DNA of 64,000 bases from Flavobacteriales bacterium (GTDB lineage: Bacteria; Bacteroidota; Bacteroidia; Flavobacteriales_F; PHOS-HE28). The notes below the pieces were generated by a model that made no database searches, had not been told where the DNA came from, and saw only the letters and a list, made by a program, of their open reading frames with translations. Made by a program: the position numbers and the translations under genes. This document shows positions 1 through 64,000 of the stretch, in pieces. The DNA is taken from positions 239,591 through 303,590 of the forward strand of contig JADJAA010000002.1 of NCBI GenBank assembly GCA_016704485.1, read 5' to 3'. Positions within the stretch are counted from its first letter, which is position 1, and the number at the start of each line of letters is the position of its first letter.

Positions 1-2165
1 TAGGAAGTACCCGCATTGTTCGTGATAGTGTCCGCGCCGATGAGGAGGCCATCGGGCCCCGTGCCGTGCACGAGCCGCACCGCGTAGCTGAAGGGTCCTT
101 CGATGCCGTAGAGCGATAGGATGAAACGCTCCAATCGTCCGCTGAAGGCTGGGGTGAAGGACTGCCACATAACGGTGCCTGGGGAAGCTGTGCCTTGTTC
201 GCCGGAGCTATAGCTGCCAAAGCCGGTGTTCTGGTCGGTGAAGGTGATAGTGTCCAACACTTCGTCGAAATAGTACCTGGCCATGTGCGCACCAAGGCCA
301 AGGGCCAATGGGTTAAGCAGGCTATCACGAATACCATCCACCGTGATGTATCCGCCGAACGGTTCGCCGGTCAGGATGAAGGGTTCAGCATTTATACAGA
401 GCGGCGCGTTGATGGCGGGAATACTGAGTACGGGTGCGGCGACCGTGATGATGGATAGTGTGGTGTCCGTGCAACCGAACGCGGTGTTGATGTAAGTGAG
501 TTCATGGGGGCCTTCACCGAGGGAGGCGGGTAAGAAACCATTCGTATTTACCCCTTCGATCCAGATCTCGGCATCCGGTGAGAAGTCATTGTCGCCGAAG
601 AGCCACACGGTATCAACCTCGCTCACGCAATAGGCATCGGCGAGGTTGAGCATGTAATGCGGCGGCACTTCGTAAAGGGAGTAGTAGCGGATAGCACTCT
701 GGCACGGTGGTAGGGCATTGACCCATGTGCGGAAGGCGGCATCGTGGTATGCATCCACGCTACTCGTGCCACGGGTGTAGTCGTAATAGGCCCAGTTGGT
801 ACCGAAGCTCAGCACTTGCCGGAAGGCATGTTCAGCGGTGAGTTCCACCGTGTACATGGTATCCGCGTTCCATGGAACCAGACTGCTGACGGGGAAGGTG
901 ATCCAACTTGTATCCATGATCGCGGGCGACGCGATCATGCTTTCGTGAAGGAGCACCGCACCGGCACCAACGCCGTGATATACACGCAGCGTGAAGTTGT
1001 TCGGCAAGCTATCGTGCAGCATGAATTCCACTTGCGTCAAACGACCGGTCTCGCCCGCGCGCACCGTTTGGCGAATGCTGTCCAAGAGCGCGTAACTGTA
1101 GGTATAGTTGCCGTAGTAGTCATACAGGGTGTACGACTGGTCGATGTGTTCCGAGCTATCCAACGGGAGGTCATTGGGTGAATACGTCACGGAATATTCG
1201 CCCGGAGTGTTCGGCGCATTCATCAACGTGGTGCCGCTCACCAAGGGTCCATCAAAAGTGCCGGGGCCAGGCGCAGCGGAGAGTTGGATGGAAGGATGGT
1301 TATGGCATTGGCGTGTGTCGAACGCATCGATGGCGATCGACACGGGATCTGAATGGAGATCGGTCTTCACGAAGTCCAGCACGTACTGCATCACCTGCGT
1401 TTGGCCGGTTGTAAAGAGGTTGTTGTCGCAGGGCGAATAGCACATGATGTTCGTTGTCTGCGGCATGTAGGGATCACCGTTCGCGTCGGTGCTGGTGCCG
1501 ATGTACGTGCAGTTGGCATAGTCGATCATCCCGGCCAATCCAAGGTTGGGATCTGCAGGCGTGTCGCAGATCTGGTCACCGCCGATGGTGCAGTTGGAAC
1601 CGTCCACCAGCTCGGCTTCGAACAATGCGTCGTGTGTATGCGGAAGGCCGAGCAAGTGACCGACCTCATGGGCCAGCACACGCGGGTTATCCGCGCCTTG
1701 CAGGAAGACCAAGTTGCCGAAGTTGAAGCCCGCCAAACCGTTGGGCAATAGTGCCACGTAAACCAACGTGACATAGCCCGGTTCGTAATACGGGTTCAGG
1801 ATCTCCGGGTCGAAGTTCCACAGCGCATAGAGGTTGTCGTTATCCACTACCTGCACCGGCCCACACAGCTCGAATTGGATGTCCGTGTTGTTCTGTGCGT
1901 AAAGCGCGTTCGTGCCATCGAGGTCGCGCTGCACCGCGCTGGTCGTTACAGCATCACCACCGGGCCCGCTCAGTGAGGCAATGATCACCTTCACCTTCAG
2001 GTAGCGCGTTCCACTGCGGCCGGGGTGATAGTTACGCGCTGCTTGAATGATTTCCGGGGAAACGGACGAGGTGCTGTTGCACCAGATACCGCTGGTCTGG
2101 GAGTGGAGCAAAAGCGGAAAGAGACTTTGAAGAACACCGACCAGGGCGAAGATGAGAAAGCGCAT
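1..2165 (-). CDS. Secreted metzincin zinc metalloprotease (M43 pappalysin/cytophagalysin-like); 3' end runs off window start
   Basis: Continuous reverse-strand frame from ATG at 2163-2165 (MRFLIFALVGVLQSLFPLLLHS signal peptide) down to position 1. Contains HEVGHLLGLPHTHD = HExxHxxGxxH metzincin zinc site. Absent from the ORF track because no stop lies inside the window. Plus-strand ORFs 195-1751 are antisense artefacts. Confidence 0.75.
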   Translation of the reverse strand, partial: MRFLIFALVGVLQSLFPLLLHSQTSGIWCNSTSSVSPEIIQAARNYHPGRSGTRYLKVKVIIASLSGPGGDAVTTSAVQRDLDGTNALYAQNNTDIQFELCGPVQVVDNDNLYALWNFDPEILNPYYEPGYVTLVYVALLPNGLAGFNFGNLVFLQGADNPRVLAHEVGHLLGLPHTHDALFEAELVDGSNCTIGGDQICDTPADPNLGLAGMIDYANCTYIGTSTDANGDPYMPQTTNIMCYSPCDNNLFTTGQTQVMQYVLDFVKTDLHSDPVSIAIDAFDTRQCHNHPSIQLSAAPGPGTFDGPLVSGTTLMNAPNTPGEYSVTYSPNDLPLDSSEHIDQSYTLYDYYGNYTYSYALLDSIRQTVRAGETGRLTQVEFMLHDSLPNNFTLRVYHGVGAGAVLLHESMIASPAIMDTSWITFPVSSLVPWNADTMYTVELTAEHAFRQVLSFGTNWAYYDYTRGTSSVDAYHDAAFRTWVNALPPCQSAIRYYSLYEVPPHYMLNLADAYCVSEVDTVWLFGDNDFSPDAEIWIEGVNTNGFLPASLGEGPHELTYINTAFGCTDTTLSIITVAAPVLSIPAINAPLCINAEPFILTGEPFGGYITVDGIRDSLLNPLALGLGAHMARYYFDEVLDTITFTDQNTGFGSYSSGEQGTASPGTVMWQSFTPAFSGRLERFILSLYGIEGPFSYAVRLVHGTGPDGLLIGADTITNNAGTS

Positions 2166-2560
2166 GTGTTCTATCACTGTCGATGGTGCTGGAGTGACGC
2201 GAAGATGCGGAAAGGAGTTGTCCGTTCGTGCTGCTGTGAGGAAAAGAATTTCAGGGCCACTTTACAACTCAACAAAGTCTACTACGCTTTGGTGGGGACC
2301 GTGCGGTCAAGACCAAGAACGCAAGGTCCTGAAGCGGTACCCTTGCGGAGAGTTAGTACACATGCGTGACGACAGTAATAAGGAAGTATACGAACAGTGA
2401 GCTGCAAAGGTTATCGATCACCTGGGCCAAGCAGCCGGAAAATGTACCTCGCAAGCTCCAGCGGGATGCGTGCGATCCATGGCCCAACTAGTAGCCCATT
2501 GCCTACAAGTAAGTGGTATTTAACAATGCGAGAAACATTTTGTTAAAGGATCACGCCATT

Positions 2561-2982
2561 TTCTTCTTTGTCTTTTTCATTTTCTCCTTTGTACTTGCGG
2601 CAAGTTCCTTTGTCTTTTTCATTTTCTCCTTTGTACTTGCGGCAAGTTCCTTTGTCTTTTTCATTTTCTCCTTTGCACTTGCGGCAAGTTCCTTTGTCTT
2701 TTTCATTTTCTCCTTTGTACTTGCGGCAAGTTCCTTTGTCTTTTTCATTTTCTCCTTTGTACTTGCGGCAAGTTCCTTTGTCTTTTTCATTTTCTCCTTT
2801 GTACTTGCGGCAAGTTCCTTTGTCTTTTTCATTTTCTCCTTTGCACTTGCGGCAAGTTCCTTTGTCTTTTTCATTTTCTCCTTTGTACTTGCGGCAAGTT
2901 CCTTTGTCTTTTTCATTTTCTCCTTTGCACTTGCGGCAAGTTCCTTTGTCTTTTTCATTTTCTCCTTTGTCTTTTTCATTTT
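2561..2982. repeat. 42-bp tandem repeat, ~10 copies (internal 21-bp periodicity of TCCTTTGT)
   Basis: The unit ttctcctttgtacttgcggcaagttcctttgtctttttcatt repeats head-to-tail. The only variation is T/C at gtacttgcgg versus gcacttgcgg. The 42 bp = 14 codons, so every frame gives a 14-aa periodic ORF (e.g. MKKTKELAASTKEK on the minus strand). Confidence 0.95.
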
Positions 2983-3375
2983 GGCAAAGCACTTTTTGGT
3001 TTTGCCCTCGCAATTGGCGGTGCTCTGCCCTCAAACCGGCGTTCTTCGCTGCCAAATAGCGTCGGCACGCGCCGTTTCGACCGGATTACTTCGTTTGCAG
3101 TGGGATCTTCATTTAACAGCCCCTCCGCGCCGTAAAGGAGGCTCCCGATTTCGAATACTTCAAGTCGGGACGGTCGGAGCTCACGATGGATCTTTCGGCG
3201 GAGTGGTCGGCTGGATGGCCGGAGGTCGGAATGACGATCGTGCCAGCCCCAACAGGACTGTGTTCCCTCTTGATCTATACGAAGAATGGGCTCCGTTTGG
3301 TGCATTTTGCGAAGGTGTAATGGGGAATAGGGTGGTGTAAGTGACTATGGGTCAGGCTGCTAAATGTGGCCCTAT

Positions 3376-3704
3376 GTTGACCTCATGTTCATGAACGTTG
3401 CCTCCCATGTTCATGAAGGTTGCCCTCACTGTTCATGAAGGTTGCCCTCACTGTTCATGAAGGTTGCCTTCACTGTTCATGAAGGTTGCCCTCACTGTTC
3501 ATGAAGGTTGCCCTCACTGTTCATGAAGGTTGCCCTCACTGTTCATGAACGTTGCCCTCACTGTTCATGAAGGTTGCCTCCCATGTTCATGAACGTTGCC
3601 CCTCATGTTCATGAAGGTTGCCTCCCATGTTCATGAACATTGCCCCTCATGTTCATGAAGGTTGCCTCCCATGTTCATGAACATTGCCCCTTAGGTTCAT
3701 GAAC
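3376..3704. repeat. 22-bp tandem repeat array A (~15 units, consensus GTTGCCCTCACTGTTCATGAAG)
   Basis: Direct head-to-tail 22-bp units. Variants ctccca/ccctca/ccttca and gaag/gaac alternate in places as a 44-bp higher-order repeat. 22 is not a multiple of 3, so the array is non-coding. Confidence 0.95.
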
Positions 3705-3968
3705 ATTGCCCACCATGTCATACGACATTGCCCACCATGTCGACTGTAGTTGCCCACCATGTCGACTGACGTTGCCCACCATGTCGACTGACGTTGCCCA
3801 CCATGTCGACTGACATTGCCCACCATGTCGACTGACATTGCCCACCATGTCGACTGACATTGCCCACCATGTCGACAGACATTGCCCACCATGTCGACTG
3901 ACGTTGCCCACCATGTCGACTGACATTGCCCACCATGTCGACTGACATTGCCCACCATGTCGACTGAC
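3705..3968. repeat. 22-bp tandem repeat array B (~12 units, consensus (A/G)TTGCCCACCATGTCGACTGAC)
   Basis: Contiguous with array A. Units share the (G/A)TTGCCC head, but the tail changes to ACCATGTCGACTGAC. Transitional units are visible at 3683-3748. Confidence 0.95.
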
Positions 3969-4209
3969 ATTGCCCACCACTACGACTGTAGTTGCCCACC
4001 ACTACGACTGTAGTTGCCCACCACTACGAGCGTAGTTGCCCACCACTACGACTGTAGTTGCCCACCACTACGACCGTAGTTGCCCACCACTACGACTGTA
4101 GTTGCCCACCACTACGACTGTAGGTGCCCATCACTACGACTGTAGTTGCCCGACACTACGCTTGTAGTTGCCCACCTCGACGACTGTAGTTGTCCAGCAC
4201 TACGCCTGA
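3969..4209. repeat. 22-bp tandem repeat array C (~11 units, consensus GTTGCCCACCACTACGACTGTA, decaying toward 4209)
   Basis: Contiguous with array B. The last units become progressively degenerate: ggtgcccatcac, gttgcccgacac, gttgtccagcac. Confidence 0.9.
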
Positions 4210-4499
4210 CCTTGCGCACGAGCGGGCCGTAAATGCCCGATATGTCCATAAACCCCTCGTATTGACGGCGGCCTCCGGTGGGTAAGGTTTCTTGGCCTCT
4301 TGGTTGGCTTGGGTTTGGGCTTTTGGTCCCTAGTCCAGTGGCTTCTGGCGTTGGCTGGTATGGTTGCCATGCCACAGGCAGGCCATAGGTTGAGGTGGTT
4401 GGTGGGTAGGTTGGTATTGAAGGGGCTAGCATAAGCTTCTCTCCTCAAGCACAGGAGTACCTGCCGGCCCGTATGTACTGCTCTGTGCCGAGCACTGCC

Positions 4500-6124
4500 G
4501 ACCTTGATCACATTATGGGGAAGGGAATCCCGTGCGAGTTGGGTACACGGCCCGGGCCACATGGGTGATACTTCCAGAGTATTGGCTTGGCCCGGGTGGG
4601 TAGACAACGCAGGGTCCCGAAGCGGAGACTTATTCTATGTTAAAAACAAGCATAACGTAAAGTTTTTTTCAGGCATTAGGACTCCAGCCATGAACCAAGG
4701 ATGAGGCCCACCCTTGATCCATGTTGTTGGCCGTTGCCATCATGCCTATCCCTGTTAGGTTGCTCTTCAGCAGAGCCTGCTTCCGTTTGGACACGACATA
4801 CGAAGTACGGCAATCCGATCAATTCTGCACTAATTGCCGCTGCTCATAGGGCCGGTTGTTGCGGATCACGGCGCAAACACAATGGATGATCTTATTACGG
4901 ACCGCATTGACAACCAATATCGGCTTCTTGCCTTCAGATACTTTGCGTTGGAAGTAGACCTTTAATTCTCCTTCGCGTTGCACGTTGGCAAGTGCAGCCA
5001 TGTGGAGCATGGTCTTAAGGATCTTGTTGGCTTGATGTGATACTTGCGTTCGTCCGCGAATACTGCTACCAGAACTACGCTCAAATGGAGCTACACCAGC
5101 ATGACATGCCAGTTCGCGTGGGTTCGTAAATCGATGGAAGCCATCGGTGAGCGCGATCAAATAGCTCGCTAATTGTGGGCCTACGCCGGGGATCGTGAGC
5201 AACAGGTTGTATTGTTCACTGGTTATATCATCGGCTTTGATCTGTGCCATGATCAGTTGCTCTACGCGTATCACGGCACGATCAGAAGCAACGATCAAAC
5301 GCTTGTCAAGTTGGTCGAACGCCTTTTTAATGTCCTTGTCCATGTAGCGGTTCAGGTCCGAGAGATGCTTCTTGTACATGGCTCTGACGCGAACCAAGTG
5401 TTGCCTACGTGTGAGCAGGTGCTTGAGTTTATCGAGCTTGAGGTTCTGTGCTGTGAACAAACGTGTTTTCTCTCGAAATGTGCGTGCGTATTGCGCGATC
5501 CGCAAAGCGTCCACTTTGTCGTTCTTCACACGCTTGATGCCCATGCTCTTTTGTATATCGAGCGGGTGCGCCAACCAAGCATGCCAGTGCTGCTCCACGA
5601 TCAGATTAAGCAACATCAACGTATAGTGCCCGGTAGGTTCCAAACACACTAGGCATTCCCCGGTGTCAACTCCGTATCGTTTCTTCCAGCTGTTCATTAG
5701 CGTCATTACGGCTGTACGACCATTGCTTACTTGCAAGCTCTCCAAGTGAACACCGTGTTCATCGAGCAATGCGAAATCCAAGGTTGCACTGCTCACATCG
5801 ATACCGATCCAATGCTTCATTTTCGTTTACTTTGAGGTTCAACAAATGATCGCTGTTGAGGCTGAGCGACAGGTCCGATGCTCCATGACTCTAATAGGCC
5901 CTTACGCCTAGCATTCTATCCGAGCCTTAGACCTGAGAAAGCCAGAGGTACCCATAAGTCTCTTAGGGGCTTTAACCCTAGCTGCGGAGTTGGTTCACCC
6001 CTGGCTTGGCTCAGTTCTCTTCAGTGATCTATCGACATCTAAGAAAATAGTTCCTTAGTGACGATGCAATACTAGAGCCTGCATAGGGTTAGTGGTCAAG
6101 TGGGCGTGAAGGCTCCGCGGCATC
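4500..6124 (-). mobile_element. IS110-family insertion sequence, approximate extent including non-coding flanks
   Basis: The transposase is flanked by about 300 bp of structured, GC-rich non-coding DNA on each side. The family has no terminal inverted repeats, so exact ends cannot be set by eye. Confidence 0.35.
4819..5820 (-). CDS. IS110-family transposase (DEDD N-terminal domain + IS116/IS110/IS902 C-terminal domain)
   Basis: 333-aa ORF with ATG start. N-terminus WIGIDVSSATLDFAL and C-terminal LLTIPGVGPQLASYLIALTDGFHRFTNPRELACHAGVAPFERSSGSS are both hallmark IS110-family transposase motifs. Confidence 0.85.
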   Translation of the reverse strand: MKHWIGIDVSSATLDFALLDEHGVHLESLQVSNGRTAVMTLMNSWKKRYGVDTGECLVCLEPTGHYTLMLLNLIVEQHWHAWLAHPLDIQKSMGIKRVKNDKVDALRIAQYARTFREKTRLFTAQNLKLDKLKHLLTRRQHLVRVRAMYKKHLSDLNRYMDKDIKKAFDQLDKRLIVASDRAVIRVEQLIMAQIKADDITSEQYNLLLTIPGVGPQLASYLIALTDGFHRFTNPRELACHAGVAPFERSSGSSIRGRTQVSHQANKILKTMLHMAALANVQREGELKVYFQRKVSEGKKPILVVNAVRNKIIHCVCAVIRNNRPYEQRQLVQN

Positions 6125-7399
6125 TTAATACGTTTGACCATCCGCCTTCAGAACCACAATACTTTCCCTTAGTGCTGGAACTTCCGTCGAATGTGCTTCA
6201 TGATTCCAATGTTGGCCTGAGCTACGTAAACGGCGAATGACCTGTACTTCCTGCGTAAGCCAACCTACCTTTTCAGCGATGTCCGCGAGGATAAAATCCA
6301 CGGGGATTACCACTCCGGCATATGCGGAGGTGCCAACGGCAATTTTTAGGACCGCATCTGGTTTTGCTCTGTTCCGAAGGTTCTTCAATAGTCCGGCCAT
6401 GTCTTCAAAGTAGGCTTGAATCATATTGGGGATGTTCGGATTCCAAAGTTGCTCCTTGCGCACAACTAACTCTTTGTATGCTTTTGCATAGTTGATACCG
6501 AAGTCGTCATTAAATGGCTTCGCCCAGGCTGCTTGCACATGCGACCGGACCGTTTGGAGCCGAATATTCATCAAGTCTGCGTTAGTGCGAACAAAACCGC
6601 CCAAGAAAAGCTCCGGCCTATAGACATCTGTGTAGTCGAAGGAGTTCAAGTAAGGCGGTGATGTGACACAGAGGTCGAACTTTCGTATATCCCTGTGTGT
6701 ACTGAGCCGCCGCGCATCCATGCGCTCAACACTGGACTTGGAACCAGATATTGGGGCTGCTACTACGTCCTCCTTCATCATAGCAATGTATGCCTCGTAT
6801 GCGCTGAGAAAAGAGGACGCATTGAATGACCGATAGTTGTCCATGCGCTTGTACCGGAGGCATTTGCCATCAGGATACGCATTACAATTATCCATGGCTG
6901 CCTTCATAAGCGCCAAACGGCTTAACGATCGCTCAGGACGTGCGAAACGTTTGGTGGAATCCCAGCCTCCCATGAAGGATCGAAGTACGGACCTGTTGAA
7001 TAGCCATTTACTCTTGCCTCCAGCTTGTGAGAAGGTGGAATAGGACTCAAGCGAAGTCTTCAGAGGCTGTCGAATGCCCTTGACCGTCCACTCAAACGCG
7101 TTTGAAAGGATACGGGGCGTTGATTGTTCAAGTTTGGCCTGACCAACAAAAGCGAGGAACGGATTTACTTCAAAGGCAAGGCACTCAACTCCACTTAAAG
7201 CATATTGCAGAGGACTAGTGCCGGAACCGCTGAAAGGCTCTATGGCGAAAATCCCATTCCGTGGTGTGTGATCGACCTCTGAAAGTGCGTCCGTAATTAG
7301 AGAAGCACTGAAGCCCTCCTTAATTGGGTACCATCGATGACGAGGCAACACCATGTTATCTACGGCATTGGTAATTGAGCGAACTGCATGTTTTGGCAT
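6125..7399 (-). CDS. DNA amino-methyltransferase (N6-adenine or N4-cytosine; SPPY motif IV), fourth gene of coupled operon
   Basis: 424 aa. Motif I IFAIEPFSGSGTSPL, acidic beta-2 end CLAFEVNP, motif IV LCVTSPPYLNSFDY. The ATG at 7397-7399 lies 2 bp after the upstream gene's stop at 7402-7404. Confidence 0.7.
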   Translation of the reverse strand: MPKHAVRSITNAVDNMVLPRHRWYPIKEGFSASLITDALSEVDHTPRNGIFAIEPFSGSGTSPLQYALSGVECLAFEVNPFLAFVGQAKLEQSTPRILSNAFEWTVKGIRQPLKTSLESYSTFSQAGGKSKWLFNRSVLRSFMGGWDSTKRFARPERSLSRLALMKAAMDNCNAYPDGKCLRYKRMDNYRSFNASSFLSAYEAYIAMMKEDVVAAPISGSKSSVERMDARRLSTHRDIRKFDLCVTSPPYLNSFDYTDVYRPELFLGGFVRTNADLMNIRLQTVRSHVQAAWAKPFNDDFGINYAKAYKELVVRKEQLWNPNIPNMIQAYFEDMAGLLKNLRNRAKPDAVLKIAVGTSAYAGVVIPVDFILADIAEKVGWLTQEVQVIRRLRSSGQHWNHEAHSTEVPALRESIVVLKADGQTY

Positions 7400-7401
7400 A
7401 C

Positions 7402-8466
7402 TTAGGCTTCTAAGAAAAGGCGGATTGGTTTTTCAAAGTCACTTCTTGTGGAATGGTAATCTGGGTTATAGGTGATTTCGCGTGTCGCAAAATGACATTG
7501 CTGTTTAGCTGTTAGTGATTTGGTGCTCGCCTTTACTCCATGGCGGCGACAGTCAAAAACAACGAGATAACCCAACGTGTCCGAAGCAGGACTATTTCGC
7601 TTGTGATTGTCAAGGTAATTCGCAAGTTGCTCTGCACCTTTATTTGCACGTGATTCGCCATAGTTGGCAGTGAATCTTGCACCATCACCACTACGGGATT
7701 TACCAATCCACTTAATTTCAATAAGTGCCTCTCTCGTAGACATCTGGGCTGTTAACTTGATGTCAATCGGATGGCTTTCATCGATATTTTGTTCGGGGCG
7801 AACCCAATAGTCATCAAAGCGCATACAACAGCGCAGGTAATGGCTAAGAGAGGTACGTAGCCGGTGTTCTGGTCCTGGCCCGAACCAGAAGCGTCTATCT
7901 GGATCTTGCCAAGCTTCCCGCAAAGTTGGGCATGTAGAGTGGCGAGCTAGGCTATGCCCGTAATCCAGCAGGGCTTCGCGCAGGTCATCAAAATGATGAA
8001 GCAGGAACTGACTTGGTGCCCCAGGTAGGAATTTGTCAACAGTCAGGCATTGTTCGCCAATCCGAAACTCCTCGACCTCTTGAACTAAACTGTAAACAAT
8101 AGCGTCGGTCTGGTTTTGAAGGGGTGAGTTTACATTCCCTTTCCAAAGAAATGCAGTTCCGTCTGGTCTTATCTCAATTGCTGCCAAATCGAGTACGCCG
8201 TTGATGGTTTTACCATTGAGAATTCGTTCGGCTTGGACAAGGCGCTTCTCATCAAGTTCCGAATGAATTCCTATTGGGGCAAAGACAGTGAGTTGCGTTT
8301 TTCGATTAACACGGCAGAACTGGCCTTGAATGCGAAGAAAGTTCAAGAGCTGTTTAAGCCGTGTGACACCCTCTTCACCAAACACCTCTTGAGCCTTTAT
8401 TAATGGCTGATTCGCCAATGCGCGATGCATGACGTCTGTATCAATTTTCCTAGTTGCTATGCTCAT
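7402..8466 (-). CDS. Hypothetical protein with PD-(D/E)xK-like nuclease motif (candidate restriction/effector nuclease), third gene of operon
   Basis: 354 aa. HPIDIKLTAQMSTREALIEIKWIGK gives D then E-x-K with 15-residue spacing, characteristic of the restriction-endonuclease fold. Its start overlaps the upstream gene's end by 17 bp. Confidence 0.5.
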   Translation of the reverse strand: MSIATRKIDTDVMHRALANQPLIKAQEVFGEEGVTRLKQLLNFLRIQGQFCRVNRKTQLTVFAPIGIHSELDEKRLVQAERILNGKTINGVLDLAAIEIRPDGTAFLWKGNVNSPLQNQTDAIVYSLVQEVEEFRIGEQCLTVDKFLPGAPSQFLLHHFDDLREALLDYGHSLARHSTCPTLREAWQDPDRRFWFGPGPEHRLRTSLSHYLRCCMRFDDYWVRPEQNIDESHPIDIKLTAQMSTREALIEIKWIGKSRSGDGARFTANYGESRANKGAEQLANYLDNHKRNSPASDTLGYLVVFDCRRHGVKASTKSLTAKQQCHFATREITYNPDYHSTRSDFEKPIRLFLEA

Positions 8467-9049
8467 GTGTTCGGCCTATGGTAAGCAAGTATTCAAGCCA
8501 AGCGGAGAGTGGGAGGGAAAGGTCACTACCTTGATAGGGTAGCAGTTCCCTGATTTCCCCAAATGTATCATGGAGTCTATCTACGATTGGATCACTGAAC
8601 AACCAAGCTGTTTGGGCGTGTCGCTTAATAAATGCAAGTGCGGGCTCGTAAGCAAAAGCTTCACGGATGACACTCGGTGTGAACAAGAGCAAGCAATCCG
8701 CTGCTCCGTTGAGGTAGGCTAACCTTTCTTGATTGATAGTGTGTTCCTTCCAAATACCTAGGTTGGTTTGTCCATCAGAAGTAATCTGTAGTAATTCTCC
8801 ATGATCCGTGATGTCACCTATACGTATACAGTAATCCAGTGCATCATCAAGGTTTTTCGAGAACGGCAAGCCTGATGGAGTGGAGCTAAATTCATATTCC
8901 CAATCTGAAACTGGTTTGCCTCCGTACAATGACAGCAGGCAGCTTGCGTAGGCAAGTAGGTGTAACTCTGATCTTGAGAAGCCCCTAACCGTTTGTGTCA
9001 GTCGTGAACCCAGTAGGAGCGAGTCAAAGTATGCTTGCGGACTGGTCAT
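8450..9049 (-). CDS. Hypothetical 199-aa protein (candidate 'middle component'), second gene of operon
   Basis: The ATG at 9047-9049 overlaps the ATPase stop at 9046-9048 (ATGA). No recognisable catalytic motifs. Predicted soluble. Confidence 0.6.
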   Translation of the reverse strand: MTSPQAYFDSLLLGSRLTQTVRGFSRSELHLLAYASCLLSLYGGKPVSDWEYEFSSTPSGLPFSKNLDDALDYCIRIGDITDHGELLQITSDGQTNLGIWKEHTINQERLAYLNGAADCLLLFTPSVIREAFAYEPALAFIKRHAQTAWLFSDPIVDRLHDTFGEIRELLPYQGSDLSLPLSAWLEYLLTIGRTHEHSN

Positions 9050-10989
9050 ATATTTCTGGAGTGTGCGAGTGCATCCAGCGCATTCAAGCGATTCTCAAAT
9101 TCTGCTTCATGCTTCTCTTGCACTTCAGACAGTTCGCGCCACTTATACAGGCGATGGAGTCCAAACCCGAGACTCGATTGCTTCGCAATCTCGGTGAGAA
9201 GTTCAGAAGTGTTGATGTTGGCTGTCATGAAGACAGGGTGTCCGTCATTGGCGAATTCAGCCACCATTTGTCCGGCTTGTGACTCATAAGCTAGATCAAG
9301 ACTGCCTTCTGGTGTATCTATGTAAAGGGGAGCTTTGATGGTATCTGATGAAACGTAGTTAGCTAGCGCCATTCTTAGTGCAATGTCGATGAAGAAGCGC
9401 TGACTTTCGGAGAGGTCATGCTCCGCATGTCGCTGTGTCTTCTTCACTGTTAGCGCCAGAGTAACACTCTTATCGCGCGTTTCGAGTTGGATATCTAAGT
9501 CGACACCCAGAAAGAGATTGGCTAAAGTGTTAAACTTAGGAACAAAGTCTTCCTGAATATTCAGGTATTCTTGCTCTAGCTTTTTTTGTATTTGCTTGTA
9601 AGCTTTAGAAGCTTCGGCACTTTTACTCTTCTGCTTCAAACGCTCCTTATCGATTTCGGCAATAGTTTTCTCATATGCTGCAATGACTTGATCATGATTA
9701 GCGTCCACCGGTCTGCCTCGGTTAACAACATCTCGATTTTGCTCTTCAAAGGCGTCAAGCTCTGTTTGCACAGTTTCAAGTGAACGTACGCGTATGTCAT
9801 TTTCGACATCAAGCTGAGTGATAAGGAGCACACTGGAATCGACACGCTTTTTCTGTTCGGCCAGTTCCTTATCAAGCTCTTTAAGGCGCTGGTGCACAGC
9901 TGCCGGAATGGTAGCCCGGTCAGTTGCAGCTTTGCACAGTGGACAAGTATGCTCCGCAATAGCCTTTTTTACAGGCTCTACAACTGCGATGCCCTCAGTA
10001 CCGCAAATAGCACATTTGTGCTCAATTAGTGCGAGCTGGATTGCGGGTGCGTTCTCTACTGAGTGCTTTGCCGTCACGCGTTCGCTGAACTCGCGTTGGT
10101 AGTCGTTTCGAATGACGGAAGCTCGTGCAGCGCCTTCAGCAAGCGCGAGTTTGGCATCGCGCAATTTGGTTTGAATTATATCGACCTCATTTGATCGTTC
10201 TTTCACTCGGTCAAGGAGTGTCTCAAATTCTTCATATGTGCTTGCCTCATCGTCTACAAGTTCATTCCCGCTGAGTACCTGTCTGAGGCTGTCAAGCCGA
10301 TCTTTTTGCTGTGTCATGTTCCAGCGCAGATTTCGAACCCTTGAATCCGCCTTTTCCATTTCACGTCTCAGTCTTTCCGCATCTGCCCGCTGTTCATTAT
10401 CAATTCCTACAAACAGAAGCAAGCAGGTTTCTAGAACTTTCGGATCCCAAAACAATAAATGACGTCGTTCATCAAAAGTGAGCACGAATGATTGGATGAA
10501 GACAAACTCCTTGAACGTTGAGAGTCCGATGTGCTGAGTTAATACGGCCTGATAATTTGCCTCCCGGTCTTCGGGTGTCATCTCATCAAAGTGCCTGGCA
10601 TCGTTTGTAATGACAAGTGACCGCAGCGCATCAGGTTCATCGAATCCTCGAATTAGCGTAATTGTTCGATCTCCGATTGTGAGTTCAAGTTCGATTTCTG
10701 CAATGTCACGGTCCTCAGGCTGTACACGCCCTTGAAAGTAGTCCTTGGAGAATCTTGAAATATCTCGGTAGTAATCATCAACGGATACGAACTTTTGTCC
10801 TGGGCGTGGAACAACTCCTGTTAGGCCGTAATTGATGATTTGGAAAAATGTAGATTTCCCAAGACCATTGGCCCCTGCAAGGCATGTCGTTCCAGGTTGG
10901 ATTGAAAATTCAATGTGGTCCTGAAGATTGTACAGCGAGAAGTGTGACAGTCGGATCCGGCGCACAATAGGGAAGTTAAGATGCCTCAT
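9046..10989 (-). CDS. Rad50/SMC-like ABC ATPase with coiled-coil insert and CxxC..CxxC zinc-hook-like site, first gene of operon
   Basis: 647 aa. N-terminal Walker A CLAGANGLGKSTF. A ~270-aa helical, charged central region contains KCAICGTEG and HTCPLCK. C-terminal signature-like LSESQRFFIDIALRMAL, Walker B/D-loop PLYIDTPEGSLD, and H-loop candidate NDGHPVF. Confidence 0.8.
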   Translation of the reverse strand: MRHLNFPIVRRIRLSHFSLYNLQDHIEFSIQPGTTCLAGANGLGKSTFFQIINYGLTGVVPRPGQKFVSVDDYYRDISRFSKDYFQGRVQPEDRDIAEIELELTIGDRTITLIRGFDEPDALRSLVITNDARHFDEMTPEDREANYQAVLTQHIGLSTFKEFVFIQSFVLTFDERRHLLFWDPKVLETCLLLFVGIDNEQRADAERLRREMEKADSRVRNLRWNMTQQKDRLDSLRQVLSGNELVDDEASTYEEFETLLDRVKERSNEVDIIQTKLRDAKLALAEGAARASVIRNDYQREFSERVTAKHSVENAPAIQLALIEHKCAICGTEGIAVVEPVKKAIAEHTCPLCKAATDRATIPAAVHQRLKELDKELAEQKKRVDSSVLLITQLDVENDIRVRSLETVQTELDAFEEQNRDVVNRGRPVDANHDQVIAAYEKTIAEIDKERLKQKSKSAEASKAYKQIQKKLEQEYLNIQEDFVPKFNTLANLFLGVDLDIQLETRDKSVTLALTVKKTQRHAEHDLSESQRFFIDIALRMALANYVSSDTIKAPLYIDTPEGSLDLAYESQAGQMVAEFANDGHPVFMTANINTSELLTEIAKQSSLGFGLHRLYKWRELSEVQEKHEAEFENRLNALDALAHSRNI

Positions 10990-11196
10990 GCTTGGTGATT
11001 AGATTGATATTAACCTACTCAATCCTTAGTGTCGATTTGGAATTTGAATAACGCGCGTTCCTTAGCGTTAGGGATTGAGGCGGAAAGCCAGTAGGCGAGG
11101 AGGAACGACGAGTGTAGTTTTGCAGTGGAAAGAGTGCCTCAGAATGAATTTGAGCATGTACCCGCCCAAAGAAACAACAATCCTCACGTTCGCCAT

Positions 11197-11288
11197 CATT
11201 TCTGATCCAACTTCCTAACCATCGTCAAAATAGTAGCAATGGCAATCGTCTCCCCAGTTTCATCCACAACATCAACAAGGAACTTCAC
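11197..11288 (-). pseudogene. Diverged duplicate of the paaZ 3' end (30 codons + stop)
   Basis: Minus-strand translation VKFLVDVVDETGETIAIATILTMVRKLDQK* matches the true C-terminus of the adjacent gene, ...VKFLVDVVDETGETVAIATILTMVRKLDQE*. Many synonymous nucleotide differences. It is in a different frame from the intact gene. Confidence 0.6.
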
Positions 11289-11323
11289 CCCGGGTCGAGG
11301 CCCGGGGCAGGCTCTTAAATGAA

Positions 11324-13390
11324 TCATTCTTGGTCGAGCTTTCTTACCATGGTCAGGATGGTTGCTATTGCGACAGTTTCTCCTGTTTCGTCTACGACGT
11401 CGACCAAGAATTTGACGATTCCTGATGCCACATCCGCACCCTTCGGAGAATCTTCCGTTAGCACTTTCTTCTCCTGATCCACTTTCTCCTTTACGGTGAA
11501 CTTAACCTGGATCGTGGAGCCCGGATAAACAGGTTTTGTAAAGCGCGCTTCTTCGATGCCGTAGTTGAGTAGTACAGGTCCTTTAGGTGGGTCTACGAAG
11601 AGACCCGCTGCTCGCGATAGGATAAAGTAACCGTGTGCCACGCGACCGGTGAAGACAGTTCCGTCGAGGGCGTTCTCGTCCATGTGGGCGTAGAACTTGT
11701 CGCCGCTGAGGTCTGCGAAGTTGTTGATGTCATCCAACGTTACCAAGTGCTTGTCGGTGATCACAGTGTCGCCGATGTTCAGCTCTTCGAAATGCATGCG
11801 GAAGGTGTGCTTCGGCGTGATGTTCTGTTTCGCACCTTGCTGGTACTGTTGTGTCAACGCAGTGATCGTTGTCGGTGATCCTTGGATGGCGGTGCGTTGC
11901 AGGTAGTGCAATACACCACGCTTGCCGCCCATCTCTTCACCACCACCTGCACGTCCGGGGCCGCCGTGTACCAATGTTGCGAGCGGTGATCCGTGTCCGG
12001 TGTTCTCCTTGGCCATGTCGCGGTTGATCACCAGCATACGTCCGTGGTGACTTGCTGCACCCCACACGAATTGCTGTGCTGCTTTATCGTCGTACGTCGC
12101 AATACTCGCGCAGAGACTGCCTTTGCCGAGTTTGGTAAGTGCTACCGCTTCTTCGATATCGGTGTAGGGCATCAATGTGCTTACCGGTCCAAAGGCTTCG
12201 ATGTTGTGGCACTGTTGGTTCTTCCATGGATCTTTGTTCAGTAGTAGGATCGGACTCATGAATGCACCTTTCTCGGAATCGGCACCGGTCACGTCCACGC
12301 TGTTGGGGTCGCCGTACACCAGCTCGCTGCCTTTCATTAATTCGGCGAGGTTATCGCGCACTTCGTTGCGTTGTGTTTGTCCGGCAAGAGCTCCCATGCG
12401 CACACCTTCTGCGCGCGGATCACCGATCACTGTTCCGCCCAAGCGTTTGCCCAATGCGATCTGCACATCCTCTACCAAGTTCTCTGGAACCATAATGCGT
12501 CGCGCACCGGTGCAGCGTTGGCCGCACTTCAACGTCATTTCCTTTCCCACTTCTTTAATGAAGAGCGAGAACTCTTCGGTATCCGGTGTGGCATCAGGGC
12601 CAAGCACAATGCTGTTCAAGCTATCGGCCTCCATGTTGAAGGGCACACTTTCGGCAATGATCTGCTTGTGCGCTTTCAGCATGCGTCCGGTGGTTGCACT
12701 TCCGGTGAAGGTCACCACATCTTGGCTCTCCACATGATCCAAAAGATCACCGGCGCTGCCTACGATCAATTGGATGGCGCCTTCAGGTAAGATGCCTGAG
12801 GCGACTATCGCCTTCACCATCGCTTCCGTCAAATAACTGGTAACGGTAGCGGGTTTCACCACCGCTGGCATTCCAGCCATCCAGTTCACGGCGCATTTTT
12901 CCAGCATCCCCCAGATCGGGAAATTGAACGCATTGATGTGTACTGCAACACCTTCCTTCGGCACCATGATGTGGTGGCCCATGAAGCTGCCGCCTTTGCT
13001 CGTGAGTACAGGAGGTCCATCCACATAGAACGGCATATTGCCGAGCTGTTTGCGCAAGCTCGCATTGGCAAAAACGTTTCCGATCCCGCCTTCAATATCC
13101 ACCCAACTATCAGCCTTGGTCGCACCGGTGCGGTAACTGATCTGGTAGAACTCCTCCTTGCGATCCATCAAATACATGGCGAGTGCTTTCAGCATTCTGC
13201 CGCGTTCCGGGAAGGTCATTTTGCGCAGCGTTGGTCCACCGGTTTCGCGTGCGTAGTTCAGCATCGCGCCAAAATCCAGACCACCGCTACTGGTTGTTGC
13301 GATGAGTTCGCCGGTGCTGGCGTCCGTGAGTTCGGTTTGTTTTCCGGATCCTTTCACCCAGGTTCCAGCGATATAATTTTCGAGTTGCAT
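11324..13390 (-). CDS. paaZ: PaaZ-like bifunctional aldehyde dehydrogenase / MaoC-type enoyl-CoA hydratase
   Basis: 688 aa. N-terminal ALDH features (FTGSATTG, catalytic CGQRCTGARR) and a C-terminal hot-dog MaoC-like domain. Length matches PaaZ. Confidence 0.75.
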   Translation of the reverse strand: MQLENYIAGTWVKGSGKQTELTDASTGELIATTSSGGLDFGAMLNYARETGGPTLRKMTFPERGRMLKALAMYLMDRKEEFYQISYRTGATKADSWVDIEGGIGNVFANASLRKQLGNMPFYVDGPPVLTSKGGSFMGHHIMVPKEGVAVHINAFNFPIWGMLEKCAVNWMAGMPAVVKPATVTSYLTEAMVKAIVASGILPEGAIQLIVGSAGDLLDHVESQDVVTFTGSATTGRMLKAHKQIIAESVPFNMEADSLNSIVLGPDATPDTEEFSLFIKEVGKEMTLKCGQRCTGARRIMVPENLVEDVQIALGKRLGGTVIGDPRAEGVRMGALAGQTQRNEVRDNLAELMKGSELVYGDPNSVDVTGADSEKGAFMSPILLLNKDPWKNQQCHNIEAFGPVSTLMPYTDIEEAVALTKLGKGSLCASIATYDDKAAQQFVWGAASHHGRMLVINRDMAKENTGHGSPLATLVHGGPGRAGGGEEMGGKRGVLHYLQRTAIQGSPTTITALTQQYQQGAKQNITPKHTFRMHFEELNIGDTVITDKHLVTLDDINNFADLSGDKFYAHMDENALDGTVFTGRVAHGYFILSRAAGLFVDPPKGPVLLNYGIEEARFTKPVYPGSTIQVKFTVKEKVDQEKKVLTEDSPKGADVASGIVKFLVDVVDETGETVAIATILTMVRKLDQE

Positions 13391-13507
13391 AGGGGCGAAG
13401 TTCGAGAATTATGTGCTCAAGGTTGGCTTAACTTTATAATTGAGCCTTGTGAATTGTGTCTTGTTTCTTCCGCGTAGCGGCATCCCAATAGCAGGCTGCG
13501 TAAAAGT

Positions 13508-14734
13508 TCACCGCACGAACACCTTCCCCTTCATAACCGTTCCCTCGATGTCGATGAGGGTCCAGAACATTAGTCCGGCAGGGCTGGCGACATACTCAGT
13601 TGAACTGTTGATCCGATCCTTGGAATGCATTCTTCCTTGCAGATCGAACAGGGTGAGCGTGCCTCCTCCTTGTACACCATGCACCTCAACCACTCCAGGC
13701 GCACCAGCTATCACAGTGTACTGCGATCCCGGATCTTGATCATCCACATTGACCGCGAAATTGAACGTGAAGTTTGCGGTATCGGTATTGCCACAGGGGT
13801 CATTGTAGATATGCGTGGCGAAGTACGTATCCGATGTCGGGAACGTGAACGTGGCCGTTGCAGTAGTGAACGATTCGCCATTGGTACAGGTCCAGAGGTG
13901 CGTGCCTTGCCCGTAGTGGATCAGGGTGATGAAGTCGGGTCCATTGATGAAGCCATCGAGTAGGGCATTGGTTCCATTCGGTTCGTCGAGATTCCAAGTG
14001 CCAATATCATCTAGAACCGTGGCGCTGGCTATACTGCGAAGGATCGCCGCCGTCTCCGGTAGAAGTGTTGAATTGAATGTTGCGTCAACACAACTTACTT
14101 GGAAAAAGGTGCAATAGAACACGCATGCCGCGAGGTAGGTGCCTTCCACGGAAGGATGGGATCCATCAGCATCGTACAGGTTGATGAGCGGGTACGTATC
14201 GCGCACTTGTTTCCACGCTGCCCCGACGGGTGCGGTGTGTGCATCGTTCCAAGTGGCGAGTGACACATAGTTGTTCCTCAATGCCTGTTGCATACCGTTG
14301 TAAGTACACATGAAAGGGAAGGCGGCACAATTGTCGGGATCGCCGTTCTGCCTGCCCCAGGTCATGTAAAAGACGGGATAGGTGCATTCGTAATTCTCTT
14401 CGATCGTCGCCATCAGCTGGATCGCGGCGATCTCCGTAGTGGTGACATCCGCAGGCAATGCACCCAATTGACTTTGTTCCTGCATCACCACGAAATCCCA
14501 CGAGTTCGACTCTATCGCTGTGATCGTAGGCGCATACGTGGAATGTTGGAACAACGTGTACCCGCCTGGTGCCGAACTCGCAACGGTAATGTCCTCCCCT
14601 AGGGAGAGGGCAAGTTGCTGCGTCATACTCGGCAGGTCGTTCACATACGTGTAGCTATTGCCGATGAAGAGAACCGAGGTCTGCCCATGGACGTGCAATA
14701 CGGAAAGGATCAGGAGGATAAAAAGACCGCGCAT
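13508..14734 (-). CDS. Secreted SGNH/GDSL-like hydrolase (tentative) with T9SS C-terminal sorting domain
   Basis: Start moved to the internal ATG giving signal peptide MRGLFILLILSVLHVHGQ. VLFIGNSYTY is a near-N-terminal nucleophile motif. C-terminus TLTLFDLQGRMHS...GLMFWTLIDIEGTVMKGKVFVR is a Por-type CTD. Confidence 0.5.
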   Translation of the reverse strand: MRGLFILLILSVLHVHGQTSVLFIGNSYTYVNDLPSMTQQLALSLGEDITVASSAPGGYTLFQHSTYAPTITAIESNSWDFVVMQEQSQLGALPADVTTTEIAAIQLMATIEENYECTYPVFYMTWGRQNGDPDNCAAFPFMCTYNGMQQALRNNYVSLATWNDAHTAPVGAAWKQVRDTYPLINLYDADGSHPSVEGTYLAACVFYCTFFQVSCVDATFNSTLLPETAAILRSIASATVLDDIGTWNLDEPNGTNALLDGFINGPDFITLIHYGQGTHLWTCTNGESFTTATATFTFPTSDTYFATHIYNDPCGNTDTANFTFNFAVNVDDQDPGSQYTVIAGAPGVVEVHGVQGGGTLTLFDLQGRMHSKDRINSSTEYVASPAGLMFWTLIDIEGTVMKGKVFVR

Positions 14735-15034
14735 TGTGTAAAAATAGCGCATCGTACCAACATGTTGACCCAACCATAGGATCATGCATCGCGTAGTGCG
14801 CGAGTGATTACAGCTTGAGAAACTCGCTGCGCAGCGCAAATAATGGATAACCGCGTTGAAGAAGCGCGAGATCATAATGTGAAGGCTCTTTCTTTTTTCA
14901 ATTAGTTCGTTGGATGCGTTCATGTGAATGCGAGCTTACATTGCAAGTTGCAAGAACCAACAGTTCCGATCACTGCTTATTGTCAGGATTTATGTAACGG
15001 CGACACCGCAAGGTTCGAAAGGCGATTCACAGTA

Positions 15035-15727
15035 ATGCTGAGTATCATCATCCCCACATACAGTGAAGAAGGCTACATCGGAAGAACGTTGATCGCGCTT
15101 CGCAGTTGCGCGGGCATTGAACAGTGCGAAGTGTTGGTAGTGGATGGAGGTAGCACCGATGGCACGGTGCGAGAAGTAGAAGGATTGGGTATTCCTGTAG
15201 TGCATTCACTCAAGGGGCGCGCTGTGCAGATGAATGCCGGAGCTGCCAACGCATTGGGTGATACGTTCTACTTTCTACATGCCGAAAGCGTTCCACCGCC
15301 GGACTTTGTTGCTGAGATCTCTGTCGCACTTGCGGAAGGTGCGGCGGCCGGATGTTTCCGCTTGGGCTTCGACCATGACCATTGGTTCTTACGTTTCAAC
15401 TGTTGGTTCACGCGCTTTGATGTGAATGCATTCCGCTATGGAGATCAAAGCCTTTTTGTTACTAAGGAAGCTTTTGATCGGATCGGAGGTTTTAAGGAAG
15501 AACTGATCGTTTTTGAGGACAACGACATTGTTTGTCGCTTAAAACAAAAGGGTCGTTTTCGAGTGCTAAGTGGGATTGTGCGTACCAGTGCGCGCAAGTA
15601 TGTTCTGAATGGCGTTCACCGAATGCAGTGGATATTTTATTACATGTTCTTGCTCTACAAAATGGGTTGTTCGCAGGATAGGCTCGTTCGCAGCTATCGG
15701 CGTTTGATCAAGCAGGATAAAATTTGA
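15035..15727 (+). CDS. Family 2 glycosyltransferase
   Basis: Start moved to the ATG at 15035 (MLSIIIPTYSEEGYIGRTL, with the GT2 'IIIPTYN'-like motif). DGGSTDGT follows. The track ORF from 14924 begins with a non-ATG codon. Confidence 0.75.
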   Translation: MLSIIIPTYSEEGYIGRTLIALRSCAGIEQCEVLVVDGGSTDGTVREVEGLGIPVVHSLKGRAVQMNAGAANALGDTFYFLHAESVPPPDFVAEISVALAEGAAAGCFRLGFDHDHWFLRFNCWFTRFDVNAFRYGDQSLFVTKEAFDRIGGFKEELIVFEDNDIVCRLKQKGRFRVLSGIVRTSARKYVLNGVHRMQWIFYYMFLLYKMGCSQDRLVRSYRRLIKQDKI

Positions 15728-15980
15728 ACGGGTTGTGAATACATCCATGAGCGAGAATTGTACAGTTGATTGCTGATCTAGATCCTGTGATATGGCCTCC
15801 TTTCTTCTTTTTAGTTGAGGTGTTTTCGAAAAGCTATTAAGATGGATAGCATTGAATGGAAGACGCTGACTACTTGCATCCGAACAGAACTAACTTCGAA
15901 TGACCACACGTGGTGTGATCCTACCGGTTATGTAATGCACGTGACAAAGTTCATGATCGATCATCATCTTTGAGGGCAAA

Positions 15981-16952
15981 TTGGCCTTGATCGTGTCAGT
16001 ACCAGTATTTCCCACCACATTAGTGCGTTTGCGTCTTACCCAACTCCGCCGGGCTTATCCCGGATGGTGGGTCGTGCTCTTGGCGATTGCAATTATCGCG
16101 ATACCGATCGTCGTGGAAAAGTTGGTAGTGAGCGATTCCAACATGCGCTATTATTTGAGTGGTGCATTTCTATTGGCCGTGGTTGGCTGGCACCAGCGTC
16201 GACCTGACCTCCGATTCGTTCGCAAGCATATCGCACAACCGAATGGATCGTTGATGCTCGAGTATCTGTTGTTGGCGTTGCCGGTCATGATCGGTTTTGG
16301 GATGGCAAACGCTTGGGTTGAAGTTGGTGCTGTATTGTTCGGCATGATCGCACTTGTCTTCATGCCGGTCATGGATCCTGTAGGAACCCATATGCGTTGG
16401 TTGCGTTCCCGCATTCCTGCTTTGTTGTTCGAAATGAAGGCGGGGCTGCAGCGCACATATCCGTTCGCATTTGTGATCTGGGTTTTGGCACTAGCGTTCT
16501 GTTGGTTACCGGCATTGCCCTTGTTCCTAACATGGGTCCTTACAATGATCATGGCCTCGCAGTTCGAAGAGTGCGAATCGCGCGCAATGCTCTTGGTCAC
16601 TGCATCGGATGCGCGGAGTATCTTGAATAAGAAGATCGCGGGTTCATTGAAGATCATGTTGCTGATCATGGCTCCGGTATTGATCGCAGCAACGATCGCG
16701 CGTCCGGAGTGGTGGTGGATCCATGGCCTGTTCGGACTTGGTCAATTGAGTGTGATCGCGTTGGCGGTGATCCTCAAGTACAAAGAATACATTCCCAATG
16801 AGCGGCTCACCGCGAATGGCGCGACCATTGCCATTGGTGCAGTGTTCGCATTGTTGCCGGGTCTTTTTTTGTTGCCGCTTTTAATGGCGCTTACCGATCG
16901 ACGTAAAGCGCTCGAGAACCTCGATCTATATTTTCATGCTACAGATCACTGA
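15981..16952 (+). CDS. Polytopic membrane protein (putative permease partner of downstream ABC ATPase)
   Basis: 323 aa, multiple hydrophobic helices. Its 3' end overlaps the next gene by 17 bp. Confidence 0.55.
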   Translation: MALIVSVPVFPTTLVRLRLTQLRRAYPGWWVVLLAIAIIAIPIVVEKLVVSDSNMRYYLSGAFLLAVVGWHQRRPDLRFVRKHIAQPNGSLMLEYLLLALPVMIGFGMANAWVEVGAVLFGMIALVFMPVMDPVGTHMRWLRSRIPALLFEMKAGLQRTYPFAFVIWVLALAFCWLPALPLFLTWVLTMIMASQFEECESRAMLLVTASDARSILNKKIAGSLKIMLLIMAPVLIAATIARPEWWWIHGLFGLGQLSVIALAVILKYKEYIPNERLTANGATIAIGAVFALLPGLFLLPLLMALTDRRKALENLDLYFHATDH

Positions 16953-17622
16953 CCTCACACGCTCGTACGGCGAGAAGGAAGTTCTTTCCATTCCGTCATT
17001 CGGTTTCGTGACCGGAGAAGTCCATGGAATTGTAGGTTTGAACGGATCCGGAAAGACAACGTTCTTGAACGCGTTATATGGTTTTGGAAGATCGAAGAAC
17101 GCGCGAGTGATATATGAGAACATGCCGATGGATCATACCAACACCGCATTCTTGGAAGCGGAGAATTATTTCTATCCGGGTATTACTGGTCATGAGTACT
17201 TGGCGTTGTTCCAAGGAAAAGATACCACTACGACGATCGATGGCGTTAACGAACTGTTGGAAGTTCCATTGGACGAATTGATCTCAACCTACAGCACAGG
17301 AATGCGGAAGAAACTTGCATTGCTAGGGATCTTGAAGTTGGATCGTCCCGTCTTACTGTTGGACGAACCAATGAATGGTTTGGATCTGGCAGCGGTGCGT
17401 GTGTTGGAAGCCATCGTTCGCAAGTTGGTGGAGCACGAGAGAACAGTGTTCATCACTTCGCATGTTCTTGGACCATTGATCGCGATATGTAAGCAGATCC
17501 ATTTGCTACAGGACGGAATGTTCTTACGCACCTTTGAGCAGAGAGAAATGGATCAATTGGAAGCAGCCTTGTTCGCCGATCTGGATAAGCGGACCGAAGA
17601 GACAATAGGACGGGTAATGTGA
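16936..17622 (+). CDS. ABC transporter ATP-binding protein
   Basis: Walker A GLNGSGKTT, signature-like YSTGMRKKL, Walker B LLLDEP. Confidence 0.85.
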   Translation: MLQITDLTRSYGEKEVLSIPSFGFVTGEVHGIVGLNGSGKTTFLNALYGFGRSKNARVIYENMPMDHTNTAFLEAENYFYPGITGHEYLALFQGKDTTTTIDGVNELLEVPLDELISTYSTGMRKKLALLGILKLDRPVLLLDEPMNGLDLAAVRVLEAIVRKLVEHERTVFITSHVLGPLIAICKQIHLLQDGMFLRTFEQREMDQLEAALFADLDKRTEETIGRVM

Positions 17623-17715
17623 TCGCGGATCACGCTTCGCTACAGTACTAAAAAAGTCGGTCATCGCTTGTCGTACACGGGGTGTAAACACAAGGTCCGC
17701 TTAAGAGCTCATATT

Positions 17716-18246
17716 TTAGTTGGTCCTACCCATGGATGTGCCATGCACTCTATGAAATGCATAGATCAATTCATCTTCGATCTTCCCATGCTTGATGAAG
17801 GTTCCCGTAAGGCGCGCTTCAAGAATAAATCCGGCTTTTTCCAACACACGTTGTGAAGCGGTGTTGCTTCCGAAGGGGCGGGCATAGATCCGATCGATAT
17901 GAGGAAACTCCAAAAATGCCCGAGCAGTGGCTTGTTGAATGGCCAACGTCATGATGCCTTTGCCACGGAACGGTGCACCGATCCAATAACCAAGTTCCGC
18001 ATTGCGGCGGTATACATCGTCGTCCGGATGGATGCCCACAGCGCCCACAGCAATTCCGTTCACGGAGATCGCCAAGAACAGTTGCGGATCATGTGCCATG
18101 AAGCGCTCAAGGAACCGATGGCCATCGCTCGGTGTGAAGGGGTAAGGGAATGCATCCATCATGTTGTCGGCAACGGTGCGATCGTTCGCGTACTGGACAA
18201 GCGAAACAAGGTCACCAGCTTGCCAAGGGCGGAGGATGAATTCCAT
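17716..18246 (-). CDS. GNAT family N-acetyltransferase (RimJ/RimL-like)
   Basis: Start moved to the ATG at 18244-18246 (MEFILRPW...). Typical GNAT core with RVLEKAGF. Confidence 0.75.
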   Translation of the reverse strand: MEFILRPWQAGDLVSLVQYANDRTVADNMMDAFPYPFTPSDGHRFLERFMAHDPQLFLAISVNGIAVGAVGIHPDDDVYRRNAELGYWIGAPFRGKGIMTLAIQQATARAFLEFPHIDRIYARPFGSNTASQRVLEKAGFILEARLTGTFIKHGKIEDELIYAFHRVHGTSMGRTN

Positions 18247-18253
18247 AGGTGCG

Positions 18254-19108
18254 CTAGATCGGTGGCAATTTTGTTCCGCACTTGCGGCAGAACTTGGCAT
18301 CTTTGAGGTGGTCCGTGGCATGGCAATACGTGCATTTCCTAGGGATCTCACTGCCCATCCGCATCATCTCGGCGCTCATGATGGCCGTAGGAACAGCAAT
18401 GGTGCCGTAACCGAGGATCATAACAACTGAGGCGAGCGCTTGGCCTAGAGCAGTTTGCGGTGCAATATCTCCAAAGCCTACAGTGGTAAGTGTTACTATG
18501 GCCCAATAGATACTTCGGGGAATGCTGGTGAAACCTGCATCCGGTGTTTCCACCATGTAGATCAACGTTCCGAAAATGACGGCGATGGTGAGAACGGCGA
18601 GCACGAAGACGGTGATCTTGCGGCGGCTTGCTTGGAAGGCCTTCACCATCACATTGGCCTCTGAGACGAAGCGAGCCAATTTGAGCACCCGGAAGATACG
18701 AAGCAGGCGCAGAGCGCGGATCACCATCAGCGTATGTGCCCCGCCGATCAAAAGGCCGATGTACGTTGGGAGGATGGAAAGCAGGTCGACTATGCCGAAG
18801 AAACTCTTGGCATAGTTCATGGGACGTTTAATGCTCCACAGCCGGAGACCATATTCGACGGTGAACAAGGTAGTGAAACCAAGCTCCGCCATGTAAAGCC
18901 AATGTCCATATTTTAACTTGATCTCAACAACACTCTCCAACATCACCAGCAGAACGCTGATCACAATGGCTATCAAAAGGATCACATCGAACAGTTTACC
19001 GGCCGGGGTGTCCGTTCCGAATATGATCTGGAAAACACGTCGGCGTAAAGGGCTGTGCGGAGGATGATGGTTATCCATGGAACAAAAGAAGCAAAGTTGA
19101 TCGAGCAA
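18254..19108 (-). CDS. Potassium channel (ion transport protein) with C-terminal zinc-ribbon
   Basis: Selectivity filter TTVGFGD. Voltage-sensor-like S4 with spaced arginines (RALRLLRIFRVLKLAR). C-terminal CTYCHATDH..CRKCG. Confidence 0.8.
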   Translation of the reverse strand: MLDQLCFFCSMDNHHPPHSPLRRRVFQIIFGTDTPAGKLFDVILLIAIVISVLLVMLESVVEIKLKYGHWLYMAELGFTTLFTVEYGLRLWSIKRPMNYAKSFFGIVDLLSILPTYIGLLIGGAHTLMVIRALRLLRIFRVLKLARFVSEANVMVKAFQASRRKITVFVLAVLTIAVIFGTLIYMVETPDAGFTSIPRSIYWAIVTLTTVGFGDIAPQTALGQALASVVMILGYGTIAVPTAIMSAEMMRMGSEIPRKCTYCHATDHLKDAKFCRKCGTKLPPI

Positions 19109-19152
19109 GATAACCGTTAGTACCGGTCATTCTGAACAATTGTGCTATGTCC

Positions 19153-20892
19153 TCAAATGATCAACCTCACTCCGCCAAGATCCGCAACACGGTAAGTGAA
19201 TCGATCACTGGGTGAACTGATGAACATGAAGTTCTTGGGGATATCCCAATCCGCACTGAGCGAGTCCACTAATTCCGGCCCGAATACGCCATGCATTGAA
19301 ATGAATTCGATCTTAATGTCGGGGTATGCACGATCCAGTACGTCCAGGTCGCTGAGGAATGTTTCGGAGACCGTATCCCCTTCTTTCAGTACCGTGACGA
19401 CCTTCAGTTTCTTGGTGATCTCGTTCTCCTCGACATACATCATTACGTGGTTCAATGTTGCCACGTCATCCCCCTTGGTGAAGTACACGAACTCCTGATC
19501 TGTAAGCTGGCGGATGGTCCTGGAAAGCCGAAGCCTGCTGAGCGTGGCAACATGATGCATCGTATCGAGGAAGCTGGATACCACCACCATCAGGTATTCC
19601 AGGATCACATTGCGCTTAAGGAAAAAGAACGTGAGCAGGAATGTGGGAATGAAATATTGGAGGAAAACGACCAGATGTTCCGGGTGTAAGCGCACATTTC
19701 CATAGAGCGCAGAGACAACAGCCAACATAGCAATGAATACCACGAAAGCTTTAGCGGTCTCTGGTCTAGGCAATCTCGCACGCTTGATCTTCAGTAGGAA
19801 ATTTCCGTATGCGAAGAAGGCCATTACGATCAGGAATGATATCGTGTAAACGCCTGCCAACGCACCAATTTCACCATTGGTGATCAATAGCACGCTAACG
19901 CAGAGTAAAAAGAACAAGATCAGGATCCTCGGCGAGCTGCCACGTTTGGTTTCCTTCAGAAGTATTTGCGGAAGCACACGGTCCAGTGTCATGCGTTTCA
20001 TGAGACCACTAACTCCAACGAAGCTGGTAAGTACAGCACCGCAAAGAACAAGGACCGCATCAACGGAGATCAATGTGCTTAGCCATTGGCCGCCGATCTC
20101 GTTACCCATGAATGATAATAGCGCTTCCTTATTTTCTCCAACAGTGGCCAAGGGCAGAACGAATATGGCGAGTAGGGCCATGAGCGGATTGATCACGGTA
20201 ACTGCGATCCACATATTGCGTAACGTTTTACGGAATACCCCCGGCGCTTGCTCCTCCACGAAGTTGGCGGAGCTTTCGAACCCACTGACACCTAACATGG
20301 CGGTGCTGAAACCGAAGAACAGAGCGGCTGCCATGCCACCCATGGGAATGGGGGCATCAAAGTTCATCATGCCTATCGATATTCCGTTGTTCGCTACGAA
20401 TACGCCACCAAGGACCAATAGAAGGCCCATGGATGATAGATGAACAATGAAGATGATGACCGCCACAATGGATGACTCACCAATACCGGCAATGGTAAGC
20501 AGGAGAAAGAACGCAAGTACGATCAATGTGGCGATGATAATGGGCAAAGAATGGATCATGCTATGCAAGTAGTGCATGGCTTCGGAGGCACTGATAACGG
20601 CGGTTGCCATATAGCTCAGTATGGTTAGGCATGCTGCCATAGTGGCACTGGTCTTGTTAGTGGTATTTAGCAGCACATTATAGGCGCCGCCGTTGAGCGG
20701 TAAGGCACCAACCACTTCACCGTATATTTTTCGGAATAGAAAGAGCACACCGGCAACGAGTGCCAAGGCTACGAATGCCCAAGGTCCAGCATATCCGATC
20801 GTAAGTGCGCTCACATATAGGCAGCTACTGGTAATGTCGTTACCACAGATCGCTGTGGCAGGAAGTTGTCCAAGTTTCGTCGGACTATGCAT
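19153..20892 (-). CDS. APC-superfamily amino-acid permease with ~150-aa C-terminal soluble domain
   Basis: 579 aa, ATG start, about 12 TM segments, typical APC N-terminus. Confidence 0.8.
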   Translation of the reverse strand: MHSPTKLGQLPATAICGNDITSSCLYVSALTIGYAGPWAFVALALVAGVLFLFRKIYGEVVGALPLNGGAYNVLLNTTNKTSATMAACLTILSYMATAVISASEAMHYLHSMIHSLPIIIATLIVLAFFLLLTIAGIGESSIVAVIIFIVHLSSMGLLLVLGGVFVANNGISIGMMNFDAPIPMGGMAAALFFGFSTAMLGVSGFESSANFVEEQAPGVFRKTLRNMWIAVTVINPLMALLAIFVLPLATVGENKEALLSFMGNEIGGQWLSTLISVDAVLVLCGAVLTSFVGVSGLMKRMTLDRVLPQILLKETKRGSSPRILILFFLLCVSVLLITNGEIGALAGVYTISFLIVMAFFAYGNFLLKIKRARLPRPETAKAFVVFIAMLAVVSALYGNVRLHPEHLVVFLQYFIPTFLLTFFFLKRNVILEYLMVVVSSFLDTMHHVATLSRLRLSRTIRQLTDQEFVYFTKGDDVATLNHVMMYVEENEITKKLKVVTVLKEGDTVSETFLSDLDVLDRAYPDIKIEFISMHGVFGPELVDSLSADWDIPKNFMFISSPSDRFTYRVADLGGVRLII

Positions 20893-21442
20893 TCGGTGAT
20901 GGAGTTAAGTAGCGCAGGTGGTGTTGCGGAATTAGGATCACAGTACCATTGGCTCCTGATCTTCCCTGAATGGCAAAATGGACATCACTCGTTCCTTCCG
21001 GGAATAGAGTAACCATGCACCGGTCAAGATCAATAGGGCACCGAAAGAAGGGCTCAAGGCCACGGAATAGTTAGCTGGTTTCAATTGCAACATCACGCTA
21101 TATAATGAAGCCCGGTCAATGAACTGAAAAAATATGGAATTTCAGACGAACAAAGTGGTGTAACGGAGATGATCGGAACGTTACTCCGATGCAGCGTGCA
21201 AATATGCAACCGAAATGAACATCTTGAGTACCATTAAAATGAAGAAGACCAATGCAAAGCGGCTGGGAACTTGGTATCACATTGATCTATGTTGTTACGG
21301 GATCCTTAGTTCTAGTACAGGACTCTACCATAGGGTGGGTAGCGAAAAAATAGTACTTTGATCGGATGTAAAGCCGGTACTATCGAATTCAGTAGTGGTT
21401 GTTGCTAAGAACCGCTGATCTTCGCTGCCCGGAGAACGAGTC

Positions 21443-22792
21443 ATGAACTGGATCAACCGCATATTAGCATACCTCCGTTTAGGAGCCGACGCTGAGGAGC
21501 CGAGCAAGGCAATGAAGTCCATTGAGAACAACGCGAAGTTCAATGGTACCAATATGTTGATCCTGGTGTTCGCGATCATCATTGCATCCGTAGGATTGAA
21601 CGTGAATTCTGCTGCGGTGGTAATTGGTGCGATGCTCATTTCACCGCTAATGGGGCCGATCGTTGCGGTGGGTGCCGGGCTTGGTGTAATGGACCTATTG
21701 CTGGTAAGAAGATCATTGAAGAATCTAGGGTTCGCGGTCGGGGCAAGTTTGATCACCTCCACGCTTTACTTCATGGTGAGTCCATTGAGCGAAGCACATT
21801 CAGAGATACTTGCGCGTACCACACCCACGATCTGGGACGTACTTATTGCATTGGCCGGTGGGTTCGCCGGGATCGTTGCAACAGCAAGTAAGGAAAAGAA
21901 CCGTGGTAACGTTGTGCCGGGTGTGGCCATTGCTACTGCGCTAATGCCACCGCTCTGCACGGCAGGATTCGGTCTCGCACATTTGAACATGCCCTATTTT
22001 TTCGGTGCATTGTATCTGTTCACCATCAACTCGGTATTCATTAGCATTTCCGCATTGCTTACGGTACGTTGGTTAGGTTATCCATCCGTGGCCCAGAAGG
22101 ATGAAAAGATATCGTCAAGGATCCGACGATACACGACATTGATCGTAATAGCGACCGTAGTGCCAAGTATCTACTTGGCCTACCGGTTGGTCGGGCAGAA
22201 CGTCTATAAGACCAAAGCAGAGAAATTCATTGCTGCGGAATGCAGTATTCCTGAGAATTATTTGATGCACCAGACCGTCGATGCACCGAATAGGAATATT
22301 TCGCTGACCTATTTGGGCAATGGGATCTCAGAGGATCAGGAGGCACAGCTACGACGGCGTATGGAACCCTATGGGATCGAAGGTACCGGGTTGGAGATCC
22401 GTACGGGGCTGAGTTTGCAGGAATTGGGCGAGGAAGACAGGAAAGAGAATGAAGGAATGCGTACGCAATTGGATGAGCAACGCGCTATGTTGGCGCGTTA
22501 CAATGCGTTGAATGATAGTTTGGGCCACATGACCCAATTGCATCGATCATTGATGGATGAAGCACGAGCCATGAATACGAACATTGCCTGGATCGCTATC
22601 GCGGACATGCCCGTGAAGCACAAAGCTGATAGCACGGAAACGTTCAATAAGGTTGTTTCCATCCATTTCAAAGAACCGCCGGACTCCTTGCAGATCGCAG
22701 TAGCCGACCGATGGTTGGAAGCACGCTTGCAAGGCGTTAAACATTTTACATCCATTTCCTCTGACCCGCCGAAGGCAGGAAAGAAGAAGTGA
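21443..22792 (+). CDS. DUF389 family membrane protein
   Basis: N-terminal hydrophobic repeats, including ISPLMGPIVAVGAGLG and TALMPPLCTAGFGLAH, are characteristic of the DUF389/TIGR00341 family. C-terminal coiled-coil region. Confidence 0.7.
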   Translation: MNWINRILAYLRLGADAEEPSKAMKSIENNAKFNGTNMLILVFAIIIASVGLNVNSAAVVIGAMLISPLMGPIVAVGAGLGVMDLLLVRRSLKNLGFAVGASLITSTLYFMVSPLSEAHSEILARTTPTIWDVLIALAGGFAGIVATASKEKNRGNVVPGVAIATALMPPLCTAGFGLAHLNMPYFFGALYLFTINSVFISISALLTVRWLGYPSVAQKDEKISSRIRRYTTLIVIATVVPSIYLAYRLVGQNVYKTKAEKFIAAECSIPENYLMHQTVDAPNRNISLTYLGNGISEDQEAQLRRRMEPYGIEGTGLEIRTGLSLQELGEEDRKENEGMRTQLDEQRAMLARYNALNDSLGHMTQLHRSLMDEARAMNTNIAWIAIADMPVKHKADSTETFNKVVSIHFKEPPDSLQIAVADRWLEARLQGVKHFTSISSDPPKAGKKK

Positions 22793-22843
22793 ATATGAGA
22801 CCAAAGACCCCGAGCATGTATCGGGTAAAATGTAGTTGAAGGA

Positions 22844-24406
22844 ATGAGCAAGAAAATAGTTAAAGCTTCCAAGGCGCCAAAGGCAAGAAGGAAACAAGAG
22901 AAGGTGGAGATAATGCCACTGGACCTTGGTGCGTTCGAGGACTTTGCCGAAGCCATGCGGGCTTCTTACCCAGCTTGGAGTGGAGGGTACTGGAAGAAGG
23001 AGTCCATACAGCGCCTGATCTCGTTATTCCCTGCAGGGCAGTTCGGTGTATTCGTGAATGGAAAGATCGCTGGTACCGCACTTACGTTGATCATCGATAT
23101 AGACAAGATGGGGCTTGACCATAACTATGTTAAGGTCACGGGCAACTACACCTTCAATACGCACGATCCCAAGGGCAATGTGTTGTATGGTATCGAGGTT
23201 TTCGTTCACCCTGAATACCGTGGCATGCGGTTGGGACGGCGGTTATATGAGGCGCGAAAGGAACTGTGTGAGCAGCTGAACCTTCGCTCGGTCATGTTCG
23301 GCGGTCGCATCCCGAATTTCCATAAGTATTCCGATAAAATGAGTCCGAAGGAATACATACAGAAGGTGAAGGAGAAAGAGATACACGACCCTGTTCTTTC
23401 ATTCCAATTGGCCAATGATTTCCACGTTGTGAAATTGATGAAAGGCTATATGCCGGACGACAAGAATTCGATGGAATACGCTACATTGATGGAGTGGGAT
23501 AACATCTACCAGAACGAGGAGGAGTTGGGGCGTAGTTGGTCGCGTAATGTTCGTTTGGGACTTATCCAATGGCAAATGCGACCCTACCGTGACCTCGAGG
23601 CATTGTACAGCCAATTGGATTTTTTCATGGATGTAGTGAGCGGTTATGGAAGTGATTTTGCTGTACTGCCGGAATTATTCAATGCCCCGTTAATGGCCGC
23701 GTATGAAGGAGTGAATGAAGCCGAGGCCATCCGATTATTATCCGAACATACCTTACACATCCGTGAATACCTCTTGGGTGCTGCGGTGAAGTACAATGTA
23801 AATGTCATCTGTGGAAGCATGCCGTTATTGGAGGACGGTAAGCTTTTCAATGTAGGCTATCTGTGCCGTCGTGATGGTACTTATGAACGCTATGACAAGA
23901 TCCATATCACACCGAACGAGAAACAAGCTTGGGGCATACAAGGTGGAGAAACAGTGCGGGTATTCGACACGGATTGTGGTAGGGTCGGCATATTGATATG
24001 CTACGATTGCGAGTTCCCCGAATTGGTGCGTTTACTTGCCCTGCAAGGCATGCAGATCCTGTTCGTGCCATTCTTGACCGATACGCAGAACGCATACTCC
24101 CGTGTGCGGCATTGTTCACAAGCGCGTGCTATTGAGAACGAATGCTTCGTGGCCATTGCTGGTAGTGTGGGCAATTTGCCAAGGGTAAGCAACATGGATA
24201 TCCAGTACGCTCAGAGTGCTGTGTTCACGCCGTGTGATTTTGCTTTCCCGAGCACGGGGATAAAAAGTGAAGCAACGGCAAATACGGAAATGGTGCTCGT
24301 GGTGGATGTTGATCTGAGCTTGCTCAAGGATCTTCATCACCGAGGAAGTGTGCGGAATTTGAAGGATCGCAGGGAAGATGTCTACACGTTGAAGCTCAAC
24401 AAATAG
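22844..24406 (+). CDS. Bifunctional GNAT acetyltransferase / carbon-nitrogen hydrolase (nitrilase superfamily)
   Basis: N-terminal GNAT (GIEVFVHPEYRGMRLGRRLY). C-terminal CN-hydrolase with catalytic Cys in GILICYDCEFPE. Confidence 0.8.
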   Translation: MSKKIVKASKAPKARRKQEKVEIMPLDLGAFEDFAEAMRASYPAWSGGYWKKESIQRLISLFPAGQFGVFVNGKIAGTALTLIIDIDKMGLDHNYVKVTGNYTFNTHDPKGNVLYGIEVFVHPEYRGMRLGRRLYEARKELCEQLNLRSVMFGGRIPNFHKYSDKMSPKEYIQKVKEKEIHDPVLSFQLANDFHVVKLMKGYMPDDKNSMEYATLMEWDNIYQNEEELGRSWSRNVRLGLIQWQMRPYRDLEALYSQLDFFMDVVSGYGSDFAVLPELFNAPLMAAYEGVNEAEAIRLLSEHTLHIREYLLGAAVKYNVNVICGSMPLLEDGKLFNVGYLCRRDGTYERYDKIHITPNEKQAWGIQGGETVRVFDTDCGRVGILICYDCEFPELVRLLALQGMQILFVPFLTDTQNAYSRVRHCSQARAIENECFVAIAGSVGNLPRVSNMDIQYAQSAVFTPCDFAFPSTGIKSEATANTEMVLVVDVDLSLLKDLHHRGSVRNLKDRREDVYTLKLNK

Positions 24407-24421
24407 ATCCACCGGCACAGT

Positions 24422-26995
24422 TCATTTCTGGCTCAATACCACTTGGATGATCACATTGCGCTCACTCAAGGAATGCAACTTGCGCGATAGTTCTTCGCCA
24501 AGGCCTTTGGTCACGATCTTGTCCTGTGGTACACCGGCCTCAACCAATTGACGGGCTACTTCATCTGCTCGGAACTGGGATAAACGCAAATTGTAACTGG
24601 CATCACCGGCTTGGTCCGAATGTCCGGTAACCAGCACATGACCGTAAGTGGAGCCACTGATGGTTTTGCCCACCATCGTAATACGCTCTCGTTTCTCGGT
24701 GTTGATCGTGTAGGAATTGCTGCTGAAATAAACAGTATCCGATAAGGCAGTTCCCGCTCCCGCCGAGGTGTCGGTTGCTCCGTTGTTTACGTTGCTACCG
24801 GAAGTATTATCAAGTGTTGCTCCTTTGGTCCTGATGCGATCCTTTGCGACCCGAAGTGAATCGCGCAGTCCATCAACATTGCTATCCAGGTCGAGGATCC
24901 TCAGTCGAAGCACTTCTACAATACTATCATTCCCTTGTTCTTTCTGGAAGTCGATATATCGCTCCAACGTGTTGATCCGTTCAACCAGTACACCGTTCAA
25001 TGCTTGTGTGTGTTGGCGGTAACGCGTGTCATTCAGCAAGCCGCTATCAGGAACAGAGGTTTTGACCGGCACGGTGATGTCAACTGGTTTTCCGTTGGCC
25101 AAACTATCGGCTAAATGCTGTAAACGTGCATTACGCTCTTCAAGTGCACTGAGACTATCCTTCAATGCTTGGTTCTGTGCATCATCACGCACGATGACCG
25201 GAACTGTTACAACACGCTCTGTTGTTCGGGTGCCCGTGTTCGTTGACTGTGCAGGTTCATTACGAACAACGGTCGGCGGTGGAGCAGTTGTACTCTGTGA
25301 ATTGTTCTTTGGTGTGACGCTCCCTTCCGGCTGAGCAGGTTCTTGCTCAACTGACTTCGGCACTACTGGCTCGGGAACTGATCGGGTAGAATCCGCTTTT
25401 ATCACTGCCGGTTGAGGTATTGGCACAATGACCTTTGGTTCCGGAACAGCCAATGTATCGGATAAGGGTGCGACCATCTGGTCAGCCTTTGAGCTCTTCA
25501 AACTATCGGTCGGTGCTACGGCCGGCACTAAACTGTCCTGTTCAAGTATAACACCGGAACCATCGTTAATACCATTTATTCTTACAGGCGGCTTCACGAT
25601 CGAACTGTCTTTTGGAAGAGCGATGATGGTGTCCGATCTGAGTGCTTTCGGTGCTATGCTATCCAACTCCAACCGTTGTTCCGGTAACGATCTGATGCTA
25701 TCATTCATAGAACGAATACTATCCGACAACATGATCTTCGCGTCGGGAATTACAGCCAGAGAATCATCCGTTTTCACCCACGTGTCGAGCATCTTATTCA
25801 CTGTTGTCGTATCAAGCCCAACCACTGTATCGTTCGGGAGAATAGGGTTAACGCGTGAAAGCGTATCAACCTTTGTCGAGTCAGCAATAATGGAATTCGT
25901 CAAGAGCGTATCGGCACTGGTTGGTGTGATCGACTTCTGTATCAACGTGGTTACGACCAACGTATCCACAACGAATTTTCCGACTGTGATCTGCTCCACC
26001 ACAATGTTGATGACCTTAGGTGCTTCAACCGCGGCTGGCGGTGGAGGTGGTGGAGGAATAACGGCAACGGTATCAACTCGTACCGGTGTGGTCATGCCAT
26101 GATCGATATAGATCGGTGTCACTCTGTAATCATGTGAGCGCCTACCAAAGTTCCAGGACAAAGAAAGCCCTGCATAATGGTAATGATCATTATCATTCAC
26201 GTTGCCCCGTGGATCCTTGTTACCGGTGGGGTTGCTTGCATAACGGTCCACGGAATTGGTGAGGTCGATCGGGTAAGCGTCATGGATATCATCCAAGTAA
26301 TCCGTAAATGTCCAGTTGAAGCCATAGAACACTTCCGCGGAAAGACGATCGGATATCCGCCATTTCACGCCAAGTTTCGCAGGTACATAGATGTAGTACG
26401 GTTCGCTCGGTTTACCGTTCTCGGTTCGTCTGTAGGTCAACTCAGTGTCATACACGCCATCCTGATCGATCACTACCGCCGAAGAAGCAAAAGCAGAATT
26501 CTCACCGAGATCACGTATCGTGCCATCGCTCCAATAATTATAACGAGAACCGCTAGCGGAGTAAAGATCACCGTACACATTATACAATCCAGCACCTACG
26601 CCGAGTGAGAAGAAAGGTGCGAAGCGTGCATCGTACCGCAACAGTTTTCCGTTGTCCATTCTGAACTGGAGGCCAAGTTCGAATGTGTGTGCTTCGGTCA
26701 AGAAGTTCAATGCACGTTGCCGGTTCCCGTGATCGATATCGTTCGCGGAGAATCGTAGGAAACTGTATTGGCCATACAAAGCCGTACCGTAGCTCAACGA
26801 TCGTTGATAGTTGACACCGATCATTGAAGATTTCTCGATGTCCACATCGCTGTACGACTGTTGGATGTCACCTATGTAGCGATCCACGCCGCCCATGATC
26901 CCGATCCGTGAACGGAACAGGTCTTGCTGCGCCATCCCGGAGAAGGAGAACAGCAGGGCGTTGATCAGCAGTATTCTATCTAAGTTGATCCTCAT
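24422..26995 (-). CDS. Large OmpA-family outer-membrane protein (beta-barrel N-domain, poly-Pro/low-complexity linker, coiled coil, OmpA C-domain)
   Basis: Start at the ATG at 26993-26995 (MRINLDRILLINALLFSFSGMAQ). PPPPPPP run. C-terminal OmpA motif NLRLSQFRADEVARQLV. Confidence 0.8.
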   Translation of the reverse strand: MRINLDRILLINALLFSFSGMAQQDLFRSRIGIMGGVDRYIGDIQQSYSDVDIEKSSMIGVNYQRSLSYGTALYGQYSFLRFSANDIDHGNRQRALNFLTEAHTFELGLQFRMDNGKLLRYDARFAPFFSLGVGAGLYNVYGDLYSASGSRYNYWSDGTIRDLGENSAFASSAVVIDQDGVYDTELTYRRTENGKPSEPYYIYVPAKLGVKWRISDRLSAEVFYGFNWTFTDYLDDIHDAYPIDLTNSVDRYASNPTGNKDPRGNVNDNDHYHYAGLSLSWNFGRRSHDYRVTPIYIDHGMTTPVRVDTVAVIPPPPPPPAAVEAPKVINIVVEQITVGKFVVDTLVVTTLIQKSITPTSADTLLTNSIIADSTKVDTLSRVNPILPNDTVVGLDTTTVNKMLDTWVKTDDSLAVIPDAKIMLSDSIRSMNDSIRSLPEQRLELDSIAPKALRSDTIIALPKDSSIVKPPVRINGINDGSGVILEQDSLVPAVAPTDSLKSSKADQMVAPLSDTLAVPEPKVIVPIPQPAVIKADSTRSVPEPVVPKSVEQEPAQPEGSVTPKNNSQSTTAPPPTVVRNEPAQSTNTGTRTTERVVTVPVIVRDDAQNQALKDSLSALEERNARLQHLADSLANGKPVDITVPVKTSVPDSGLLNDTRYRQHTQALNGVLVERINTLERYIDFQKEQGNDSIVEVLRLRILDLDSNVDGLRDSLRVAKDRIRTKGATLDNTSGSNVNNGATDTSAGAGTALSDTVYFSSNSYTINTEKRERITMVGKTISGSTYGHVLVTGHSDQAGDASYNLRLSQFRADEVARQLVEAGVPQDKIVTKGLGEELSRKLHSLSERNVIIQVVLSQK

Positions 26996-28167
26996 TTTCC
27001 TAGACCCAACCAAAGATTTATCTCCAAACTGGCGCCGATGAACGGACTACCGTAGATCGTGCTTTTCGTGGAACCATCGGACAGCGTGCTATCATGTTGC
27101 AACAATGCACCACCAGCATTCAGCCGTATCATGCGGAATATACGGTAGCCATAGGCCAAATAGAGTGGTCGCCCTACCAAAGGTCCGGTCACTGGTTCCC
27201 CGTATTCGTTCTCTGTATTCTGCAGGAATATTCCGGCGGAAATTGAGCTGTTACTAAGGACCTTGCAGGTCATGGACCTACGACCCAACGGAATGCTGAG
27301 ACCTAAGAACGGTGCTTGACCGATGGAAAGATCGCTTGACCCGCCGCTATTGTAGATAGCTCCATAACCAGCGTTAAGCGCAATGATATTCTTCACTTTT
27401 GCTGTGGGTACATCAGCCATGACGACCCGATCACGTAAGATCATCAACTCACGCGCTGCGTATGAACGTAATTCAGAATCGACCAAGGTCTTCAGTCCAT
27501 CTATTCTTTCCCGGGCGAATTCGATCTTACGATCACCTTTATCTTCTTCTTCGGATCCTTTGATGGAGAATTTGGACATGCTCAGACGTGTTGCATCCAT
27601 CTTGTCCAACTTATCCTCTATGATCTGGGAGAAACCGGCGAAAGGAAGTTGGAGCCGCGTCCGGTAGTTGCTCATTCCGTTCGTCACGAGCAGGTTCATC
27701 TCTTCCATCATTTGTCGCGTTGGTTTCAAGACCTTCGTCTTGTCACGTTTTATCTCGATGTTCTCATCCAAATAGGCACCGATCGCACTTGAAAGAGCAT
27801 CTGCTACAGCGGTAGCGGCATCTTCAGGTACTGGCTCGTAGAATCCAAGCACCACGGTATAGTCGCTGTTCCCGTTCAAAAGTTCATCGACGTTAATAAG
27901 GAAACGGTGATCACTGCTCCATTCCGACCGTTCCCAGCGACCTGTGTATAGCAAGCGCTTCATATCTACCCGATCGAAAAGCTGCAATTCAACTAATTGC
28001 AGACGATCGGCAACAGGCCCTGTCACCATCCATTTGGTCTCGGCGGGTAGGGGAAGACCTTCATTGAGCGCATTGCGCTCCGGGTCGAAAACAACAGACG
28101 CATGTTGCGCAGAAACAATTCCGCTAAGTCCAATAGCAGCAATAGATAGAAGTAATTTTAAGTCCAT
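26992..28167 (-). CDS. Hypothetical secreted/outer-membrane protein, translationally coupled to downstream OmpA-family gene
   Basis: Signal peptide MDLKLLLSIAAIGLSGIVSAQ. Its stop TGA overlaps the next gene's ATG as ATGA at 26992-26995. Confidence 0.6.
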   Translation of the reverse strand: MDLKLLLSIAAIGLSGIVSAQHASVVFDPERNALNEGLPLPAETKWMVTGPVADRLQLVELQLFDRVDMKRLLYTGRWERSEWSSDHRFLINVDELLNGNSDYTVVLGFYEPVPEDAATAVADALSSAIGAYLDENIEIKRDKTKVLKPTRQMMEEMNLLVTNGMSNYRTRLQLPFAGFSQIIEDKLDKMDATRLSMSKFSIKGSEEEDKGDRKIEFARERIDGLKTLVDSELRSYAARELMILRDRVVMADVPTAKVKNIIALNAGYGAIYNSGGSSDLSIGQAPFLGLSIPLGRRSMTCKVLSNSSISAGIFLQNTENEYGEPVTGPLVGRPLYLAYGYRIFRMIRLNAGGALLQHDSTLSDGSTKSTIYGSPFIGASLEINLWLGLGK

Positions 28168-28515
28168 ATGGTTCAAGGAATTTCACAAGTGTGTCCATTC
28201 CGCTCATGGTATCGGTAAGGCAGTTAGGCCAATGCACGAGATTACCTCGTCATGCAACGGTGCCTAACTACTACCGCTTTGTCCTAAGCGTGTTAGTAAT
28301 GTACGCATTATATAGCAAATTAAAAAATTGATCCGGAACAGGGAACCGAACTCACTTCGGTCCGGCAACGATCGATCCGACCAGTAGATCAGGCTTTGAT
28401 CGCTCTCTGCAAGTCATCTTCAGGAAGCGGGTCATGAAATTCGATCCTTGAATTTGAAAGGCGAGCTGGTGTTCTCTTACGCGGTGGAAATGATGTGTGT
28501 ACCCCAATATGTACT

Positions 28516-28562
28516 AGCTGAAAAAGCACAAGGCCCGATGCGATGAACATCGGGCCTTGTGC
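28516..28562 (-). terminator. Rho-independent terminator of prolyl oligopeptidase gene
   Basis: Perfect 15-bp stem gcacaaggcccgatg / catcgggccttgtgc with a 7-nt loop, 18 nt after the stop. Followed on the transcribed strand by CTTTTTC. Confidence 0.75.
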
Positions 28563-28581
28563 CTATGATCTTTGTCGGATG

Positions 28582-30762
28582 CTAATGTGTTCCAGTAGCT
28601 GAGAATTTCGGAGTTACTCCAATATTCTGGAAAAAGAACGCCCATTTATCGGCCTGTTCAGAAATGACCATGCTCGTTGGCTTACCGGCACCATGTCCTG
28701 CGTTGGTCTCAACGCGGATCAACACAGGAGCATTGCCTTCTTGTGCTGGCTGTAGTGTGCTGATGAATTTGAAGCTGTGCGCCGGTACCACACGGTCATC
28801 ATGATCTGCTGTCATCACCATCGTGGCAGGATAAGATGCAGGTTCAATATTATGCAGTGGGGAATACGCACGCAAATAGTCGAACTCCTCCTTACTGTTA
28901 TCTGCATTGCCATACTCCGGCGTCCATCCGAAGCCTGCAGTGAATTTCTGGAACCGTAGCATATCCATTACTCCAACTGCCGGGAATGCAACGCTGAATA
29001 ACTCGGGGCGCTGAGTGATCACAGCTCCAACGAGCAGGCCACCGTTGCTACCCCCTTCGATTGCCAATTTTTTGCTGCTCGTCCAATTGTTCTTGATCAA
29101 GTATTCCGCGGCGGCAATGAAGTCATCGAATACGTTCTGCTTTTTCTCTTTCATGCCTGCCTTATGCCAATCTTCACCATACTCGCCACCACCGCGCAAA
29201 TTGGCCAAAGCGAATACGCCTCCTTGTTCCAATAGGATCATGCGGCTTGTACTGAAACTTGGGCTCAAGCTAATGTTGAATCCACCATAGGCGTAAAGCA
29301 AAGCAGGGTTCTTTCCGTTCTTTTCCAGCCCTTTCTTATGGACGATGAACATTGGCACTTTAGTACCATCCAAACTCGTGTAGAATACTTGTTCGGTCAC
29401 GAATTGGTCCGGATCGAATTTAAGTTCAGGCCGGAAATACACTTCACTTTTACCTGTTGCATAATCATATTTGTAGGTCGTGCCAGGGTCGGTGAATGAA
29501 GTATAACTGTAGAACGAATAGGTGTCACCGCGCTTCCCACCGAAGCCTCCCGCAGTGCCTAGGCCGGGTAGCTCAATGACCGTCTCATTGGTGCCGTCCA
29601 TATCGTAGCGCATCACGCGTGTGGTCACATCCTTCAGGTAATGGGCGAACAGTTTACCGCCACCAATGCTCACACTTTCAAGCAGCATGTCCTTGGCTGG
29701 GATGATGTTCTTCCATGCCTCTTTTTCAGGATGTGAAGGATCCACACTGACGAGCCTGTAATTCGGTGCGTCCACATCCGTCATTACAAGAAGGTGCTTA
29801 CTCTTCGGATCAAAGTCGATGATGCTCGTCTTATGATCGAATCCCGTTTGCAAGGGTGTCCAAGGCGCGCCCGGCTTCGGTATGCCGCCACTGCGCAGGT
29901 CGAAGTAATACTGTTCAAATCCATCCGTTCCCGTGGAGATATATAATGTCGCGAACTCTTCGCCTTCAGTAACGCTCACTCCCATATATAGGAGTGGTTC
30001 TTCCTTGTCCTCATAGACCAGAACATCATTCTCTTGAGGCTGGCCCATGGTATGGTAGTAGACCTTTTGCCATTCATTCGATGCGCTTAGTTCGGTCCCT
30101 TTCGTAGGCTCTGGATAGCGGCTGTAGAAGAACCCGTTCTTGAACCACGCCACCCCACTGAATTTGGCCCATTTCAATACATCAGGCAGTTCTTTCATGG
30201 TCTTCAGGTCCCAAAGGATAATGTCCTGCCAATCACTTCCTGCCTTTTGCACACTAACCGCCATATACTTATCATCATTGCTGGCTCCCATCAGACCAAT
30301 ACTCGTGGTACCCTTTGTATCAATTTCATTCGGGTCGATGAAGACCTGATCCTCGCCATCGATCCCCTTCCTTACATAGATCACGCTTTGGTTCTGTAGA
30401 CCACTGTTGCGGTACTGAAAAAATAGGTCGCCCACCTTCGTCGGTGCACTCACTTTTGGAAAGTTGAACAGTTCTTCATAACGCTGCGCAATGGAATCGC
30501 GATAGGGGATCTTATCGAGATACGCATTGGTAACGGCATTCTGTGCCTTTACCCATTCCGCGGTCTCCTTGGATGTGTCGTTCTCCAACCAGCGATAGGG
30601 GTCGGCTACGAATGTTCCGTGCAAGGTGTCACCTGCCGCTGCATCAGCACGTGTAGTGGGGTAATCGAGATCTTTTTTCACGGGTACGGATGTGTCGCTC
30701 TGTTCACATGAGACAAAGCAAAGTGTGGATAGAGGAACTACTAGGAATGAAAGGTTGCGCAT
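28582..30762 (-). CDS. Prolyl oligopeptidase (S9A family)
   Basis: 726 aa. N-terminal beta-propeller region. C-terminal catalytic domain with nucleophile motif GGSNGGLLVG. Confidence 0.9.
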   Translation of the reverse strand: MRNLSFLVVPLSTLCFVSCEQSDTSVPVKKDLDYPTTRADAAAGDTLHGTFVADPYRWLENDTSKETAEWVKAQNAVTNAYLDKIPYRDSIAQRYEELFNFPKVSAPTKVGDLFFQYRNSGLQNQSVIYVRKGIDGEDQVFIDPNEIDTKGTTSIGLMGASNDDKYMAVSVQKAGSDWQDIILWDLKTMKELPDVLKWAKFSGVAWFKNGFFYSRYPEPTKGTELSASNEWQKVYYHTMGQPQENDVLVYEDKEEPLLYMGVSVTEGEEFATLYISTGTDGFEQYYFDLRSGGIPKPGAPWTPLQTGFDHKTSIIDFDPKSKHLLVMTDVDAPNYRLVSVDPSHPEKEAWKNIIPAKDMLLESVSIGGGKLFAHYLKDVTTRVMRYDMDGTNETVIELPGLGTAGGFGGKRGDTYSFYSYTSFTDPGTTYKYDYATGKSEVYFRPELKFDPDQFVTEQVFYTSLDGTKVPMFIVHKKGLEKNGKNPALLYAYGGFNISLSPSFSTSRMILLEQGGVFALANLRGGGEYGEDWHKAGMKEKKQNVFDDFIAAAEYLIKNNWTSSKKLAIEGGSNGGLLVGAVITQRPELFSVAFPAVGVMDMLRFQKFTAGFGWTPEYGNADNSKEEFDYLRAYSPLHNIEPASYPATMVMTADHDDRVVPAHSFKFISTLQPAQEGNAPVLIRVETNAGHGAGKPTSMVISEQADKWAFFFQNIGVTPKFSATGTH

Positions 30763-30845
30763 GTCAATTCAGGCCGGCCAATTAGCAGGTCGAGCGCAAA
30801 TGTAGAGCGTGTGGAGTTGGGTGCGGTTCCGGCTGTTCGGTACGA

Positions 30846-32162
30846 TCAAGCACGTTTCAACTTGACGATCGGCGTAGAGACTATTTCATACACTGTGCCT
30901 GGACCGCTAGCAAGTTCCACCGTAGCATCCAATTGCTCGGCCAACGTATGGATCAGTTCCATGCCCAAGGTTTCTGGACGGGACCAGCGGCTGCGATCAG
31001 GCAGACCTATGCCGTTGTCTCCGATGCGCAAGGAAATTCCTGTTAGCTGATCACCATAGATATGCACCATGATCACACCCTCCTTTCTATCCTTGAATGC
31101 ATATTTGAGCGAGTTCGAAATGATCTCGTTGATCATCAGCCCTAGTGGGATCAGCGTATCGACACTCAAAGTTGGGACTTCGATCTTAATGTCCAGATCA
31201 AGTTTCATATCGATCGTATAGGCGGCACAGATATCGCGGATCAATTGATCCAGGTAGCTGCTTACATCGATATTCGCTAAGTCCTTGCTTAAGTAAGTCT
31301 GTTCGTGTACCAGCGCCATAGCGCTAACGCGGTTCACGCATTCGTTGAACATTTCGTTCGTTCGTTCATCTTCTACCTGGTCCATTTGGAACCGGATCAG
31401 GCTCTTTACGATCTGCAGGTTGTTCTTCACGCGGTGATGGATCTCCTTTATCATTACCTCCTTCTCCTCTTTGCTCAACATGGTCTCGAGCAATTCCTTG
31501 TTCGTGCTTTCCAGATTTTGTTTTGCGGTGGCAAGTTGTTCCGAACGGGAACGGGCCTCTATCAATAATCGGTTGCTGATGCCCACCAACCAGGCGAAAA
31601 CAACTGCGAACAAACAAGCCGTTATCAAAAGAAATTGTGCTTCGTTCCAACGGGCGCTTAAAGTGCCTGTATGCCGACTGATACCCTGTTCATGGACACT
31701 ACGTGCAGTACGGTCCACCACTTTTTGTGCACGCTGTACCATGATCTGGAATACGGCTTCCGTCGCTCTTGCTTGGGTCACATCCATGCCTGGCTGCATG
31801 GCATCGCGATGAAGAGAGTCCGCCAAAGTGAGAACGGGGGTCAAAGAGCTGATCAATCGATCCATTCCGGGGGCATCCGAGTAAAGTTTTTGCGTCAGAA
31901 CTACGTTATCATTCAGAACTTTCAACTCATTGGCCCACTTGTACTGCCGCGACTCCACATCCACACGATGGACCAATCCTAATTGATGGATCGCGTCGTT
32001 CAGCTCGGTCAGCTCATCCAACAGCCGCACTTCATGTGCGATACGGGACTGAAGTTCGCGTGAACGGGACATCAATGAAATCCCATAAACGATGAATGCA
32101 ATGGATAACAAAGCAGCCACGAAGGGCCATTTGCGCCAGGAAAGGGATGAAGGTTTGAACAT
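30846..32162 (-). CDS. Sensor histidine kinase (HisKA_2/HWE-type)
   Basis: Start at the ATG at 32160-32162. Two TM segments around a periplasmic region. H-box IHHRVKNNLQIV. GHKL ATPase C-terminus. Confidence 0.75.
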   Translation of the reverse strand: MFKPSSLSWRKWPFVAALLSIAFIVYGISLMSRSRELQSRIAHEVRLLDELTELNDAIHQLGLVHRVDVESRQYKWANELKVLNDNVVLTQKLYSDAPGMDRLISSLTPVLTLADSLHRDAMQPGMDVTQARATEAVFQIMVQRAQKVVDRTARSVHEQGISRHTGTLSARWNEAQFLLITACLFAVVFAWLVGISNRLLIEARSRSEQLATAKQNLESTNKELLETMLSKEEKEVMIKEIHHRVKNNLQIVKSLIRFQMDQVEDERTNEMFNECVNRVSAMALVHEQTYLSKDLANIDVSSYLDQLIRDICAAYTIDMKLDLDIKIEVPTLSVDTLIPLGLMINEIISNSLKYAFKDRKEGVIMVHIYGDQLTGISLRIGDNGIGLPDRSRWSRPETLGMELIHTLAEQLDATVELASGPGTVYEIVSTPIVKLKRA

Positions 32163-32310
32163 GTTACCGACACCTTTCAACGGAAATAAGCGAAGGTTGG
32201 TTACGCAGCGATCACTCTGATCTCCACACCAGAAACGCGATGATGAGATGACTTGATGCCCTAGCGGGTTGTTCTAACGGTTCGCGACTTAGTAACGGAT
32301 CAACGGATGG

Positions 32311-32859
32311 CTATTCATTACCGACCCTGATCCGAGAGCAGAAATCCTGCATTACCTTGAGCACACGATCATTTGCGGACTCCTTGGCATTGCTGTATAG
32401 CTTCACTAAGTTGGAATGAGCCATCCGTATAGGAGGGTCGATGGGGGCCGTACTTATGGTAAGCAGGCCCAGATCGATCGCGGCGCGATTGGTGCCATGA
32501 TTTCCCTTATGGATGAATTCCGTAACAAGGACCGTGCATTCACCGGCATGCGTATTGATCAGGATCTTATATCCGATGACCCCCATACTTTCTTCTCTCA
32601 TACTAAGCTGATCGGACCTGAAGTTTACACGGGCTATGGCCTCGATGATGCCGGATTCACGATCGCTGCGGATCAATTGGGCACCCGGCTCTTTTCCGAA
32701 GGTCCATTTGTACGACTCCATCGCCTTGTCGAACAACTGAAGTGTATTCAGTGGAACGCTGACCGATCTGGTGACGGTCAATGCTACAGGAACATCCGTT
32801 GATATGGGCTGTGTGACACCAGTATAGGTGGACAATACGAATAGGAATATGGAAAGCAT
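32311..32859 (-). CDS. Hypothetical secreted protein (DUF4468-like)
   Basis: Start moved to the ATG giving signal peptide MLSIFLFVLSTYTGV. Function is not inferable. Confidence 0.45.
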   Translation of the reverse strand: MLSIFLFVLSTYTGVTQPISTDVPVALTVTRSVSVPLNTLQLFDKAMESYKWTFGKEPGAQLIRSDRESGIIEAIARVNFRSDQLSMREESMGVIGYKILINTHAGECTVLVTEFIHKGNHGTNRAAIDLGLLTISTAPIDPPIRMAHSNLVKLYSNAKESANDRVLKVMQDFCSRIRVGNE

Positions 32860-32936
32860 ACGGCTCACGTGGCGTAAGTTAAAGGGGATAAGCCCAAGTG
32901 GGAGGTTACCTTTGTAGTAAAATAACATAACATTAA

Positions 32937-33869
32937 ATGGAAAAGACCATTCAGGGCAGCCATTCTTTAAAGGTGGGTGTTTTCTATGACGGAAGCTATT
33001 ATACACATGTCAGCAACTACTATAACTATGTTCATCCTCATCATCGGCGTTTACATATCGGAGGGTTGCATGACTTTGTGAAACACATGGTGGCTGAGCG
33101 TGAAGGAACCAAACCGAATCTGTGCCATATTATTGATGCTCATTTTTTTCGAGGAAGGTTCAGTGCGCGCGATGCCAATGACAAACCCAACCAATTGTAC
33201 TACGATCGGGTCTTCGATGACGTTCTGATGTACAACAATGTGCAGAGTCATTATTTGCCGGTAAAGGACCAGCAAGGGCGTAAAAGGGAAAAGGGTGTTG
33301 ATGTGCTCATGGCCCTTGAGACGTACGAGCTGTGCATGTTGAAGCGCTATGATGTTGTCGTACTTGTAGCGTGCGATGGAGATCATGTTCCCTTGGTTCG
33401 CAAATTGCATGCCTTAGGTTGTAAGACCATGCTAATGGGCTGGGATTATGAATACACGGATCAGGAAACAGGAGAGCAACAGACCACGAAGACCAGCACA
33501 GACCTCTGGAATGAAGTGAGTTGGCCTTTGCCCATGCACGACCTGATCGAAGAAGGACTACAAAGCGATGATCCTGTAGTTCGGGAGATGTTCGTATTGC
33601 GAGAGACCATAGCGCGTGAGTTCGATGAGGAGTCTCAAGAACCCATGACCTTTGATCCTGAGGATCGCCGAACGAGTGATGTAATGAGCTTACATAGCGG
33701 ATATGGGTTCATCCGGTTCCCGGAGAATAATCTGTTCTTCATCCACGATGATCTGGTCAACGCTGAGTTCACGGATCTGCAGATAGGTGATCAAGTGGAA
33801 TTCTCCGTTGCCGTCAACAATCGCGGTCAGCGTGTGGCCAGAGAGGTCAAACGGATCGTGGAAGCGTGA
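32937..33869 (+). CDS. NYN-domain (LabA-like) protein with C-terminal cold-shock domain
   Basis: KVGVFYDGSYY, GVDVLMALETYEL and VVVLVACDGDHVPLVRKL form the NYN core. C-terminal GYGFIRFPENNLFFIHDD is a CSD RNP-like motif. Confidence 0.7.
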   Translation: MEKTIQGSHSLKVGVFYDGSYYTHVSNYYNYVHPHHRRLHIGGLHDFVKHMVAEREGTKPNLCHIIDAHFFRGRFSARDANDKPNQLYYDRVFDDVLMYNNVQSHYLPVKDQQGRKREKGVDVLMALETYELCMLKRYDVVVLVACDGDHVPLVRKLHALGCKTMLMGWDYEYTDQETGEQQTTKTSTDLWNEVSWPLPMHDLIEEGLQSDDPVVREMFVLRETIAREFDEESQEPMTFDPEDRRTSDVMSLHSGYGFIRFPENNLFFIHDDLVNAEFTDLQIGDQVEFSVAVNNRGQRVAREVKRIVEA

Positions 33870-33872
33870 GTA

Positions 33873-34247
33873 TTATCCAATATCCTTCTGTGCCAGCATT
33901 TCGAGCATCTCCTCCAACGAATCCGTATTGATAGGTTTTGTAAGGTAATCACACCCCTTCAACTTATGGATCGCTTCAATGATCTCCGGGCTGGTGCTCG
34001 CGGAAAGGAATAGGATAGGGATTGGATCTACGGCATGGATCTCCTGCGCTAGTTCCAAACCGGTCTTCGTCCCGCGTAAGTAAATGTCCATGAGGATGAT
34101 GTCCGGTCTATCCTTGGCCAAAAGATCCATAGCCTGTTCAAAACTCCGTGCGGTACCAAGAACATCAAAACCCAATCGCTGGAGTTGCATGCGATAGCCA
34201 AGGGAAATAATGGCCTCGTCCTCTACGATGATGATCTTCTTCTTCAT
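33873..34247 (-). CDS. Single-domain CheY-like response regulator
   Basis: Start at the ATG at 34245-34247 (MKKKIIIVEDE). Phospho-acceptor region ILMDIYL. TKPI near the C-terminus. Confidence 0.8.
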   Translation of the reverse strand: MKKKIIIVEDEAIISLGYRMQLQRLGFDVLGTARSFEQAMDLLAKDRPDIILMDIYLRGTKTGLELAQEIHAVDPIPILFLSASTSPEIIEAIHKLKGCDYLTKPINTDSLEEMLEMLAQKDIG

Positions 34248-34411
34248 GTATCCGGGAGGTGGAATTGCAGGATAACCGTGGTAAATATAGGTGACCATGG
34301 TGAAATGGCCTTGAATGGCCTCAGTTCTGCTCAATAAGCGGTATTCGGATCGGTTCATCGGAAAGTGGCTTACAATGAACCATTTGTTCGGTGCAGTGTA
34401 CGGGAGGTTGC

Positions 34412-35335
34412 ATGTTAGCTCAACTACGGTCTTTCGCTATGCTTTCACCTCTGCAATTCCTGCAGCGGGATGCACGCCATTTCCAGATCCTCTTTCTTGG
34501 CATCTTTTTGATCTACGGCACATTGGAGTTGCAGTGGGACACTGAATGGATCCGGTATTTCACCTTGATGGGAACCTGTCTTATCGTACAGACAGTATTT
34601 ATTGAATGGAAGGGTATGCCTTGGACGGCGTTGAAAAGTGCAGCAATTACCGGGCTTGGTCTCTGTTTGTTGTTCCATGCCACGAGCATTTCCACATTGG
34701 TTCTGGCAGCTTCAATTGCCATATCATCAAAGTTTCTTGTGCGTATTAAAGGCAAGCATGTTCTCAATCCTGCCAACATTGGGATCGTTGGTGCGCTTCT
34801 CCTTGCGGATGATGCTTGGGTCAGTCCTGGACAATGGGGCTCAGGTCCTGCGTTGGTTTTCCTGGTCGCTGCCGCAGGGTTGATGGTCCTACTTCGCGTA
34901 GGGCGCATTGACACTAGTGTCGCGTTCTTATTGACGTTCTCCTTGCTTGACCTGGGTAGAACAGTTCTTTACCTCGGTTGGGGCATGGATGTTTGGGCGC
35001 ATCGCCTGATGAATGGGTCATTATTGCTGTTCACATTCTTCATGATCACCGACCCCATGACCACTCCGAATGCGACGAAAGCGCGCATTGTCTGGAGCAT
35101 ATTGATCGCGGTCATCACGTTTGCAATCAGCACGTTTGCATACATACATACCGCTCCTGTATGGGCATTGGCCGTGTTATGTTCCATTACACCGATCCTT
35201 GACCTAGCCTTCAAAGGCGAGCGCTTCAGCTGGCTACCAGGAACGAACGATAACAGCAGCACTGGATCGACCGGAACCCATGGGAGGTCCGGCGTTCCGT
35301 CAATGACCTCCAGCATAATTCCGATCAAACCATAA
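34412..35335 (+). CDS. RnfD/NqrB-family membrane protein (orphan)
   Basis: HVLNPANIGIV and FFMITDPMTTP resemble conserved NPxNxG and FFIxTDPVT motifs of RnfD/NqrB subunits. Polytopic. The start is uncertain: the track uses GTG at 34391. Confidence 0.5.
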   Translation: MLAQLRSFAMLSPLQFLQRDARHFQILFLGIFLIYGTLELQWDTEWIRYFTLMGTCLIVQTVFIEWKGMPWTALKSAAITGLGLCLLFHATSISTLVLAASIAISSKFLVRIKGKHVLNPANIGIVGALLLADDAWVSPGQWGSGPALVFLVAAAGLMVLLRVGRIDTSVAFLLTFSLLDLGRTVLYLGWGMDVWAHRLMNGSLLLFTFFMITDPMTTPNATKARIVWSILIAVITFAISTFAYIHTAPVWALAVLCSITPILDLAFKGERFSWLPGTNDNSSTGSTGTHGRSGVPSMTSSIIPIKP

Positions 35336-35353
35336 CAGAACGACACCTACACA

Positions 35354-36832
35354 ATGAGAACGAACCGTTTGCTTGCCATTGCTGCCATTTGTGCGGCCGG
35401 CAGCGCCTCCGCTTTCTGCGGATTCTATGTGGCCAAGGCCGATGCCACGCTTTTCAACGATCGCAGCGAGGTCATCCTTGTCCGCGATGGTCAGCGCACG
35501 ATCATTACCATGAGCAACGATTTCAAAGGCAATGTGAAGGATTTCGCTATGGTGATCCCAGTGCCGACCATTCTACAACGAAACGATATCCGCATTGTGG
35601 AGCGCCGTGTTTTTGGTGCCTTGGATGCTTACAGTGCTCCACGGCTAGTGGAATATTGGGACGAAAATCCTTGCCAACGATGGGAGTATGCGGAGAACGA
35701 AATGTTGATGGATGTCATGCCGACCAAATCCACAGGAATGAGTAGGCTTTTCAAAGAAAAGGCGACCAAGGATTATGGAGTGACCATTGAAGCCCAATAC
35801 AGCGTTGGGGAGTATGACATTCTGATCCTTGGAGCGAAAGAAAGCAATGGCCTTGAACAATGGCTCTTGGATAATGGCTACAAGATCCCTACGACAGCCC
35901 ATGACGTACTGGATCCATACATCAAGAGCGGGTTGAAGTTCTTTGTGGTGAAGGTGGACCTTGAACGCATGCAGCAAAGCGGGTTCGAGTTTCTACGGCC
36001 GATCCAGGTCGCATTTGAAAGTGAGAAATTCATGTTGCCTATCCGATTGGGTATGGCCAATAGCAGTGGCGTGCAGGATATGATCGTTTATGCCTTTACG
36101 CGCACTGGTCGTGTAGAATGCGTGAACTACCGCACTGTGAAAGTTCCAAGCGATCGGAACATTCCCTTGTTCACCAAAGAGAAGTTCGGTCCATTCTACA
36201 AGGATCTTTTCGATCGCAACTGGAAGCAGGAAGGTAAGAATGCCATTGCCTTGGAGTATGCTTGGAACGTTACACCGAGCTGGGATGGAATGAAGTGCGA
36301 TCCGTGCGTTGGTCCACCTCCGATGCCCGCCGAATTTGCAGAGGCTGGCGTGGATTGGGCCTTACCACAAGGAGGTGGAGGCCAGGTTTTTTTCACGCGA
36401 TTACATGTGCGCTACGGTCGGGAGAAATTTCCACAGGATCTCTTTTTTCAAGTAACGCCGAACACCGAGAATTTTCAAGCACGTTACATACTTACGCATC
36501 CGGCTGAGGGAGATCTGAGCTGTTCCGCAGGTCAGGACTATCTGGAAACACTGTTCTACAAGCGCACCCGCGAAATGGATGAATTGTATGCGCTTACCGG
36601 GTGGGATCTGAGCAATGATCGTAAGTACATGGAAGAGGTAAAAGGAAAGATGAGTCCTGAACGACGCAACGGGTTGGAAATGCCTTACGCACCGGTTGAT
36701 GGACCAAATGATGACGGTGGGAACGATGGCGGAGGAAGTGGCATTCCGACTATGATCATGATATTAGGACTTGCAGCCTTGTTGATCGGTGTATTCATGC
36801 AACGATCCGCACGGGAGCCACAGATGAATTAG
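35354..36832 (+). CDS. DUF2330-like secreted protein with C-terminal TM anchor
   Basis: Signal peptide MRTNRLLAIAAICAAGSASA. C-terminal Gly-rich stretch then a hydrophobic helix (IPTMIMILGLAALLIGVF). Confidence 0.55.
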   Translation: MRTNRLLAIAAICAAGSASAFCGFYVAKADATLFNDRSEVILVRDGQRTIITMSNDFKGNVKDFAMVIPVPTILQRNDIRIVERRVFGALDAYSAPRLVEYWDENPCQRWEYAENEMLMDVMPTKSTGMSRLFKEKATKDYGVTIEAQYSVGEYDILILGAKESNGLEQWLLDNGYKIPTTAHDVLDPYIKSGLKFFVVKVDLERMQQSGFEFLRPIQVAFESEKFMLPIRLGMANSSGVQDMIVYAFTRTGRVECVNYRTVKVPSDRNIPLFTKEKFGPFYKDLFDRNWKQEGKNAIALEYAWNVTPSWDGMKCDPCVGPPPMPAEFAEAGVDWALPQGGGGQVFFTRLHVRYGREKFPQDLFFQVTPNTENFQARYILTHPAEGDLSCSAGQDYLETLFYKRTREMDELYALTGWDLSNDRKYMEEVKGKMSPERRNGLEMPYAPVDGPNDDGGNDGGGSGIPTMIMILGLAALLIGVFMQRSAREPQMN

Positions 36833-36898
36833 AGCGTAGGAGGGTACGATCAATGTGGCCGCACAGATCAAATTCTGATCCGTCCGGCCACATTTTTT

Positions 36899-38899
36899 TC
36901 ATCGAATATCACGGTCCATCCTTACGATGTTCTCCGGAGACCCCAGCATGTAGAGCAGGTCATCCGTCATGATACGTTCACTGCTCTTAACGTTCGAGAT
37001 ATAACGGCCGTTGCGTCGAATAGCGAGCACGGTAATACCATAGTTGTCTCGTAGAGCGGTTTCGGCGATCGTCTTGCCAACGATCTTGCTTCTGCCGAGC
37101 GTAACAGGTAAAGTAGCGATCTCCATCCCGGGGATCACCAATGTTTCTTCCTTGCGTTTCATCTTGTTCCCTTTCTTGCCGCGAAGCATTCCGTAATGGT
37201 CGGAACGCATCTCGGCGACCAGATCCTGTATTTGGGTTTCGGGGATCAAATATTTCCGCAGTACGTGGTGGAAGATCTCGATGCTGGTCTCGAATTCCTC
37301 GGGGATCACTTCATTCGCACCCGCGTCGTAGTTGGCTTGCAGTTCTGCAACGTGGCGTGTGCGAACGATGATATGTGCTTTTGCAGTAAGCGAGCGAACA
37401 CCGGCCACTATCTTGAGTGTTTCTGATGGGTCACTGATCGCTATAACGACCACACGTGCACGTTCCACGTGCGCTTGTTCCAAGAGATGCAGGTTCGAGG
37501 CATCACCGATCAACACAGGAACATCCAGTGCTTTTGCCTTATCGGCAAGATCCGGGTCTTCTTCCAGGACGGCGCAGGGAATACTGTTTTCCTGGGCTGC
37601 CTTAAGAACGTTCTGTCCGTTCAATCCGAAACCAATGATCACGACATGGTCTTTCAGGACCTTCTCCAATGACTTTTCCTGCTGCTGCTTTACACGCATT
37701 ATGCGGTCCAGTCGCTCACCAACGGAGCCCGGTAAAAAGCTGATGAAGATCTTCCGTACAATGCGATCCGAGTACTCCAGCACGATCGGAGTAACGCCCA
37801 TGCTCAAGATCGATACGCTCAGGAAGATCTGGTAATGTTCTTTGCTTAGTAGACCCATTTCCAATCCTGGAATGGCAAGTATGAAACCGAACTCACCCAA
37901 TTGGAATAGAGCCAGACCGGAATAGATCGCCGTGCGTAATGGATAACGGAGCACCCATACAGCGACTATTGTCATTAACGTCTTTAAGAGCAATACACCC
38001 ATGGTCAAGCCGATCACAAGCAGCGGAGATGCAAAGAATTGTTCAAGATCCACCAACATGCCGATGCTCACGAAAAAGAACGCCATGAACAATTGGTGGA
38101 AGGGTAGGACGATGCCCGTTGCGTGGTATGCATGATCGGTCTCGCTGATCACAAGGCCTGCGAAGAATGCTCCCAATGCGAGAGAAAGGCCAAGCGCCTG
38201 CGTCGCAAATGCGGCTGCGAAACAGATAACAACGATCGTGATGATGAACAGATCGTTCCCTTTGCCTTGGCTAGCTGCTTTCAATAAGCGTGGTACAACG
38301 AAACGCCCACTGAAGTATACGGCGACCAGAAGCACGATCATTTTACCAAGAAGCAGTAATAGATCCATACCTACGTTCGTGCTTTTTCCCGCAAGCATTG
38401 GGGTTACCAACATCATAGGCACCACAATGATGTCCTGAAAGATCAGGATGGCCGTGGCGACTCGCCCGTGTGCGGAATCCATCTTTCCTTGTTCCTGTAA
38501 CACACGCAATACGATAGCAGTACTGCTCAAGGTGATCAGGAATCCGATGAAGACCGCAGATTCCATTTTTATGCCGAACAACCCCAGGATCCCGGCAACC
38601 GCAGCTGTGGTAAGTCCGGCTTGCAACAGACCGCCAATAAAAACGGTACGCCCCAATGTGGCAAGCTTTTTAAGGCTGAACTCCATACCGATCACGAACA
38701 ACAGTAGCACAACGCCAACCTCGGCCATTGCCTCAACCTTGTCCACTTCACCAACCCACTCAAGGCCATGAGGACCGGCGATCATACCCGTAAGAATGAA
38801 TCCAAGTATTCCCGGTAGTTTGAAACGTCTGAACAGCAACAGGATCCCCGCCGCCAATGCGAGAATGATGATCAGGTCCTGAAAGAGTGGAAAGTGCAT
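36899..38899 (-). CDS. CPA2-family K+/H+ antiporter (Kef-type) with TrkA-N and TrkA-C domains
   Basis: 666 aa. N-terminal Na+/H+ exchanger membrane domain. Rossmann GxGxxG (HVVIIGFGLNGQ) and a C-terminal TrkA-C domain. Confidence 0.85.
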   Translation of the reverse strand: MHFPLFQDLIIILALAAGILLLFRRFKLPGILGFILTGMIAGPHGLEWVGEVDKVEAMAEVGVVLLLFVIGMEFSLKKLATLGRTVFIGGLLQAGLTTAAVAGILGLFGIKMESAVFIGFLITLSSTAIVLRVLQEQGKMDSAHGRVATAILIFQDIIVVPMMLVTPMLAGKSTNVGMDLLLLLGKMIVLLVAVYFSGRFVVPRLLKAASQGKGNDLFIITIVVICFAAAFATQALGLSLALGAFFAGLVISETDHAYHATGIVLPFHQLFMAFFFVSIGMLVDLEQFFASPLLVIGLTMGVLLLKTLMTIVAVWVLRYPLRTAIYSGLALFQLGEFGFILAIPGLEMGLLSKEHYQIFLSVSILSMGVTPIVLEYSDRIVRKIFISFLPGSVGERLDRIMRVKQQQEKSLEKVLKDHVVIIGFGLNGQNVLKAAQENSIPCAVLEEDPDLADKAKALDVPVLIGDASNLHLLEQAHVERARVVVIAISDPSETLKIVAGVRSLTAKAHIIVRTRHVAELQANYDAGANEVIPEEFETSIEIFHHVLRKYLIPETQIQDLVAEMRSDHYGMLRGKKGNKMKRKEETLVIPGMEIATLPVTLGRSKIVGKTIAETALRDNYGITVLAIRRNGRYISNVKSSERIMTDDLLYMLGSPENIVRMDRDIR

Positions 38900-39209
38900 G
38901 GATCACATTTTTATGCCAACCAAGCTGCATCGATCAACCGCAGCCCGGCCAAAGAATGAATTCACTGGAATGCCACGGAGCGGGTCAAAAGAACGATGGT
39001 CCAGTGGACTGTTATACAAGGATAAGGACAAAGTACCTGAGGTGGCCAACGTGCGCAACACGCTAGGTCAACTGTTGGTCCACGCTTAGGTGTTGATCAT
39101 GAAACCAATGGGTGGCGAAATGCGTATGCATGGATCCGTAGGAGTCGGATCCATGATCCACCCATGAACACTGGGAATGTAGGAAGCCACGCACGAATTC
39201 ATCCACTAC

Positions 39210-39851
39210 ATGGCAGTACAGAACAAAGCGCGCATAACTGAACAGAACTGGGAAAGCCCGGAATTGGTCGTTGAATTTTGGACCTGGTTCAAACAGAATC
39301 AGCGATCCATTGAGCGTCTGGCAGAGGGTGATCGGGAGATGCTTCCTGTCTACGAGGAAATGACTCATCGCATGCATGGTTTCCATCCGAATATATTTCC
39401 TGAACTGAGTTTGGATGATGCAGGCGGTTACATTTTGATCGTCACTGCGGATGGTCGCAACGAAGGGCTGGAGCCAGTAATGCATTTCACAGAGCTTTAC
39501 CCGGTCATTGAAGGTTGGCAAGTGCAGCGTTTCCGTAAGCCGGTTAACGACCCATTGGCCGTATTCGAATACCACGATCTTATTGTAGCGTTGGCCGAAG
39601 TAAATGTGGCATATGCCTATGATCCTGAAAATGAGCTGATCCACGTCGGGCTGGTGATCGAAGGTGCTTCGCGAGAGGATGAGCGTTGGCTGGGAATGAT
39701 GTACATTTTAATGGATCACGCCATTGGCGAATACAACACTATGACCTACATGGGTTCCTTGGACCTGATGGCCATAGATGAGTTACCTGAGAATGTGACG
39801 CTGATCACCATGGATGAACTGCGTGAGGTTTTCGAGGAGGAATTCTATTGA
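39210..39851 (+). CDS. Hypothetical cytoplasmic protein
   Basis: 213-aa acidic ORF with ATG start. No recognisable motifs. Confidence 0.45.
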   Translation: MAVQNKARITEQNWESPELVVEFWTWFKQNQRSIERLAEGDREMLPVYEEMTHRMHGFHPNIFPELSLDDAGGYILIVTADGRNEGLEPVMHFTELYPVIEGWQVQRFRKPVNDPLAVFEYHDLIVALAEVNVAYAYDPENELIHVGLVIEGASREDERWLGMMYILMDHAIGEYNTMTYMGSLDLMAIDELPENVTLITMDELREVFEEEFY

Positions 39852-39966
39852 AATACGACTCATTTCGACACCATATTCAGCATGTTAGGAAGGCGACTGC
39901 TGACCCGTTGGTAAGCACTATCCGGATTGAACGCTACGATCCAATTGATCGAGCGATCCCCTCAGA

Positions 39967-40503
39967 TCACTTAGTTAACCGTTTTTCGATCCGGGTCAAC
40001 AATTCCATTTGTTGAGCTTGTACATCGAACAACGTTTTTATCTGTTCCTCCAATAAAAGATCAACCTTCTGGTGCAAACTGCGGATCTGGAGCTCGGCCT
40101 TCAAATTGATCAAATAATCGTTCTCAGCGCGCATCCTATCGCGTTCTTCTTTTCGGTTCTGGGACATCATGATCACCGGTGCCTGCATAGCTGCAACACA
40201 GGAAAGGATCAGATTCATCAAAATGAAAGGGTAGGGATCGAACCGATCGCTCAATACCACGGTAACGTTGAAAACGATCCAAACTGTAAGAATGCCGAGA
40301 AAGATCAGAATGAATGCCCAACTACCTCCGAACCGTGCGATCTTATCGGAAATACGCTGACCTCGTTTAAGTGTTTCGCTCGGCGGATGAAGCAGGTTAT
40401 TTACCACCAGTTCTTCTTCTCGGATGGAATTCTCCACGATCGTGTGTAATCGGTTCAACTGTTCCTGTTCAACAGCGAGCAATTGTTTCTTCCTCTGAGC
40501 CAT
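39967..40503 (-). CDS. DUF1003 family membrane protein
   Basis: Two TM helices and flanking coiled-coil regions match the typical DUF1003 layout. Its start overlaps the upstream stop by 1 bp. Confidence 0.55.
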   Translation of the reverse strand: MAQRKKQLLAVEQEQLNRLHTIVENSIREEELVVNNLLHPPSETLKRGQRISDKIARFGGSWAFILIFLGILTVWIVFNVTVVLSDRFDPYPFILMNLILSCVAAMQAPVIMMSQNRKEERDRMRAENDYLINLKAELQIRSLHQKVDLLLEEQIKTLFDVQAQQMELLTRIEKRLTK

Positions 40504-41099
40504 CAGGGTTTGCGGGTTTTGTTCCAGGTAGAATAACGCGCAGTGATCGTAGGTCCATCGTTCGGTATTTCTCGGAGTGGCTCACATTCCTTTAGCGTAG
40601 CGTGCAATTCAACGGGTAGCCTCTGATAAAGCCCAGTGCCTTGCGTTTTCCACGCGATCATTTCGTCGCTAACATCCTTAATGGCCTTGGCCGGATTACC
40701 GACAATGACCTTTCGTGGCTCCCAGACACTATCTGCCGGTAAAAAGGCGAGCGCGCCAACAATGCATTCATCGCCAAGTTCCACGTTGTCCATCAGAACA
40801 GCATTCATTCCAACCAGGCAATTTCTGCCGATGTGCGCTCCGTGGATTATCGCACCGTGGCCAATGTGTGCGGACTCTTCCAATACTACACGGACGCCAG
40901 GGAACATGTGTATCGTGCAATTCTCCTGAACGTTGCACCCATTACTTATCACGATCTCACCCCAGTCCCCGCGCAAAGCAGCGCCTGGGCCTATGTAGAC
41001 ATCTTTGCCAATGACCACATTGCCGGTAACCACCGCCTGTGGGTGAACGAATGCACTCGGATGCACCACGGGTTTGAAGCCATTGAATTCGTACAGCAT
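40503..41099 (-). CDS. Gamma-carbonic-anhydrase/PaaY-like left-handed beta-helix (hexapeptide) protein
   Basis: Start at the ATG at 41097-41099 (MLYEFNGFKP). Hexapeptide repeats. HxxH metal-site-like IGHGAIIHGAHIG. Confidence 0.75.
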   Translation of the reverse strand: MLYEFNGFKPVVHPSAFVHPQAVVTGNVVIGKDVYIGPGAALRGDWGEIVISNGCNVQENCTIHMFPGVRVVLEESAHIGHGAIIHGAHIGRNCLVGMNAVLMDNVELGDECIVGALAFLPADSVWEPRKVIVGNPAKAIKDVSDEMIAWKTQGTGLYQRLPVELHATLKECEPLREIPNDGPTITARYSTWNKTRKP

Positions 41100-41266
41100 T
41101 GTTTTGGAATGAAGGCGCAAGGTACAGTGGTGTAGAGAGCACCTTCAGCAGCCGATCAGGAAGATCGCGTTGGTCGATCCATGTTAAGCCGATATTAACT
41201 TTAGGGTACGGATCTGCTGGAACAGGACCGTTAGGGTACATTTGGGCGGTTATTAACAGCTTCCGG

Positions 41267-41914
41267 ATGTCCTTGGGATCCTTACTGAACGTCTTCAAAC
41301 CGCGCGATCGTATATTCTTTTATCACTTCGAGGCAAGTGCTGCGAACGTGCGGAAAATGAGCGAGGACCTTATCGCTATCATGAATACCGAACGGGGTTC
41401 ACAGCGCAATGCGATCTTGGAACGATTGGAGATCTCCGAGCGTGCGAATGACGATCTTACGCATACCATTTTCACGGACCTTGCACGCAATTTCATTACG
41501 CCTATCGATCGAGAGGATATCCACTCACTGGCTTCGAGTTTGGATGATATTGCTGATTACATACTTGCATCGGCAAAGAACCTTCGACTGTTCTCAATTG
41601 AAAAACCCGATGAGACATGTCGCGAATTAGCGCGTTTGGTGAACGAAGGTGCCAAGATCGTGCAGCTCATTGTGCAGACCTTGCGGCACATGAATAAGCC
41701 CAACGGCTATGGCGATCTCGTGATCCGGATCAATAGCATGGAGAACGAGGCCGACGAGGTTTACGATCAAGCGATCCAACACCTTTTCGAGAACGAGAAG
41801 GATCCGATCCAACTGATCAAGATGCGCGATCTCTATACTACCTTGGAGTTGGCAACCGACAAGTGCGAGGATGCCGGGAACGTGGTGGAGTCCATCATGC
41901 TGAAATATGCTTAA
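41267..41914 (+). CDS. DUF47 family protein (phosphate-transport associated, PhoU-like)
   Basis: Start moved to the ATG at 41267. Helical protein immediately upstream of a PiT transporter, the classic pairing. Confidence 0.75.
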   Translation: MSLGSLLNVFKPRDRIFFYHFEASAANVRKMSEDLIAIMNTERGSQRNAILERLEISERANDDLTHTIFTDLARNFITPIDREDIHSLASSLDDIADYILASAKNLRLFSIEKPDETCRELARLVNEGAKIVQLIVQTLRHMNKPNGYGDLVIRINSMENEADEVYDQAIQHLFENEKDPIQLIKMRDLYTTLELATDKCEDAGNVVESIMLKYA

Positions 41915-41959
41915 CACACGCCGTATGATCGATCTGCCGTTCCACCATATTCGGATGGC

Positions 41960-43096
41960 ATGACAACACTGCTTGTTGTAATTGTTGTGTTGGCCTTGGT
42001 GTTCGATTACATCAATGGATTCCATGATGCGGCGAACTCCATCGCTACGATCGTTAGCACCAAAGTGCTTACCCCTTTTCAAGCCGTGATGTGGGCGGCG
42101 GCATTTAATTTCATTGCCTTCTTCATCTTCAGTGAGCACCATGTTGCCAACACCGTCGCCAAAGTGGTGAATGAGGAGTACATCACGCTACGCGTAGTGC
42201 TTTCAGGGTTAGTGGCAGCCATTACCTGGAATCTGCTCACTTGGTGGTACGGTATCCCTAGCAGCAGCTCACATACACTTATCGGCGGTTTTGCCGGTGC
42301 TGCATTGGCAGGTGCAGGCTTCGATATCGGCAGCATCAATTTGGAAAAGATCGGTCTCATTGCGGTATTCATTTTCTTGGCGCCTTTGGTGGGTATGGTC
42401 ATTTCGATCTTCATCACGTTGGTTACGATCATTCAAAAACTCTGGTTGCGCTTGTTATTGATAGCGATCTCCACGGCTGTAACCGCCATCTTCGTTATTA
42501 AGAACAATGATCTAAAGATCGGACTTGTCGTTTTTTCATTGATCTTCATGATCGCGTATGCATGGGATATGACCCGCCAACCCAGCGCTCAACGCACCGC
42601 CAATTTGTACAAGCGCTTACAATTGCTCAGTTCTGCGGCATTCAGTATTGGCCACGGCGGGAATGATGCGCAAAAGGTCATGGGAATTATTATGGTGGCA
42701 TTGGTTGCCGGTGGTCAAAAAGAAAGCCTTAATGATATGCCGAACTGGGTGCCCCTTGCCTGTTACACCGCAATAGGTTTAGGTACGTTGAGCGGTGGTT
42801 GGAAGATCATTAAGACCATGGGAACGCGCATCACAAAGGTTACTCCATTGGAAGGTGTTTGTGCTGAAAGTGCTGGTGCCATGACGCTGTACATGACCGA
42901 GCAAATGGGCATACCTGTAAGCACAACGCATACCATAACAGGTGCGATCATCGGTGTAGGAGCCACCAAGCGGTTAAGTGCAGTGCGGTGGGGCGTAACG
43001 TTGCAATTGATGTGGGCGTGGATACTGACCATTCCCGTAAGCGCGGTGTTGGCATGCATCGCTTATTGGGTGTGTGGGTTCTTCGATATCGTGTGA
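41960..43096 (+). CDS. pitA: Inorganic phosphate transporter, PiT family
   Basis: Signature DYINGFHDAANSIAT at the N-terminus, repeated as IGHGGNDAQK in the second half. Confidence 0.9.
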   Translation: MTTLLVVIVVLALVFDYINGFHDAANSIATIVSTKVLTPFQAVMWAAAFNFIAFFIFSEHHVANTVAKVVNEEYITLRVVLSGLVAAITWNLLTWWYGIPSSSSHTLIGGFAGAALAGAGFDIGSINLEKIGLIAVFIFLAPLVGMVISIFITLVTIIQKLWLRLLLIAISTAVTAIFVIKNNDLKIGLVVFSLIFMIAYAWDMTRQPSAQRTANLYKRLQLLSSAAFSIGHGGNDAQKVMGIIMVALVAGGQKESLNDMPNWVPLACYTAIGLGTLSGGWKIIKTMGTRITKVTPLEGVCAESAGAMTLYMTEQMGIPVSTTHTITGAIIGVGATKRLSAVRWGVTLQLMWAWILTIPVSAVLACIAYWVCGFFDIV

Positions 43097-43218
43097 TCCC
43101 AGTATTTTTCAGTGATGAGCGTCGGACAGCTTGGTGCAGCACTGAATGGTCAAGGATCTACGATCATCGATCCGCAATGGACAATAGGAAGTAACTTTCC
43201 ACGCTGAACAAAGCGACG

Positions 43219-44406
43219 ATGTCCATCATCCTATCAGACGCTGGCCTGCATAGCCACTTATTACCACTCACCTTCACTCGTCCGGTTGGTCAACTGCGAC
43301 CTGGTATCCTTCGGTTATCGGAGGGTTGGTACGTGCGCACAGGATTAAGCGTAGGCTACAGAACGGAGGGCTATTTGTCCAAGGCTTTTCCACTGCCTCA
43401 ATATGCCTCGCCCAATTTCGAAGTGAACGGAGCGTTGTTCCCATCCGATGAATTGGTAGGTGCTGTCCTCGACCTGAAACCTGGTCAAGTTCTTGTGAAG
43501 GACGGAAAGCCGTTGGCCTATTGTTCGGAAAGCGAAGGTGGACCGCAACCCATGGATTGGGATTCGGTACCAGGCTACGCTGCACAGATCCAATTCACGG
43601 CTGAAGTGATCTCGTTCGATCGTCCATGGCATCTTTTCCAACATTGCGGAAAGGCAATTGAGCAGGACATTGCACTACTCACAGAAGGCCGCCGATCACA
43701 GCGACTAAGCGCATTGAATACGGTCGTGGGTGACCCCAATAGGATCTTTTTGGAAGAAGGTGCTGTCGTAGAAGCATGCATACTGAATACCAACGGTGGT
43801 CCTATCTACATCGGGAAAGATGCGGAGGTCATGGAAGGCTGTATCATTCGTGGTCCGTTCGCTTTGGGCGATCATTCGCAGCTGAAAATGGGTGCCAAGA
43901 TCTATGGGCCTACCGCGGTAGGTCCGGAGTGCAGGGTTGGGGGCGAAGTGAACAATTGTGTCATCTCAGGTTTCAGCAATAAGGGGCATGATGGTTTTCT
44001 GGGAAACAGTGTATTGGGAGAGTGGTGCAATTTGGGAGCCGATACCAATGGCAGCAATCTGAAGAATACCTATGGCGAGGTAAAAGCGTGGAGTTATTCA
44101 GAAAATGCACAGGTTGATACAGGCTTGCAATTCTGCGGTTTGATCATGGGCGACCATAGTAAAAGTGGGATCAATACCATGTTCAATACGGGCACGGTAG
44201 TTGGCGTTTGTGCCAATGTTTTTGGTAGCGGTTTCCCACCCAAGCATATTCGTAGTTTCGCATGGGGCGGTGCGGATGGTTTCGTGGACCATGACATTGA
44301 GCGGGCTTTGAATACGGCGAAGCGCGTCATGGAGCGGCGCAAGATCCCGTTCACGCAGTTGGATGAGGACGTCTTACGGCATATTTGCACCATCGCGAAG
44401 GGTTGA
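43219..44406 (+). CDS. Putative sugar-phosphate nucleotidyltransferase with left-handed beta-helix domain (GlmU-like family)
   Basis: 395 aa. The C-terminal half is rich in hexapeptide repeats (IGKDAEVMEGCIIRGP...). Confidence 0.6.
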   Translation: MSIILSDAGLHSHLLPLTFTRPVGQLRPGILRLSEGWYVRTGLSVGYRTEGYLSKAFPLPQYASPNFEVNGALFPSDELVGAVLDLKPGQVLVKDGKPLAYCSESEGGPQPMDWDSVPGYAAQIQFTAEVISFDRPWHLFQHCGKAIEQDIALLTEGRRSQRLSALNTVVGDPNRIFLEEGAVVEACILNTNGGPIYIGKDAEVMEGCIIRGPFALGDHSQLKMGAKIYGPTAVGPECRVGGEVNNCVISGFSNKGHDGFLGNSVLGEWCNLGADTNGSNLKNTYGEVKAWSYSENAQVDTGLQFCGLIMGDHSKSGINTMFNTGTVVGVCANVFGSGFPPKHIRSFAWGGADGFVDHDIERALNTAKRVMERRKIPFTQLDEDVLRHICTIAKG

Positions 44407-44632
44407 GCCGATCTTCTTTTGAATAATTTTCCGGAGCCGTTCTCAGCGGGCAGTGAACTGCCTTTCCAACAATGAACGTGTCGGTCTATTCCTGCTATCC
44501 TGAAGTTATGTCAGCCCATCCACCACGGCACGGTGCTTGACAATGGGCAACAGCCTGTGCACGTTATCAACCGATTACGTAATGGACATGGCTTGGTAAT
44601 ACATTTGCAACTGACAACCTGACGATCCGTCG

Positions 44633-47083
44633 ATGAGCGACATCATACATAACGATAACCCTTTATTCGGTAGCGACGCACTCGAGAACGAGACCGAGCT
44701 TATTCCGCTTATTACGGCTGAGGATGAGGAGTTGATGAATGCAGAGAAGACCCCTGCCGAACTTCCGATCCTTCCTTTGCGGAATACCGTGCTTTTTCCA
44801 GGAGTGGTGATCCCGATCACAGTAGGTCGCGATCGCAGTATACGACTGATCCAGGACGTGTACCGCGGTACTAAGACCCTTGGCGTAGTGAGCCAGAAGG
44901 ATGGCCAGATCGAAGAACCGAACGCTGAGGACCTGAACCGTGTAGGGACGATCGCAACGATCATTCGCATGTTGCGTATGCCCGATGGAAGTACAACTGC
45001 CATCATTCAAGGCAAAAAGCGTTTCGAGATCTTGAAGATGGCGAAGACCGACCCTTACTTCACGGCCAGCGTCAAGGAGTTTGCGGAGCTGCGTCCAGAG
45101 AAGACTGACAAGAACTTTGATGCGTTGATCAGTTCGCTCAAGGACATGGCGACCGAGATCATCAAGCAGAGTCCACACATTCCTACGGAAGCGCAATTCG
45201 CTCTCAAGAATATTGATAGCCCGAGTTTCCTGGTGAACTTCATCAGTAGCAATATGAACGCTACGGTTGAGGACAAACAGAAAATGCTCGAAGTGGCCGA
45301 TCTAAGGGAACGGGCCAACTTGTTACTTGCCCACCTCACCAAGGAGCTACAGATGCTCCAGATGAAGAATGAGATCCAGAGCAAGGTCCGCACTGAAGTA
45401 GATCGCCAGCAGCGGGAGTATTTCCTGCATCAACAGATAAAGACCATCCAGGACGAACTAGGTGGCAACCCGATCGAACAGGAGATCGAGGAAATGCGGG
45501 CAAAGGCGGATAAGAAGAAGTGGACCGAGAAAGTGAAGGAGGTCTTTGAGAAAGAGGTCACCAAGTTGCAACGTATGAATCCGGCAGGTGCTGAATTCAG
45601 TGTGCAATACAGCTACGTGCAGCTGCTACTGGAATTGCCTTGGGGCGAATACAGTAACGATAAGTTCGATCTTCGGAATGCGCAGAAGATCCTTGATCGC
45701 GATCATTTCGGGTTGGAGAAAGTGAAAGAACGCTTGATCGAACACCTTGCCGTACTGAAGCTGAAAGGTGATATGAAAGCGCCTATCATTTGCCTGTATG
45801 GTCCTCCAGGTGTCGGTAAGACCAGTTTGGGAAAAAGCATGGCCGAGGCGCTTGGACGCAAATATGTGCGGATGAGCTTGGGCGGGTTGCATGATGAAAG
45901 CGAGATCCGCGGCCATCGTAAAACGTATATCGGCGCAATGCCCGGCCGGTTGATCCAGAGCTTGAAAAAAGCAGGAACCAGCAACCCATTGTTCGTGTTG
46001 GACGAGATCGATAAAGTAGGGAAGGACTTCCACGGCGACCCTGCGAGCGCATTGCTCGAAGTATTGGACCCCGAGCAGAATAGCGCGTTCTATGACAATT
46101 ATGTGGAGATCGAATTCGACCTGAGTCGTGTGATGTTCGTTGCCACAGCAAATACGCTGAGCACGATCCATCCGGCCTTGCGTGATCGCATGGAGATCAT
46201 TGAAGTGAACGGCTACACGCAGGAAGAGAAATTGCAGATCGCCATTAAGCACTTGTTGCCGAAACAATTCTCGGAGAACGGGATCAAGCCTTCGCGTTTG
46301 AAACTTGGCGAGGGTCTATTGGAAGCGATCATTGATCAATATACCGATGAAAGTGGTGTGCGTACCCTTGAGAAGCGCATTGCCAAATTGGTGCGATACC
46401 GGGCCAAGCAGATCGCGTTGAAGGAAAAATACTCTATCACGATCGGTGTGGATGACATGGTGAAGATCTACGGTCCGAGCCATGCGCGGGATAAATACCA
46501 AGGCAACGATGTGGCCGGTGTTGTTACTGGTTTAGCGTGGACCCCGACGGGTGGTGATATCCTGTTCATAGAGACCAGCATTACCAAAGGAGAAGGCAAA
46601 CTTACCCTCACGGGTAACCTCGGTGATGTAATGAAGGAAAGCGCCATCATTGCATTGGAATACCTGAAATCACACAGTGCTATCATCGGTGTGGATAGTG
46701 AGGTCTTCAAGCGATGGAACGTTCATGTACACGTGCCCGAAGGTGCAACGCCGAAGGATGGGCCAAGTGCGGGTATCACCATGCTAACAAGTATCGCGAG
46801 TGCATTCACCCAACAAAAAGTGCGCAAGTTCGTTGCCATGACCGGTGAGATCACCTTGCGTGGTCGTGTGCTACCGGTTGGTGGTATCAAGGAAAAGATC
46901 CTTGCAGCAAAACGTGCGGGCATCAAAGAGATCATATTGAGCAGCGATAACAGGAAGGACATCGAGGACATCGATGCACGGTATACCAAGGGCATGCGAT
47001 TCACGTACGTTTCAGAAATGATAGAGGTCGTGAAACACGCATTGTTGAAGGAGAAAGTTGAGAACGCGCTGAAGGTGGCATAA
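44633..47083 (+). CDS. lon: ATP-dependent Lon protease
   Basis: 816 aa. N-terminal LON domain. AAA+ Walker [10 protein letters not shown]. Catalytic Ser region [11 protein letters not shown]. Confidence 0.95.
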
Positions 47084-47110
47084 AGACACTGCGGAATTGA
47101 AGAATAGAGA

Positions 47111-47140
47111 AGCTCCGGGCCTAGCTCGGAGTTTCTTATT
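47111..47140 (+). terminator. Candidate terminator after lon
   Basis: Short stem ctccg..cggag followed by tttcttatttt. Weak stem. Confidence 0.4.
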
Positions 47141-47165
47141 TTGATAAGGTCCGGCAGTACGTGCT

Positions 47166-47299
47166 CCGAGATGAACAGGGCTATCGCCTCTTAAACCTTT
47201 GTATTCATTGAAACTCAGATCCTGCGACTCTGCCGTACGGCAGAGTCGCAGAAATACGGTTGCGTGAATTTTAAGAGGCGATAGCCCTACCGAGATGAA
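47166..47299. mobile_element. MITE-like element: 10-bp direct repeats flanking 18-bp terminal inverted repeats and a central palindrome
   Basis: CCGAGATGAA at 47166-47175 and again at 47290-47299. Inverted-repeat arms gggctatcgcctcttaaa (47178-47195) and tttaagaggcgatagccc (47270-47287). Central perfect palindrome gcgactctgccgtacggcagagtcgc (~47224-47250). Confidence 0.55.
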
Positions 47300-47348
47300 T
47301 GATCCTAAACCCCGATTGTGTTACTTAGACGATCCAAGCAACAGTTCC

Positions 47349-49532
47349 ATGACCCGATACATTCTCGTACTTGCACTTATCACATCGCAATTCCTTGCAG
47401 CGCAGAACACCTTGCCCGCCACCACACGCGTGGGTTTGCAAGAATTGCAAGGCTTGGCTGAGAAGTATCCTAAAGCGCAAGAATTGACCAACGAAACGCA
47501 AGGCTATTATCCGACCGCAATGATCCATGGACGCTGCATGGTCGGCTTTTTAGGAAAGGTGAATGGTTCGTTCGATGCAAGCGCGGTTGAGCACGGGGTC
47601 GTAATGCAAGGAACCCAAAAAGGATCCGTTATTTCCTTCCGCATCGATGCGTATCACTTGGATGCCATCCACCAGATCAATGGTCTAGTTTATAGCGAAC
47701 TTGCGGGCAAGACGGCTCCAACACTGGACAAAGTGATCAAGGCAATTCATGCGGATAGTGTGCAAATGGGCATCAACCTTCCCTCGACCTATACGGGAAG
47801 AGATGTGTTGATAGGCATTACGGATTGGGGTTTCGATTACACCCATCCAATGTTCTATGACACGGCGTTGACCACGAGTCGCGTTCGAGCTGCGTGGGAT
47901 CATTACCGCCAAGCCGGCCCAGCGCCAGCGGCATTTTCGTATGGCACCGAGCTTACAACGCCCGCCGAATTACTCGCTGCTGAAGCCGATACGGTGAATA
48001 TCTACGGCTATGCGACACATGGTTCACATGTAGCTGGGATCGCTGGTGGAGGTGGAGCCGGAACCTACTTCAGAGGAGTTGCATTCGATGCACAATACCT
48101 TTTCTGTACGTTCCTGGTTGATGCCGCTGCCGTCATTGATGCTTTTGAATGGATGAAGACCATCGCAGAACAGGATGACAAGCGCTTGGTGATCAACATG
48201 AGCTGGGGTCTGCATTGGATGGGAACATTGGATGGTAATTCATTGATCAGTCAAGCCATCGATCAGTTCTCACAGGAAGGAGTGGTCTTTGTGAATTCAG
48301 CGGGAAATAATGGCGATGTCAATTTCCACATAAAGAAGAATTTTGCTGCGGATACGATGCGTACACGGATCCAGTTCTACCCGTATAGCGCACATCCGAA
48401 AATGTGGGGCCAGAGCATCAGCATGTGGGGTGAAGCAGGTGCTTCGTTCTCTACTGGATTCACAATTACATCGAATGGTGGAGCAACACTCCAAGAAAGT
48501 CCGTGGTATGGCTCATCCACGCAAGTAGACTATGTTGATTCATTCCTAGTGGAAGGTGTGGATACGGTATTCTACAACCTGACGACCGAAGCAGCGCATC
48601 CTTTGAACGGAAGACCCCATTTCAGACTGCGTGTAAAGAATACGAGTGCTGCGTTGAAGATCACGCTGAAAGCTGCTGCTACAAGCGGGACGGTACATTT
48701 TTGGAACGTTACCGAACTCACGAATGATGTGGGTAATTGGGGTCAGGACTTTCAAGCTCCATTGGCCGGCTATTCCATCGGTGACAAAGCATATGGTATC
48801 AGTGAACCCGCGTGTACGGAAAGTGTAGTTTCCGTGGCAGCATACAGCTCCGAATACCAGTTAGGCAACGGTAATTGGGTTGGTGGTACCATTGCCAATT
48901 TCTCATCCTTCGGTCCTACGATGGATGAACGCAGTAAACCGGATGTAACCGCACCTGGAGTTACTGTAGCATCGTCGATCAGCTCGTTCACGGACAATGC
49001 CTTCACATCGATCCTGAACATTGATTTCCAAGGCCGCACTTATCCATTTGCCAGATTCTCCGGAACAAGCATGTCTGCTCCAGCAACCACAGGTGTTGTT
49101 GCTTTGATGCTGGAAGTGGATCCAACCTTAACACCTGCCGATATCCGTGACATTCTGCGACAAACAGCGCGCGTGGATCAGAACACCGGAACGATACCTA
49201 CTGGCGGAAGCACGCGCTGGGGTTACGGAAAAGTGAATGCGTACCAATCGGTGATCGACGTTCTTGGGGTCGTTGGGGTCAATGAAAATACAGTAGATCG
49301 AATTAACGTATGGCCGAACCCGACATCTTCCGAACTGAACATTCTACTAAATCAGCGGAGTGGAAATGTCAGGTTGATCGTTGTCGATATCACGGGCAGG
49401 GTGGTACACAAAGAGTCTTACAATTCTACCGAAGTGATCTCGTTAAGCACTGCGGAATGGAGTACTGGAGTTTACGTGATCCAGATCGAACAGGATCAGC
49501 AGGTTTCTGTTGCAAGGGTCGTGAAACAGTGA
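47349..49532 (+). CDS. S8 subtilisin-like serine peptidase with T9SS C-terminal sorting domain
   Basis: Start at the ATG at 47349 (MTRYILVLALITSQFLAAQ). Asp (GITDWGFD), His (HGSHVAGIAGG) and Ser (GTSMSAPATTG) triad motifs. Por-type CTD at the end. Confidence 0.85.
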   Translation: MTRYILVLALITSQFLAAQNTLPATTRVGLQELQGLAEKYPKAQELTNETQGYYPTAMIHGRCMVGFLGKVNGSFDASAVEHGVVMQGTQKGSVISFRIDAYHLDAIHQINGLVYSELAGKTAPTLDKVIKAIHADSVQMGINLPSTYTGRDVLIGITDWGFDYTHPMFYDTALTTSRVRAAWDHYRQAGPAPAAFSYGTELTTPAELLAAEADTVNIYGYATHGSHVAGIAGGGGAGTYFRGVAFDAQYLFCTFLVDAAAVIDAFEWMKTIAEQDDKRLVINMSWGLHWMGTLDGNSLISQAIDQFSQEGVVFVNSAGNNGDVNFHIKKNFAADTMRTRIQFYPYSAHPKMWGQSISMWGEAGASFSTGFTITSNGGATLQESPWYGSSTQVDYVDSFLVEGVDTVFYNLTTEAAHPLNGRPHFRLRVKNTSAALKITLKAAATSGTVHFWNVTELTNDVGNWGQDFQAPLAGYSIGDKAYGISEPACTESVVSVAAYSSEYQLGNGNWVGGTIANFSSFGPTMDERSKPDVTAPGVTVASSISSFTDNAFTSILNIDFQGRTYPFARFSGTSMSAPATTGVVALMLEVDPTLTPADIRDILRQTARVDQNTGTIPTGGSTRWGYGKVNAYQSVIDVLGVVGVNENTVDRINVWPNPTSSELNILLNQRSGNVRLIVVDITGRVVHKESYNSTEVISLSTAEWSTGVYVIQIEQDQQVSVARVVKQ

Positions 49533-49571
49533 TCATCGGATTTTGGAACATCTGATCAACTGATCCGCACT

Positions 49572-50771
49572 ATGGATCCACGCACCCTTTCCATACAGGA
49601 CTACACGTACGACCTACCGGAAGCGCGTATTGCCCAGCAACCGTTGGCGGAAAGGGATGCCAGCAAATTGTTGCTCTTCGACAAGGGAGTGATCCGTGAT
49701 CATAGCTTTCGTTCGTTACCGGATCTGATCCCATCCAATGCGTTGCTGGTATTGAACAATACCAAGGTGGTCAATGCTCGCCTCATATTCCATCGTGCTT
49801 CCGGCGCGCGGATCGAAGTGCTTTGCCTTTCACCGGTGGAAGGAAAACCTGTGGAATTAGCATTTGTGGAATCCGGGTCAAGTGAATGGGAATGCTTCAT
49901 CGGCAATGCGAAGCGCTGGAAAGCAGGGGAGGAGTTGATCGCAACGGCGAATGGGTTAGAGATCCGGGCCATGCGTAAAGGTCAAGAAAGCATTCGGCTA
50001 GCATGGACCCCCGTGGAACTGAGTTTTGTGGAAGTTCTTGATCGCATCGGCCACGTGCCGCTACCCCCCTACATGAAACGGCCGGATGAAGCTGCTGATA
50101 AAACGCGGTACAATACGGTCTTTGCGCAATACGATGGCTCGGTCGCCGCACCAACTGCGAGCCTTCACTTTACCAAGGAGATATTGGATCGCATAGTACA
50201 GCGTGGCATACGTTCCACGGACCTCACGCTACACGTGGGAGCAGGAACATTCTTACCGGTAAAGAGCGCAACAATGGACCAGCATGCCATGCACTCGGAG
50301 CAAGTGCGCATACCGCTAAAAATGCTACTGCAGTTGAGCGAACAGCTAGGCAAAGGACCGGTCATTCCAGTAGGAACCACGGCGCTACGCACATTGGAAA
50401 GCATCTATTGGCATGGAGTAAAGCTGCTACGACGAATCGGTTCAAACGTGATCGATATCGATCAATGGGATTCCTATTCCTACGATGAGAATGATCTGCC
50501 AACTCCAAAAGACGCACTGAATGCAGTGATCATGAGTCTAATGGAGAAGAAAGAATACCAACTTTCAGGTGAGACCAAGCTCCTGATCGCCCCGGGGTAT
50601 ACGTTCCGCTTTGCAACAGGCCTTGTTACGAATTTTCATCAACCGCAAAGCACATTGCTTTTACTGGTAGCGGCATTTCTAGGTAAGGATTGGCGATCGG
50701 TCTACGACCATGCATTGGCATCGGATTATCGCTTTCTGAGCTACGGTGACGGTTCGCTTTTATTGCCTTGA
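49572..50771 (+). CDS. queA: S-adenosylmethionine:tRNA ribosyltransferase-isomerase
   Basis: 399 aa. YDLPEARIAQQP N-terminus. Typical QueA length and conserved blocks. Confidence 0.9.
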   Translation: MDPRTLSIQDYTYDLPEARIAQQPLAERDASKLLLFDKGVIRDHSFRSLPDLIPSNALLVLNNTKVVNARLIFHRASGARIEVLCLSPVEGKPVELAFVESGSSEWECFIGNAKRWKAGEELIATANGLEIRAMRKGQESIRLAWTPVELSFVEVLDRIGHVPLPPYMKRPDEAADKTRYNTVFAQYDGSVAAPTASLHFTKEILDRIVQRGIRSTDLTLHVGAGTFLPVKSATMDQHAMHSEQVRIPLKMLLQLSEQLGKGPVIPVGTTALRTLESIYWHGVKLLRRIGSNVIDIDQWDSYSYDENDLPTPKDALNAVIMSLMEKKEYQLSGETKLLIAPGYTFRFATGLVTNFHQPQSTLLLLVAAFLGKDWRSVYDHALASDYRFLSYGDGSLLLP

Positions 50772-50869
50772 GCATTTCTAATGGATCAATTCCTTTGTCT
50801 TACAAGAGTCACACCTACTTTTTACCGGGCGACAACAATACCAGCCCATTATCTTCGTTCCCTTCGCGA

Positions 50870-51916
50870 ATGCGCCAAACAATTACCCTACTAGCCTTGA
50901 TCCTTGCCAGCACATTAACTTCTGCGCAGCAGGTCGGCGGCAATAAGGTCTTTCGAATATTGGATATTCCAAGCTCTGCACGAGCAGCAGCGCTGGGCGG
51001 TAATTACATCGCTGTTCAGGACAATGACCTCAATCTCGGACTCTTCAATCCAGCGCTATTGAACAAGAATACCGGCCGACAGATAGCCCTCAGCTATTTG
51101 CCCTATTTTGAGGGAATAAATGTTGGCTACGCTGCCTATTCGCATCATTTCGATAGCTTGAACACGACATTCTCAGGATCCGTTCAGTATGTGAATTACG
51201 GCACGTTCCAGCGGACGGATGAGATCGGTAATGAACTCGGCGAGTTCAAGGCAGGTGAGTACGTGGTCCAGGTCGGTGCTGCCCATCCGATCGATAGTTT
51301 GTTCAGCATCGGTGCCAATCTGAAATTCATCAACAGTAATCTGGATATTTATAACAGCACGGCTTGGGCTGCGGATATCGGCGGAGTGTTCTACAAGAAG
51401 AAGCTCGGGTTAACGGTTGCCGCGGTATTGAAGAACATCGGTTACCAGACCTCCACCTACACTGCCGAACGCGAGAAGCTGCCGTTCCAAGTTCAACTGG
51501 GTATTACCTACAAATTCAAGCACGCTCCGTTCCGGTTGGGCCTGATGATGGAGCAGTTACAGCGCTGGGACCTGACGTATGTGGACCCGAACCGCAGTGT
51601 GCAGATCGACCCGACTACCGGAGATGTGATCGAAGAAAAAGTAACGACCTTGGATAAGACCTTGCTTCATTTGGTGCCAAGTGCCGAGGTTCTATTGAGC
51701 AAGAATTTCATGCTGCGCTTGGCCTACAACTACCGTCGTCGCCAAGAGCTGGTCATCGGTGATAAGCCAGGAGCTGTTGGGATCAGTTTTGGCTTGGGCC
51801 TGAAAGTGAGCAAGGTCCATATCAGTTATGGGTTCTCCCAATTGCACCTGGCCGGTATCTCGAATACATTCTCCATCGCCTTCCGGTTCGCGGATATTAA
51901 GAAAGCCGAGGGTTGA
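50870..51916 (+). CDS. PorQ-like type IX secretion outer-membrane beta-barrel protein
   Basis: Start moved to the ATG at 50870 (signal peptide MRQTITLLALILASTLTSAQ). ~345-aa beta-barrel-like protein. The PorQ assignment is by family resemblance only. Confidence 0.5.
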   Translation: MRQTITLLALILASTLTSAQQVGGNKVFRILDIPSSARAAALGGNYIAVQDNDLNLGLFNPALLNKNTGRQIALSYLPYFEGINVGYAAYSHHFDSLNTTFSGSVQYVNYGTFQRTDEIGNELGEFKAGEYVVQVGAAHPIDSLFSIGANLKFINSNLDIYNSTAWAADIGGVFYKKKLGLTVAAVLKNIGYQTSTYTAEREKLPFQVQLGITYKFKHAPFRLGLMMEQLQRWDLTYVDPNRSVQIDPTTGDVIEEKVTTLDKTLLHLVPSAEVLLSKNFMLRLAYNYRRRQELVIGDKPGAVGISFGLGLKVSKVHISYGFSQLHLAGISNTFSIAFRFADIKKAEG

Positions 51917-52043
51917 TCCTTCTTGAATGGGCAATTGCGATGTCCTGTTTCATTGCGATCTTCGGATAAAGCAGCTTTAACGGTCCCGCAAATCACTCTT
52001 TTCTTTCCAGCAGAGGGCAAGCCATTAACTTGGCGGCCGCATA

Positions 52044-52754
52044 ATGGGTCACGCCAAAAAGATCATCATAGCCATTGACGGTTTCAGCAGTTGTGGCAAG
52101 AGTACGTTGGCCAAGCAGCTCGCTCATCATTTGCATTACACGTATATCGACAGTGGTGCGATGTACAGGGCAATTGCACTGTACTGTATTGAGAATGGCC
52201 TCGTGAATGGTGATGAATTGAACGACGTTGCGTTATTGCGGGTACTTCCGCATATCCACATTGGTTTCAAACATGACGATGCAACTCAACGCAGCGAGAC
52301 GTGGTTGGATGGACGCAATGTTGAACACCGTATCCGTGAAATGGATGTGAGCAACACGGTAACGCTGGTGAGTCCTATTCCTGAGGTGCGCGCCAAGTTG
52401 GTCCAGTTGCAACAAGAGAGCGGCAAGAATGGGGGAGTTGTGATGGACGGCCGGGACATTGGTACCGTGGTATTTCCGAGGGCCGAGGTGAAATTCTTCA
52501 TGACCGCAAAGCCGGAAATACGTGCCGAACGACGCTATTTGGAATTGAAAGGTCGCGGAACCAAGGTCCGTATCGAAGAAGTTTTACGCAATATTGCTCG
52601 CCGTGACAAGGACGATACAACCCGTGCTGCGGACCCACTGATCCAAGCACCCGATGCGCATGTGATCGACAATAGTGAACTTACTTCCTCGGAACAGTTC
52701 GATATTGCGATGGGTGTGATCGTGAAAGCGATCGGTGTGGTTGCAGAAGCGTGA
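52044..52754 (+). CDS. cmk: Cytidylate kinase
   Basis: IIAIDGFSSCGKSTLAK P-loop and YRA motif (GAMYRAIAL). Confidence 0.9.
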   Translation: MGHAKKIIIAIDGFSSCGKSTLAKQLAHHLHYTYIDSGAMYRAIALYCIENGLVNGDELNDVALLRVLPHIHIGFKHDDATQRSETWLDGRNVEHRIREMDVSNTVTLVSPIPEVRAKLVQLQQESGKNGGVVMDGRDIGTVVFPRAEVKFFMTAKPEIRAERRYLELKGRGTKVRIEEVLRNIARRDKDDTTRAADPLIQAPDAHVIDNSELTSSEQFDIAMGVIVKAIGVVAEA

Positions 52755-52765
52755 TCCAGCGCTGT

Positions 52766-54406
52766 TCATCGCACGACCATGAACGGTCGCGTAACCCAAC
52801 CATCGTCCACAAGGAACCGCACGAAGTAGGATCCATCGTTCAACCCGCTTGTATCAAGAGAGCCTGTTTTTCCGCTAATGCGGTAAGAATTCAACACCTG
52901 GCCTTGTATGCTGAGGATCTCAACGCTACTGACAGAACCTTGATCCAACCTCCATTGTAGAACATCATTCGCAGGGTTGGGAAAGAGCGAAATTGATAGG
53001 TTCATACGATCGTTCTCTGAAACGGACACCGCACCGGGCAACGTGATCACCCATAAGGACCGCGGGGTGTTGATCCAATACTCGATCACGAAGATCTCGT
53101 TGCCTACTTGCTCCGCATCCACTGGTAAATAGAATCCTTTAACGATGCGCTGAGCTGAAACGGAATACTCCTGTTCAACGGCATCATAGAACAATTCCAA
53201 ATGAAGGAGATCACCACTTTCATCAACCGGAACTACGGGTATTCCCCACGGAGCGAACGGGCTGAAACCAGTCGTATCACCGCCGGGAGTGAAACTCGCA
53301 ACGAATGCGTCACCGGTATAATCGCCACCAAGTGCATTTTGGTTATCGAAGATCAACCCTAGTGGAGAACGGTGACACGTGAACGTACTTATCGGGATCC
53401 CCGAATCCGAAGCATCCACGATACTACCGGTCTCCGTCCGGATCTTATCCGCATCAGGACCGTGGTTAACGATCGGTTCCTCGAATATTAGATTCGGTGG
53501 AGCGGGGAAGAGTGGGTCGTAGTTGAATTCGGTTGCGGCAGAAGGGAATCCAGGGTTCAATAAAGGATCCTGTGTAGGGTCATAGCCAGCAGCTCGCGTT
53601 GGGTTCGGGTTGCCGCCGGCCCGCCACGGAAAGCCATAATGAAAACCGGGGCGCATCCAATTCATCTCTTCCGGATCATCGTGATCTCCGCTGTTCTCAA
53701 CACCAAATAAATGCCCAGCGGAATTAAAGGCCAGGTCATAAGTGTTCCGAACCCCTTGTGCATAGAGCATTCCAGAAGTTGAAAGGGTACCGATGTCATT
53801 GGGGATGACAATATCCACTCCATTGATCGGAAGAATGAGCACGATCGCAGAGACCGGTTCTTCCCGCATGTCCGGAAACACTCCTCCCATATCCTGTACC
53901 TCGCCGTGGTCCGTTCGCGAGCCACTGTTCACGAACAATGAGTTCCCATCCGGCGAAACAGCAAGGCCATTGAATCCGTGGTCCTTGCCTCCGCGCGCAT
54001 ATGGTTCAGTGCGGGCCAGTTCGTTCCATTGACGCAAGCCATCAGGAAGTAACGATCCACGCGCAACAACACCTTCCCAGTAATTTCCATTGGAGATATT
54101 TCCTGAGATGAACAACGCACTATCGTGGAACACCATTCCCTGTGCATTTGTAATACCATGGTCCGCATTCGTGAACAACAACGTGTCCATGGGCCCGGTT
54201 GGTCCGTGATCGATCAAGTAGATGTCACCATCAACGGTCAGGTAATGCAATCTGTCAGAAACAGCGTCATATACCATGCGCGAAACATTCGGCTGTATAT
54301 CCAAATAGTGTTCAACGGTTACGTCCGGTACAAGCGAAATGGGGGTGTTCTGCGCCAGAACAAGCGGGATATTGAATAGGATCAGTGCAAATAGAGTGAG
54401 GCGCAT
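52766..54406 (-). CDS. Secreted beta-propeller sugar dehydrogenase-like protein (tentative PQQ-dependent glucose/sorbosone dehydrogenase family) with T9SS CTD
   Basis: Signal peptide MRLTLFALILFNIPLVLAQ. Propeller-like repeats. C-terminal Por-type sorting domain (LSISLFPNPANDVL...GSYFVRF). Confidence 0.5.
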   Translation of the reverse strand: MRLTLFALILFNIPLVLAQNTPISLVPDVTVEHYLDIQPNVSRMVYDAVSDRLHYLTVDGDIYLIDHGPTGPMDTLLFTNADHGITNAQGMVFHDSALFISGNISNGNYWEGVVARGSLLPDGLRQWNELARTEPYARGGKDHGFNGLAVSPDGNSLFVNSGSRTDHGEVQDMGGVFPDMREEPVSAIVLILPINGVDIVIPNDIGTLSTSGMLYAQGVRNTYDLAFNSAGHLFGVENSGDHDDPEEMNWMRPGFHYGFPWRAGGNPNPTRAAGYDPTQDPLLNPGFPSAATEFNYDPLFPAPPNLIFEEPIVNHGPDADKIRTETGSIVDASDSGIPISTFTCHRSPLGLIFDNQNALGGDYTGDAFVASFTPGGDTTGFSPFAPWGIPVVPVDESGDLLHLELFYDAVEQEYSVSAQRIVKGFYLPVDAEQVGNEIFVIEYWINTPRSLWVITLPGAVSVSENDRMNLSISLFPNPANDVLQWRLDQGSVSSVEILSIQGQVLNSYRISGKTGSLDTSGLNDGSYFVRFLVDDGWVTRPFMVVR

Positions 54407-54605
54407 GAAGCAGAGCTTTTGTTTCTAGACGTAAGGTACAGCTATTACGCTGTTTGTTATAGATCTATCGGGATCTACTTCAGTGTGCGGATTATTCTTA
54501 TTAAGATGTAGCTTGACTTCACAGCGGGCAACTTGGTTTCATCCCGGCTGAATTAGACGGTTTACTACACATCCAAAAGGATTCTTCTTGCCCTGTGCCT
54601 CTCCA

Positions 54606-55076
54606 CTACCAACTTGGAACCTTGGCCCATTTCGACGTCACTGGGATCTTTTCTCCACGAGCCAATCGGCGCACATTTTGGCGCAATCCGAACCTCCAGA
54701 ATGGAAAGAGTTTATTTCCTGAGCATAATGACGTGTAAAGCATTGATCCCTCGGCCTCGCTGGAATACGCAAAGACAAGGTATCTGCCACCAAAAGGAAG
54801 TAATGACCCGCAAGACACGCCGCTGATCTTTGTTCGAATATGCACTTTCCTCTGAACATGACCTTTGTACTGGTGTCCTACGAACAACACGATCTCACGC
54901 ATTTGTGGAGACTGAGGGTCATCGGTCTTTACGATCCTTGAACCGATCGCTACGGCTTCGAAGACATTAACGGATCTTGCGAAATTCCCAGCGAGTCCGT
55001 TATCTATACATGAACAAGCAAAACTTCGACCAACTAAAATGATTAAAAAGAATATGGTCGCGATCCGGAGATTCAT
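54606..55076 (-). CDS. Small secreted protein with TIMP-like N-terminus (CSC immediately after signal peptide)
   Basis: MNLRIATIFFLIILVGRSFA|CSCIDNGL... The predicted mature N-terminus Cys-Ser-Cys is the hallmark of TIMP/NTR-type metalloprotease inhibitors. Confidence 0.4.
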   Translation of the reverse strand: MNLRIATIFFLIILVGRSFACSCIDNGLAGNFARSVNVFEAVAIGSRIVKTDDPQSPQMREIVLFVGHQYKGHVQRKVHIRTKISGVSCGSLLPFGGRYLVFAYSSEAEGSMLYTSLCSGNKLFPFWRFGLRQNVRRLARGEKIPVTSKWAKVPSW

Positions 55077-55085
55077 TTTCTTGAA

Positions 55086-56309
55086 TTACCCAACTAACTC
55101 ATCAACAACCAAAACCGGATCCTCAGCACCCTCAACAAACACCAACACCTTCAGCATAACCTGGTCCAACAAGGTATCCGGGCAGCTGGCACCGCTGGTA
55201 AGGATGACCGTTAATGGCCGTTTTGTGGGTAACCAATTTTTGGAGCGTTCAAGCTTATGCAACGGGTAGTTGAAATGCTCGATCTCGGTAGCACTTAACA
55301 ATTCCTTCTCGCCGTTGATGAAGAACGTCGGGAATTTCTGTTCGAGTAATTCCACCAAATGACTGGTATTGCTGCTGTTGTATCCGCCAACTACCAATGC
55401 TAGATCTGCATCGGCCTTCAGTAATTCGTTGGTGGCGTCCTGGTTATCGTTGGTTGCGTAGCAGAGGGTATCCCGCGTATCCGCGAAATGGGCTTTCAGT
55501 TCTGCCTCACCATATTTCGTGAGCATTACTTGTTTCAGATGGTCCGCAATGGCCTGGGTCTCTGTCGCCAGCATCGTGGTCTGGTTCACGACTCCGATAC
55601 GGTCCAATTGGGTAGCAGGGTCAAAATCGGGTGTGCAACGTTCCCCGAAGAGTTCATGGAATCGCTCCAATGGCACTTCACCGCTAATGATGCGGCCGAG
55701 TTCGATGGTCTCGGCCATGTCCTTCACAATAACAGCTGGCGCACCTTGGGCGGTATGACTGAAAGTAGCACGCGTTTCTTCATGTGCGGCTTTGCCATGG
55801 ATCACCACCGTATGGTCCTGAACACCAAGCTGCGCGCTGCGTTTCCACACCTTCTCCACGAACGGGCATGTGGTGTTGTGCATCAACGGGTCAATGCCAA
55901 TGGCTTTTAGTCGGTTCTCCGTTTCAATGGTTGTACCGAATGCCGGAATGATCACGATATCGTCCTTGGTGATCTCATTCCAATCCATTAGCATCTCGCC
56001 ATGCGTATCCTGGATAAAGCGCAGTCCGTGGCTTTCCAGATCGGCGTTCACTTCAGGATTGTGGATCATTTGGCTCAGCAGAAAGATCCGTTTTCCCGGA
56101 TTCTCTTCCAACGCCTTGTAGCTGATCTCGATCGCGTTCTCAACCCCATAACAGAACCCGAAATGCCGCGCGAATACAAAACGCACCGCTCCAAGGTCAA
56201 GCAGGGTAGGTGAAAGGTCCTTTTTCTTCGGGTCCTGGACTTTGCGGAAGGCTTTCAGTCGACCAATAAGATCACTGCGGTAATTTGTAGGGATATCGAA
56301 ACTGCGCAT
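55086..56309 (-). CDS. ispH: 4-hydroxy-3-methylbut-2-enyl diphosphate reductase (long form)
   Basis: 407 aa. Three conserved cysteine blocks (FGFCYGVENA, TTCPFVEKV, SGASCPD) typical of IspH/LytB. Confidence 0.9.
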   Translation of the reverse strand: MRSFDIPTNYRSDLIGRLKAFRKVQDPKKKDLSPTLLDLGAVRFVFARHFGFCYGVENAIEISYKALEENPGKRIFLLSQMIHNPEVNADLESHGLRFIQDTHGEMLMDWNEITKDDIVIIPAFGTTIETENRLKAIGIDPLMHNTTCPFVEKVWKRSAQLGVQDHTVVIHGKAAHEETRATFSHTAQGAPAVIVKDMAETIELGRIISGEVPLERFHELFGERCTPDFDPATQLDRIGVVNQTTMLATETQAIADHLKQVMLTKYGEAELKAHFADTRDTLCYATNDNQDATNELLKADADLALVVGGYNSSNTSHLVELLEQKFPTFFINGEKELLSATEIEHFNYPLHKLERSKNWLPTKRPLTVILTSGASCPDTLLDQVMLKVLVFVEGAEDPVLVVDELVG

Positions 56310-56634
56310 AGGCAGGCAAAGGTAATAGTAGGAACTCTGTTCTTTTCCTTCAGTTATGTGCCTGTTCGACCGGATAATCTCATCCAGGCTCTTAGGCCAT
56401 GGAGGCGCATTTGACCTTATCGGCGCTCATCAGTCCTTTCTGCGTTATCAGCGTTCTATTCTCTTCGACCACACAGGCGCTCAATTGTCTGATCGTCTGA
56501 ACTTCTGACCCTACGATCCTCTAAATCACTACCTTTGCGCCCCCTTTCGGGGAAGCTTATGCCGGGGTGGCATAGGTTAACCAACCAACCCTCTCGTATA
56601 CCACCCCCTAGGTACGGGATACAAGTAATAACGC

Positions 56635-58518
56635 ATGTCAGTAGTAGAGAATAACAAAGTAACCTTCGCCGAACCACCAGCGGATTTCGATTGGGCGGCA
56701 TTGGAAGAAGGAAAGACCCCTGAGGCTACCACAGCTCGTTTGGCTATGGAAAAGGCCTACGAGGACACCCTCAGCAGCATCCAGGAACACGAGGTGTTGA
56801 TGGGTACCGTGGTGGGTATGAATAAGAAGGAAGTAGTGATCAACATCGGCTATAAGTCCGAAGGTGTTGTTCCTATCAGTGAATTCCGGTACAAGGAGGA
56901 CCTCGCGATCGGCGATAAGGTCGAAGTGTACATTGAGAAGCAAGAAGATAAGGGTGGTCAAATGATCATCAGCCATAAGACCGCGCGCGTTCACAACGCA
57001 TGGGGCAAGGTCAATGGCGCCATGGAAAGCAGCGCGATCATTACCGGTTACGTTAAGTGCCGCACCAAAGGCGGTCTTATCGTTGATGTATTCGGCATCG
57101 AGGCCTTCTTACCAGGTAGCCAGATCGATGTGAAGCCGATCCGTGATTACGATCAGTACGTTGGCAAGAACATGGAATTCAAGGTCGTGAAGATCAACCA
57201 GGAATTCAAGAACGTTGTTGTTTCACATAAAGCACTGATCGAAGCCGAACTGGAAGCCCAGAAGAAGCAGATCATTGGTGGCTTGGAGAAAGGTCAGGTA
57301 TTGGAAGGTACCGTCAAGAACATCACCAGCTACGGAGTGTTCGTGGATCTGGGCGGTGTGGACGGACTCATCCACATCACGGATCTCAGCTATGGCCGCG
57401 TAAGCCATCCGGAAGAGGTGGTGAAGTTGGACGAAAAGATCAACGTTGTAATTCTGGATTTCGACGACGAGAAGCGTCGTATCGCACTTGGTCTGAAGCA
57501 GCTTAGCGCCCATCCATGGGATGCATTGAGCGCTGACATGAACGCAGGCGACAAAGTGAAGGGCAAAGTGATGGTGATCACCGACTACGGTGCATTCGTT
57601 GAGGTATCAGCAGGCGTAGAAGGCCTATTGCACGTTAGCGAAATGAGCTGGAGCCAGCATCTGCGCAGTCCGAAGGACTTCCTCAAGGAAGGACAGGAGA
57701 TCGATTGCGTGGTCTTGAACATCGACCGTGAAGAGCGGAAGATGAGCTTAGGAATGAAGCAGCTCGCTGCTGATCCATGGGCGGAGATCGAAGCGAAATA
57801 CCCGGTCAACAGCAAGCATCAGGCGAAAGTCCGCAACTTCACGCACTTCGGCATCTTCGCCGAATTGGAAGAAGGTGTTGATGGATTGATCCACATCAGC
57901 GATCTAAGCTGGACCAAGCGTATCAAGCACCCAAGCGAATTCTGCAATGTGGGTGATGATATCGAGGTCATGGTATTGGAGGTCGATAGAGAGAATCGTC
58001 GATTGAGCCTTGGCCATAAGCAAGTTGAGGAGAACCCATGGGAAGTGTTCGCAGGGGTATTCGTACCTGGAAGCACGCACGAGGGAGCCATCACTGGCCG
58101 CGCTGGTCAGAACTTCATCGTGAGCTTGTCCTATGGAGTTGAAGGCACTGTAACGGCCAAGAACCTGAAGAAGGCCGATGGTGGCAAAGCCGAAATGGAA
58201 GAGAAGCTACCGTTCGTGGTACTCGAATTCAATGCCGAAGCACGCCGGATCGTCCTAAGCCACACCCGCACCTTCGAAGAGGGTGAAGAGGTGATCGAAT
58301 CCGCTCCAGCAGCTGGTGGCAAGAAAGGCGTCCGCAAGGAAGGTTCCGGCGGTGGTGCGACAGCACTGAAGAGCGTGAACGAAAAGGTTGAAAAGAGCAC
58401 GTTAGGAGACCTCAGCGTATTGAGCGATCTGAAGAGCGCAATGGAATCCAAAGAGCGGACCGGTAAGGCTAAAAAAGCCAAGAAGTTCGTGGAAGACGAC
58501 GACGATGACGAAGCGTAA
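56635..58518 (+). CDS. rpsA: 30S ribosomal protein S1
   Basis: 627 aa with six S1 repeats and an acidic C-terminus (DDDDDEA). Confidence 0.95.
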   Translation: MSVVENNKVTFAEPPADFDWAALEEGKTPEATTARLAMEKAYEDTLSSIQEHEVLMGTVVGMNKKEVVINIGYKSEGVVPISEFRYKEDLAIGDKVEVYIEKQEDKGGQMIISHKTARVHNAWGKVNGAMESSAIITGYVKCRTKGGLIVDVFGIEAFLPGSQIDVKPIRDYDQYVGKNMEFKVVKINQEFKNVVVSHKALIEAELEAQKKQIIGGLEKGQVLEGTVKNITSYGVFVDLGGVDGLIHITDLSYGRVSHPEEVVKLDEKINVVILDFDDEKRRIALGLKQLSAHPWDALSADMNAGDKVKGKVMVITDYGAFVEVSAGVEGLLHVSEMSWSQHLRSPKDFLKEGQEIDCVVLNIDREERKMSLGMKQLAADPWAEIEAKYPVNSKHQAKVRNFTHFGIFAELEEGVDGLIHISDLSWTKRIKHPSEFCNVGDDIEVMVLEVDRENRRLSLGHKQVEENPWEVFAGVFVPGSTHEGAITGRAGQNFIVSLSYGVEGTVTAKNLKKADGGKAEMEEKLPFVVLEFNAEARRIVLSHTRTFEEGEEVIESAPAAGGKKGVRKEGSGGGATALKSVNEKVEKSTLGDLSVLSDLKSAMESKERTGKAKKAKKFVEDDDDDEA

Positions 58519-58540
58519 GCTACGTTCCAAGTGAATTGAA

Positions 58541-58577
58541 AAGCCCGGTGCCGCAAGGTTACCGGGCTTTTTCTTAT
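58541..58577 (+). terminator. Rho-independent terminator after rpsA
   Basis: aagcccggt..accgggctt stem followed by a ttttcttat U-tract. Confidence 0.8.
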
Positions 58578-58723
58578 ACAGCCACCTGCCTCAATACCAT
58601 CATAGCCCGCGTACGATCTCGTAGGAAGTAAGTAGCTAAAGGATGGATCTGTCTAATCCATTCTTAATTTTTCATTGTTCATTCTACATTCTACATTCCC
58701 TTAGGTCCGGTATCTTCGCCGCC

Positions 58724-59266
58724 ATGCAGCCGCTTTCACTCCTCACCTCTAAAGCCTTTGGGCTTACTGTAGGGCGGTTGTGCTACCAGTTGATCGAGGA
58801 CCATGGCGACATGAGCGGCGTAGCGCTGATCGGCTTACAACCGCGCGGCGTGTTCTTGGCTAGGCGGTTACGCAAGGAATTGCAACGCATCATAGGCAAG
58901 GAGAATTTGTATTATGGCGAACTGGACATCACCTTCCATCGGGACGATTTTCGTCACCGGTCCACACCCGCTGCACCCCGAACGACCGATCTGGAATTCA
59001 GCTTGGATGAACGGAAAGTGGTGATAGTTGATGATGTCTTATACACAGGGCGCACCATCCGTGCGGGACTCGATGCAATGCTCGCTTTTGGCAGGCCGGC
59101 CAGTGTTCAGTTATTGGTTCTGGTGGATAGGCGTTTCAGTCGCGAACTCCCGATACAGCCTGATTATGTGGGCAAATGGGTGGATAGCATTGATGGCCAA
59201 CGCGTAAATGTGGAGTGGCAGGAAAGTGACGGTAAGGATCAGGTATTATTGCTCAACGATCGATAA
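58724..59266 (+). CDS. pyrR: Bifunctional pyrimidine operon regulator / uracil phosphoribosyltransferase
   Basis: Start at the ATG at 58724. PRTase motif VVIVDDVLYTGRT. Confidence 0.85.
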   Translation: MQPLSLLTSKAFGLTVGRLCYQLIEDHGDMSGVALIGLQPRGVFLARRLRKELQRIIGKENLYYGELDITFHRDDFRHRSTPAAPRTTDLEFSLDERKVVIVDDVLYTGRTIRAGLDAMLAFGRPASVQLLVLVDRRFSRELPIQPDYVGKWVDSIDGQRVNVEWQESDGKDQVLLLNDR

Positions 59267-60252
59267 TGAAGAAGTCCAGCACCAAGATCGAGAATGCTGA
59301 AGCCAGCGACCAGCTTAGCACGCAGCACTTGTTGGGCATAAAGGATCTAAGCGCTGCTGACATTGAGTTGATCTTCCGCACTGCGGATGGTTTCAAGGAA
59401 GTACTGGGCAGGCCGATAAAGAAAGTTCCATCGTTACGCGATATCACCATTGCTAATCTCTTCTTCGAAAGCAGCACACGAACGCGTGTGAGCTTTGAGC
59501 TTGCTGAGAAACGGTTAAGTGCCGATGTGGTCAACTTCAGTAGCAGTGGTTCCAGCGTGAGCAAGGGTGAAACCTTGGTGGATACCGTGAACAACATCCT
59601 GGCCATGAAAGTGGATATGGTGGTGATGCGACACCCGGACCCCGGTGCAGCCATGTTCTTAAGCAGGCATATCAATGCGAGTATCGTGAATGCTGGAGAT
59701 GGCACGCATGAACATCCCACCCAAGCACTTCTGGATGCTTACAGCATTCGGGAGAAACTTGGGAAGGTCCGCGGTAAGAAAGTGTTGATCGTGGGAGATA
59801 TTCTTCATTCACGGGTAGCATTGAGCAATATCTTCTGTTTACAAAAACTGGGTGCCGAGGTCATGTTATGCGGACCGGCCACGCTTATTCCCAAGCATAT
59901 AACAAATCTTGGAGTAAAAGTTGAACATGATTTAGATAAAGCACTGATCTGGTGTGATGTAGCGAATATGCTTCGCATCCAAATGGAGCGGCAAAAAGGG
60001 GATGGGATCTCTAATTTCCCAAGTCTTCGTGAATATGCTATGCTTTATGGTTTGGACCTGGAACGATACAAGCGGCTCGGAAAGGAGATCGTGATCATGC
60101 ACCCGGGTCCGATAAATCGTGGAGTTGAAATAAGTAGCGAAGTAGCCGACCATGCCAATAGCATAATATTGGACCAGGTAAGCAATGGGGTAGCGGTGCG
60201 CATGGCCGTATTGTATCTGCTTGCAGCACGTATCCCACGTCTACCTGTTTGA
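59266..60252 (+). CDS. pyrB: Aspartate carbamoyltransferase catalytic subunit
   Basis: STRTR carbamoyl-phosphate motif and HPxQ (HEHPTQAL). Start overlaps the pyrR stop. Confidence 0.9.
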   Translation: MKKSSTKIENAEASDQLSTQHLLGIKDLSAADIELIFRTADGFKEVLGRPIKKVPSLRDITIANLFFESSTRTRVSFELAEKRLSADVVNFSSSGSSVSKGETLVDTVNNILAMKVDMVVMRHPDPGAAMFLSRHINASIVNAGDGTHEHPTQALLDAYSIREKLGKVRGKKVLIVGDILHSRVALSNIFCLQKLGAEVMLCGPATLIPKHITNLGVKVEHDLDKALIWCDVANMLRIQMERQKGDGISNFPSLREYAMLYGLDLERYKRLGKEIVIMHPGPINRGVEISSEVADHANSIILDQVSNGVAVRMAVLYLLAARIPRLPV

Positions 60253-60322
60253 AACTAGGTATTACGTAACCTATGTCGGGCGTATCGATCCAAGTATATC
60301 TTTGGCGGGAACGCGGATCACC

Positions 60323-60697
60323 ATGAATTTTACCATAGAAGACAAAGGACGTTACACACTTGTGACCAGCAATGTGGACAAACTTGATACTACCTGTGCT
60401 CCGGAACTGAAGAGCGAGCTCGTCTATCTGAACAAGACGGGAGTGAGGAACGTTATCATCGATCTGACCACTACGCGCTATTGCGATAGCTCGGGACTCA
60501 GTGCATTGTTGGTAGCAAATCGCTTGTGCAAAAGCGTTAATGGATTGCTCGTGGTATGTGGTTTGCAGGAACCCGTTCAGAAACTGGTACAGATCTCTCA
60601 GCTGGAGAGCGTGTTGTCGATAACACCAACACCGGCCGAAGCAGTTGATCTGTTGTACATGGAAGAGATCGAAAAGGACGTTAACAAAGACCAATAA
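60323..60697 (+). CDS. STAS-domain anti-sigma-factor antagonist
   Basis: Start at the ATG at 60323. DSSGLSALL phosphorylatable-Ser motif. Confidence 0.7.
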   Translation: MNFTIEDKGRYTLVTSNVDKLDTTCAPELKSELVYLNKTGVRNVIIDLTTTRYCDSSGLSALLVANRLCKSVNGLLVVCGLQEPVQKLVQISQLESVLSITPTPAEAVDLLYMEEIEKDVNKDQ

Positions 60698-60706
60698 TCC
60701 GTTTGA

Positions 60707-61468
60707 ATGAAAAAAGTAATACTCTCAGTGATCATCGCAGCTAGTGCTGGAAGCGCAATGGCTCAGGCATGTACTCCTGATCCGATCTATGCGGACAGCC
60801 TTTACGGGATCTGGCCGGATACGACCACGAATATGGCACCGGGTATGGTCGGTATAGCTTACGAGCAAGTGTTGAACATGATCATTCCATCGGATGCTGG
60901 TTTGATCGATCCTCAATATGTTGGTGTGGTTCTGGATTCCATTGCACTCGATGGTCTCTCCGGTATGCCGGATGGTCTTAGTTATGCGTGTAACAGCCAA
61001 ACTCCGGCACCGTGCTCCTATTTAACTGGCCAATTGGGTTGTGCAATTATTACAGGCGTGCCTACCACAGAGGGTACTTTCCCTTTGGCAATTGAGGTTA
61101 CGGCCTTTACAAACATCTTCGGACAAGTTATTCCAGTGCCGCAGACCTTTAGCGGGTATAGCATTGTGATCTCCCAGAACAATGTCGGTATTCTGGAAGG
61201 GGAGTTGATCGCTACAGGTTCAGCGCGTGCCGTGCCGAATCCATTCACCACGAACACCAACATCGAGTTCCAAATGGCCCGCTCAGGTCAAGTGAAGCTC
61301 AGCGTGTTCAACCTATTAGGTGAAAAACTATGGTCAAAGACCGTGGCTGGCAAGAACGGCTTGAACAAAGTACCATACGAAAGCACCGATCTTCAGGATG
61401 GGATCTACCTTTTCAAGGTTGAGTCCGGAAATGATGTATTCACAGGTCGTATGGTCGTTAGGCATTGA
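60707..61468 (+). CDS. Secreted protein with T9SS C-terminal sorting domain
   Basis: Signal peptide MKKVILSVIIAASAGSAMAQA. C-terminal VPNPFTTNTNIEF...GIYLFKVESGNDVFTGRMVV is a Por-type CTD. Confidence 0.7.
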   Translation: MKKVILSVIIAASAGSAMAQACTPDPIYADSLYGIWPDTTTNMAPGMVGIAYEQVLNMIIPSDAGLIDPQYVGVVLDSIALDGLSGMPDGLSYACNSQTPAPCSYLTGQLGCAIITGVPTTEGTFPLAIEVTAFTNIFGQVIPVPQTFSGYSIVISQNNVGILEGELIATGSARAVPNPFTTNTNIEFQMARSGQVKLSVFNLLGEKLWSKTVAGKNGLNKVPYESTDLQDGIYLFKVESGNDVFTGRMVVRH

Positions 61469-61528
61469 TCTGCACAGATGATAACGAATAAGACAGGCCT
61501 CGCACATGCGGGGCCTTCTTCATGAGCA

Positions 61529-62443
61529 ATGTCCACCCCACGATTCGATGTGACCACGTTAGGAACAGGAGCTGCCTTACCGGCAAGGGGGCGCTATCCC
61601 ACGGCGCAATTGCTGAACATCCATGAGGCATTGTACCTAGTGGATTGTGGTGAAGGCACGCAAGAAAGGCTGCGCTCGGCTGGCATCAATATGCAACGCA
61701 TTGGGCACATTTTCATCAGCCATTTGCACGGGGATCACTACCTCGGCCTAATGGGTCTCATCAGCTCCATGCATCTTATGGGGAGGCAAGCCGAATTGCA
61801 TGTATACGCCGCCATCGAACTGAAAGAGATCATCGAGCTGCAAATGCGTGTTTCGGGAACCTACTTGCGTTTTTCATTGGAGTTTCACCCGATCGTAGCT
61901 GAGAGTGGAACGGTGATCCTGGAAAATGTGCAAGTATCCGTTTCCACATTGGCGTTAAAACATCGCATACCATGTGTAGGCTTCGTGTTCCGCGAATCAC
62001 TACGGCCTAGAAGCCTGCGGAAGGAGCGCGTTGACGAGATCCCCCATTACATGCGCTCGAGCATAAAACAAGGCGCCGATCTGGAACTTCCGGATGGTTC
62101 GATGATACTGAATACCGAACTCACCGAAGACCCGCCACCACCGCGTAGTTATGCATATTGTTCAGATACGGCATACGAACCGGCGTTGATCCCCTTTCTG
62201 AGGGGCGTTGACCTCTTGTATCATGAAGCAACCTTCACTTCCCCATTCGCCGCTCGTGCCAAGGAAACGATGCATAGCACAGCTGCTCAAGCCGCTCAAG
62301 TGGCCAAGGAGGCCGGAGTAGGGCAATTGCTCCTTGGTCATTTCAGCTCGCGTTATAAAAGTGCAGGGCCACTGCTACAAGAAGCCATTCAGATCTTTCC
62401 AAACACCCTGCTTAGCTACGAGAGTGCGACCTTTCCGGTTTGA
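61529..62443 (+). CDS. rnz: Ribonuclease Z (metallo-beta-lactamase fold)
   Basis: HxHxDH motif ISHLHGDHYLGL. Confidence 0.85.
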   Translation: MSTPRFDVTTLGTGAALPARGRYPTAQLLNIHEALYLVDCGEGTQERLRSAGINMQRIGHIFISHLHGDHYLGLMGLISSMHLMGRQAELHVYAAIELKEIIELQMRVSGTYLRFSLEFHPIVAESGTVILENVQVSVSTLALKHRIPCVGFVFRESLRPRSLRKERVDEIPHYMRSSIKQGADLELPDGSMILNTELTEDPPPPRSYAYCSDTAYEPALIPFLRGVDLLYHEATFTSPFAARAKETMHSTAAQAAQVAKEAGVGQLLLGHFSSRYKSAGPLLQEAIQIFPNTLLSYESATFPV

Positions 62444-62486
62444 ACGATCGGATCCTGAAGAACTTTTGTTGGGTTGCGTTTACTTC

Positions 62487-62516
62487 ACACCTACATTTGC
62501 CATCATTAGATTGATT
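62487..62516 (+). promoter_or_regulatory. Bacteroidota sigma-A type promoter (-33 TTG / -7 TAnnTTTG) for the LuxR-type regulator
   Basis: gttgggTTGcgtttacttcacaccTAcaTTTGcc lies about 15 bp upstream of the 62528 start. Confidence 0.5.
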
Positions 62517-62527
62517 CTAAATAAGGG

Positions 62528-63208
62528 ATGTTGGTAAGAACGCTTCTAGCGGATCATAGTGAGTTATCGTTAATAGGGCTACAGAGCATATTTGCGGATG
62601 TGCCTCGGATCGAAGTGGTTGGTGTTGCAAGGGATCCAATTGAGCTACAGGCGCAGATCGTGCGTTTGAAACCGCATATCGTATTATTGGACCACACGGC
62701 TGAAGGATTCGGGCCACAAGCAATACGCGAAGGAAGAAAACGCTCACGTTCCACCCTATTCGTGTCGATCACCACCGATCCATCAGCATTTGCTTTGATG
62801 GGGGCTATACGCGCAGGAGTAACGAGTTACATTAAGAAGGATTGCGATATTGATGAGATCATCAATGCGGTATTGCAAACTGCGGATGGGGATAAGTTCT
62901 TTTGTGGAAAGATCCTGGAAACGTTGCGAAAGTCCAGCTTCGATATGGAACAATTCCTCACCGAACCCTTATCGTGCACCCCGGTTACGCTGAGTGACCG
63001 CGAATGTGAAGTAATATCATTGATCGCAGAAGGCCAGAGCTATACGCGTATTGCCGAGGCATTACATTTGAGTGCACATACGATCACAACGCACAGACGG
63101 AACATCATGCAGAAGTTGGGGGTGAATAACACCGCAGCTGTCGTTATGTATGCTGTGAAGAACGGCTTGGTAAGTCAGAATAAGTTCTTGTTCAATAAGT
63201 TGGGTTGA
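62528..63208 (+). CDS. LuxR/NarL-family response regulator (atypical receiver + HTH)
   Basis: C-terminal LuxR HTH LSDRECEVISLIAEGQSYTRIAEALHLSAHTITTHRRNIMQKLGV. Confidence 0.8.
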   Translation: MLVRTLLADHSELSLIGLQSIFADVPRIEVVGVARDPIELQAQIVRLKPHIVLLDHTAEGFGPQAIREGRKRSRSTLFVSITTDPSAFALMGAIRAGVTSYIKKDCDIDEIINAVLQTADGDKFFCGKILETLRKSSFDMEQFLTEPLSCTPVTLSDRECEVISLIAEGQSYTRIAEALHLSAHTITTHRRNIMQKLGVNNTAAVVMYAVKNGLVSQNKFLFNKLG

Positions 63209-63231
63209 ACCCACTACTTGAGTCTTCGGTC

Positions 63232-64000
63232 ATGGCTGGAATTACGGTGATCGGAGAAATAGGCGGCACGTCTTCCAGGTGGGCATTCATGGAACCGGAC
63301 AGGTCGGTCCGGGTATTTCCGAACAAAGGCGAAGTACTATCCGGCTTTAACCCGTTGAATGGTGATGCTGACCAATTCGTAGCAAGTGTTTCGGGATATT
63401 TCAAGACCAATTTTCCCGGTTACGTTGACCATGGTAATGTGCAGGTCTATGGCGCAGGATGCGGATCCCCGGAGCGCACACAGCGCATGTCGGAGGCATT
63501 GAGCAGGATCTGGCCTACTGCCGAAATAGCAGTGGATACGGATATACTGGGGGCTGCAAAGGGCTTATGCGGTAGCGATCCAGGTCTGGTCTTGATATTA
63601 GGAACTGGAATGAGTGCCGGGTATTGGGACGGGACCAACCTCTTTCGACCTATGCCATCACTAGGTTTCATAATAGGCGATGAAGGCAGCGGGGCGGATA
63701 TTGGCCGAACGATCCTACAAGATGCGTTCTACAAGCGGATGCCCTTCCATTTGATCGAAGCCTTGTTCGGTGAGGATGGGCCGGATCTTTCTTTGATCCT
63801 CGAGAGCATACATCGGTCAGCATTCCCTGCTCGCGCATTGGCTTCTTATACAGCGAAGCTTAGTGTTCATAGAGAGGAACGTTATGTTCGTGAACTGATC
63901 CTGTCGCGGTTCCACGCAATGGCTGAACTGCTTGTACTGTTCTTTTCGCCTGAGCAGCGAGCGAATGTTGCAGCTACGGGATCCGTTTCATTCGGCTTCA
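63232..64000 (+). CDS. BadF/BadG/BcsA/BcsB-type ATPase (N-acetylglucosamine-kinase-like), 3' end runs off window
   Basis: ATG at 63232. GEIGGTSSRWAF and LGTGMSAGY are ASKHA-fold phosphate motifs. No stop before position 64000. Confidence 0.6.
   Translation, partial: MAGITVIGEIGGTSSRWAFMEPDRSVRVFPNKGEVLSGFNPLNGDADQFVASVSGYFKTNFPGYVDHGNVQVYGAGCGSPERTQRMSEALSRIWPTAEIAVDTDILGAAKGLCGSDPGLVLILGTGMSAGYWDGTNLFRPMPSLGFIIGDEGSGADIGRTILQDAFYKRMPFHLIEALFGEDGPDLSLILESIHRSAFPARALASYTAKLSVHREERYVRELILSRFHAMAELLVLFFSPEQRANVAATGSVSFGF

Follow-up and report, generated by a model that had tools for sequence, protein, structure and literature searches.

A 42-bp tandem array in a Flavobacteriales genome is probably a non-coding orphan duplicate of a helically phased array class found upstream of FN3-like genes

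A 42-bp tandem array near the left end of the window, by which is meant the whole 64,000-nucleotide stretch of Flavobacteriales DNA that was analysed, raises the question of whether such a repeat encodes a protein, belongs to a mobile element, acts as regulatory DNA or has no function. TRF detected a period of 42 with 9.6 copies, 98% matches and 0 indels at 2566-2970; with the partial end units, as read by eye, the array extended from 2557 to 2992. Each unit consisted of a T-rich half, TCCTTTGTCTTTTTCATTTTC, and a palindrome-bearing half, TCCTTTGYACTTGCGGCAAGT, and TCCTTTGT recurred every 21 bp along the array. These results confirmed an earlier description made from the DNA letters alone (the sequence-only reading), which had reported a 42-bp x10 repeat with 21-bp phasing whose copies were identical but for one T/C site; the sole variable base was the Y that separates TTTGTAC from TTTGCAC, in the unit order T T C T T T C T C. 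The units were contiguous, without the unique spacers of a CRISPR array. The features of the locus are as follows.

3..2177, minus strand: M43-type metallopeptidase gene (Pfam PF05572)
2519..2560, minus strand: proximal flank, shared with locus B at ~82% identity
2561..2982, no strand assigned: 42-bp tandem array of ~10 units, supported by TRF, by the sequence and by a second genomic copy that is 96-98% identical
2593..2941, no strand assigned: nine perfect 13-bp palindromes, ACTTGCgGCAAGT, with starts at 2593, 2635 and so on to 2929; proposed binding sites
2983..2992, no strand assigned: distal edge, ending ..CATTTTGGCAAAG, common to locus B; the homology of the two copies stops here
2993..3238, no strand assigned: unique right flank, 96.8% conserved in a related strain to ~3238, where a variable island starts

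The sequence-only reading had observed that repeat ORFs run through the array on both strands, and had allowed that a lysine-rich repeat on the minus strand might be a real small protein. Four such ORFs were present, the quoted repeats among them: 275 aa and 163 aa on the plus strand, and 170 aa and 142 aa on the minus strand. It is scarcely to be expected, though, that the lysine-rich protein (142 aa, minus strand 2979..2551, repeat KEKMKKTKELAAS(T/A)) or a plus-strand repeat ORF is made. The lysine-rich ORF is open, with an ATG and a stop codon, in both genomic copies of the array, where its last Ala codon differs synonymously; its period is a multiple of 3 and its start context is A-rich. 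However, the frame that reads GCC GCA AGT ACA AAG in the window reads GCC GCA AGT ACA TAG in the orthologous array of a sister species (G027), in which no minus-strand ORF of at least 90 aa spans the array, and no strand or frame was consistently open with a start codon over 30 loci. Variation between units was block-wise and showed no codon periodicity (mean entropy of 0.74/0.61/0.73 over the three phases, anchored on the GCSGC core), and each unit variant, when translated by eye in the lysine-rich frame, altered a residue. Furthermore, related arrays had periods of 41, 43 and 22/44, and the 142-aa ORF had no homologue at E≤0.01 among the proteins searched. The promoter search around the minus-strand ORF was equally negative: there was no sigma-70-like site and no terminator in or beside the array, and no promoter of the Bacteroidota type (TTTG-N17-23-TAnnTTTG) near it.

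Because of the G027 stop codon, the lack of a codon pattern, the periods that are not multiples of 3 and the absence of a protein homologue, the array is most likely non-coding as judged by sequence comparison; neither a frame kept in orthologues nor codon-like variation, the marks of a tandem-repeat protein gene, was found. Nor did the window contain any Rfam match or any tRNA.

A second copy of the array was identified in the same genome at C1:2508107-2508418 (locus B), with 7.4 units at 96-98% identity and with first and last partial units identical to those of the window array (array A). Beyond the arrays, homology between A and B reached no further than 45 bp at one end (~82% identity) and 12 bp at the other. 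The arrays are more alike than the shared flank, which points to a duplication of some age and to later gene conversion between them. Several short-read contigs terminated within arrays A or B. Locus B was syntenic in two other species, G025 and G027. At this position G025 carried the same array, with 5 palindrome units, and G027 carried a 21-bp x16 array, TTTACCTATGTACTTGC[CG][GA]C[GA]; the conserved part was TGTACTTGC-S-GC. As the G027 orthologue repeats truly every 21 bp, the 42-mer consists of two diverged 21-mers. The copy at locus B is ancestral, and the window copy is its duplicate. The earlier proposal that the 21-bp sub-period matches the helical phasing of the neighbouring 22-bp arrays held in one part only: 21 bp is the ancestral period and about two helical turns, but the neighbouring arrays repeat every 22 bp, have no sequence relation to the window array and occupy a segment where a related strain has other DNA.

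The array at locus B lay 300 bp upstream of a 205-aa FN3-like gene. The model of its product (pLDDT 89) predicted three long N-terminal helices followed by an FN3 domain. Public names for the protein, all from Flavobacteriales MAGs, were only 'fibronectin type III domain-containing' or 'hypothetical'. The gene was present in 102 of the 132 genomes of the order, at up to 23 copies per genome, and in 13 of the 121 genera sampled across the class. Searches with the helical domain returned nothing from Pfam, NCBIfam, a PDB fold search or the ESM Atlas, and no recognised DNA-binding fold. A phage origin of the gene was considered and rejected, as PHROGs and BFVD matched the FN3 domain only and the family had no relatives in IMG/VR.

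Other genes also occur around locus B. A conserved single-copy gene of 185-200 aa (MCLKELGVELP...CGCC), divergent from the FN3-like gene, was observed at L002:1960-2563 and at B-type loci of other species. It had no Pfam or NCBIfam match and was preceded by a palindrome, ACCC-N6-GGGTATTG, that was present at ~10 other sites in the genome. Its product, considered as an array binder, was modelled as a generic beta-sandwich (best Z of 6), which speaks neither for nor against binding. The region G000 C1:2502000-2515600 (L008, L009) contained ~16 small genes on one strand, mostly encoding membrane proteins and each followed by a ~76-bp repeat (80-98% identical); the 3' part of the FN3-like gene was also present a second time as a fragment, with the repeat, at 2515561-2515852. 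This run of genes looks like a cassette-like stack.

Locus B proved to be one of many. A paralogue of the FN3-like gene (34% identity; C1:1191876-1192484) had a different 21-bp x19.7 array 250 bp upstream, and TRF found an upstream array with a period of 21, 42, 63 or 84 at 36 of 52 FN3-like loci (20/30, and 16/22 among more distant paralogues). Most of these arrays started 230-340 bp before the ATG; they were 230-455 bp in length and had roughly 5 to 20 units, typically ~15. FN3-like loci of other families in the class had array periods of 21, 42 and 41, and two further loci of the same genus had periods of 43 and 22/44. The unit sequence was wholly different between loci, with TGTAC and TGC-S-GCA kept in many units of the B clade. 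No gene neighbour other than the FN3-like gene itself was conserved in the 22 FN3 loci compared. The whole 4.36-Mb genome contained only about ten arrays with a period of 15-45 and at least 3.5 copies, so the association of arrays with FN3-like genes is beyond chance.

Between the array and the ATG of the FN3-like gene lay a conserved leader of ~200-300 nt, as seen at L002:1204-1505 (G000 C1:2507805-2508106) and at the matching loci L013-L042. Its elements were a pair of TGTTAAA boxes, GGTTATCAACA, and the helix GGCCAGC/GCCGAGGCC, whose apical insert varied in length. The first TGTTAAA box was 17 nt from the last repeat unit in the three native loci that were read (L013, L019 and L021). Compensatory changes backed the helix, which had CG in 20 of the sequences and UA in 4, and Rfam gave no match at the FN3 loci or their leader. 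On these sequence grounds, the leader is a candidate new cis-regulatory RNA.

Distal to the arrays lay a 19-bp motif, CTATAGTAGTATGGTATAG (≤2 mismatches), which in this genome was confined to arrays B (4x, as a 23-bp tandem), C (3x) and D (once). Similar TATA/CCATAC motifs occurred beside arrays of other species.

G000 C1:2508462-2508550, 1588817-1589023 and 1193235-1193253: 19-bp motif sites

The window array resembles this class in its period, which is 2 x 21 bp, and in its homology to a genuine FN3-locus array, including both edges. It differs in its setting, as an array of the class would lie 230-340 bp before an FN3-like gene and have a structured leader and TGTTAAA boxes. No FN3-like gene was found in the window, nhmmer detected no leader of the FN3 loci at the window copy, and the 19-bp motif was missing from the window. 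The proximal flank contained an inverted pair of TGTTAAA sequences, at 2519-2525 (minus) and 2541-2547 (plus); of the boxes typical of native loci, only the first was retained. Because the FN3-like gene and leader are missing, the window copy is termed an orphan. On balance, we consider it probable that the window array does not code for protein and that it is an orphan copy, duplicated from a member of a conserved class of cis-regulatory arrays with helical phasing.

A second orphan locus was observed in the same genome at G000 C1:1588324-1589569 (L011). There a 21-bp x21.7 array, which carries the 14-bp palindrome AAGTACATGTACTT, was paired with a 22-bp x18 array, and the latter was 147 bp upstream of a WYL/WCX regulator gene that heads a Type I RM / radical SAM defence operon. 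The window shows the same combination, with a 21/42-bp array next to 22-bp arrays.

The window array lies upstream of the M43 peptidase gene, which starts 384 bp away and has the orientation of the FN3-like gene at native loci; this neighbour is possibly influenced by the array. The M43 orthologues of 11 other species had no array upstream, from which it follows that the array is an addition in the window lineage. When an empty site was sought, the intergenic DNA upstream of M43 was not alignable in other species. The M43 upstream region also contained, at window 2288-2366, a short repeat of 63-80 bp; five copies of it, with 77-79% identity, occurred at C1:848.6-855.4 kb, near the FN3 paralogue at C1:846412.

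Since the gene, the leader and the distal motif are missing, the window copy may have no function. It could then be a minisatellite relic of a duplicated FN3-gene control region, changed by slippage or unequal exchange and by gene conversion with its parent, a reading that we regard as somewhat unlikely. The array-free M43 orthologues fit it, as does a copy number that varies between near-identical strains. Against it, the array and 250 bp of right flank were retained in three independent samples, the orientation and distance relative to M43 are like the native arrangement, all nine of the nine palindromes are perfect, and the class overall is clearly maintained.

A metagenome scan recovered the window locus in other samples. 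On a 98-kb metagenome contig with flanks 99.9-100% identical, the array had 5.6 units (T T C T C) compared to 9.6 in the window; the window array equals that of the contig plus one block duplication of 168 bp (4 units). Unequal exchange in the DNA could account for this difference, as could the collapse of a perfect 168-bp repeat during assembly. The block duplication, together with the greater identity of the two arrays than of their flank, bore out the earlier view that the copies had undergone recent expansion or homogenisation.

To the right of the array the sequence comprised 250 bp of unique DNA, 22-bp arrays at 3376-4208 and an IS110 element at 4609-6092, beyond which was a Lamassu-like operon with a methyltransferase. 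Pfam analysis of ten ORFs up to 16.9 kb away identified M43 peptidase, IS110 transposase, AAA_23, aldehyde dehydrogenase-MaoC (paaZ), DUF4886 and glycosyltransferase. The IS110 element was one of five copies that were at least 99% identical (C1:776271, C2:337780, C2:884355, C2:1041874 and the window), and a 61-bp segment of it, 4738-4798, occurred at seven further sites with ~82-84% identity. A related strain (L080, contig Ga0138256_10003604) kept the array and the 250 bp to its right at 96.8% identity; at L080 6100-10960, however, a 224-aa ORF and a TerD/vWA/TerB-like cluster stood in place of the 22-bp arrays, the IS110 element and the Lamassu-like operon. The left border of the island is thus near window 3238, ~250 bp beyond the array, and from this replacement the window array belongs to stable DNA that flanks the variable island, the 22-bp arrays to the part that varies.

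Proximity to an IS110 element and an acquired island is one reason to consider a role in a mobile element. The array might serve an integrated plasmid or ICE as its sopC-like centromere or its iteron origin, or it might be a BrickBuilt-like minisatellite MITE that moved here by transposition; we judge such a role to be very unlikely. Two copies with short shared flanks at unrelated sites would also fit it. However, the island boundary is not at the array, the arrays of the class have a fixed place before the genes of a chromosomal family and diverge together with them, and that family was not found in IMG/VR.

In anatomy the array is very near sopC of the F plasmid, where a 43-bp direct repeat occurs 12 times and SopB binds the 16-bp inverted repeat that each copy contains (PMC3177203). 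The two share ~10 head-to-tail units of 42-43 bp with one palindromic site each, four helical turns apart on one face. The window array differs in being chromosomal with no sopA/sopB-like genes nearby, and its class is tied to FN3-like promoter regions, with many arrays per genome. Thus, the ~43-bp repeats with an inverted repeat were present, but Pfam found no adjacent parA/parB, and no ParA/ParB domain at all, among the ten neighbouring ORFs. An iteron origin fared no better, as there was no Rep-type domain in the neighbours and arrays of the class are many per chromosome.

In parC, the centromere of plasmid R1, and in comparable centromeres of type II/III, rows of iterons lie upstream of the par operon and are also its operator. 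Phased repeats directly before a promoter, with a bound complex that also regulates the gene, make this the closest analogy for the mechanism proposed below; the window class has neither an NTPase partner nor a plasmid.

BrickBuilt of Porphyromonas gingivalis, a minisatellite/MITE with 23-nt tandem repeats, leader and tail flanks, 19 copies and promoter activity (PMC4596501), provides a Bacteroidota precedent for the mobile-element reading. The likeness extends to intergenic, spacer-less repeats of about two helical turns in 1 to 23 copies, to conserved flanks and to a proposed effect on transcription of neighbours. However, BrickBuilt places one repeat sequence beside unrelated genes, whereas in the present class the position at one gene family is kept and the sequence turns over. 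Furthermore, spacer-less intergenic repeats of the ~23-nt type were found, but many dispersed copies were not: the window sequence has two copies per genome as against 19, and by eye its shared flanks (45 bp and 12 bp) had no terminal inverted repeats.

Promoter-associated variable tandem repeats are known as contingency loci or VNTRs. The window array is like them in having a strain-variable copy number upstream of a gene; it is unlike them in that the units are long (21/42 bp), the arrays are ~300 bp from the start codon and not between promoter hexamers, and their length is fairly constant over loci. Taken as analogies, sopC is the closest of these systems in anatomy and BrickBuilt the closest in phylum and habit. 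A literature search found no description of such arrays, and the class is apparently undescribed.

How might the orphan duplicate and its parent class work? The second half of each window unit contained the perfect 13-bp palindrome, and ACTTGCGGCAAGT occurred nine times at exact 42-bp spacing (2593-2941), where shuffles expect 0. The palindrome length in the window unit was significant compared to shuffled units (P=0.002). Over the class, 12 of 27 non-redundant arrays reached a palindrome P≤0.2, with ~5 expected, and in about half of the arrays the palindromes were without significance. The arrays probably serve as a row of protein-binding sites.

Two other explanations were tried and rejected. 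The window 13-mer had 14 occurrences in the genome, all confined to arrays A and B, and its 9-mer core was at chance frequency elsewhere (66 observed, 66 expected), which argues against a dispersed regulon. Intrinsic DNA curvature, by an approximate wedge-model path calculation, gave a mean end-to-end ratio of 0.83 for arrays and 0.80 for permuted units, and the window array was predicted to be straight (0.985).

The mechanism that we propose for the class, of which the window array is probably an orphan duplicate, starts from the place of the native arrays. Within this genus, as within several further families of the class, they lie just distal to the TGTTAAA boxes and structured leader, before the FN3-like gene. 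In the window copy, the nine identical palindromes are exactly four helical turns apart and so share one face of the DNA. By analogy with the systems above, we infer that a putative dimeric protein binds them cooperatively along the array, at the level of DNA. The bound array would form a nucleoprotein platform that sets transcription of the adjacent promoter region. Its copy number would shift by unequal exchange, and gene conversion would keep the two genomic copies alike. The window array has no FN3 gene or leader, and it stands next to a variable defence island, with the M43 gene downstream of it; it may be inert or co-opted.

Because the units differ between paralogous loci, one common factor cannot read all of the arrays. 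Each FN3-like paralogue could form a private recognition pair with its own array, the helical N-terminal domain binding its own palindromes, but this is a speculative and doubtful extension. If it is true, there would be up to ~20 orthogonal, fast-evolving autoregulatory filaments per genome, and orphan arrays such as that in the window would be decoys or would subject other genes to control by the parent paralogue.

For annotation, these results carry the warning that an ORF called through an array of this kind, whichever its strand, is most likely an artefact. The window feature alone is modest and probably non-coding; it led to a class of arrays in uncultured Flavobacteriales-like Bacteroidia in which position, period and length are conserved but sequence is not, which is unusual among bacterial regulatory DNA. 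This class offers a testable entry to the control of a gene family that has no assigned function.

Follow-up and report, generated by a model that had tools for sequence, protein, structure and literature searches.

Introduction

BrickBuilt, a minisatellite/MITE of Porphyromonas gingivalis, was described by Klein et al. in 2015 (PMC4596501). It consists of imperfect 23-nt tandem units without spacers, lies between genes, and has a leader and a tail with terminal inverted repeats; it is dispersed in 19 copies per genome, reaches 22.8 units in its largest array, and varies in copy number between strains. The array examined here also belongs to Bacteroidota, is intergenic and spacerless, and has imperfect units of 22 bp, so that in both cases a unit spans roughly two turns of the helix. 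Compared by description rather than by sequence, the two share a unit whose first part is conserved and whose second part is variable (PMC4596501), dyad symmetry giving predicted stem-loops, no Rfam match, and spurious ORFs from annotation pipelines. In contrast to BrickBuilt, our array has 38 units in discrete sub-families and a constant copy number, and no convincing leader, tail, terminal inverted repeats, or dispersed copies were found in the sampled DNA. On these sequence features, it appears closest to BrickBuilt, though without the MITE frame. Prokaryotic satellites surveyed by Subirana & Messeguer (2019) were mostly short and many were coding; of the reference genomes in that survey, Leptospira interrogans and Methanocella conradii alone had dispersed non-coding long-repeat families (PMC6749651). 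Our array is like these satellites in being a tandem repeat of a bacterial chromosome, like the non-coding ones in lacking a coding role, and at 836 bp it is at the long end.

Several other classes of short repeat bear comparison. Plasmid and phage iterons and ParR-type centromeres (parC of R1 and pSK41) are head-to-tail direct repeats of ~20–22 bp, often with internal dyads, and such sets are typically short, nearly identical, and located beside the binder's gene on a plasmid or phage. Our array instead has 38 diverged units in at least four sub-families, no partner gene, and a chromosomal housekeeping context. REP/BIME elements are short extragenic dyad units, sometimes clustered, and are frequent targets of IS110-family elements. 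REPs are scattered through the genome as single units or small inverted groups, whereas the present units are 38 direct head-to-tail copies, and the IS110-family element here is 415 bp off, next to a different motif (CGCTTCGRGACCCTGCG). CRISPR arrays likewise have short repeats, partial dyad symmetry, and defense genes nearby, but the present array has a 22-bp unit, no spacers, and no cas genes in 64 kb. A preliminary description made from the sequence alone had dismissed CRISPR because spacers were lacking, and this stands, with units abutting across the full 836 bp.

Results

Anatomy of the array

The window is the whole 64-kb stretch of DNA that was analyzed. Read in register, its 22-bp minisatellite comprises 38 head-to-tail units without spacers at 3375–4210, and Tandem Repeats Finder (TRF) returned period-22 arrays at 3376–3711, 3703–4023, and 3728–4208 with scores of 427–486. 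Both approaches bear out the ~38 contiguous direct repeats first reported, and the array is confirmed as real, with sub-families and transitional units. Its parts, taken from the register listing and assigned no strand, are as follows:

3375–3418: two left-edge units, degenerate or variant (TGTTGACCTCATGTTCATGAAC, GTTGCCTCCCATGTTCATGAAG)
3419–3572: sub-array A-main, seven units of GTTGCCCTCACTGTTCATGAAG
3573–3704: sub-array A-variant, six units in which GTTGCCTCCCATGTTCATGAAC and RTTGCCCCTCATGTTCATGAAG alternate, making a 44-bp higher-order repeat
3705–3748: two transitional units, starting at 3705 and 3727
3749–3968: sub-array B, 10 units of RTTGCCCACCATGTCGACTGAC (also by 21-mer count)
3969–4122: sub-array C, seven units of GTTGCCCACCACTACGACTGTA
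4123–4210: four right-edge C-type units, increasingly degenerate

Both ends of the array are thus degenerate. The preliminary description had the unit tails shifting in three stages; all three tails that it quoted are correct, but its first stage comprises two sub-families, A-main and then A-variant. The intermediate units that it saw at the junctions are present at 3705 and 3727, the latter being a B/C hybrid, ATGTC-GACT-GTAGT, with a B-type 5' arm and a C-type 3' arm. The shared head, RTTGCCC, is found in 30 of the 38 units, but the other eight carry GTTGCCT, GGTGCCC, or GTTGTCC. With ≤3 mismatches allowed, the type-B 21-mer is found 11 times, where 0.00 occurrences are expected.

Inside most units is a 5-4-5 dyad, with a 5-bp arm, a 4-nt spacer, and a second 5-bp arm, followed by the linker TGCCCACC. 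Type B combines this linker with arm ATGTC, GACT, and arm GACAT or GACGT; type C combines it with arm ACTAC, GACT, and arm GTAGT. The seven A-main units lack the 5-4-5 dyad and have instead an imperfect CCCTCA/TGAAGG inverted repeat, and the A-variant sub-array contains a perfect 14-bp palindrome, ATGTTCATGAACAT. A period of 22 bp had been equated with two helical turns, placing every unit on the same DNA face. This is approximate only, since with 10.5 bp per turn successive units are rotated by ~34 degrees.

Genomic neighborhood

The array site is a variable, defense-rich gap that runs from a conserved M43 peptidase gene to a Lamassu-like operon with a methyltransferase:

1–2165, minus strand: M43 zinc metalloprotease gene, 891 aa in full (Pfam)
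2566–2985, no strand: second array, ~10 copies (TRF 9.6) of a 42-bp unit made of two 21-bp half-units with the common head CTTTGT
2986–3374, no strand: unique non-coding spacer separating the 42-bp and 22-bp arrays (only a 25-bp chance-level match among the fetched loci)
3375–4210, no strand: compound 22-bp minisatellite of 38 spacerless units (TRF, register listing, 836 bp in eight assemblies)
4211–4625, no strand: unique non-coding stretch from the 22-bp array to the IS end
4626–6082, minus strand: IS110-family insertion sequence, transposase at 4819–5820 (Pfam PF01548/PF02371; ends mapped from 10 copies)
6125–10989, minus strand: four-gene defense-type operon (PADLOC, Pfam, same module in relative L176)

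The preliminary description had mentioned neither the second array at 2566–2985, nor the IS110-family element 415 bp away, nor the 5-bp dyad in most units. The window is otherwise ordinary chromosome, with housekeeping neighbors including Lon, S1, IspH, Cmk, QueA, and PyrB. Pfam scans of ~50 ORFs found no Rep, ParA/ParB/ParR, Cas, integrase, or phage genes in the 64-kb window, which extends to its full length the earlier remark that rep and par genes were missing, and no nearby regulator gene was found there either. An origin of replication was considered and rejected; the dnaA gene is absent and the cumulative skew has no V shape centered on the array.

Each neighbor was assessed in turn. The 42-bp array contains the palindrome ACTTGCgGCAAGT, and a 142-aa K/E-rich ORF is called there on the minus strand (2551–2979). 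Four of the six frames are open in this array, and the call is therefore uninformative on coding; a search of 1.84 billion representatives returned only compositional matches to large unrelated proteins, and the ORF was rejected as a gene. The IS110-family element is multi-copy in these genomes. Ten other copies of it have no arrays and it targets the different motif given above, and it is an incidental neighbor of the 22-bp array. The M43 gene has a conserved CGGACAAC-N17-CGCGTCA motif 30–70 nt upstream of its ATG; orthologues without the array retain the same proximal motif, and a role for the array as regulator of the peptidase gene was rejected. The defense operon encodes an LmuB-like ATPase of 647 aa, proteins of 199 and 354 aa, and a type II DNA methyltransferase of 424 aa. 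In L176, the four-gene module has no such array downstream and a different 21-bp array 1.3 kb upstream, and we likewise rejected the idea that the array travels with the operon.

Stability across assemblies

The 22-bp array measures exactly 836 bp in eight assemblies, namely the window, four MAG assemblies, and three JGI metagenome contigs. At least two of the eight are MAGs built separately on Nanopore data, each from a different treatment plant in Denmark; for JADJER and JADJHO, which come from two such plants, Nanopore reads of ≥4 kb were assembled with CANU (PMC8012365). No variation in unit number was seen among the eight assemblies, which sample a nearly clonal population (99.6–99.98% identity). 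The 42-bp array is 420 bp long in the window, L168, and L171, 418 bp in L169, and 252 bp in the short-read contig L134, in which collapse during assembly is likely.

Assemblers are known to go wrong on tandem repeats, and an assembly artifact had been named as the outcome that long reads might reveal. The array passed this check, as 836 bp recurs in the separate Nanopore MAGs. With the same array in the window, the four MAGs, and the three JGI contigs, and with JADJER and JADJHO being separate CANU/Nanopore assemblies from two plants, we regard the probability of an artifact as negligible. Tandem repeats are also classic slippage substrates, and one option raised at the outset was a hypervariable contingency (phase-variable) locus, where changes in unit number would turn a neighboring gene on or off or adjust its expression. 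The 252-bp form of the neighboring 42-bp array, against 420 bp elsewhere, could be taken to speak for this, but it is the sole such difference and comes from the short-read assembly with its likely collapse. Against it also, the 22-bp array is of one length in 8/8 assemblies, and the first gene start downstream of it, the peptidase ATG, is >1.2 kb away and has a proximal motif that array-less relatives keep. At that distance, and with all-frame stops in types A and C, the array is not placed to alter a promoter or a reading frame. A contingency locus is consequently very improbable in our estimation, and for the sampled population it is largely refuted.

Coding, RNA, and dyad analyses

Read from the units, types A and C have stop codons in all frames on both strands, which makes a protein spanning the array impossible. 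Type B is open on the minus strand only, giving ORFs of 94–105 aa, and a coding repeat was rejected. In the arrays, there was no match to a sigma-70-like or Bacteroidota -7 (TAnnTTTG) promoter and no terminator-like site. The Rfam 15 covariance models gave 0 matches at gathering score, the best sub-threshold match being to a miRNA model, at 25 bits where the gathering score is 81.

Pairing in the dyads stands at 81.5%, above all 500 shuffles and slid controls, and four of the five dyad pairs are changed on both sides between unit types. The arms of types B and C differ at 3/5 positions, which argues against a single sequence-specific binder. One account of the two-sided changes, and of the conserved linker that would stay single-stranded, is a transcribed hairpin-array RNA, that is, a long ncRNA with tandem stem-loops spaced by UUGCCCACC. 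Unit position 1 of type B is either A or G, and both bases preserve pairing on the plus strand, as A-U or G-U; folding beats shuffles in the A-variant region (z -4.4 to -5.3) and on the minus strand of A-main (-4.85). Types B and C, however, fold like shuffles (z -0.45 to -2.0), and single-unit hairpins are weak and of marginal stability (-1.7 to -3.0 kcal/mol, z -0.8 to -1.7). Furthermore, G:T wobbles favor the plus strand in type B and the minus strand in A-main, so the RNA strand is not consistent, and this reading also has to contend with the missing promoter-like site and Rfam match. We find such a transcript improbable, and to the same degree the roles it might have, either in sponging up an RNA-binding protein or sRNA or, downstream of the defense operon, in termination or insulation by a cluster of hairpins.

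Related arrays and relatives

Upstream of the peptidase orthologues in relatives (70–73% identity), the region is short, this array is missing, and synteny is not kept. Within the species, neither the remainder of the window nor five distinct loci of 13 kb held a second copy. By blastn (word size 11), the array had no match in 72,556 plasmids or 50,697 phage records; a viral scan yielded only unrelated, mostly short arrays, and the GACT-loop pattern in metagenomes recovered only this same locus and unrelated 3-copy repeats. A scan of a genome collection for TTGCCC at 22-bp spacing gave at least 120 arrays, mostly unrelated, and among the matches listed only L016 was truly similar. L016, from another organism, is a closely related array with the RTTGCCC head kept and with unrelated flanks. 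An apparent AGTGGTGG match between a unit of locus L143 and the type-C minus strand was discarded, as the terminal L143 unit (GTTGCCGAGCAC...) shows that the plus strand is the comparable orientation.

A related array in unrelated flanks is what might be expected if the array were the core of a MITE-like, non-autonomous mobile element of the BrickBuilt type, with leader, tail, terminal inverted repeats, and several genomic sites. The unit design fits the BrickBuilt description (PMC4596501), and a 13-of-14 inverted match (2419–2432 and 4585–4598) brackets both arrays. That match is nevertheless at about chance level (we estimate ~0.5 expected in 2.5 kb), and a neighboring inverted match, I11, is not collinear with it. 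Nor did blastn of the three flanks (2166–2565, 2986–3374, and 4211–4625) against all fetched loci reveal a shared leader or tail, giving only the chance-level 25-bp match in 2986–3374, and the other DNA sampled from the species holds no second copy. We therefore doubt strongly that the array is such an element.

The preliminary description had also likened the array to a protein-binding platform. Here, each unit would be bound by a dimer on the dyad or by a monomer on TTGCCCACC, the 22-bp spacing building a nucleoprotein filament. Parts of that proposal agree with the data: the period is fixed at 22 bp, the head is conserved in 30/38 units, and the dyad is retained in A-variant, B, and C units. 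Arrays of this period elsewhere point the same way. Dyad arms of ≥5 bp are present in 40 of 104 22-bp arrays examined, compared with ~12 in shuffles; some Bacteroidales 22-bp arrays are clear 16-bp palindromes every 22 bp (TGAGTTGCCCAACTCA); and repeat sets with a 22-bp period are present in phage contigs, most having ~3–9 copies and one having 17. The same phage counts agree with the earlier remark that the array is far longer than a usual iteron set, its 38 units being several-fold above most of them. Other parts of the proposal fared less well. Rep, ParA/ParB/ParR, integrase, and nearby regulator genes are all absent from the 64 kb, the setting is ordinary chromosome, there is no similarity to plasmid or phage DNA, and relatives do not conserve the array at the locus. 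In addition, A-main units have no dyad, and the B and C arms could not be read by one sequence-specific dimer. A multivalent binding platform is in our view unlikely, as is the role it would have on the model of iterons, ParR-type centromeres, and operator arrays, namely silencing, insulating, or organizing the adjacent defense island.

Arrays of period 21, 22, or 42 are found beside the same peptidase gene, among defense genes, in 6/8 related genomes, and were absent from ~114 kb sampled elsewhere in this species. This recurrence hints at a non-random association. In PHOS-HE28-type Flavobacteriales, it is conceivable, if rather far-fetched, that 21–22-bp arrays and 42-bp dimers, many with dyads, are a recurrent functional part of a defense-island hotspot by the M43 gene, where, as platforms for multivalent binding or for recombination, they would insulate or silence the neighboring defense cassettes or assist in their exchange, with the TTGCCC(ACC) linker as read-out and the dyad kept by selection. 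Cassettes named for this hotspot are Lamassu-like, McrBC, TIR, type I R-M, and Schlafen-like helicase. A literature search on tandem arrays as defense-island components returned nothing relevant.

Discussion

We favor reading the array as a non-coding chromosomal minisatellite maintained by slippage or unequal exchange, to which we give about an even chance. A selfish or neutral satellite was one of three options first offered, alongside a contingency locus and a binding platform, and it is the best supported of them. The anatomy favors it through block-wise homogeneity, higher-order alternation, and degenerate ends. So do the closed frames of types A and C, the lack of a promoter, terminator, or Rfam match, the weak hairpins, and the inconsistent RNA strand. 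The same reading is favored by the absence of the dyad from A-main, an orthologous site without the array, the unrelated flanks of L016, and the lack of plasmid or phage matches, and there is precedent in Bacteroidota in BrickBuilt as well as documented template switching.

In the history that we propose, a spacerless array would have arisen in a variable, defense-gene-rich intergenic gap, and replication slippage or unequal exchange would have amplified and homogenized blocks of adjacent units. Such events could yield the stepwise A-main, A-variant, B, and C blocks, the 44-bp higher-order repeat, and the decayed edges. For the dyad, the most economical proposal is intrastrand template switching (quasipalindrome correction), in which one arm is copied onto the other. 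Template switching is a documented route to hairpin arms with apparently compensatory changes, in both their creation and maintenance (PMC8794818), and it could produce the two-sided arm changes without selection. The hybrid unit at 3727 might have given rise to type B or type C by one event each, with each product then amplified. The history of slippage and template switching is inferred, as is the absence of any sequence-specific role in the cell.

Several observations argue against the minisatellite reading. The head and linker are found in 30/38 units, in all types, and also in L016, which is conservation above pure drift. Two-sided pair changes together with the 81.5% pairing mean that selection for a structure or palindrome is possible. 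A fixed 836 bp is unusual for a freely slipping array, though the sample is nearly clonal, and the recurrence of arrays by the peptidase gene in 6/8 relatives is a hint of non-random association.

In bacteria, long tandem arrays that do not code are rare and have received almost no study, and BrickBuilt is the one characterized relative that we found. The array described here is a clean, long-read-verified example from an uncultured wastewater Flavobacteriales bacterium. Its legible internal history, with sub-families, a hybrid unit, and two-sided arm changes, makes it a good natural test of template switching versus selection on dyads. If the association with the defense hotspot held genome-wide, these arrays would deserve attention as components of defense islands.

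Extent and sub-families of the 22-bp array

Tandem Repeats Finder reported three overlapping period-22 arrays within 3376-4208 (scores 427-486). In register, these resolve into 38 abutting units of exactly 22 bp each, spanning 3375-4210 with zero spacers, which bears out the preliminary description of about 38 spacerless direct-repeat units. Thirty of the 38 carry the head RTTGCCC, and with as many as three mismatches allowed the type-B 21-mer is found 11 times, against 0.00 expected.

Unit blocks of the 22-bp array
3375-3418: two variant units at the left edge
3419-3572: seven A-main units, GTTGCCCTCACTGTTCATGAAG
3573-3704: six A-variant units, two variants alternating as a 44-bp higher-order repeat
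Starts 3705 and 3727: two transitional units
3749-3968: ten type-B units, RTTGCCCACCATGTCGACTGAC
3969-4122: seven type-C units, GTTGCCCACCACTACGACTGTA
4123-4210: four decaying units at the right end

The three-stage drift described earlier is real in its stages but needs finer blocks (edge variants, A-main, 44-bp alternation, B, C and decay), and the intermediates noted at the junctions are the transitional units at 3705 and 3727. Read directly from the units, types A and C have stop codons in all frames of both strands, so the whole 22-bp array cannot encode protein. Searches of the arrays for sigma-70-like sites, the Bacteroidota -7 motif (TAnnTTTG) and terminator-like sites gave nothing.

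Genomic setting

The arrays lie within a 4-kb non-coding gap (2166-6124), in which the preliminary inventory had missed both a second array and, 415 bp beyond the right end of the first, an IS110-family element.

Features in and beside the gap
ATG at 2165, minus strand: M43 zinc metalloprotease gene, left of the gap
About 2190-2240, minus strand: CGGACAAC-N17-CGCGTCA motif, conserved in four genomes
2566-2985: array of 42-bp units, about ten copies, 390 bp left of the 22-bp array
4626-6082, minus strand: IS110-family element, 1,457 bp
6125-10989, minus strand: four-gene operon (PADLOC), right of the gap

Each 42-bp unit comprises two 21-bp halves, both with a CTTTGT head, and contains the palindrome ACTTGCgGCAAGT. 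A 142-aa K/E-rich ORF is called on this array (2551-2979, minus strand), with compositional matches only, and four of the six frames are open; because a 21-bp unit repeats the same seven codons and leaves most frames open, ORFs on 21- and 42-bp arrays are uninformative.

The operon encodes an LmuB-like SMC-type ATPase (647 aa), proteins of 199 and 354 aa that neither Pfam nor PADLOC matched, and a type II DNA methyltransferase. The module is kept as a block in another Flavobacteriales MAG (L176, 3997-8858), with a 76% identical methyltransferase and flanking type I restriction genes hsdM and hsdR, and may be a Lamassu variant with a methyltransferase attached.

The ends of the IS110 element were mapped by comparing ten copies (L001-L010) from the same and sister genomes. 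No array lies near the other copies compared, and the element is therefore an incidental neighbour of the 22-bp array. It is multi-copy, and sister genomes hold it at six or more different sites; most sites are followed by a common motif, (Y)CGCTTCGRGACCCTGCG, that resembles a REP-like target. About 260 nt of non-coding DNA precede the transposase ATG, and in this family a bridge RNA would be expected there.

Elsewhere the window is chromosomal DNA of an ordinary kind (Lon, ribosomal protein S1, IspH, cytidylate kinase, QueA, PyrB, transporters and T9SS-secreted proteins). Genes for Rep, Par or Cas proteins, integrases or phage functions are missing from all 64 kb, which extends to the entire window the earlier remark that rep and par genes are absent nearby.

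The array is real and constant in length

The locus was recovered from GCA_963852075.1, GCA_016718615.1, GCA_016707465.1, GCA_016708985.1 and three JGI metagenome contigs. In all recovered assemblies the 22-bp array measures exactly 836 bp, with two substitutions, both in a single MAG. The window differs from every MAG by at least one indel and thus represents an additional assembly. The MAGs JADJER and JADJHO come from different Danish treatment plants and belong to one species cluster (GTDB Flavobacteriales, family and genus PHOS-HE28); their CANU assemblies used Nanopore reads of 4 kb or longer (Singleton et al. 2021 supplementary table, PMC8012365). The identical 836-bp array in Nanopore MAGs of two plants refutes the idea of an assembly artefact, whose probability we consider negligible; long reads give good support to a real feature.

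The suggestion of a hypervariable contingency locus also fared poorly: no length variation was seen, at 836 bp in every assembly of a nearly clonal sampled population (99.6-99.98% identity over 14.4 kb), and we regard this reading as very improbable. For the 42-bp array, three assemblies give a length of 420 bp and another gives 418 bp; the 252 bp of one short-read contig is likely a collapse.

Most units contain a dyad

With the register rotated by two bases, most units resolve into an 8-nt linker (TGCCCACC or a sequence close to it) followed by two complementary 5-nt arms around a 4-nt spacer. The arms are ATGTT/AACAT in A-variants, ATGTC/GACAT in type B and ACTAC/GTAGT in type C; the seven A-main units lack this 5-4-5 dyad and have an imperfect CCCTCA/TGAAGG repeat in its place. 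Across 27 distinct units aligned from the window and the related array L016, arms paired in 81.5% of cells versus 62.7% in shuffles (observed value reached by 0 of 500) and mostly 28-43% in slid controls, and four of the five dyad pairs showed two-sided changes, all to be read against units that descend from one another, leaving about four or fewer independent events. Among ten C-type units counted by hand, changes fell at 3 of 100 arm, 5 of 40 spacer and 3 of 80 linker positions, making the spacer the most variable part, on small numbers.

A hairpin-array RNA would draw on these arms. Type B has its G:T pairs on the plus strand and A-main on the minus strand, so neither RNA strand is favoured. 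As DNA, single-unit hairpins are weak (-1.7 to -3.0 kcal/mol, z -0.8 to -1.7), and B and C sequence taken four units at a time shows no folding advantage over shuffles (z -0.45 to -2.0). Folding exceeds shuffles only in the A region (z -4.4 to -5.3), because of a 10-14-bp palindrome there. An Rfam search of the arrays gave no match at gathering score, only miRNA-model matches far below threshold, and such an RNA seems improbable to us.

Similar arrays elsewhere

Among the matches listed, the only truly similar array was L016, on a 1,967-bp activated-sludge contig binned as Planctomycetales, whose units (GTTGCCCTCACCTACGACTGTRG) combine an A-type head with a C-type tail. Its flanks are unrelated to the window, and the neighbouring gene encodes a Schlafen-group-3-like helicase. 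The flanks of the window arrays matched none of the other fetched loci, and blastn of the 22-bp array against plasmid and phage collections gave no match.

Arrays of 22-bp period are common in bacteria, conspicuously Bacteroidales, among the matches listed. Dyads are enriched in them, with arms of at least 5 bp in 40 of the 104 arrays listed versus about 12 in shuffles; this set was selected on TTGCCC, which renders head conservation within it meaningless.

Two further groups were observed. Short arrays of gut Bacteroidales (L017, L033, L092, L103, L107 and L129; Bacteroides/Parabacteroides) repeat a 14-16-bp palindrome, (T)GAGTTGCCCAACTC(A), every 22 bp, with a variable 6-8-bp spacer and stepwise drift of sub-arrays. 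From their sequence they look like putative operator-type binding-site arrays, and the family appears undescribed. Repeats of 22 bp sharing TTGCCCTARGWAGCGTAAC (4-5 copies, 89-100% identity) occur in unrelated genomes (L030, L041, L109) and viral contigs (L156, L158, L160), consistent with a candidate conserved iteron family of phage or plasmid replicons.

Arrays recur near the peptidase gene

Peptidase orthologues with 62-79% identity occur in many Flavobacteriales MAGs. In three relatives the upstream region is short (80-340 bp), with no array there and no upstream synteny. The CGGACAAC-N17-CGCGTCA motif lies 30-70 nt before the peptidase ATG in all four genomes compared (window, L143, L144 and L145), three of which lack an upstream array, and the peptidase therefore has its own proximal control element; in spacing and sequence it resembles a putative ECF-sigma-type promoter. 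The arrays themselves are thus a lineage-specific insertion into a variable region.

In six of the eight genomes examined, window included, arrays of 21-, 22- or 42-bp period are found no more than about 10 kb from the peptidase orthologue.

Arrays in relatives (coordinates of each locus)
L143, 459-925: 22 bp x 21, unit GTGGTGGAGCACCTAGTGCTAA, terminal unit starting GTTGCC
L146, 4797-4908: 42 bp x 2.7
L178, 18840-19277: 21 bp x 21
L179, 15952-16538: arrays of period 21, 42 or 63 bp
L180, 19010-19976: arrays of period 21, 42 or 63 bp
L176 (relative of the methyltransferase operon), 906-1339: 21 bp x 21

Apart from L146, the relatives' arrays near the peptidase have 10-21 copies; neighbours include McrBC, a TIR-domain protein, PemK, DUF559 and type I R-M. 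Units of L176 and L178 are about 17/21 identical, and both loci have the local order 210-220-aa gene, array, LuxR-type response regulator. About 114 kb of other DNA of this species served as control (the remainder of the window plus five distinct IS-flanking loci), and no array of these periods reached 2.5 copies there; by a crude count this contrast is suggestive rather than established (roughly p = 0.03). In L143, a 2.2-kb stretch without a called gene (1351-3576) holds two overlapping ORFs, both matching peptidase M20, probably one gene broken by a frameshift, as a pseudogene or through Nanopore indel error.

Origin of the array and known systems

As general satellite biology has it, slippage and unequal exchange would have produced the block structure, higher-order alternation and degenerate edges. 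Unit 3727 (ATGTC-GACT-GTAGT) combines a B-type left arm with a C-type right arm. Type B would arise if its left arm were copied onto the right, and type C if the right were copied onto the left, each in one template-switch event. Template switching is known both to generate hairpin arms and to preserve them, with substitutions that look compensatory (PMC8794818). The dyad could instead reflect selection; the mutational route needs fewer events and is a documented process, which favours a minisatellite without demonstrated sequence-specific function. We rate that minisatellite reading as an evenly balanced call and a protein-binding platform as unlikely.

Among described elements, BrickBuilt of Porphyromonas gingivalis comes closest, with intergenic, spacerless 23-nt units, conserved in their first half and variable in their second, predicted stem-loops and no Rfam match; in addition it is framed by leader and tail segments bearing terminal inverted repeats and is present 19 times per genome (PMC4596501). 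Here, the only candidate inverted repeat (13/14 matched; 2419-2432 / 4585-4598) is no better than expected by chance and the DNA sampled showed no second copy, so the array was not filed as a BrickBuilt-type MITE, and a MITE-borne origin is doubtful. The alternatives were listed in the order binding platform, MITE, hairpin-array RNA, contingency locus and artefact. None of the tested defining features of a CRISPR array, iteron set, partition site or contingency locus was found.

By the standard of the prokaryotic satellites surveyed in PMC6749651, this is an unusually long array for non-coding satellite DNA in a bacterium. It joins the bacterial non-coding minisatellites, a poorly understood class, and the aspects that merit genome-wide attention are the history of its dyad and the way arrays of the same period recur in a defence hotspot.

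Follow-up and report, generated by a model that had tools for sequence, protein, structure and literature searches.

The question raised by this locus is whether four genes packed on the minus strand at 6125-10989 of the DNA analysed (a stretch of 64,000 nucleotides, hereafter the window) work as one system and, if so, of what kind. All four products are hypothetical proteins in the NCBI annotation. A preliminary description had seen in them a candidate undescribed defence system, either a hybrid in which an SMC-like ATPase is wired to a methylation-controlled nuclease or two stacked systems. The genes are termed A to D, in their order along the minus strand, and the features considered are as follows.

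11196-11290, minus strand: diverged duplicate of the 3′-terminal 30 codons of the neighbouring paaZ-like gene (local alignment and translation)
10990-11195, minus strand: non-coding leader of A, presumed operon promoter region (sequence)
9046-10989, minus strand: gene A, SMC/Rad50-like ABC ATPase, LmuB-like, 647 aa (ORF and profile matches)
10849-10875, minus strand: Walker A of A, GANGLGKST; G39/G42/G44/K45 kept in 91-92 of 94 sequences (translation)
9934-10014, minus strand: four-cysteine, zinc-hook-like motif of A, CAIC-x19-CPLC, at the apex of the coiled coil (translation)
9295-9414, minus strand: signature LSESQR (9397-9414) and deviant Walker B/D-loop LYIDTPEGSLD (9295-9327) of A (translation)
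8450-9049, minus strand: gene B, middle protein of 199 aa, with a winged helix (N-terminal) and a helical bundle (C-terminal)
7402-8466, minus strand: gene C, 354 aa, two domains (ORF)
7711-7794, minus strand: catalytic core of C, E225...P233-x-D235...E250-x-K252, EQNIDESHPIDIK...EALIEIK (translation; invariant in 94/94)
6125-7399, minus strand: gene D, SAM-dependent DNA methyltransferase, 424 aa (PADLOC MTase_II PDLC03224, E=9e-42, full length)
7217-7234, minus strand: motif I of D, FSGSGT, predicted SAM binding (translation, conservation)
6650-6664, minus strand: motif IV of D, TSPPY, predicted catalytic (translation, conservation)

The ORF listing showed the four genes to overlap or abut, and the junctions of the preliminary description could be read on the sequence as it had given them: an ATGA common to A and B (9046-9049), a 17-nt overlap between B and C (ATG of C at 8466, TAG of B at 8450-8452), and a 2-nt gap between C and D (TAA-GT-ATG). 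The same tight junctions were seen in independent gene calls on homologous contigs. The overlaps imply co-translation, and since each gene has many homologues, with functional residues invariant in 94/94 sequences, A to D are real genes rather than chance ORFs. A weak sigma-70-like match lies within the leader of A (11035-11007), and a scan for promoters found sites no more numerous than in shuffled sequence; the leader may hold the operon promoter. The duplicate upstream of the leader encodes the same peptide as the 3′-end of the paaZ-like gene, with differences mostly at third codon positions, and no third copy occurs within the window; it is probably a scar at the edge of an acquired segment. 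An IS110 transposase (4819-5820; PF01548 and PF02371) adjoins the cassette and tandem arrays occupy ∼2480-4260, both as previously described. The G+C content of the cassette is 0.474, versus 0.501 for the whole window. The genomic island in which these elements had been placed is only moderately supported.

Gene A specifies a protein in which a coiled coil of ∼280 residues separates the N- and C-terminal halves of the head. The PADLOC LmuB model PDLC03859 matched residues 13-564 of the window protein (E=3.5e-23, 81 bits) and 38/38 members of the A family over nearly their full length (best E 9.5e-31); given these modest scores (81 bits for the window copy), A is best regarded as a distant relative of LmuB. 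Searched against the PDB, the family profile found the heads of SMC3, Smc and Rad50. The DndD and PbeC models matched 16-18 of the 38 A proteins, much more weakly than LmuB. Walker A, Q166, SESQ, D558/E561 and D565 are invariant or nearly so (88-94 of 94), S527-Q530, D558, E561 and D565 being kept in 93-94 of 94. The motifs already reported for this protein are thus present in its translation and strongly conserved, the two CxxC occurring together at fixed spacing in 73/94 sequences and both being missing in 21/94; the histidine assigned to an H-loop is not conserved, however, and the conserved residues there are T589 and N591. Variation of this kind has been reported for LmuB proteins, which may have 0, 1 or 2 CxxC motifs (PMC12663957), and solved LmuB proteins have a 'naturally deviant Walker B' (10.1101/2025.06.23.660979).

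The small protein B had been described as lacking any recognisable motif. At the level of sequence families this held: no significant Pfam match was obtained with 46 B proteins, and neither Pfam, PADLOC 2.0 nor NCBIfam 20 gave a significant match to the window copy. The Pfam copy used presumably included the middle-component models MC1-8. A winged-helix fold can nevertheless be recognised. B shares with LmuC its small size and its place between ATPase and effector, but does not resemble solved LmuC (9ny5_C; Foldseek E 1.2, TM 0.23).

In protein C, a variable alpha/beta domain of ∼160 residues is followed by ∼165 residues with the PD-(D/E)xK nuclease, or restriction-endonuclease, fold. The D..ExK motif noticed earlier lies within this fold, and its catalytic residues are invariant (94/94), as are E200, D305, R307 and R308; Q280 is kept in 93/94. 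No significant match to C was obtained in Pfam, PADLOC 2.0 or NCBIfam 20. It had no match among the REBASE-derived REase models in PADLOC, and the PADLOC LmuA models were matched by only 2/31 members, at E 1e-4.

Protein D carries motif I near its N-terminus and motif IV ∼190 residues later, an alpha-like order. Its family profile found N4/N6 DNA methyltransferases in the PDB (TTHA0409, 5e-12; DpnA, N4C MTase, MboIIA, CcrM, PvuII), and both motifs named in the preliminary description were borne out by conservation, F56/G58 and S247-P-P-Y250 being invariant in 94/94 sequences and G60 kept in 92/94. The D proteins form four subfamilies with mutual identities of 22-28%. A, B and C are equally similar between the D subfamily groups as within them, which indicates exchange or rapid divergence of a methylase that is nevertheless never given up. 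A large hypervariable block for target recognition is lacking in D, and A, B and C yielded no element that would read sequence.

Conservation of this kind shows purifying selection on the folds and catalytic motifs, and the linkage of A-B-C to a methyltransferase proved near-obligatory and tolerant of rearrangement. The A-B-C-D set stays together in at least 133 species genomes and on 341 metagenome contigs, spanning >10 phyla, with a patchy distribution (0.07% of species genomes, across many phyla). Linkage was counted over 98 non-redundant loci, anchored on C, that had enough flanking DNA. A methyltransferase is nearby in 96/98, so that the four-gene linkage looked for among homologues is strongly conserved. 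All four genes run on one strand in 78/98 loci; a D-family gene is relocated (upstream, divergent or convergent) in 11/98; three loci are partly degraded with D retained; one (L090) was mis-scored because C is frameshifted, D being present; and in another (L111) D lies 3.7 kb off. In two further loci (L119, L125), and in a redundant pair outside the 98 (L136/L129), an unrelated PF01555 methylase is convergent on C. The linkage persists down to ∼30% identity, through rearrangements and methylase replacement. Loci lacking a methylase tend toward damage: A is truncated in L064 and L003/L056, and an IS/Tn directly follows C in L004. In L114, A-B-C are intact and no methylase is found in the 2.7 kb of downstream sequence. 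A, B and C co-evolve (distance correlations 0.83-0.89). With A-head distance controlled, the best partial correlation with D was that of the C nuclease domain (0.38), against 0.02 for the N-terminal domain of C, a weak signal. No fifth gene is conserved in the neighbourhoods of the cassette homologues. Most neighbours are ordinary housekeeping genes and the defence-island context is weak in most genomes; one copy is embedded in a type I R-M locus, and single copies adjoin KwaB and an OLD-like ATPase, a TIR protein, or TrwB/TrwC. Associations with IS110, a Tn7-like element and conjugation genes were observed, and a search of plasmid and phage collections found no member of the family.

The closest parallel among known systems is found in A. 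Lamassu (LmuA-LmuC-LmuB; DdmABC/ABC-3C) is likewise a three-protein module, with a Rad50/SbcC-like ATPase of ∼600-650 aa, a small middle protein and a nuclease-type effector, and LmuB and A have in common a coiled coil, optional CxxC zinc hook(s) and a deviant Walker B, A having 0 or 2 CxxC. The gene order, however, which had been thought to mirror ABC-3C, is the reverse of lmuA-(lmuC)-lmuB, the ATPase coming first, and the domain order of the effector is also opposite: LmuA has an N-terminal effector domain and a C-terminal docking domain, whereas the nuclease of C is C-terminal. Neither B nor C has detectable homology to LmuC or LmuA (Pfam, PADLOC models). Only A thus matches a known family, which rules out A-B as a complete known system. 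Lamassu also lacks a modification gene, none being reported for any clade in the Lamassu classification and structure literature searched, whereas a methyltransferase is almost obligatory in the cassette. In Lamassu, the nuclease is sequestered on the LmuB dimer with LmuC; in the solved complexes LmuB/LmuC touch DNA at its backbone and ends irrespective of sequence. The systems examined to date respond to DNA ends or structures, the effector is released and forms tetramers, and the outcome is abortive infection, with no methylation.

Classical R-M systems, like the cassette, couple a PD-(D/E)xK nuclease genetically to an SAM-dependent N4/N6 DNA methyltransferase, and D has the SAM-binding and SPPY motifs of a type II enzyme. 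The cassette also resembles them in being a mobile module of patchy distribution whose methylase may occupy either strand or be exchanged without loss of the pairing. In type II systems, methylation of the recognition site blocks cleavage by an endonuclease that stands alone with no ATPase, whereas C has the fold but always occurs with A and B in the loci surveyed. No R-M ATPase, whether a McrB-type GTPase or an SF2 helicase motor (types I, III and ISP), is known to be SMC/Rad50-like. MADS, a methylation-based defence in which mad3 is required for defence and dispensable for methylation, resembles the cassette in its ATPase, the mad3 HMM matching 38/38 A proteins (best 1.8e-16), although this model, derived from HHpred/PDB alignments, may describe SMC heads in general. 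MADS comprises eight genes (mad1-8) with a kinase, a subunit for specificity and a type I-like N6 methylase, as opposed to four; only the mad3 model matches, on A, and D matches type II methylase models only, not mad2. MANTIS (Gao_RL) and BREX-related systems also have four genes (ATPase, small protein, methyltransferase, nuclease effector) and mark self by methylation, the AAA+ ATPase and a small co-regulator of MANTIS being needed for methylation. Every family differs, however: an ORC/Cdc6-type AAA+ DUF499 ATPase, DUF3870, an N6 methylase and an HKD/PLD nuclease-SF2 helicase fusion. None of A-D matched DUF499, DUF3870, PLD-helicase or PglZ/BrxC in Pfam or PADLOC, and B, C and D matched none of the Dnd/Ssp/Pbe partners in PADLOC. 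The composition of the cassette also differs from that of Wadjet (JetC SMC, JetA kleisin, JetB KITE, JetD Toprim nuclease). No system of this composition is described in the literature searched.

These results suggest that the cassette is an undescribed restriction-modification-like immune system, its undescribed status being supported within the profile libraries and literature searched. We put at about an even chance the reading that the four genes form one defence system with restriction-modification logic, in which an ATP-dependent, Lamassu-like nuclease complex is prevented by methylation from damaging its own cell. By analogy with LmuB2-LmuC-LmuA, an A dimer would assemble into a complex with the winged-helix B and the nuclease C, which probably docks through its variable N-terminal domain. 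This complex would restrain the PD-(D/E)xK nuclease and, in an ATP-dependent manner, free or activate it on DNA. D would mark the host chromosome, probably with N4-methylcytosine in view of the invariant SPPY (N6-adenine also being possible); marked DNA would not be a substrate, and unmethylated incoming phage or plasmid DNA would be cut. We infer complex formation, ATP dependence, a methylation-reading component, sequence specificity and a defence phenotype; the defence role in particular would follow by analogy and from genomic context. As no homology of B and C to the LmuC and LmuA families is detectable, the Lamassu-type architecture is extrapolated from A alone, and the nearest relatives, which sense DNA ends or structures, are abortive and use no methylation, act otherwise than is proposed for the cassette.

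The same kinship of A with LmuB, whose solved complexes contact DNA without sequence specificity, would also fit a Lamassu-type structure sensor with a safety catch. The trigger of A2-B-C would then be a DNA end, palindrome or replication intermediate instead of an unmethylated site, and the methylase would only shield the chromosome from the released nuclease, turning a suicidal (abortive) response into a self-sparing one. A and B show no obvious domain for reading sequence, and the co-variation of the C nuclease domain with D fits methylation sensitivity in the effector alone. The absence of a methylase from every Lamassu known in the literature searched and the lack of homology of B and C to LmuC/LmuA speak against such a sensor, which we judge unlikely; its mechanism and that of the restriction-modification reading are not separable by sequence. 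The ATPase might instead serve modification too, A and B loading or activating D on DNA and C being the sole restriction component. MANTIS/BREX, in which an ATPase loads the methylase, offer a precedent, as do Dnd/Ssp, where the SMC-like ATPase DndD sits within the modification complex; the DndD and PbeC matches of A point the same way, despite being much weaker than those of LmuB, and D remains one broad family in most lineages even if relocated, as expected of a protein docking on partners. In three lineages, however, D has given way to the unrelated PF01555 methylase, which is shorter and lies on the opposite strand; a specific A/B-D interface is difficult to square with such a replacement, and a role of A in modification therefore seems quite improbable.

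Many type II R-M systems are addiction modules, and a selfish or housekeeping module, acting in mobile addiction (post-segregational killing), DNA repair or epigenetic control, would suit the heterogeneous, largely housekeeping neighbourhoods, the patchy distribution, the associations with mobile elements and conjugation genes, and the action of SMC/Rad50 relatives in repair. Such a role is nonetheless very improbable, given that some copies lie in clear defence contexts, that the plasmid and phage collections yielded no member, and that addiction and defence are compatible in R-M-type systems. The chance stacking of a Lamassu-like A-B(-C) beside an ordinary or orphan methyltransferase or a type II R-M pair is scarcely credible: D does resemble REBASE-type type II methylases over its full length, and the fold of C, taken by itself, resembles that of a type II restriction enzyme, but the 96/98 linkage holds to ∼30% identity, across phyla, rearrangements and methylase replacement, and the gene overlaps imply co-translation. 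Neither C with D alone nor A-B without C was found among 98 C-anchored and 6 B-anchored loci. As A, B and C never occur apart, the stacked reading of the preliminary description was rejected; its other reading, the wired hybrid, is supported.

With restriction-modification logic as the preferred reading, the cassette may tentatively be placed, at somewhat short of an even chance, in a new class of R-M-type immunity in which an SMC/Rad50-like (Lamassu-related) ATPase-adaptor-nuclease complex acts as the 'restriction enzyme' and is gated by DNA methylation. If this is true, the cassette would be related to the abortive Lamassu systems but spare its own cell, and would provide the first SMC-family DNA sensor that tells self from non-self by an epigenetic mark.

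The ORF listing of the window contained, exactly where the preliminary description had placed them, four minus-strand genes, here termed A to D, which form a 4.9-kb cassette with clear catalytic residues:

9046-10989, minus strand: A, an SMC/Rad50-like (LmuB-like) ABC ATPase, 647 aa
8450-9049, minus strand: B, a winged-helix protein, 199 aa
7402-8466, minus strand: C, a PD-(D/E)xK nuclease, 354 aa
6125-7399, minus strand: D, a DNA methyltransferase, 424 aa

When the junctions were read on the sequence, the tight packing claimed earlier was found (an ATGA overlap between A and B, a 17-nt overlap between B and C and a 2-nt gap between C and D), and all the motifs quoted in that description translated as claimed. 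The histidine assigned to the H-loop of A was without conservation, the invariant residues at that place being T589 and N591. The GC content of the cassette was 0.474 versus 0.501 for the whole window, and a scan for operon promoters and terminators rendered no more sites than were present in shuffled sequence.

A word-index search returned only 31 relatives of C. Pattern-based scans found a relative encoded in 133 species-representative genomes and 341 metagenome contigs, and an exhaustive HMMER search rendered 677 clusters at 50% identity, the best 150 of which were, some fragments excepted, ∼350 aa long. The hosts belong to Bacteroidota, Acidobacteriota, Verrucomicrobiota, Planctomycetota, Myxococcota, Actinomycetota, Pseudomonadota, Chloroflexota and several further phyla. 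They include cultured strains of Chitinophaga, Hylemonella, Methylophilus, Streptomyces, Kribbella and Winogradskyella, which makes the system experimentally accessible. The plasmid and phage collections searched contained no homologue of C.

To survey linkage, 160 loci were fetched, and the ORFs called in them were scanned with HMMs for A to D that had been built iteratively. This left 146 non-redundant C loci, 98 of which had room for the whole set. The order A-B-C-D on one strand was seen in 78 of these 98; D lay downstream and convergent in five, upstream on the same strand in three and upstream and divergent in another three, while three loci were partly degraded but kept D. The remaining six were scored as lacking D. 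In one of them (L090), however, D was present behind a frameshifted C, in another (L111) it lay at a distance of 3.7 kb, and in two (L119 and L125) a different methylase, of the PF01555 (N6_N4_Mtase) type, converged on C. The same replacement was found in a redundant pair of loci not among the 98 (L136/L129). The replacement genes, all on the strand opposite to C, were as follows:

L119:4433-5194, minus strand: PF01555-type methylase
L125:4302-5282, minus strand: PF01555-type methylase
L136:8752-9480, minus strand: PF01555-type methylase

They are shorter than D, overlap or abut the end of C, and match only the first half of the PF01555 profile, which may mean that these ORFs are wrongly delimited or atypical. 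Of the last two loci scored as lacking D, one (L064) bears a truncated A, and in the other (L114) no methylase was found within 2.7 kb downstream. Since four of the six have a methylase after all, a methyltransferase is adjacent to or near A-B-C in 96 of the 98 loci. All six B-anchored contexts examined gave the same picture, and the conserved four-gene linkage on which the earlier proposal depended is upheld. The gene calls of the source databases showed overlaps of 4-8 nt at homologous loci, as in the window. The A-B-C-methylase linkage is robust, phylogenetically broad and unannotated.

Pairwise distances among A, B and C were strongly correlated (r = 0.83-0.89), whereas their correlation with D was 0.52-0.56 overall, rising to 0.69-0.76 inside the main D subfamily. 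One large and three small D subfamilies were distinguished, the small ones coinciding with the relocated D positions. Identity between D subfamilies was 22-28%; that of A, B and C was 30-36% between the corresponding groups, on a par with the 34-38% within the main group. Together with the PF01555 replacements, this divergence indicates that the methylase was exchanged, or diverged rapidly, several times while the need for one persisted, which is the strongest argument for functional dependence. When the distance between A heads was controlled for, the nuclease domain of C tracked D best (partial r 0.38, a weak and statistically non-independent value, versus 0.02 for the N-domain of C). This is a hint that methylation sensitivity might reside in the nuclease domain, with the N-domain serving as a docking module.

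Almost the entire length of protein A matched the PADLOC LmuB model PDLC03859 (E 3.5e-23), and all 38 family members tested matched it as well (best E 9.5e-31); the mad3, PbeC and DndD models also matched members of the family, although more weakly. Against PDB sequences, the A family profile retrieved the heads of SMC3, Smc and Rad50, and no chain named LmuB was among the top 60 matches. In an alignment of 94 family members, the Walker A, the Q-loop, the SESQ signature, a deviant Walker B (D558-T-P-E561) and the D-loop were conserved in all or nearly all sequences (88-94 of 94). Solved LmuB proteins are likewise reported to have a naturally deviant Walker B (10.1101/2025.06.23.660979). The apex of the coiled coil (positions 9934-10014) bears a CxxC-x19-CxxC motif, the two halves of which are either both present at a fixed spacing of 23 residues (73/94) or both absent (21/94); LmuB proteins reportedly contain zero, one or two CxxC motifs (PMC12663957). 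This all-or-none pattern suggests an intramolecular four-cysteine zinc knuckle that would have been lost by entire lineages.

Neither the B nor the C profile gave anything significant against PDB sequences. D was matched from end to end by a type II methyltransferase model (E 9e-42), and its family profile retrieved N4/N6 DNA methyltransferases from the PDB. Motif I (FxGxG) lies ∼190 residues ahead of motif IV (SPPY), an order that we take to be alpha-like among the methyltransferase permutation classes, and both motifs are essentially invariant across the 94 sequences, divergent subfamilies included (Ala replaces G60 in two). N4-cytosine methyltransferases most often have the SPPY form, which favours that target, although sequence alone is insufficient to decide the base. 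A hypervariable target-recognition region in D and a specificity element in C were sought, and no clear block was seen. B, C and D are without a model in NCBIfam release 20. All four proteins, even the obvious DNA methylase, carry the label hypothetical in the NCBI records consulted, which come from Flavobacteriales bacterium MAGs; this amounts to an annotation gap.

In the window, the IS110 element and repeat arrays said to adjoin the cassette were both located: an IS110-family transposase gene (PF01548 and PF02371) lies downstream at 4819-5820 and, beyond it, two tandem arrays with 42-nt and 22-nt units occupy about 2480-4260. The first (2482-3054) contains ∼10 copies that are 98% identical, and the second (3320-4263) ∼40 copies whose sequence drifts along the array; both give long spurious ORFs on either strand. 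On the other side of the cassette are:

11196-11290, minus strand: diverged 93-nt copy of the 30 codons that end the paaZ-like gene, located between this gene and A
11324-13390, upstream of A: paaZ-like gene (Aldedh and MaoC)

The copy begins 33 nt past the stop codon of the paaZ-like gene and encodes its final 30 residues a second time; most of the differences fall at third codon positions, and GC3 is lower in the copy. A GC-rich hairpin at about 11300 separates the two 3′-ends, and no third copy exists within the window. The copy suggests that the cassette segment was acquired at this site, and resembles a scar left at the paaZ 3′-end by acquisition or integration.

Elsewhere, the nearest neighbours in ∼75 genomes were heterogeneous, mostly housekeeping genes, with no fifth conserved gene among them. 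Enrichment in defence islands was not seen in a bulk scan of 139 nearest-neighbour ORFs, only a rough negative given the crude ORF picking. Individual loci are more suggestive of a defence or mobile context. In the closest homologue (L001/L005:2624-13887, a Flavobacteriales MAG; 61-76% identity to the window cassette), a type I hsdM shares 4 nt with the start of A, and an hsdR-like gene follows downstream. The interval between the cassette and the latter encodes a deoxynucleoside kinase, a UDG-family protein, a nucleoside deoxyribosyltransferase and a thymidylate kinase. This cassette seems to lie inside a type I R-M locus, along with a nucleotide-metabolism cluster. Other cassettes adjoin KwaB and an OLD-like ATPase (L169), a TIR protein (L064), TrwB/TrwC (L168) or a Tn7-like element (L004). 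The sole archaeal copy, in the MAG of an uncultured archaeon (L003/L056:6797-9589), is degraded: A is reduced to a fragment of 284 aa, C is intact, and D is truncated, with IS fragments after it. ParE/HigB-type toxin-antitoxin genes surround this copy.

Three independent loci bear a sister triad beside the cassette, composed of an LmuB-like ATPase that shares 22-25% identity with A, a ∼240-aa protein and a ∼370-410-aa protein with the same nuclease motifs:

L004:34-3879, plus strand: sister triad
L167:10860-14617, minus strand: sister triad
L041:10384-13402, minus strand: sister triad

In L041 the sister triad occupies the canonical place upstream of the sole methylase and the orthodox A-B-C converges on that methylase from the opposite side, giving two nuclease modules and one methylase.

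Among known systems, Lamassu (LmuA-LmuC-LmuB) is the nearest relative, via A and via the general plan of an ATPase, a small middle protein and a nuclease effector. However, the known LmuC and LmuA families show no detectable homology to B and C, the domain order of the effector and the gene order are reversed relative to C and to A-B-C, and only the cassette includes a methyltransferase; the Lamassu classification, structure and review literature examined makes no mention of methylation. The nuclease-methylase logic is shared with classical R-M systems, which are not known to contain an SMC-like ATPase. MADS and MANTIS (Gao_RL) are also methylation-based multi-gene systems with ATPases, though of different protein families. 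In MADS, mad3 is needed for defence but not for methylation, which gives a functional precedent. Identity with MADS was rejected because nothing besides A, through the mad3 model, matches it, and identity with MANTIS/Gao_RL or BREX because each component belongs to another family. The ABC ATPase classification of Krishnan et al., from 2020, is said to have defined ABC-3C. No description of such a methylase-linked set was found in literature searches on Lamassu, ABC-3C and SMC-like or Rad50-like systems, although a prior computational mention is possible. Every part has precedents, the wiring alone appearing to be new, and we therefore do not regard the cassette as categorically new.

The best-supported reading, to which we give about an even chance, is that the cassette is a putative R-M-like defence system, in which an ATP-dependent, Lamassu-related A2-B-C complex built on the SMC-like ATPase would form the restriction arm, and methylase D would provide self-protection. 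A close rival, to which we assign a distinctly smaller probability, retains the structural sensing of Lamassu as the trigger, methylation merely shielding the chromosome from the released nuclease; the kinship of A with LmuB would fit it, and so would the covariation of the C nuclease domain with D, with methylation sensitivity residing in the effector alone. That the ATPase might instead assist methylation seems improbable. Slightly less probable still is a selfish or non-defence module, with the IS110, Tn7-like and TrwB/TrwC neighbours speaking for it and the KwaB, TIR and hsdM/hsdR neighbours against it. Chance stacking of systems, one of the two readings offered in the preliminary description, is contradicted by the conservation of the linkage, and we consider it very improbable.

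SMC-based defences, Lamassu among them, are thought to detect foreign DNA from its shape, ends or structure, after which Lamassu kills the cell; R-M systems detect that a chemical mark is missing, and the cell is spared. A conserved operon combining an LmuB-like ATPase module with a dedicated methyltransferase would bridge these two strategies. The linkage is relevant to the way in which SMC-type immune sensors avoid damage to self, and with the cassette it can be tested directly how an SMC-like machine could be made safe for its own chromosome.

Follow-up and report, generated by a model that had tools for sequence, protein, structure and literature searches.

Lamassu complexes have the stoichiometry LmuA1B2C1 and are encoded in the order lmuA-(lmuC)-lmuB, and their "short LmuB" ATPases are about 600 aa long, carry zero to two CxxC motifs, and have a Walker B motif of the form hhhhD[Q/S/T/E] (10.1101/2025.04.02.646746). 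For SMC sensors of the Lamassu type, the current picture is one of abortive infection: sensing of DNA ends frees an indiscriminate effector, which oligomerizes. Restriction-modification (R-M) systems are seen instead as nucleases, either helicase driven or stand-alone, that operate under methylation gating. [quoted passage not shown] In the Dnd and Pbe systems, the SMC-like ABC ATPases DndD and PbeC serve DNA-modification-linked defense.

We describe a 354-aa protein that very probably serves as the DNA-cutting subunit of a previously undescribed four-gene bacterial defense operon with a widely scattered distribution. PADLOC, Pfam, NCBIfam, and the literature open to search yielded no description of this four-gene system. 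Our main reading, to which we assign a probability of roughly 0.6, is that within this module the protein supplies the nuclease effector to a Lamassu-like restriction complex that is gated by methylation.

Layout and conservation of the four-gene locus

The window (the whole stretch of DNA that was analyzed, 64,000 nt) had been predicted from its letters to encode a 354-aa protein at positions 7402-8466, with no strand given. This open reading frame (ORF) is exact from ATG to stop and lies on the minus strand. The neighbors named in the original prediction, an ATPase and a small protein upstream and a methyltransferase (MTase) downstream, are located as claimed; they too lie on the minus strand, and the genes are closely spaced. 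The four genes are as follows.

9046..10989, minus strand: SMC/Rad50-like ABC ATPase gene, 647 aa (ORF and PADLOC LmuB match)
8450..9049, minus strand: small protein or "middle component" (MC) gene, 199 aa, overlapping the ATPase and nuclease genes
7402..8466, minus strand: target nuclease gene, ATG-to-stop ORF, 354 aa
6125..7399, minus strand: DNA amino-methyltransferase gene, 424 aa (ORF and PADLOC MTase_II match)

The order of transcription is ATPase (10989..9046), MC (9049..8450), nuclease (8466..7402), and MTase (7399..6125). Reading frames overlap at the ATPase/MC and MC/nuclease joints, and the gap between the nuclease and MTase genes is 2 nt.

Among 185,579 species representatives there are 133 nuclease matches, and their spread is patchy. 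We compared 80 species-representative loci drawn from 10 or more phyla. In 77 of them the ATPase gene is upstream of the nuclease gene on the same strand, and the three exceptions are contig ends. In 78 of the 80, the gene that immediately precedes the nuclease encodes a small protein of about 200 aa, with exceptions again at contig edges. The order ATPase-MC-nuclease is fixed in every informative locus. One MTase family is found within 6 kb of the nuclease in 77/80 loci (67 downstream on the same strand and 10 elsewhere). The position and orientation of this gene vary, such that it may be upstream, convergent, or absent. True absence is seen in only two loci (L055 and L069), and the other three genes (the triad) are kept in both. 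Linkage of the nuclease to the ATPase and MC genes is therefore stricter than its linkage to the MTase gene.

Genes neighboring the operon at homologous loci include type I R-M, Mrr/YhcG, Fic, HipA, and TA genes, and these neighborhoods are typical of defense cargo. Dnd, Ssp, and Mre11-like partner genes are absent from the conserved core of the loci. The operon is also observed in mobile-element settings, namely Tn7-like elements and casposon-like elements with Cas1 and PolB.

The predicted nuclease and its two domains

Three features were mapped onto the 354-aa protein.

8032..8466, minus strand: N-terminal domain (NTD), residues ~1-145, mixed alpha/beta, poorly conserved
7405..8019, minus strand: C-terminal PD-(D/E)xK nuclease domain, residues ~150-354, with E200, E225, D235, E250-x-K252, Q280-x3-Y284, and D305-x-R307-R308
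7696..7773, minus strand: motif peptide HPIDIKLTAQMSTREALIEIKWIGKS, residues 232-257, holding D235, E250, and K252

A loose D-x10-20-E-x-K pattern is present in 16 of the 31 long ORFs of the window and in 44% of shuffles of the 354-aa protein, and it is not diagnostic because it is this common by chance. The stricter hDh...hEhK form is found in 3/31 window ORFs and in 0.4% of shuffles. It is conservation among homologs that lifts the nuclease motif above chance. Residues E200, E225, D235, E250, K252, W253, G255, Y284, D305, R307, and R308 are invariant in 237 of 237 aligned members of the family, and Q280 is retained in 235 of the 237. The catalytic D is at the start of beta-2 and the ExK is on beta-3, as in (D/E)xK enzymes, and these residues are conserved in homologs. 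Thus, the C-terminal PD-(D/E)xK domain carries an invariant E...D...ExK...QxxxY active-site signature. The PD-(D/E)xK assignment that had been made for this peptide stands by conservation rather than by the pattern alone, and the proposed check of D, E, and K in homologs came out in its favor.

The AlphaFold (AF2) model of the full protein has a pLDDT of 87.6, and its predicted secondary structure (H200-214, E220-224, E236-240, E245-258, H271-291, and E296-305) gives a core order of alpha-beta-beta-beta-alpha-beta, which is the PD-(D/E)xK topology, with E200 in a helix. Foldseek searches with this model returned weak matches to R2 RLE, NucS, Hjc, Nt.BspD6I, Can1, and XisH, along with further weak matches in BFVD to viral PD-(D/E)xK, Mrr, and resolvase models. 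The best E values were 0.045 (PDB) and 3.4e-3 (BFVD), each singly non-significant; the full-length model had no match at E<=1e-3 in PDB or BFVD, and LmuA was not among its matches. Likewise, nothing significant was recovered for the target protein from Pfam, PADLOC, NCBIfam, PDB by phmmer, or a PDB profile search. Some members of the family weakly match Pfam models (SfsA, PDDEXK_9, NucS_C, and PDDEXK_4) or PADLOC models (CARF_PDDEXK and LmuA). All interpretable matches from Foldseek, Pfam, and PADLOC, though singly weak, are to PD-(D/E)xK nucleases, and the fold anticipated by the original prediction is borne out by these matches and by the AF2 topology. We are therefore confident in predicting that the 354-aa protein has a nuclease fold and nuclease activity.

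This nuclease belongs to an orphan family that has no Pfam, PADLOC, or NCBIfam model. The family comprises 677 cluster representatives (50% identity, E<=1e-3), and a word-index search gave 31 homologs. Among the clusters listed, nearly all proteins are about 350 aa long, with a few fragments of 240-265 aa. Searches of plasmid and phage collections with the nuclease protein gave no match. The family shares with RecB/Cas4-type and Cap4/Can1-type PD-(D/E)xK domains the series E...D...ExK followed by QxxxY on the next helix, and it resembles Can1, NucS, and Hjc by weak fold matches and CARF_PDDEXK, SfsA, NucS_C, and PDDEXK_9 by weak profile matches of its members. However, no single one of the RecB/Cas4 and Cap4/Can1 types is matched significantly by sequence or by fold, and the family differs from them in its additional invariant features (E225, W253, G255, and D305-x-RR).

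The N-terminal domain had been estimated at about 230 aa with no assignable function. No known fold was matched by this region, for which Foldseek searches of PDB and BFVD gave nothing significant, but its size was overestimated. Conserved positions and the secondary structure of the nuclease core start near residue 150, and column conservation is 0.18-0.41 in the N-terminal domain versus 0.42-0.70 in the C-terminal domain. This leaves an NTD of about 145 aa and a nuclease domain that spans residues ~150-354. In an exploratory, purely descriptive mirror-tree comparison that is uncorrected for shared phylogeny, pairwise identity of the NTD tracks that of the ATPase (rho 0.59-0.61) and of MC (0.52), whereas the corresponding values with the MTase are 0.20-0.22 (partial 0.04-0.05). 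We propose that the NTD docks the nuclease onto the ATPase and the small protein.

Partner proteins and described systems

The ATPase has a Walker A motif (GANGLGKST), a signature-like motif (LSESQ), and a Walker B motif (hhhIDTPEGSLD), and these are invariant among the family members compared. It also has a central coiled coil and, at the midpoint of the protein, two zinc-hook-like CxxC motifs. The best PADLOC match is to LmuB (PDLC03859) over the full length at 3.5e-23, and the score against the top LmuB model is modest, at about 80 bits. LmuB is likewise the best defense-family match for 30/31 members of the ATPase family (best 9.7e-31). Members also match the PADLOC models mad3 (28 of 31, best 1.8e-16), PbeC, and DndD (the latter two at about 1e-13 for some members). 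A PDB profile search recovered SMC and Rad50 heads, and a solved LmuB (9hqu, DUF3732) was matched only at E=0.016.

The small protein is modeled by AF2 with high scores (pLDDT 92.4, pTM 0.90) as a mostly helical protein with a winged-helix-like element. It has no match in Pfam or PADLOC at E<=1, nor in NCBIfam or PDB, and thus represents a second orphan family. Foldseek gave weak matches to PadR/MarR wHTH proteins, with LmuC (9ny5_C) at rank 32 (E=1.5, probability 0.16). We do not claim homology to LmuC, given that the wHTH matches are weak and LmuC appears only at this rank.

The 424-aa MTase matches PADLOC MTase_II at 9e-42. Its SAM motif (FSGSGT) precedes its catalytic motif (SPPY) by about 185 aa, and all 66 members of the family that were compared carry both FxGxGT and SPPY. 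An SPPY motif hints at N4-cytosine as the methylated base. An MTase with SAM-binding and (D/N/S)PP(Y/F) catalytic motifs adjoins the nuclease in most loci. Judged by motif, the MTases that travel with the triad are catalytically intact. Exploratory mirror-tree results suggest that loci swap the MTase semi-independently of the other three genes.

Whether the protein was an R-M endonuclease or an ABC-3C/Lamassu-type effector had been posed as a choice. Both linkages are seen (an LmuB-like ATPase with a small protein in 77/80 loci, and an MTase in 77/80), but they are not alternatives, and neither does the module correspond to a canonical Lamassu or ABC-3C system. We based our ABC-3C comparison on the Pfam MC and CTD families (PMC11707656 for their existence) and on later Lamassu papers. 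As in Lamassu/ABC-3C systems (LmuA-LmuC-LmuB, including DdmABC of Vibrio cholerae), the module combines an SMC/Rad50-like ABC ATPase, a small partner, and a two-domain effector. Furthermore, the length of the ATPase (647 aa), its two CxxC motifs, and its hhhhD-T Walker B motif agree with what is described for "short LmuB" proteins. However, the gene order is reversed relative to lmuA-lmuC-lmuB, being ATPase-MC-effector in every informative locus. Domain order is reversed as well: LmuA has an N-terminal effector domain and a C-terminal ABC-3C CTD, whereas here a non-catalytic N-terminal domain is followed by the nuclease. No ABC-3C CTD Pfam family matches the target nuclease or its family members, and the LmuA model is matched weakly (1e-4) by only 2 of 31 nuclease homologs. 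ABC-3C MC Pfam families are absent from 34 members of the small-protein family, which have only weak HTH_45 matches. The small protein itself matches neither the LmuC model nor an ABC-3C MC family, and the two could share a remote fold that is beyond detection. The module here also includes a dedicated MTase, and none is mentioned for Lamassu in the literature checked. Because gene and domain order are reversed and MC and CTD family matches are lacking, we do not classify the module as canonical Lamassu/ABC-3C. Likewise, because the small protein and NTD have no detectable homology to LmuC or the LmuA CTD, a Lamassu-like assembly is an analogy and not a demonstrated relationship.

The resemblance to R-M systems (Type II and the ATP-dependent Types I and III) lies in the pairing of a PD-(D/E)xK nuclease with an amino-MTase that carries FxGxG and SPPY motifs. 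As in Types I and III, restriction here would depend on an NTPase. Where those enzymes use an SF2 helicase/translocase, however, this module has an ABC ATPase of the SMC/Rad50 type, whose features include a coiled coil and zinc-hook-like motifs. The module also differs in having an additional winged-helix subunit, in lacking an HsdS-like specificity subunit, and in that the non-catalytic domain of the nuclease does not co-vary with the MTase (an exploratory result). We disfavor a stand-alone Type II R-M system on linkage statistics: the presence of ATPase and MC at every informative locus, together with the exploratory co-variation of the NTD with them, argues against a nuclease that acts without an NTPase partner.

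Membership in MADS, Dnd, or Pbe, which the ATPase matches had suggested, was rejected for lack of the partner genes. The likeness to MADS is confined to the ATPase, which weakly matches mad3, as noted above, and mad8 at 7e-5 over its N-terminal part only; the other three proteins have no mad matches. The ATPase is related to those of Dnd and Pbe at the 1e-13 level, but the modification enzyme here is a SAM-dependent amino-MTase, and the conserved core contains no DndA/C/E sulfur-transfer genes, no DndFGH, and no PbeABD.

Proposed mechanism and alternative explanations

It is likely that the 354-aa protein acts as the effector of an ATPase-MC complex. Because a Lamassu-type ATPase and its small partner are joined to an MTase, the operon seems to cross an abortive-infection sensor with an R-M system. 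By analogy with Lamassu, an ATPase dimer and the small protein would form a DNA-sensing scaffold. The poorly conserved NTD would dock the nuclease on this scaffold and hold it inactive, and DNA binding coupled to the ATPase cycle would then release or activate the nuclease for DNA cutting. Unlike in Lamassu, host DNA would be marked by the dedicated MTase. Activation and cleavage would thereby be confined to unmethylated (foreign) DNA, giving a restriction-like rather than an abortive outcome. We consider the chances only slightly better than even that methylation serves as this gate between self and non-self. Indeed, nuclease-MTase coupling may be looser than in true R-M systems because L055 and L069 have no MTase and the MTase is exchanged semi-independently.

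A broader proposal, which we advance tentatively, is that the module represents a distinct mechanistic class of R-M. A Rad50/LmuB-like zinc-hook ATPase would replace the helicase-type motors of Types I and III, a winged-helix adaptor and the NTD would hold a non-specific RecB-like nuclease, and recognition of sequence and methylation state would come from the MTase rather than the nuclease. Such a system would be an SMC-type DNA sensor that is gated by epigenetic self-marking and does not set off abortive infection.

The absence of an MTase from two loci that retain the triad, and the poor correlation between MTase and triad divergence that accompanies its semi-independent exchange, would also fit a classical abortive-infection Lamassu variant. 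In such a variant, ATPase-MC would sense phage DNA ends or replication intermediates and free a non-specific nuclease, the cell would die, and the MTase would be an accessory or regulatory passenger (e.g., an epigenetic regulator or orphan MTase) and not a gate. The rank of LmuB as top defense-family match for 30 of 31 ATPases and the weak LmuA matches of two nuclease homologs point in the same direction. We nevertheless regard this explanation as rather unlikely, since the same MTase family is within 6 kb in 77/80 loci across phyla with its motifs kept in 66/66 members, it accompanies the triad in loci where it has moved or switched strand, and no methylase is mentioned for Lamassu in the literature checked. 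The ATPase matches to DndD, PbeC, mad3, and Rad50/SMC heads, as well as the frequent carriage of the operon on Tn7-like and casposon-like elements, could instead reflect a non-defense machine for DNA repair or modification or for mobile-element maintenance, such as a complex that processes DNA ends in the manner of Rad50/SbcCD or a Dnd-like assembly whose ATPase and nuclease (as a nickase) aid the modification enzyme. This is improbable because the patchy spread (133 of 185,579 species representatives) and the varied contexts with R-M, TA, Mrr, Fic, and HipA neighbors fit defense cargo better than housekeeping, and because the conserved core is without Dnd, Ssp, or Mre11-like partners.

The 2-nt spacing between a protein with a restriction endonuclease (REase) fold and a Type II-like MTase raises the idea of an ordinary Type II pair, in which R would be the 354-aa protein and M the 424-aa protein, that merely sits beside an independent ATPase and small-protein pair. 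This is quite improbable. The ATPase and MC genes keep a fixed order with overlapping frames in every informative locus, whereas the MTase gene is upstream, convergent, or absent in some. In addition, NTD divergence tracks the ATPase and MC and not the MTase (again exploratory), and a 350-aa family this well conserved over 10 phyla is rare among Type II REases. The weak fold-search E values might also suggest that the PD-(D/E)xK-like fold of the C-terminal domain has no catalytic activity and only binds DNA, and inactive REase-fold domains are known (e.g., Pfam NA-iREase1, which is seen in a neighbor gene). Invariance of E200, D235, E250, K252, and QxxxY in 235-237 of 237 members is unexpected for an inactivated domain, and this explanation is extremely unlikely.

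A conserved operon that joins an LmuB-like ATPase/adaptor/nuclease triad to a dedicated MTase suggests that the strategies of Lamassu and R-M systems can be combined. If so, the operon would offer a tractable system for learning how an SMC/Rad50-like ATPase reads "self" marks on DNA. Names and testable roles would be provided for three orphan families that are now annotated only as "hypothetical protein," and the defense-system detectors PADLOC and DefenseFinder, which miss two of the four genes, would be extended. Given how seldom the system occurs (133 loci in 185,579 species representatives), practical impact would be modest unless the mechanism is unusual.

The surroundings of the operon were also surveyed. 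A scan of the operon for sigma-70 promoters and terminators performed no better than shuffles, Rfam and tRNA scans of the whole window were empty, and a defense island is not evident within its 64,000 nt. The window does contain IS110.

Operon organization around the predicted nuclease gene

The original prediction described a 354-aa protein at 7402-8466, preceded by an ATPase and a small protein and followed by a methyltransferase (MTase). Both the ORF and this gene arrangement were borne out, with the protein encoded on the minus strand; the forward-strand translation of the same interval is riddled with stops. The four genes are all on the minus strand and form a closely packed operon.

Features of the operon and its downstream flank
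10989..9046, minus strand: ATPase (SMC/Rad50-like), 647 aa, operon gene 1
9049..8450, minus strand: small protein (middle component, MC), 199 aa; shares 4 nt with the ATPase gene and 17 nt with the nuclease gene
7402-8466, minus strand: predicted nuclease, 354 aa, ATG-to-stop ORF, operon gene 3
7399..6125, minus strand: MTase, 424 aa; starts 2 nt past the nuclease gene
5820..4819, minus strand: IS110-family transposase (DEDD_Tnp_IS110 and Transposase_20), ~300 nt downstream of the MTase gene

In the matching NCBI MAG (GCA_016718615.1, contig JADKDA010000005.1), the IS110 transposase and ATPase genes are called as split ORFs, which may be assembly frameshifts because an intact 647-aa ATPase is called in other assemblies. 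Elsewhere in the window, G+C content dips to 0.456 at positions 2001-3000 (~0.50-0.57 around it) with a strongly negative AT skew (-0.279), and a 275-aa ORF inside this low-G+C stretch (2513-3340, plus strand) has no Pfam match. Neither a tRNA, a tmRNA, nor any Rfam family at the gathering threshold was found in the whole window (1-64000), which is not itself an obvious defense island.

Conservation and predicted fold of the probable nuclease

The peptide quoted in the original prediction corresponds to residues 232-257. The loose pattern D-x10-20-ExK is common, occurring in 16 of 31 long window ORFs and in 44% of shuffled versions of the protein, and therefore the motif by itself is merely a lead. 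A version with hydrophobic flanks is scarce (0.4% of shuffles). No Pfam, PADLOC, or NCBIfam family was found for the protein, and neither sequence nor profile searches gave a PDB match. Despite this failure of direct annotation, the family is real and well defined. A word-indexed search returned 31 relatives. When 1.84 billion cluster representatives were scanned in full with an HMM, 677 matched at E ≤ 1e-3, of which 315 reached E ≤ 1e-30. Among the 150 matches listed, nearly all are ~350 aa long with a single architecture, along with a few fragments of 240-265 aa.

In a 237-member alignment, E200, E225, D235, E250, K252, W253, G255, Y284, D305, R307, and R308 are invariant, and Q280 is kept in 235 members. 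The D, E, and K residues of the motif originally described (D235, E250, and K252) are thus present in 237/237 homologues. The AlphaFold2 model (mean pLDDT of 87.6, pTM of 0.73) has the alpha-beta-beta-beta-alpha-beta order of the PD-(D/E)xK type (helix 200-214; strands 220-224, 236-240, and 245-258; helix 271-291; strand 296-305). The first helix carries E200, D235 opens the second strand, the third strand contains E250-x-K252, and Q280-x3-Y284 is in the next helix. This arrangement is the RecB/Cas4-like flavor of the superfamily.

Foldseek searches with this model returned nothing at E ≤ 1e-3. The interpretable top matches are weak (E > 1e-3) and are all restriction-endonuclease-fold proteins, including the R2 RLE domain, NucS, Hjc, Nt.BspD6I, Can1, XisH, and the DdmD nuclease in the PDB and a “PD-(D/E)XK nuclease superfamily protein,” a restriction endonuclease, Mrr, and a Holliday-junction resolvase in BFVD. 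Single family members also weakly match Pfam models (SfsA at 3.6e-4, PDDEXK_9, NucS_C, and PDDEXK_4) and PADLOC models (CARF_PDDEXK in seven members, 5e-4; LmuA in two, 1e-4). Because these weak fold and profile matches all point to PD-(D/E)xK proteins and the catalytic positions are absolutely conserved, we predict, with a probability of roughly 85%, that the protein is an active nuclease of this type. The restriction-endonuclease-fold interpretation is therefore supported by both residue conservation and fold order. The N-terminal domain (NTD) proved shorter than the ~230 aa first proposed: conservation and modeled secondary structure place the start of the nuclease-like part near residue 150, leaving an NTD of ~145 aa for which no fold match was found.

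A four-gene module and its relation to known systems

Scanning 185,579 species, each represented by a single genome, yielded 133 loci, and the best 80 of these 133 were analyzed using HMMs made from seed loci. On homologue-bearing contigs, the gene order is ATPase, small protein, nuclease. The 80 loci span Bacteroidota, Acidobacteriota, Verrucomicrobiota, Actinomycetota (including Streptomyces), Chloroflexota, Proteobacteria, Planctomycetota, and others, and one comes from an archaeal MAG. The ATPase gene lies immediately upstream in the same orientation in 77/80 loci and the small-protein gene in 78/80, with contig edges accounting for the exceptions. A single MTase family is encoded within 6 kb of the nuclease gene in 77/80 loci (67 downstream on the same strand, 3 downstream convergent, 3 upstream on the same strand, and 4 upstream divergent); it is missing at a contig end in L065 and genuinely absent from L055 and L069. 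These MTases align over their full length with 29-76% identity to that of the window, and their FxGxGT and SPPY motifs are invariant (66/66). Also invariant are the ATPase motifs (Walker A GANGLGKST, LSESQ, and Walker B IDTPEGSLD), and two CxxC motifs in the middle of the coiled coil are retained in at least 90% of members. The genes thus form a four-gene module and are not chance neighbors. What is shown is a conserved, apparently active nuclease domain whose gene is obligatorily coupled in genomes to those for an LmuB-like ATPase and a protein of adaptor size, and near-obligatorily to that for an amino-MTase that is catalytically intact as judged by its motifs.

The best PADLOC match of the ATPase is the Lamassu component LmuB (PDLC03859, 3.5e-23, full length), a model matched by 30/31 ATPase family members (best 9.7e-31); weaker matches are to mad3, PbeC, and DndD. 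Its length, two CxxC motifs, and Walker B “D-T” all fit “short LmuB” (10.1101/2025.04.02.646746). A PDB profile search returned SMC and Rad50 heads, with solved LmuB (DUF3732, 9hqu) at just E = 0.016. The small protein is modeled as helical with a winged-helix-like element (pLDDT of 92.4, pTM of 0.90). Its Foldseek matches are only weak ones of the PadR/MarR type, LmuC (9ny5_C) ranks 32nd (E = 1.5), and 0/34 members match any ABC-3C “MC” Pfam family.

The original prediction offered either a restriction-modification (R-M) endonuclease or an ABC-3C/Lamassu effector. Features of both were found, and only the exclusive choice between them fails: the module shares the three-component logic of Lamassu and ABC-3C, and it pairs a nuclease with an MTase as in R-M systems. 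Unlike Lamassu, however, it has no LmuC/MC family match and no match to the LmuA C-terminal domain, its effector domain is C-terminal, its gene order is reversed, and it includes an MTase, whereas the published Lamassu descriptions compared mention no methylase. MADS was rejected because it comprises eight genes with Mad6-8 mandatory, and the module belongs to neither Dnd nor Pbe. The module can be described as a Lamassu-like triad accompanied by an MTase of its own. Searches of PADLOC v2, Pfam, NCBIfam, and the accessible literature turned up no description of this four-gene unit, although the paper that founded ABC-3C (Krishnan et al. 2020) may mention it. The module is rare and assembled from familiar parts. 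Its architecture is nevertheless kept across phyla, orphan families account for three of its four proteins, and the mechanistic question that it raises is a clear one.

In Lamassu, an LmuB dimer and LmuC hold monomeric LmuA by its non-catalytic domain, a hold that lasts until DNA ends are sensed (10.1101/2025.04.02.646746). By analogy with this solved complex, the NTD would dock the nuclease onto the ATPase-MC scaffold. In an exploratory analysis of pairwise identities among 66 complete loci, with shared phylogeny left in, NTD identity tracks that of the ATPase coiled coil (rho = 0.61), the ATPase head (0.59), and MC (0.52), versus 0.20-0.22 for the MTase (partial 0.04-0.05 when controlling for the ATPase head). 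This co-divergence is suggestive and agrees with docking on ATPase-MC. The MTase has apparently been exchanged between otherwise similar triads (e.g., L058 versus L051). In the simplest reading, it would self-mark host DNA as in R-M systems, and the complex would fire on unmethylated DNA only. With the NTD not following the MTase, sequence reading may not fall to the nuclease; we speculate that methylation state could be read by the MTase itself, as in Type I and III systems, or by the ATPase complex.

Genomic neighborhoods and related loci

Genes flanking the module include IS110 (in the window), Tn7-like, Cas1 plus PolB casposon-like, type I R-M, toxin-antitoxin, Mrr, YhcG, Fic, and HipA genes, which fits mobile defense cargo. 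No record in the plasmid and phage collections searched carries the nuclease gene. In two metagenomic loci (L008 5661-11880 and L009 1-5457), the module adjoins genes for Cas1 and for a DNA polymerase of family B (PF03175), and this casposon-like layout suggests that it may travel as casposon cargo. Tn7-like transposition genes (TnsA, Mu-type transposase/TnsB, TniB, and TniQ) are directly beside the module in three others (L004 9561-14795, L006 7363-11724, and L074 4397-5731). At the closest homologue locus, from a Flavobacteriales MAG (L002 2624-13887), the module is situated between type I R-M hsdM and an hsdR-like gene. An adjoining nucleotide-metabolism cluster (dNK, UDG, nucleoside deoxyribosyltransferase, and thymidylate kinase) might be a pointer to DNA hypermodification.

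Just upstream of the module in L004 (34-3879) is a second, distantly related triad, which encodes an ATPase of 675 aa, a protein of 236 aa, and one of 370 aa that has a PD-(D/E)xK-like region at its C-terminus. Nuclease motifs of this last protein (PE..., VD, ELK, QxxxY, and DxR) align with the nuclease family at hhalign E = 0.001, with a probability of just 21%, which hints at a wider “ATPase-MC-(NTD+nuclease)” group. In L046 (10125-14402, minus strand), a 492-aa ORF followed by a related ATPase fragment is on the opposite strand beside a convergent MTase gene; the central part of this ORF matches the nuclease core (2e-13 over HMM positions 180-307). These genes may belong to another system, built in a different way, that shares the MTase or flanks it. 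The sole archaeal-MAG locus (L001/L061 6797-9589) looks like a decaying copy, with the ATPase, small-protein, and MTase genes fragmented, rve transposase fragments following, and the nuclease ORF intact.
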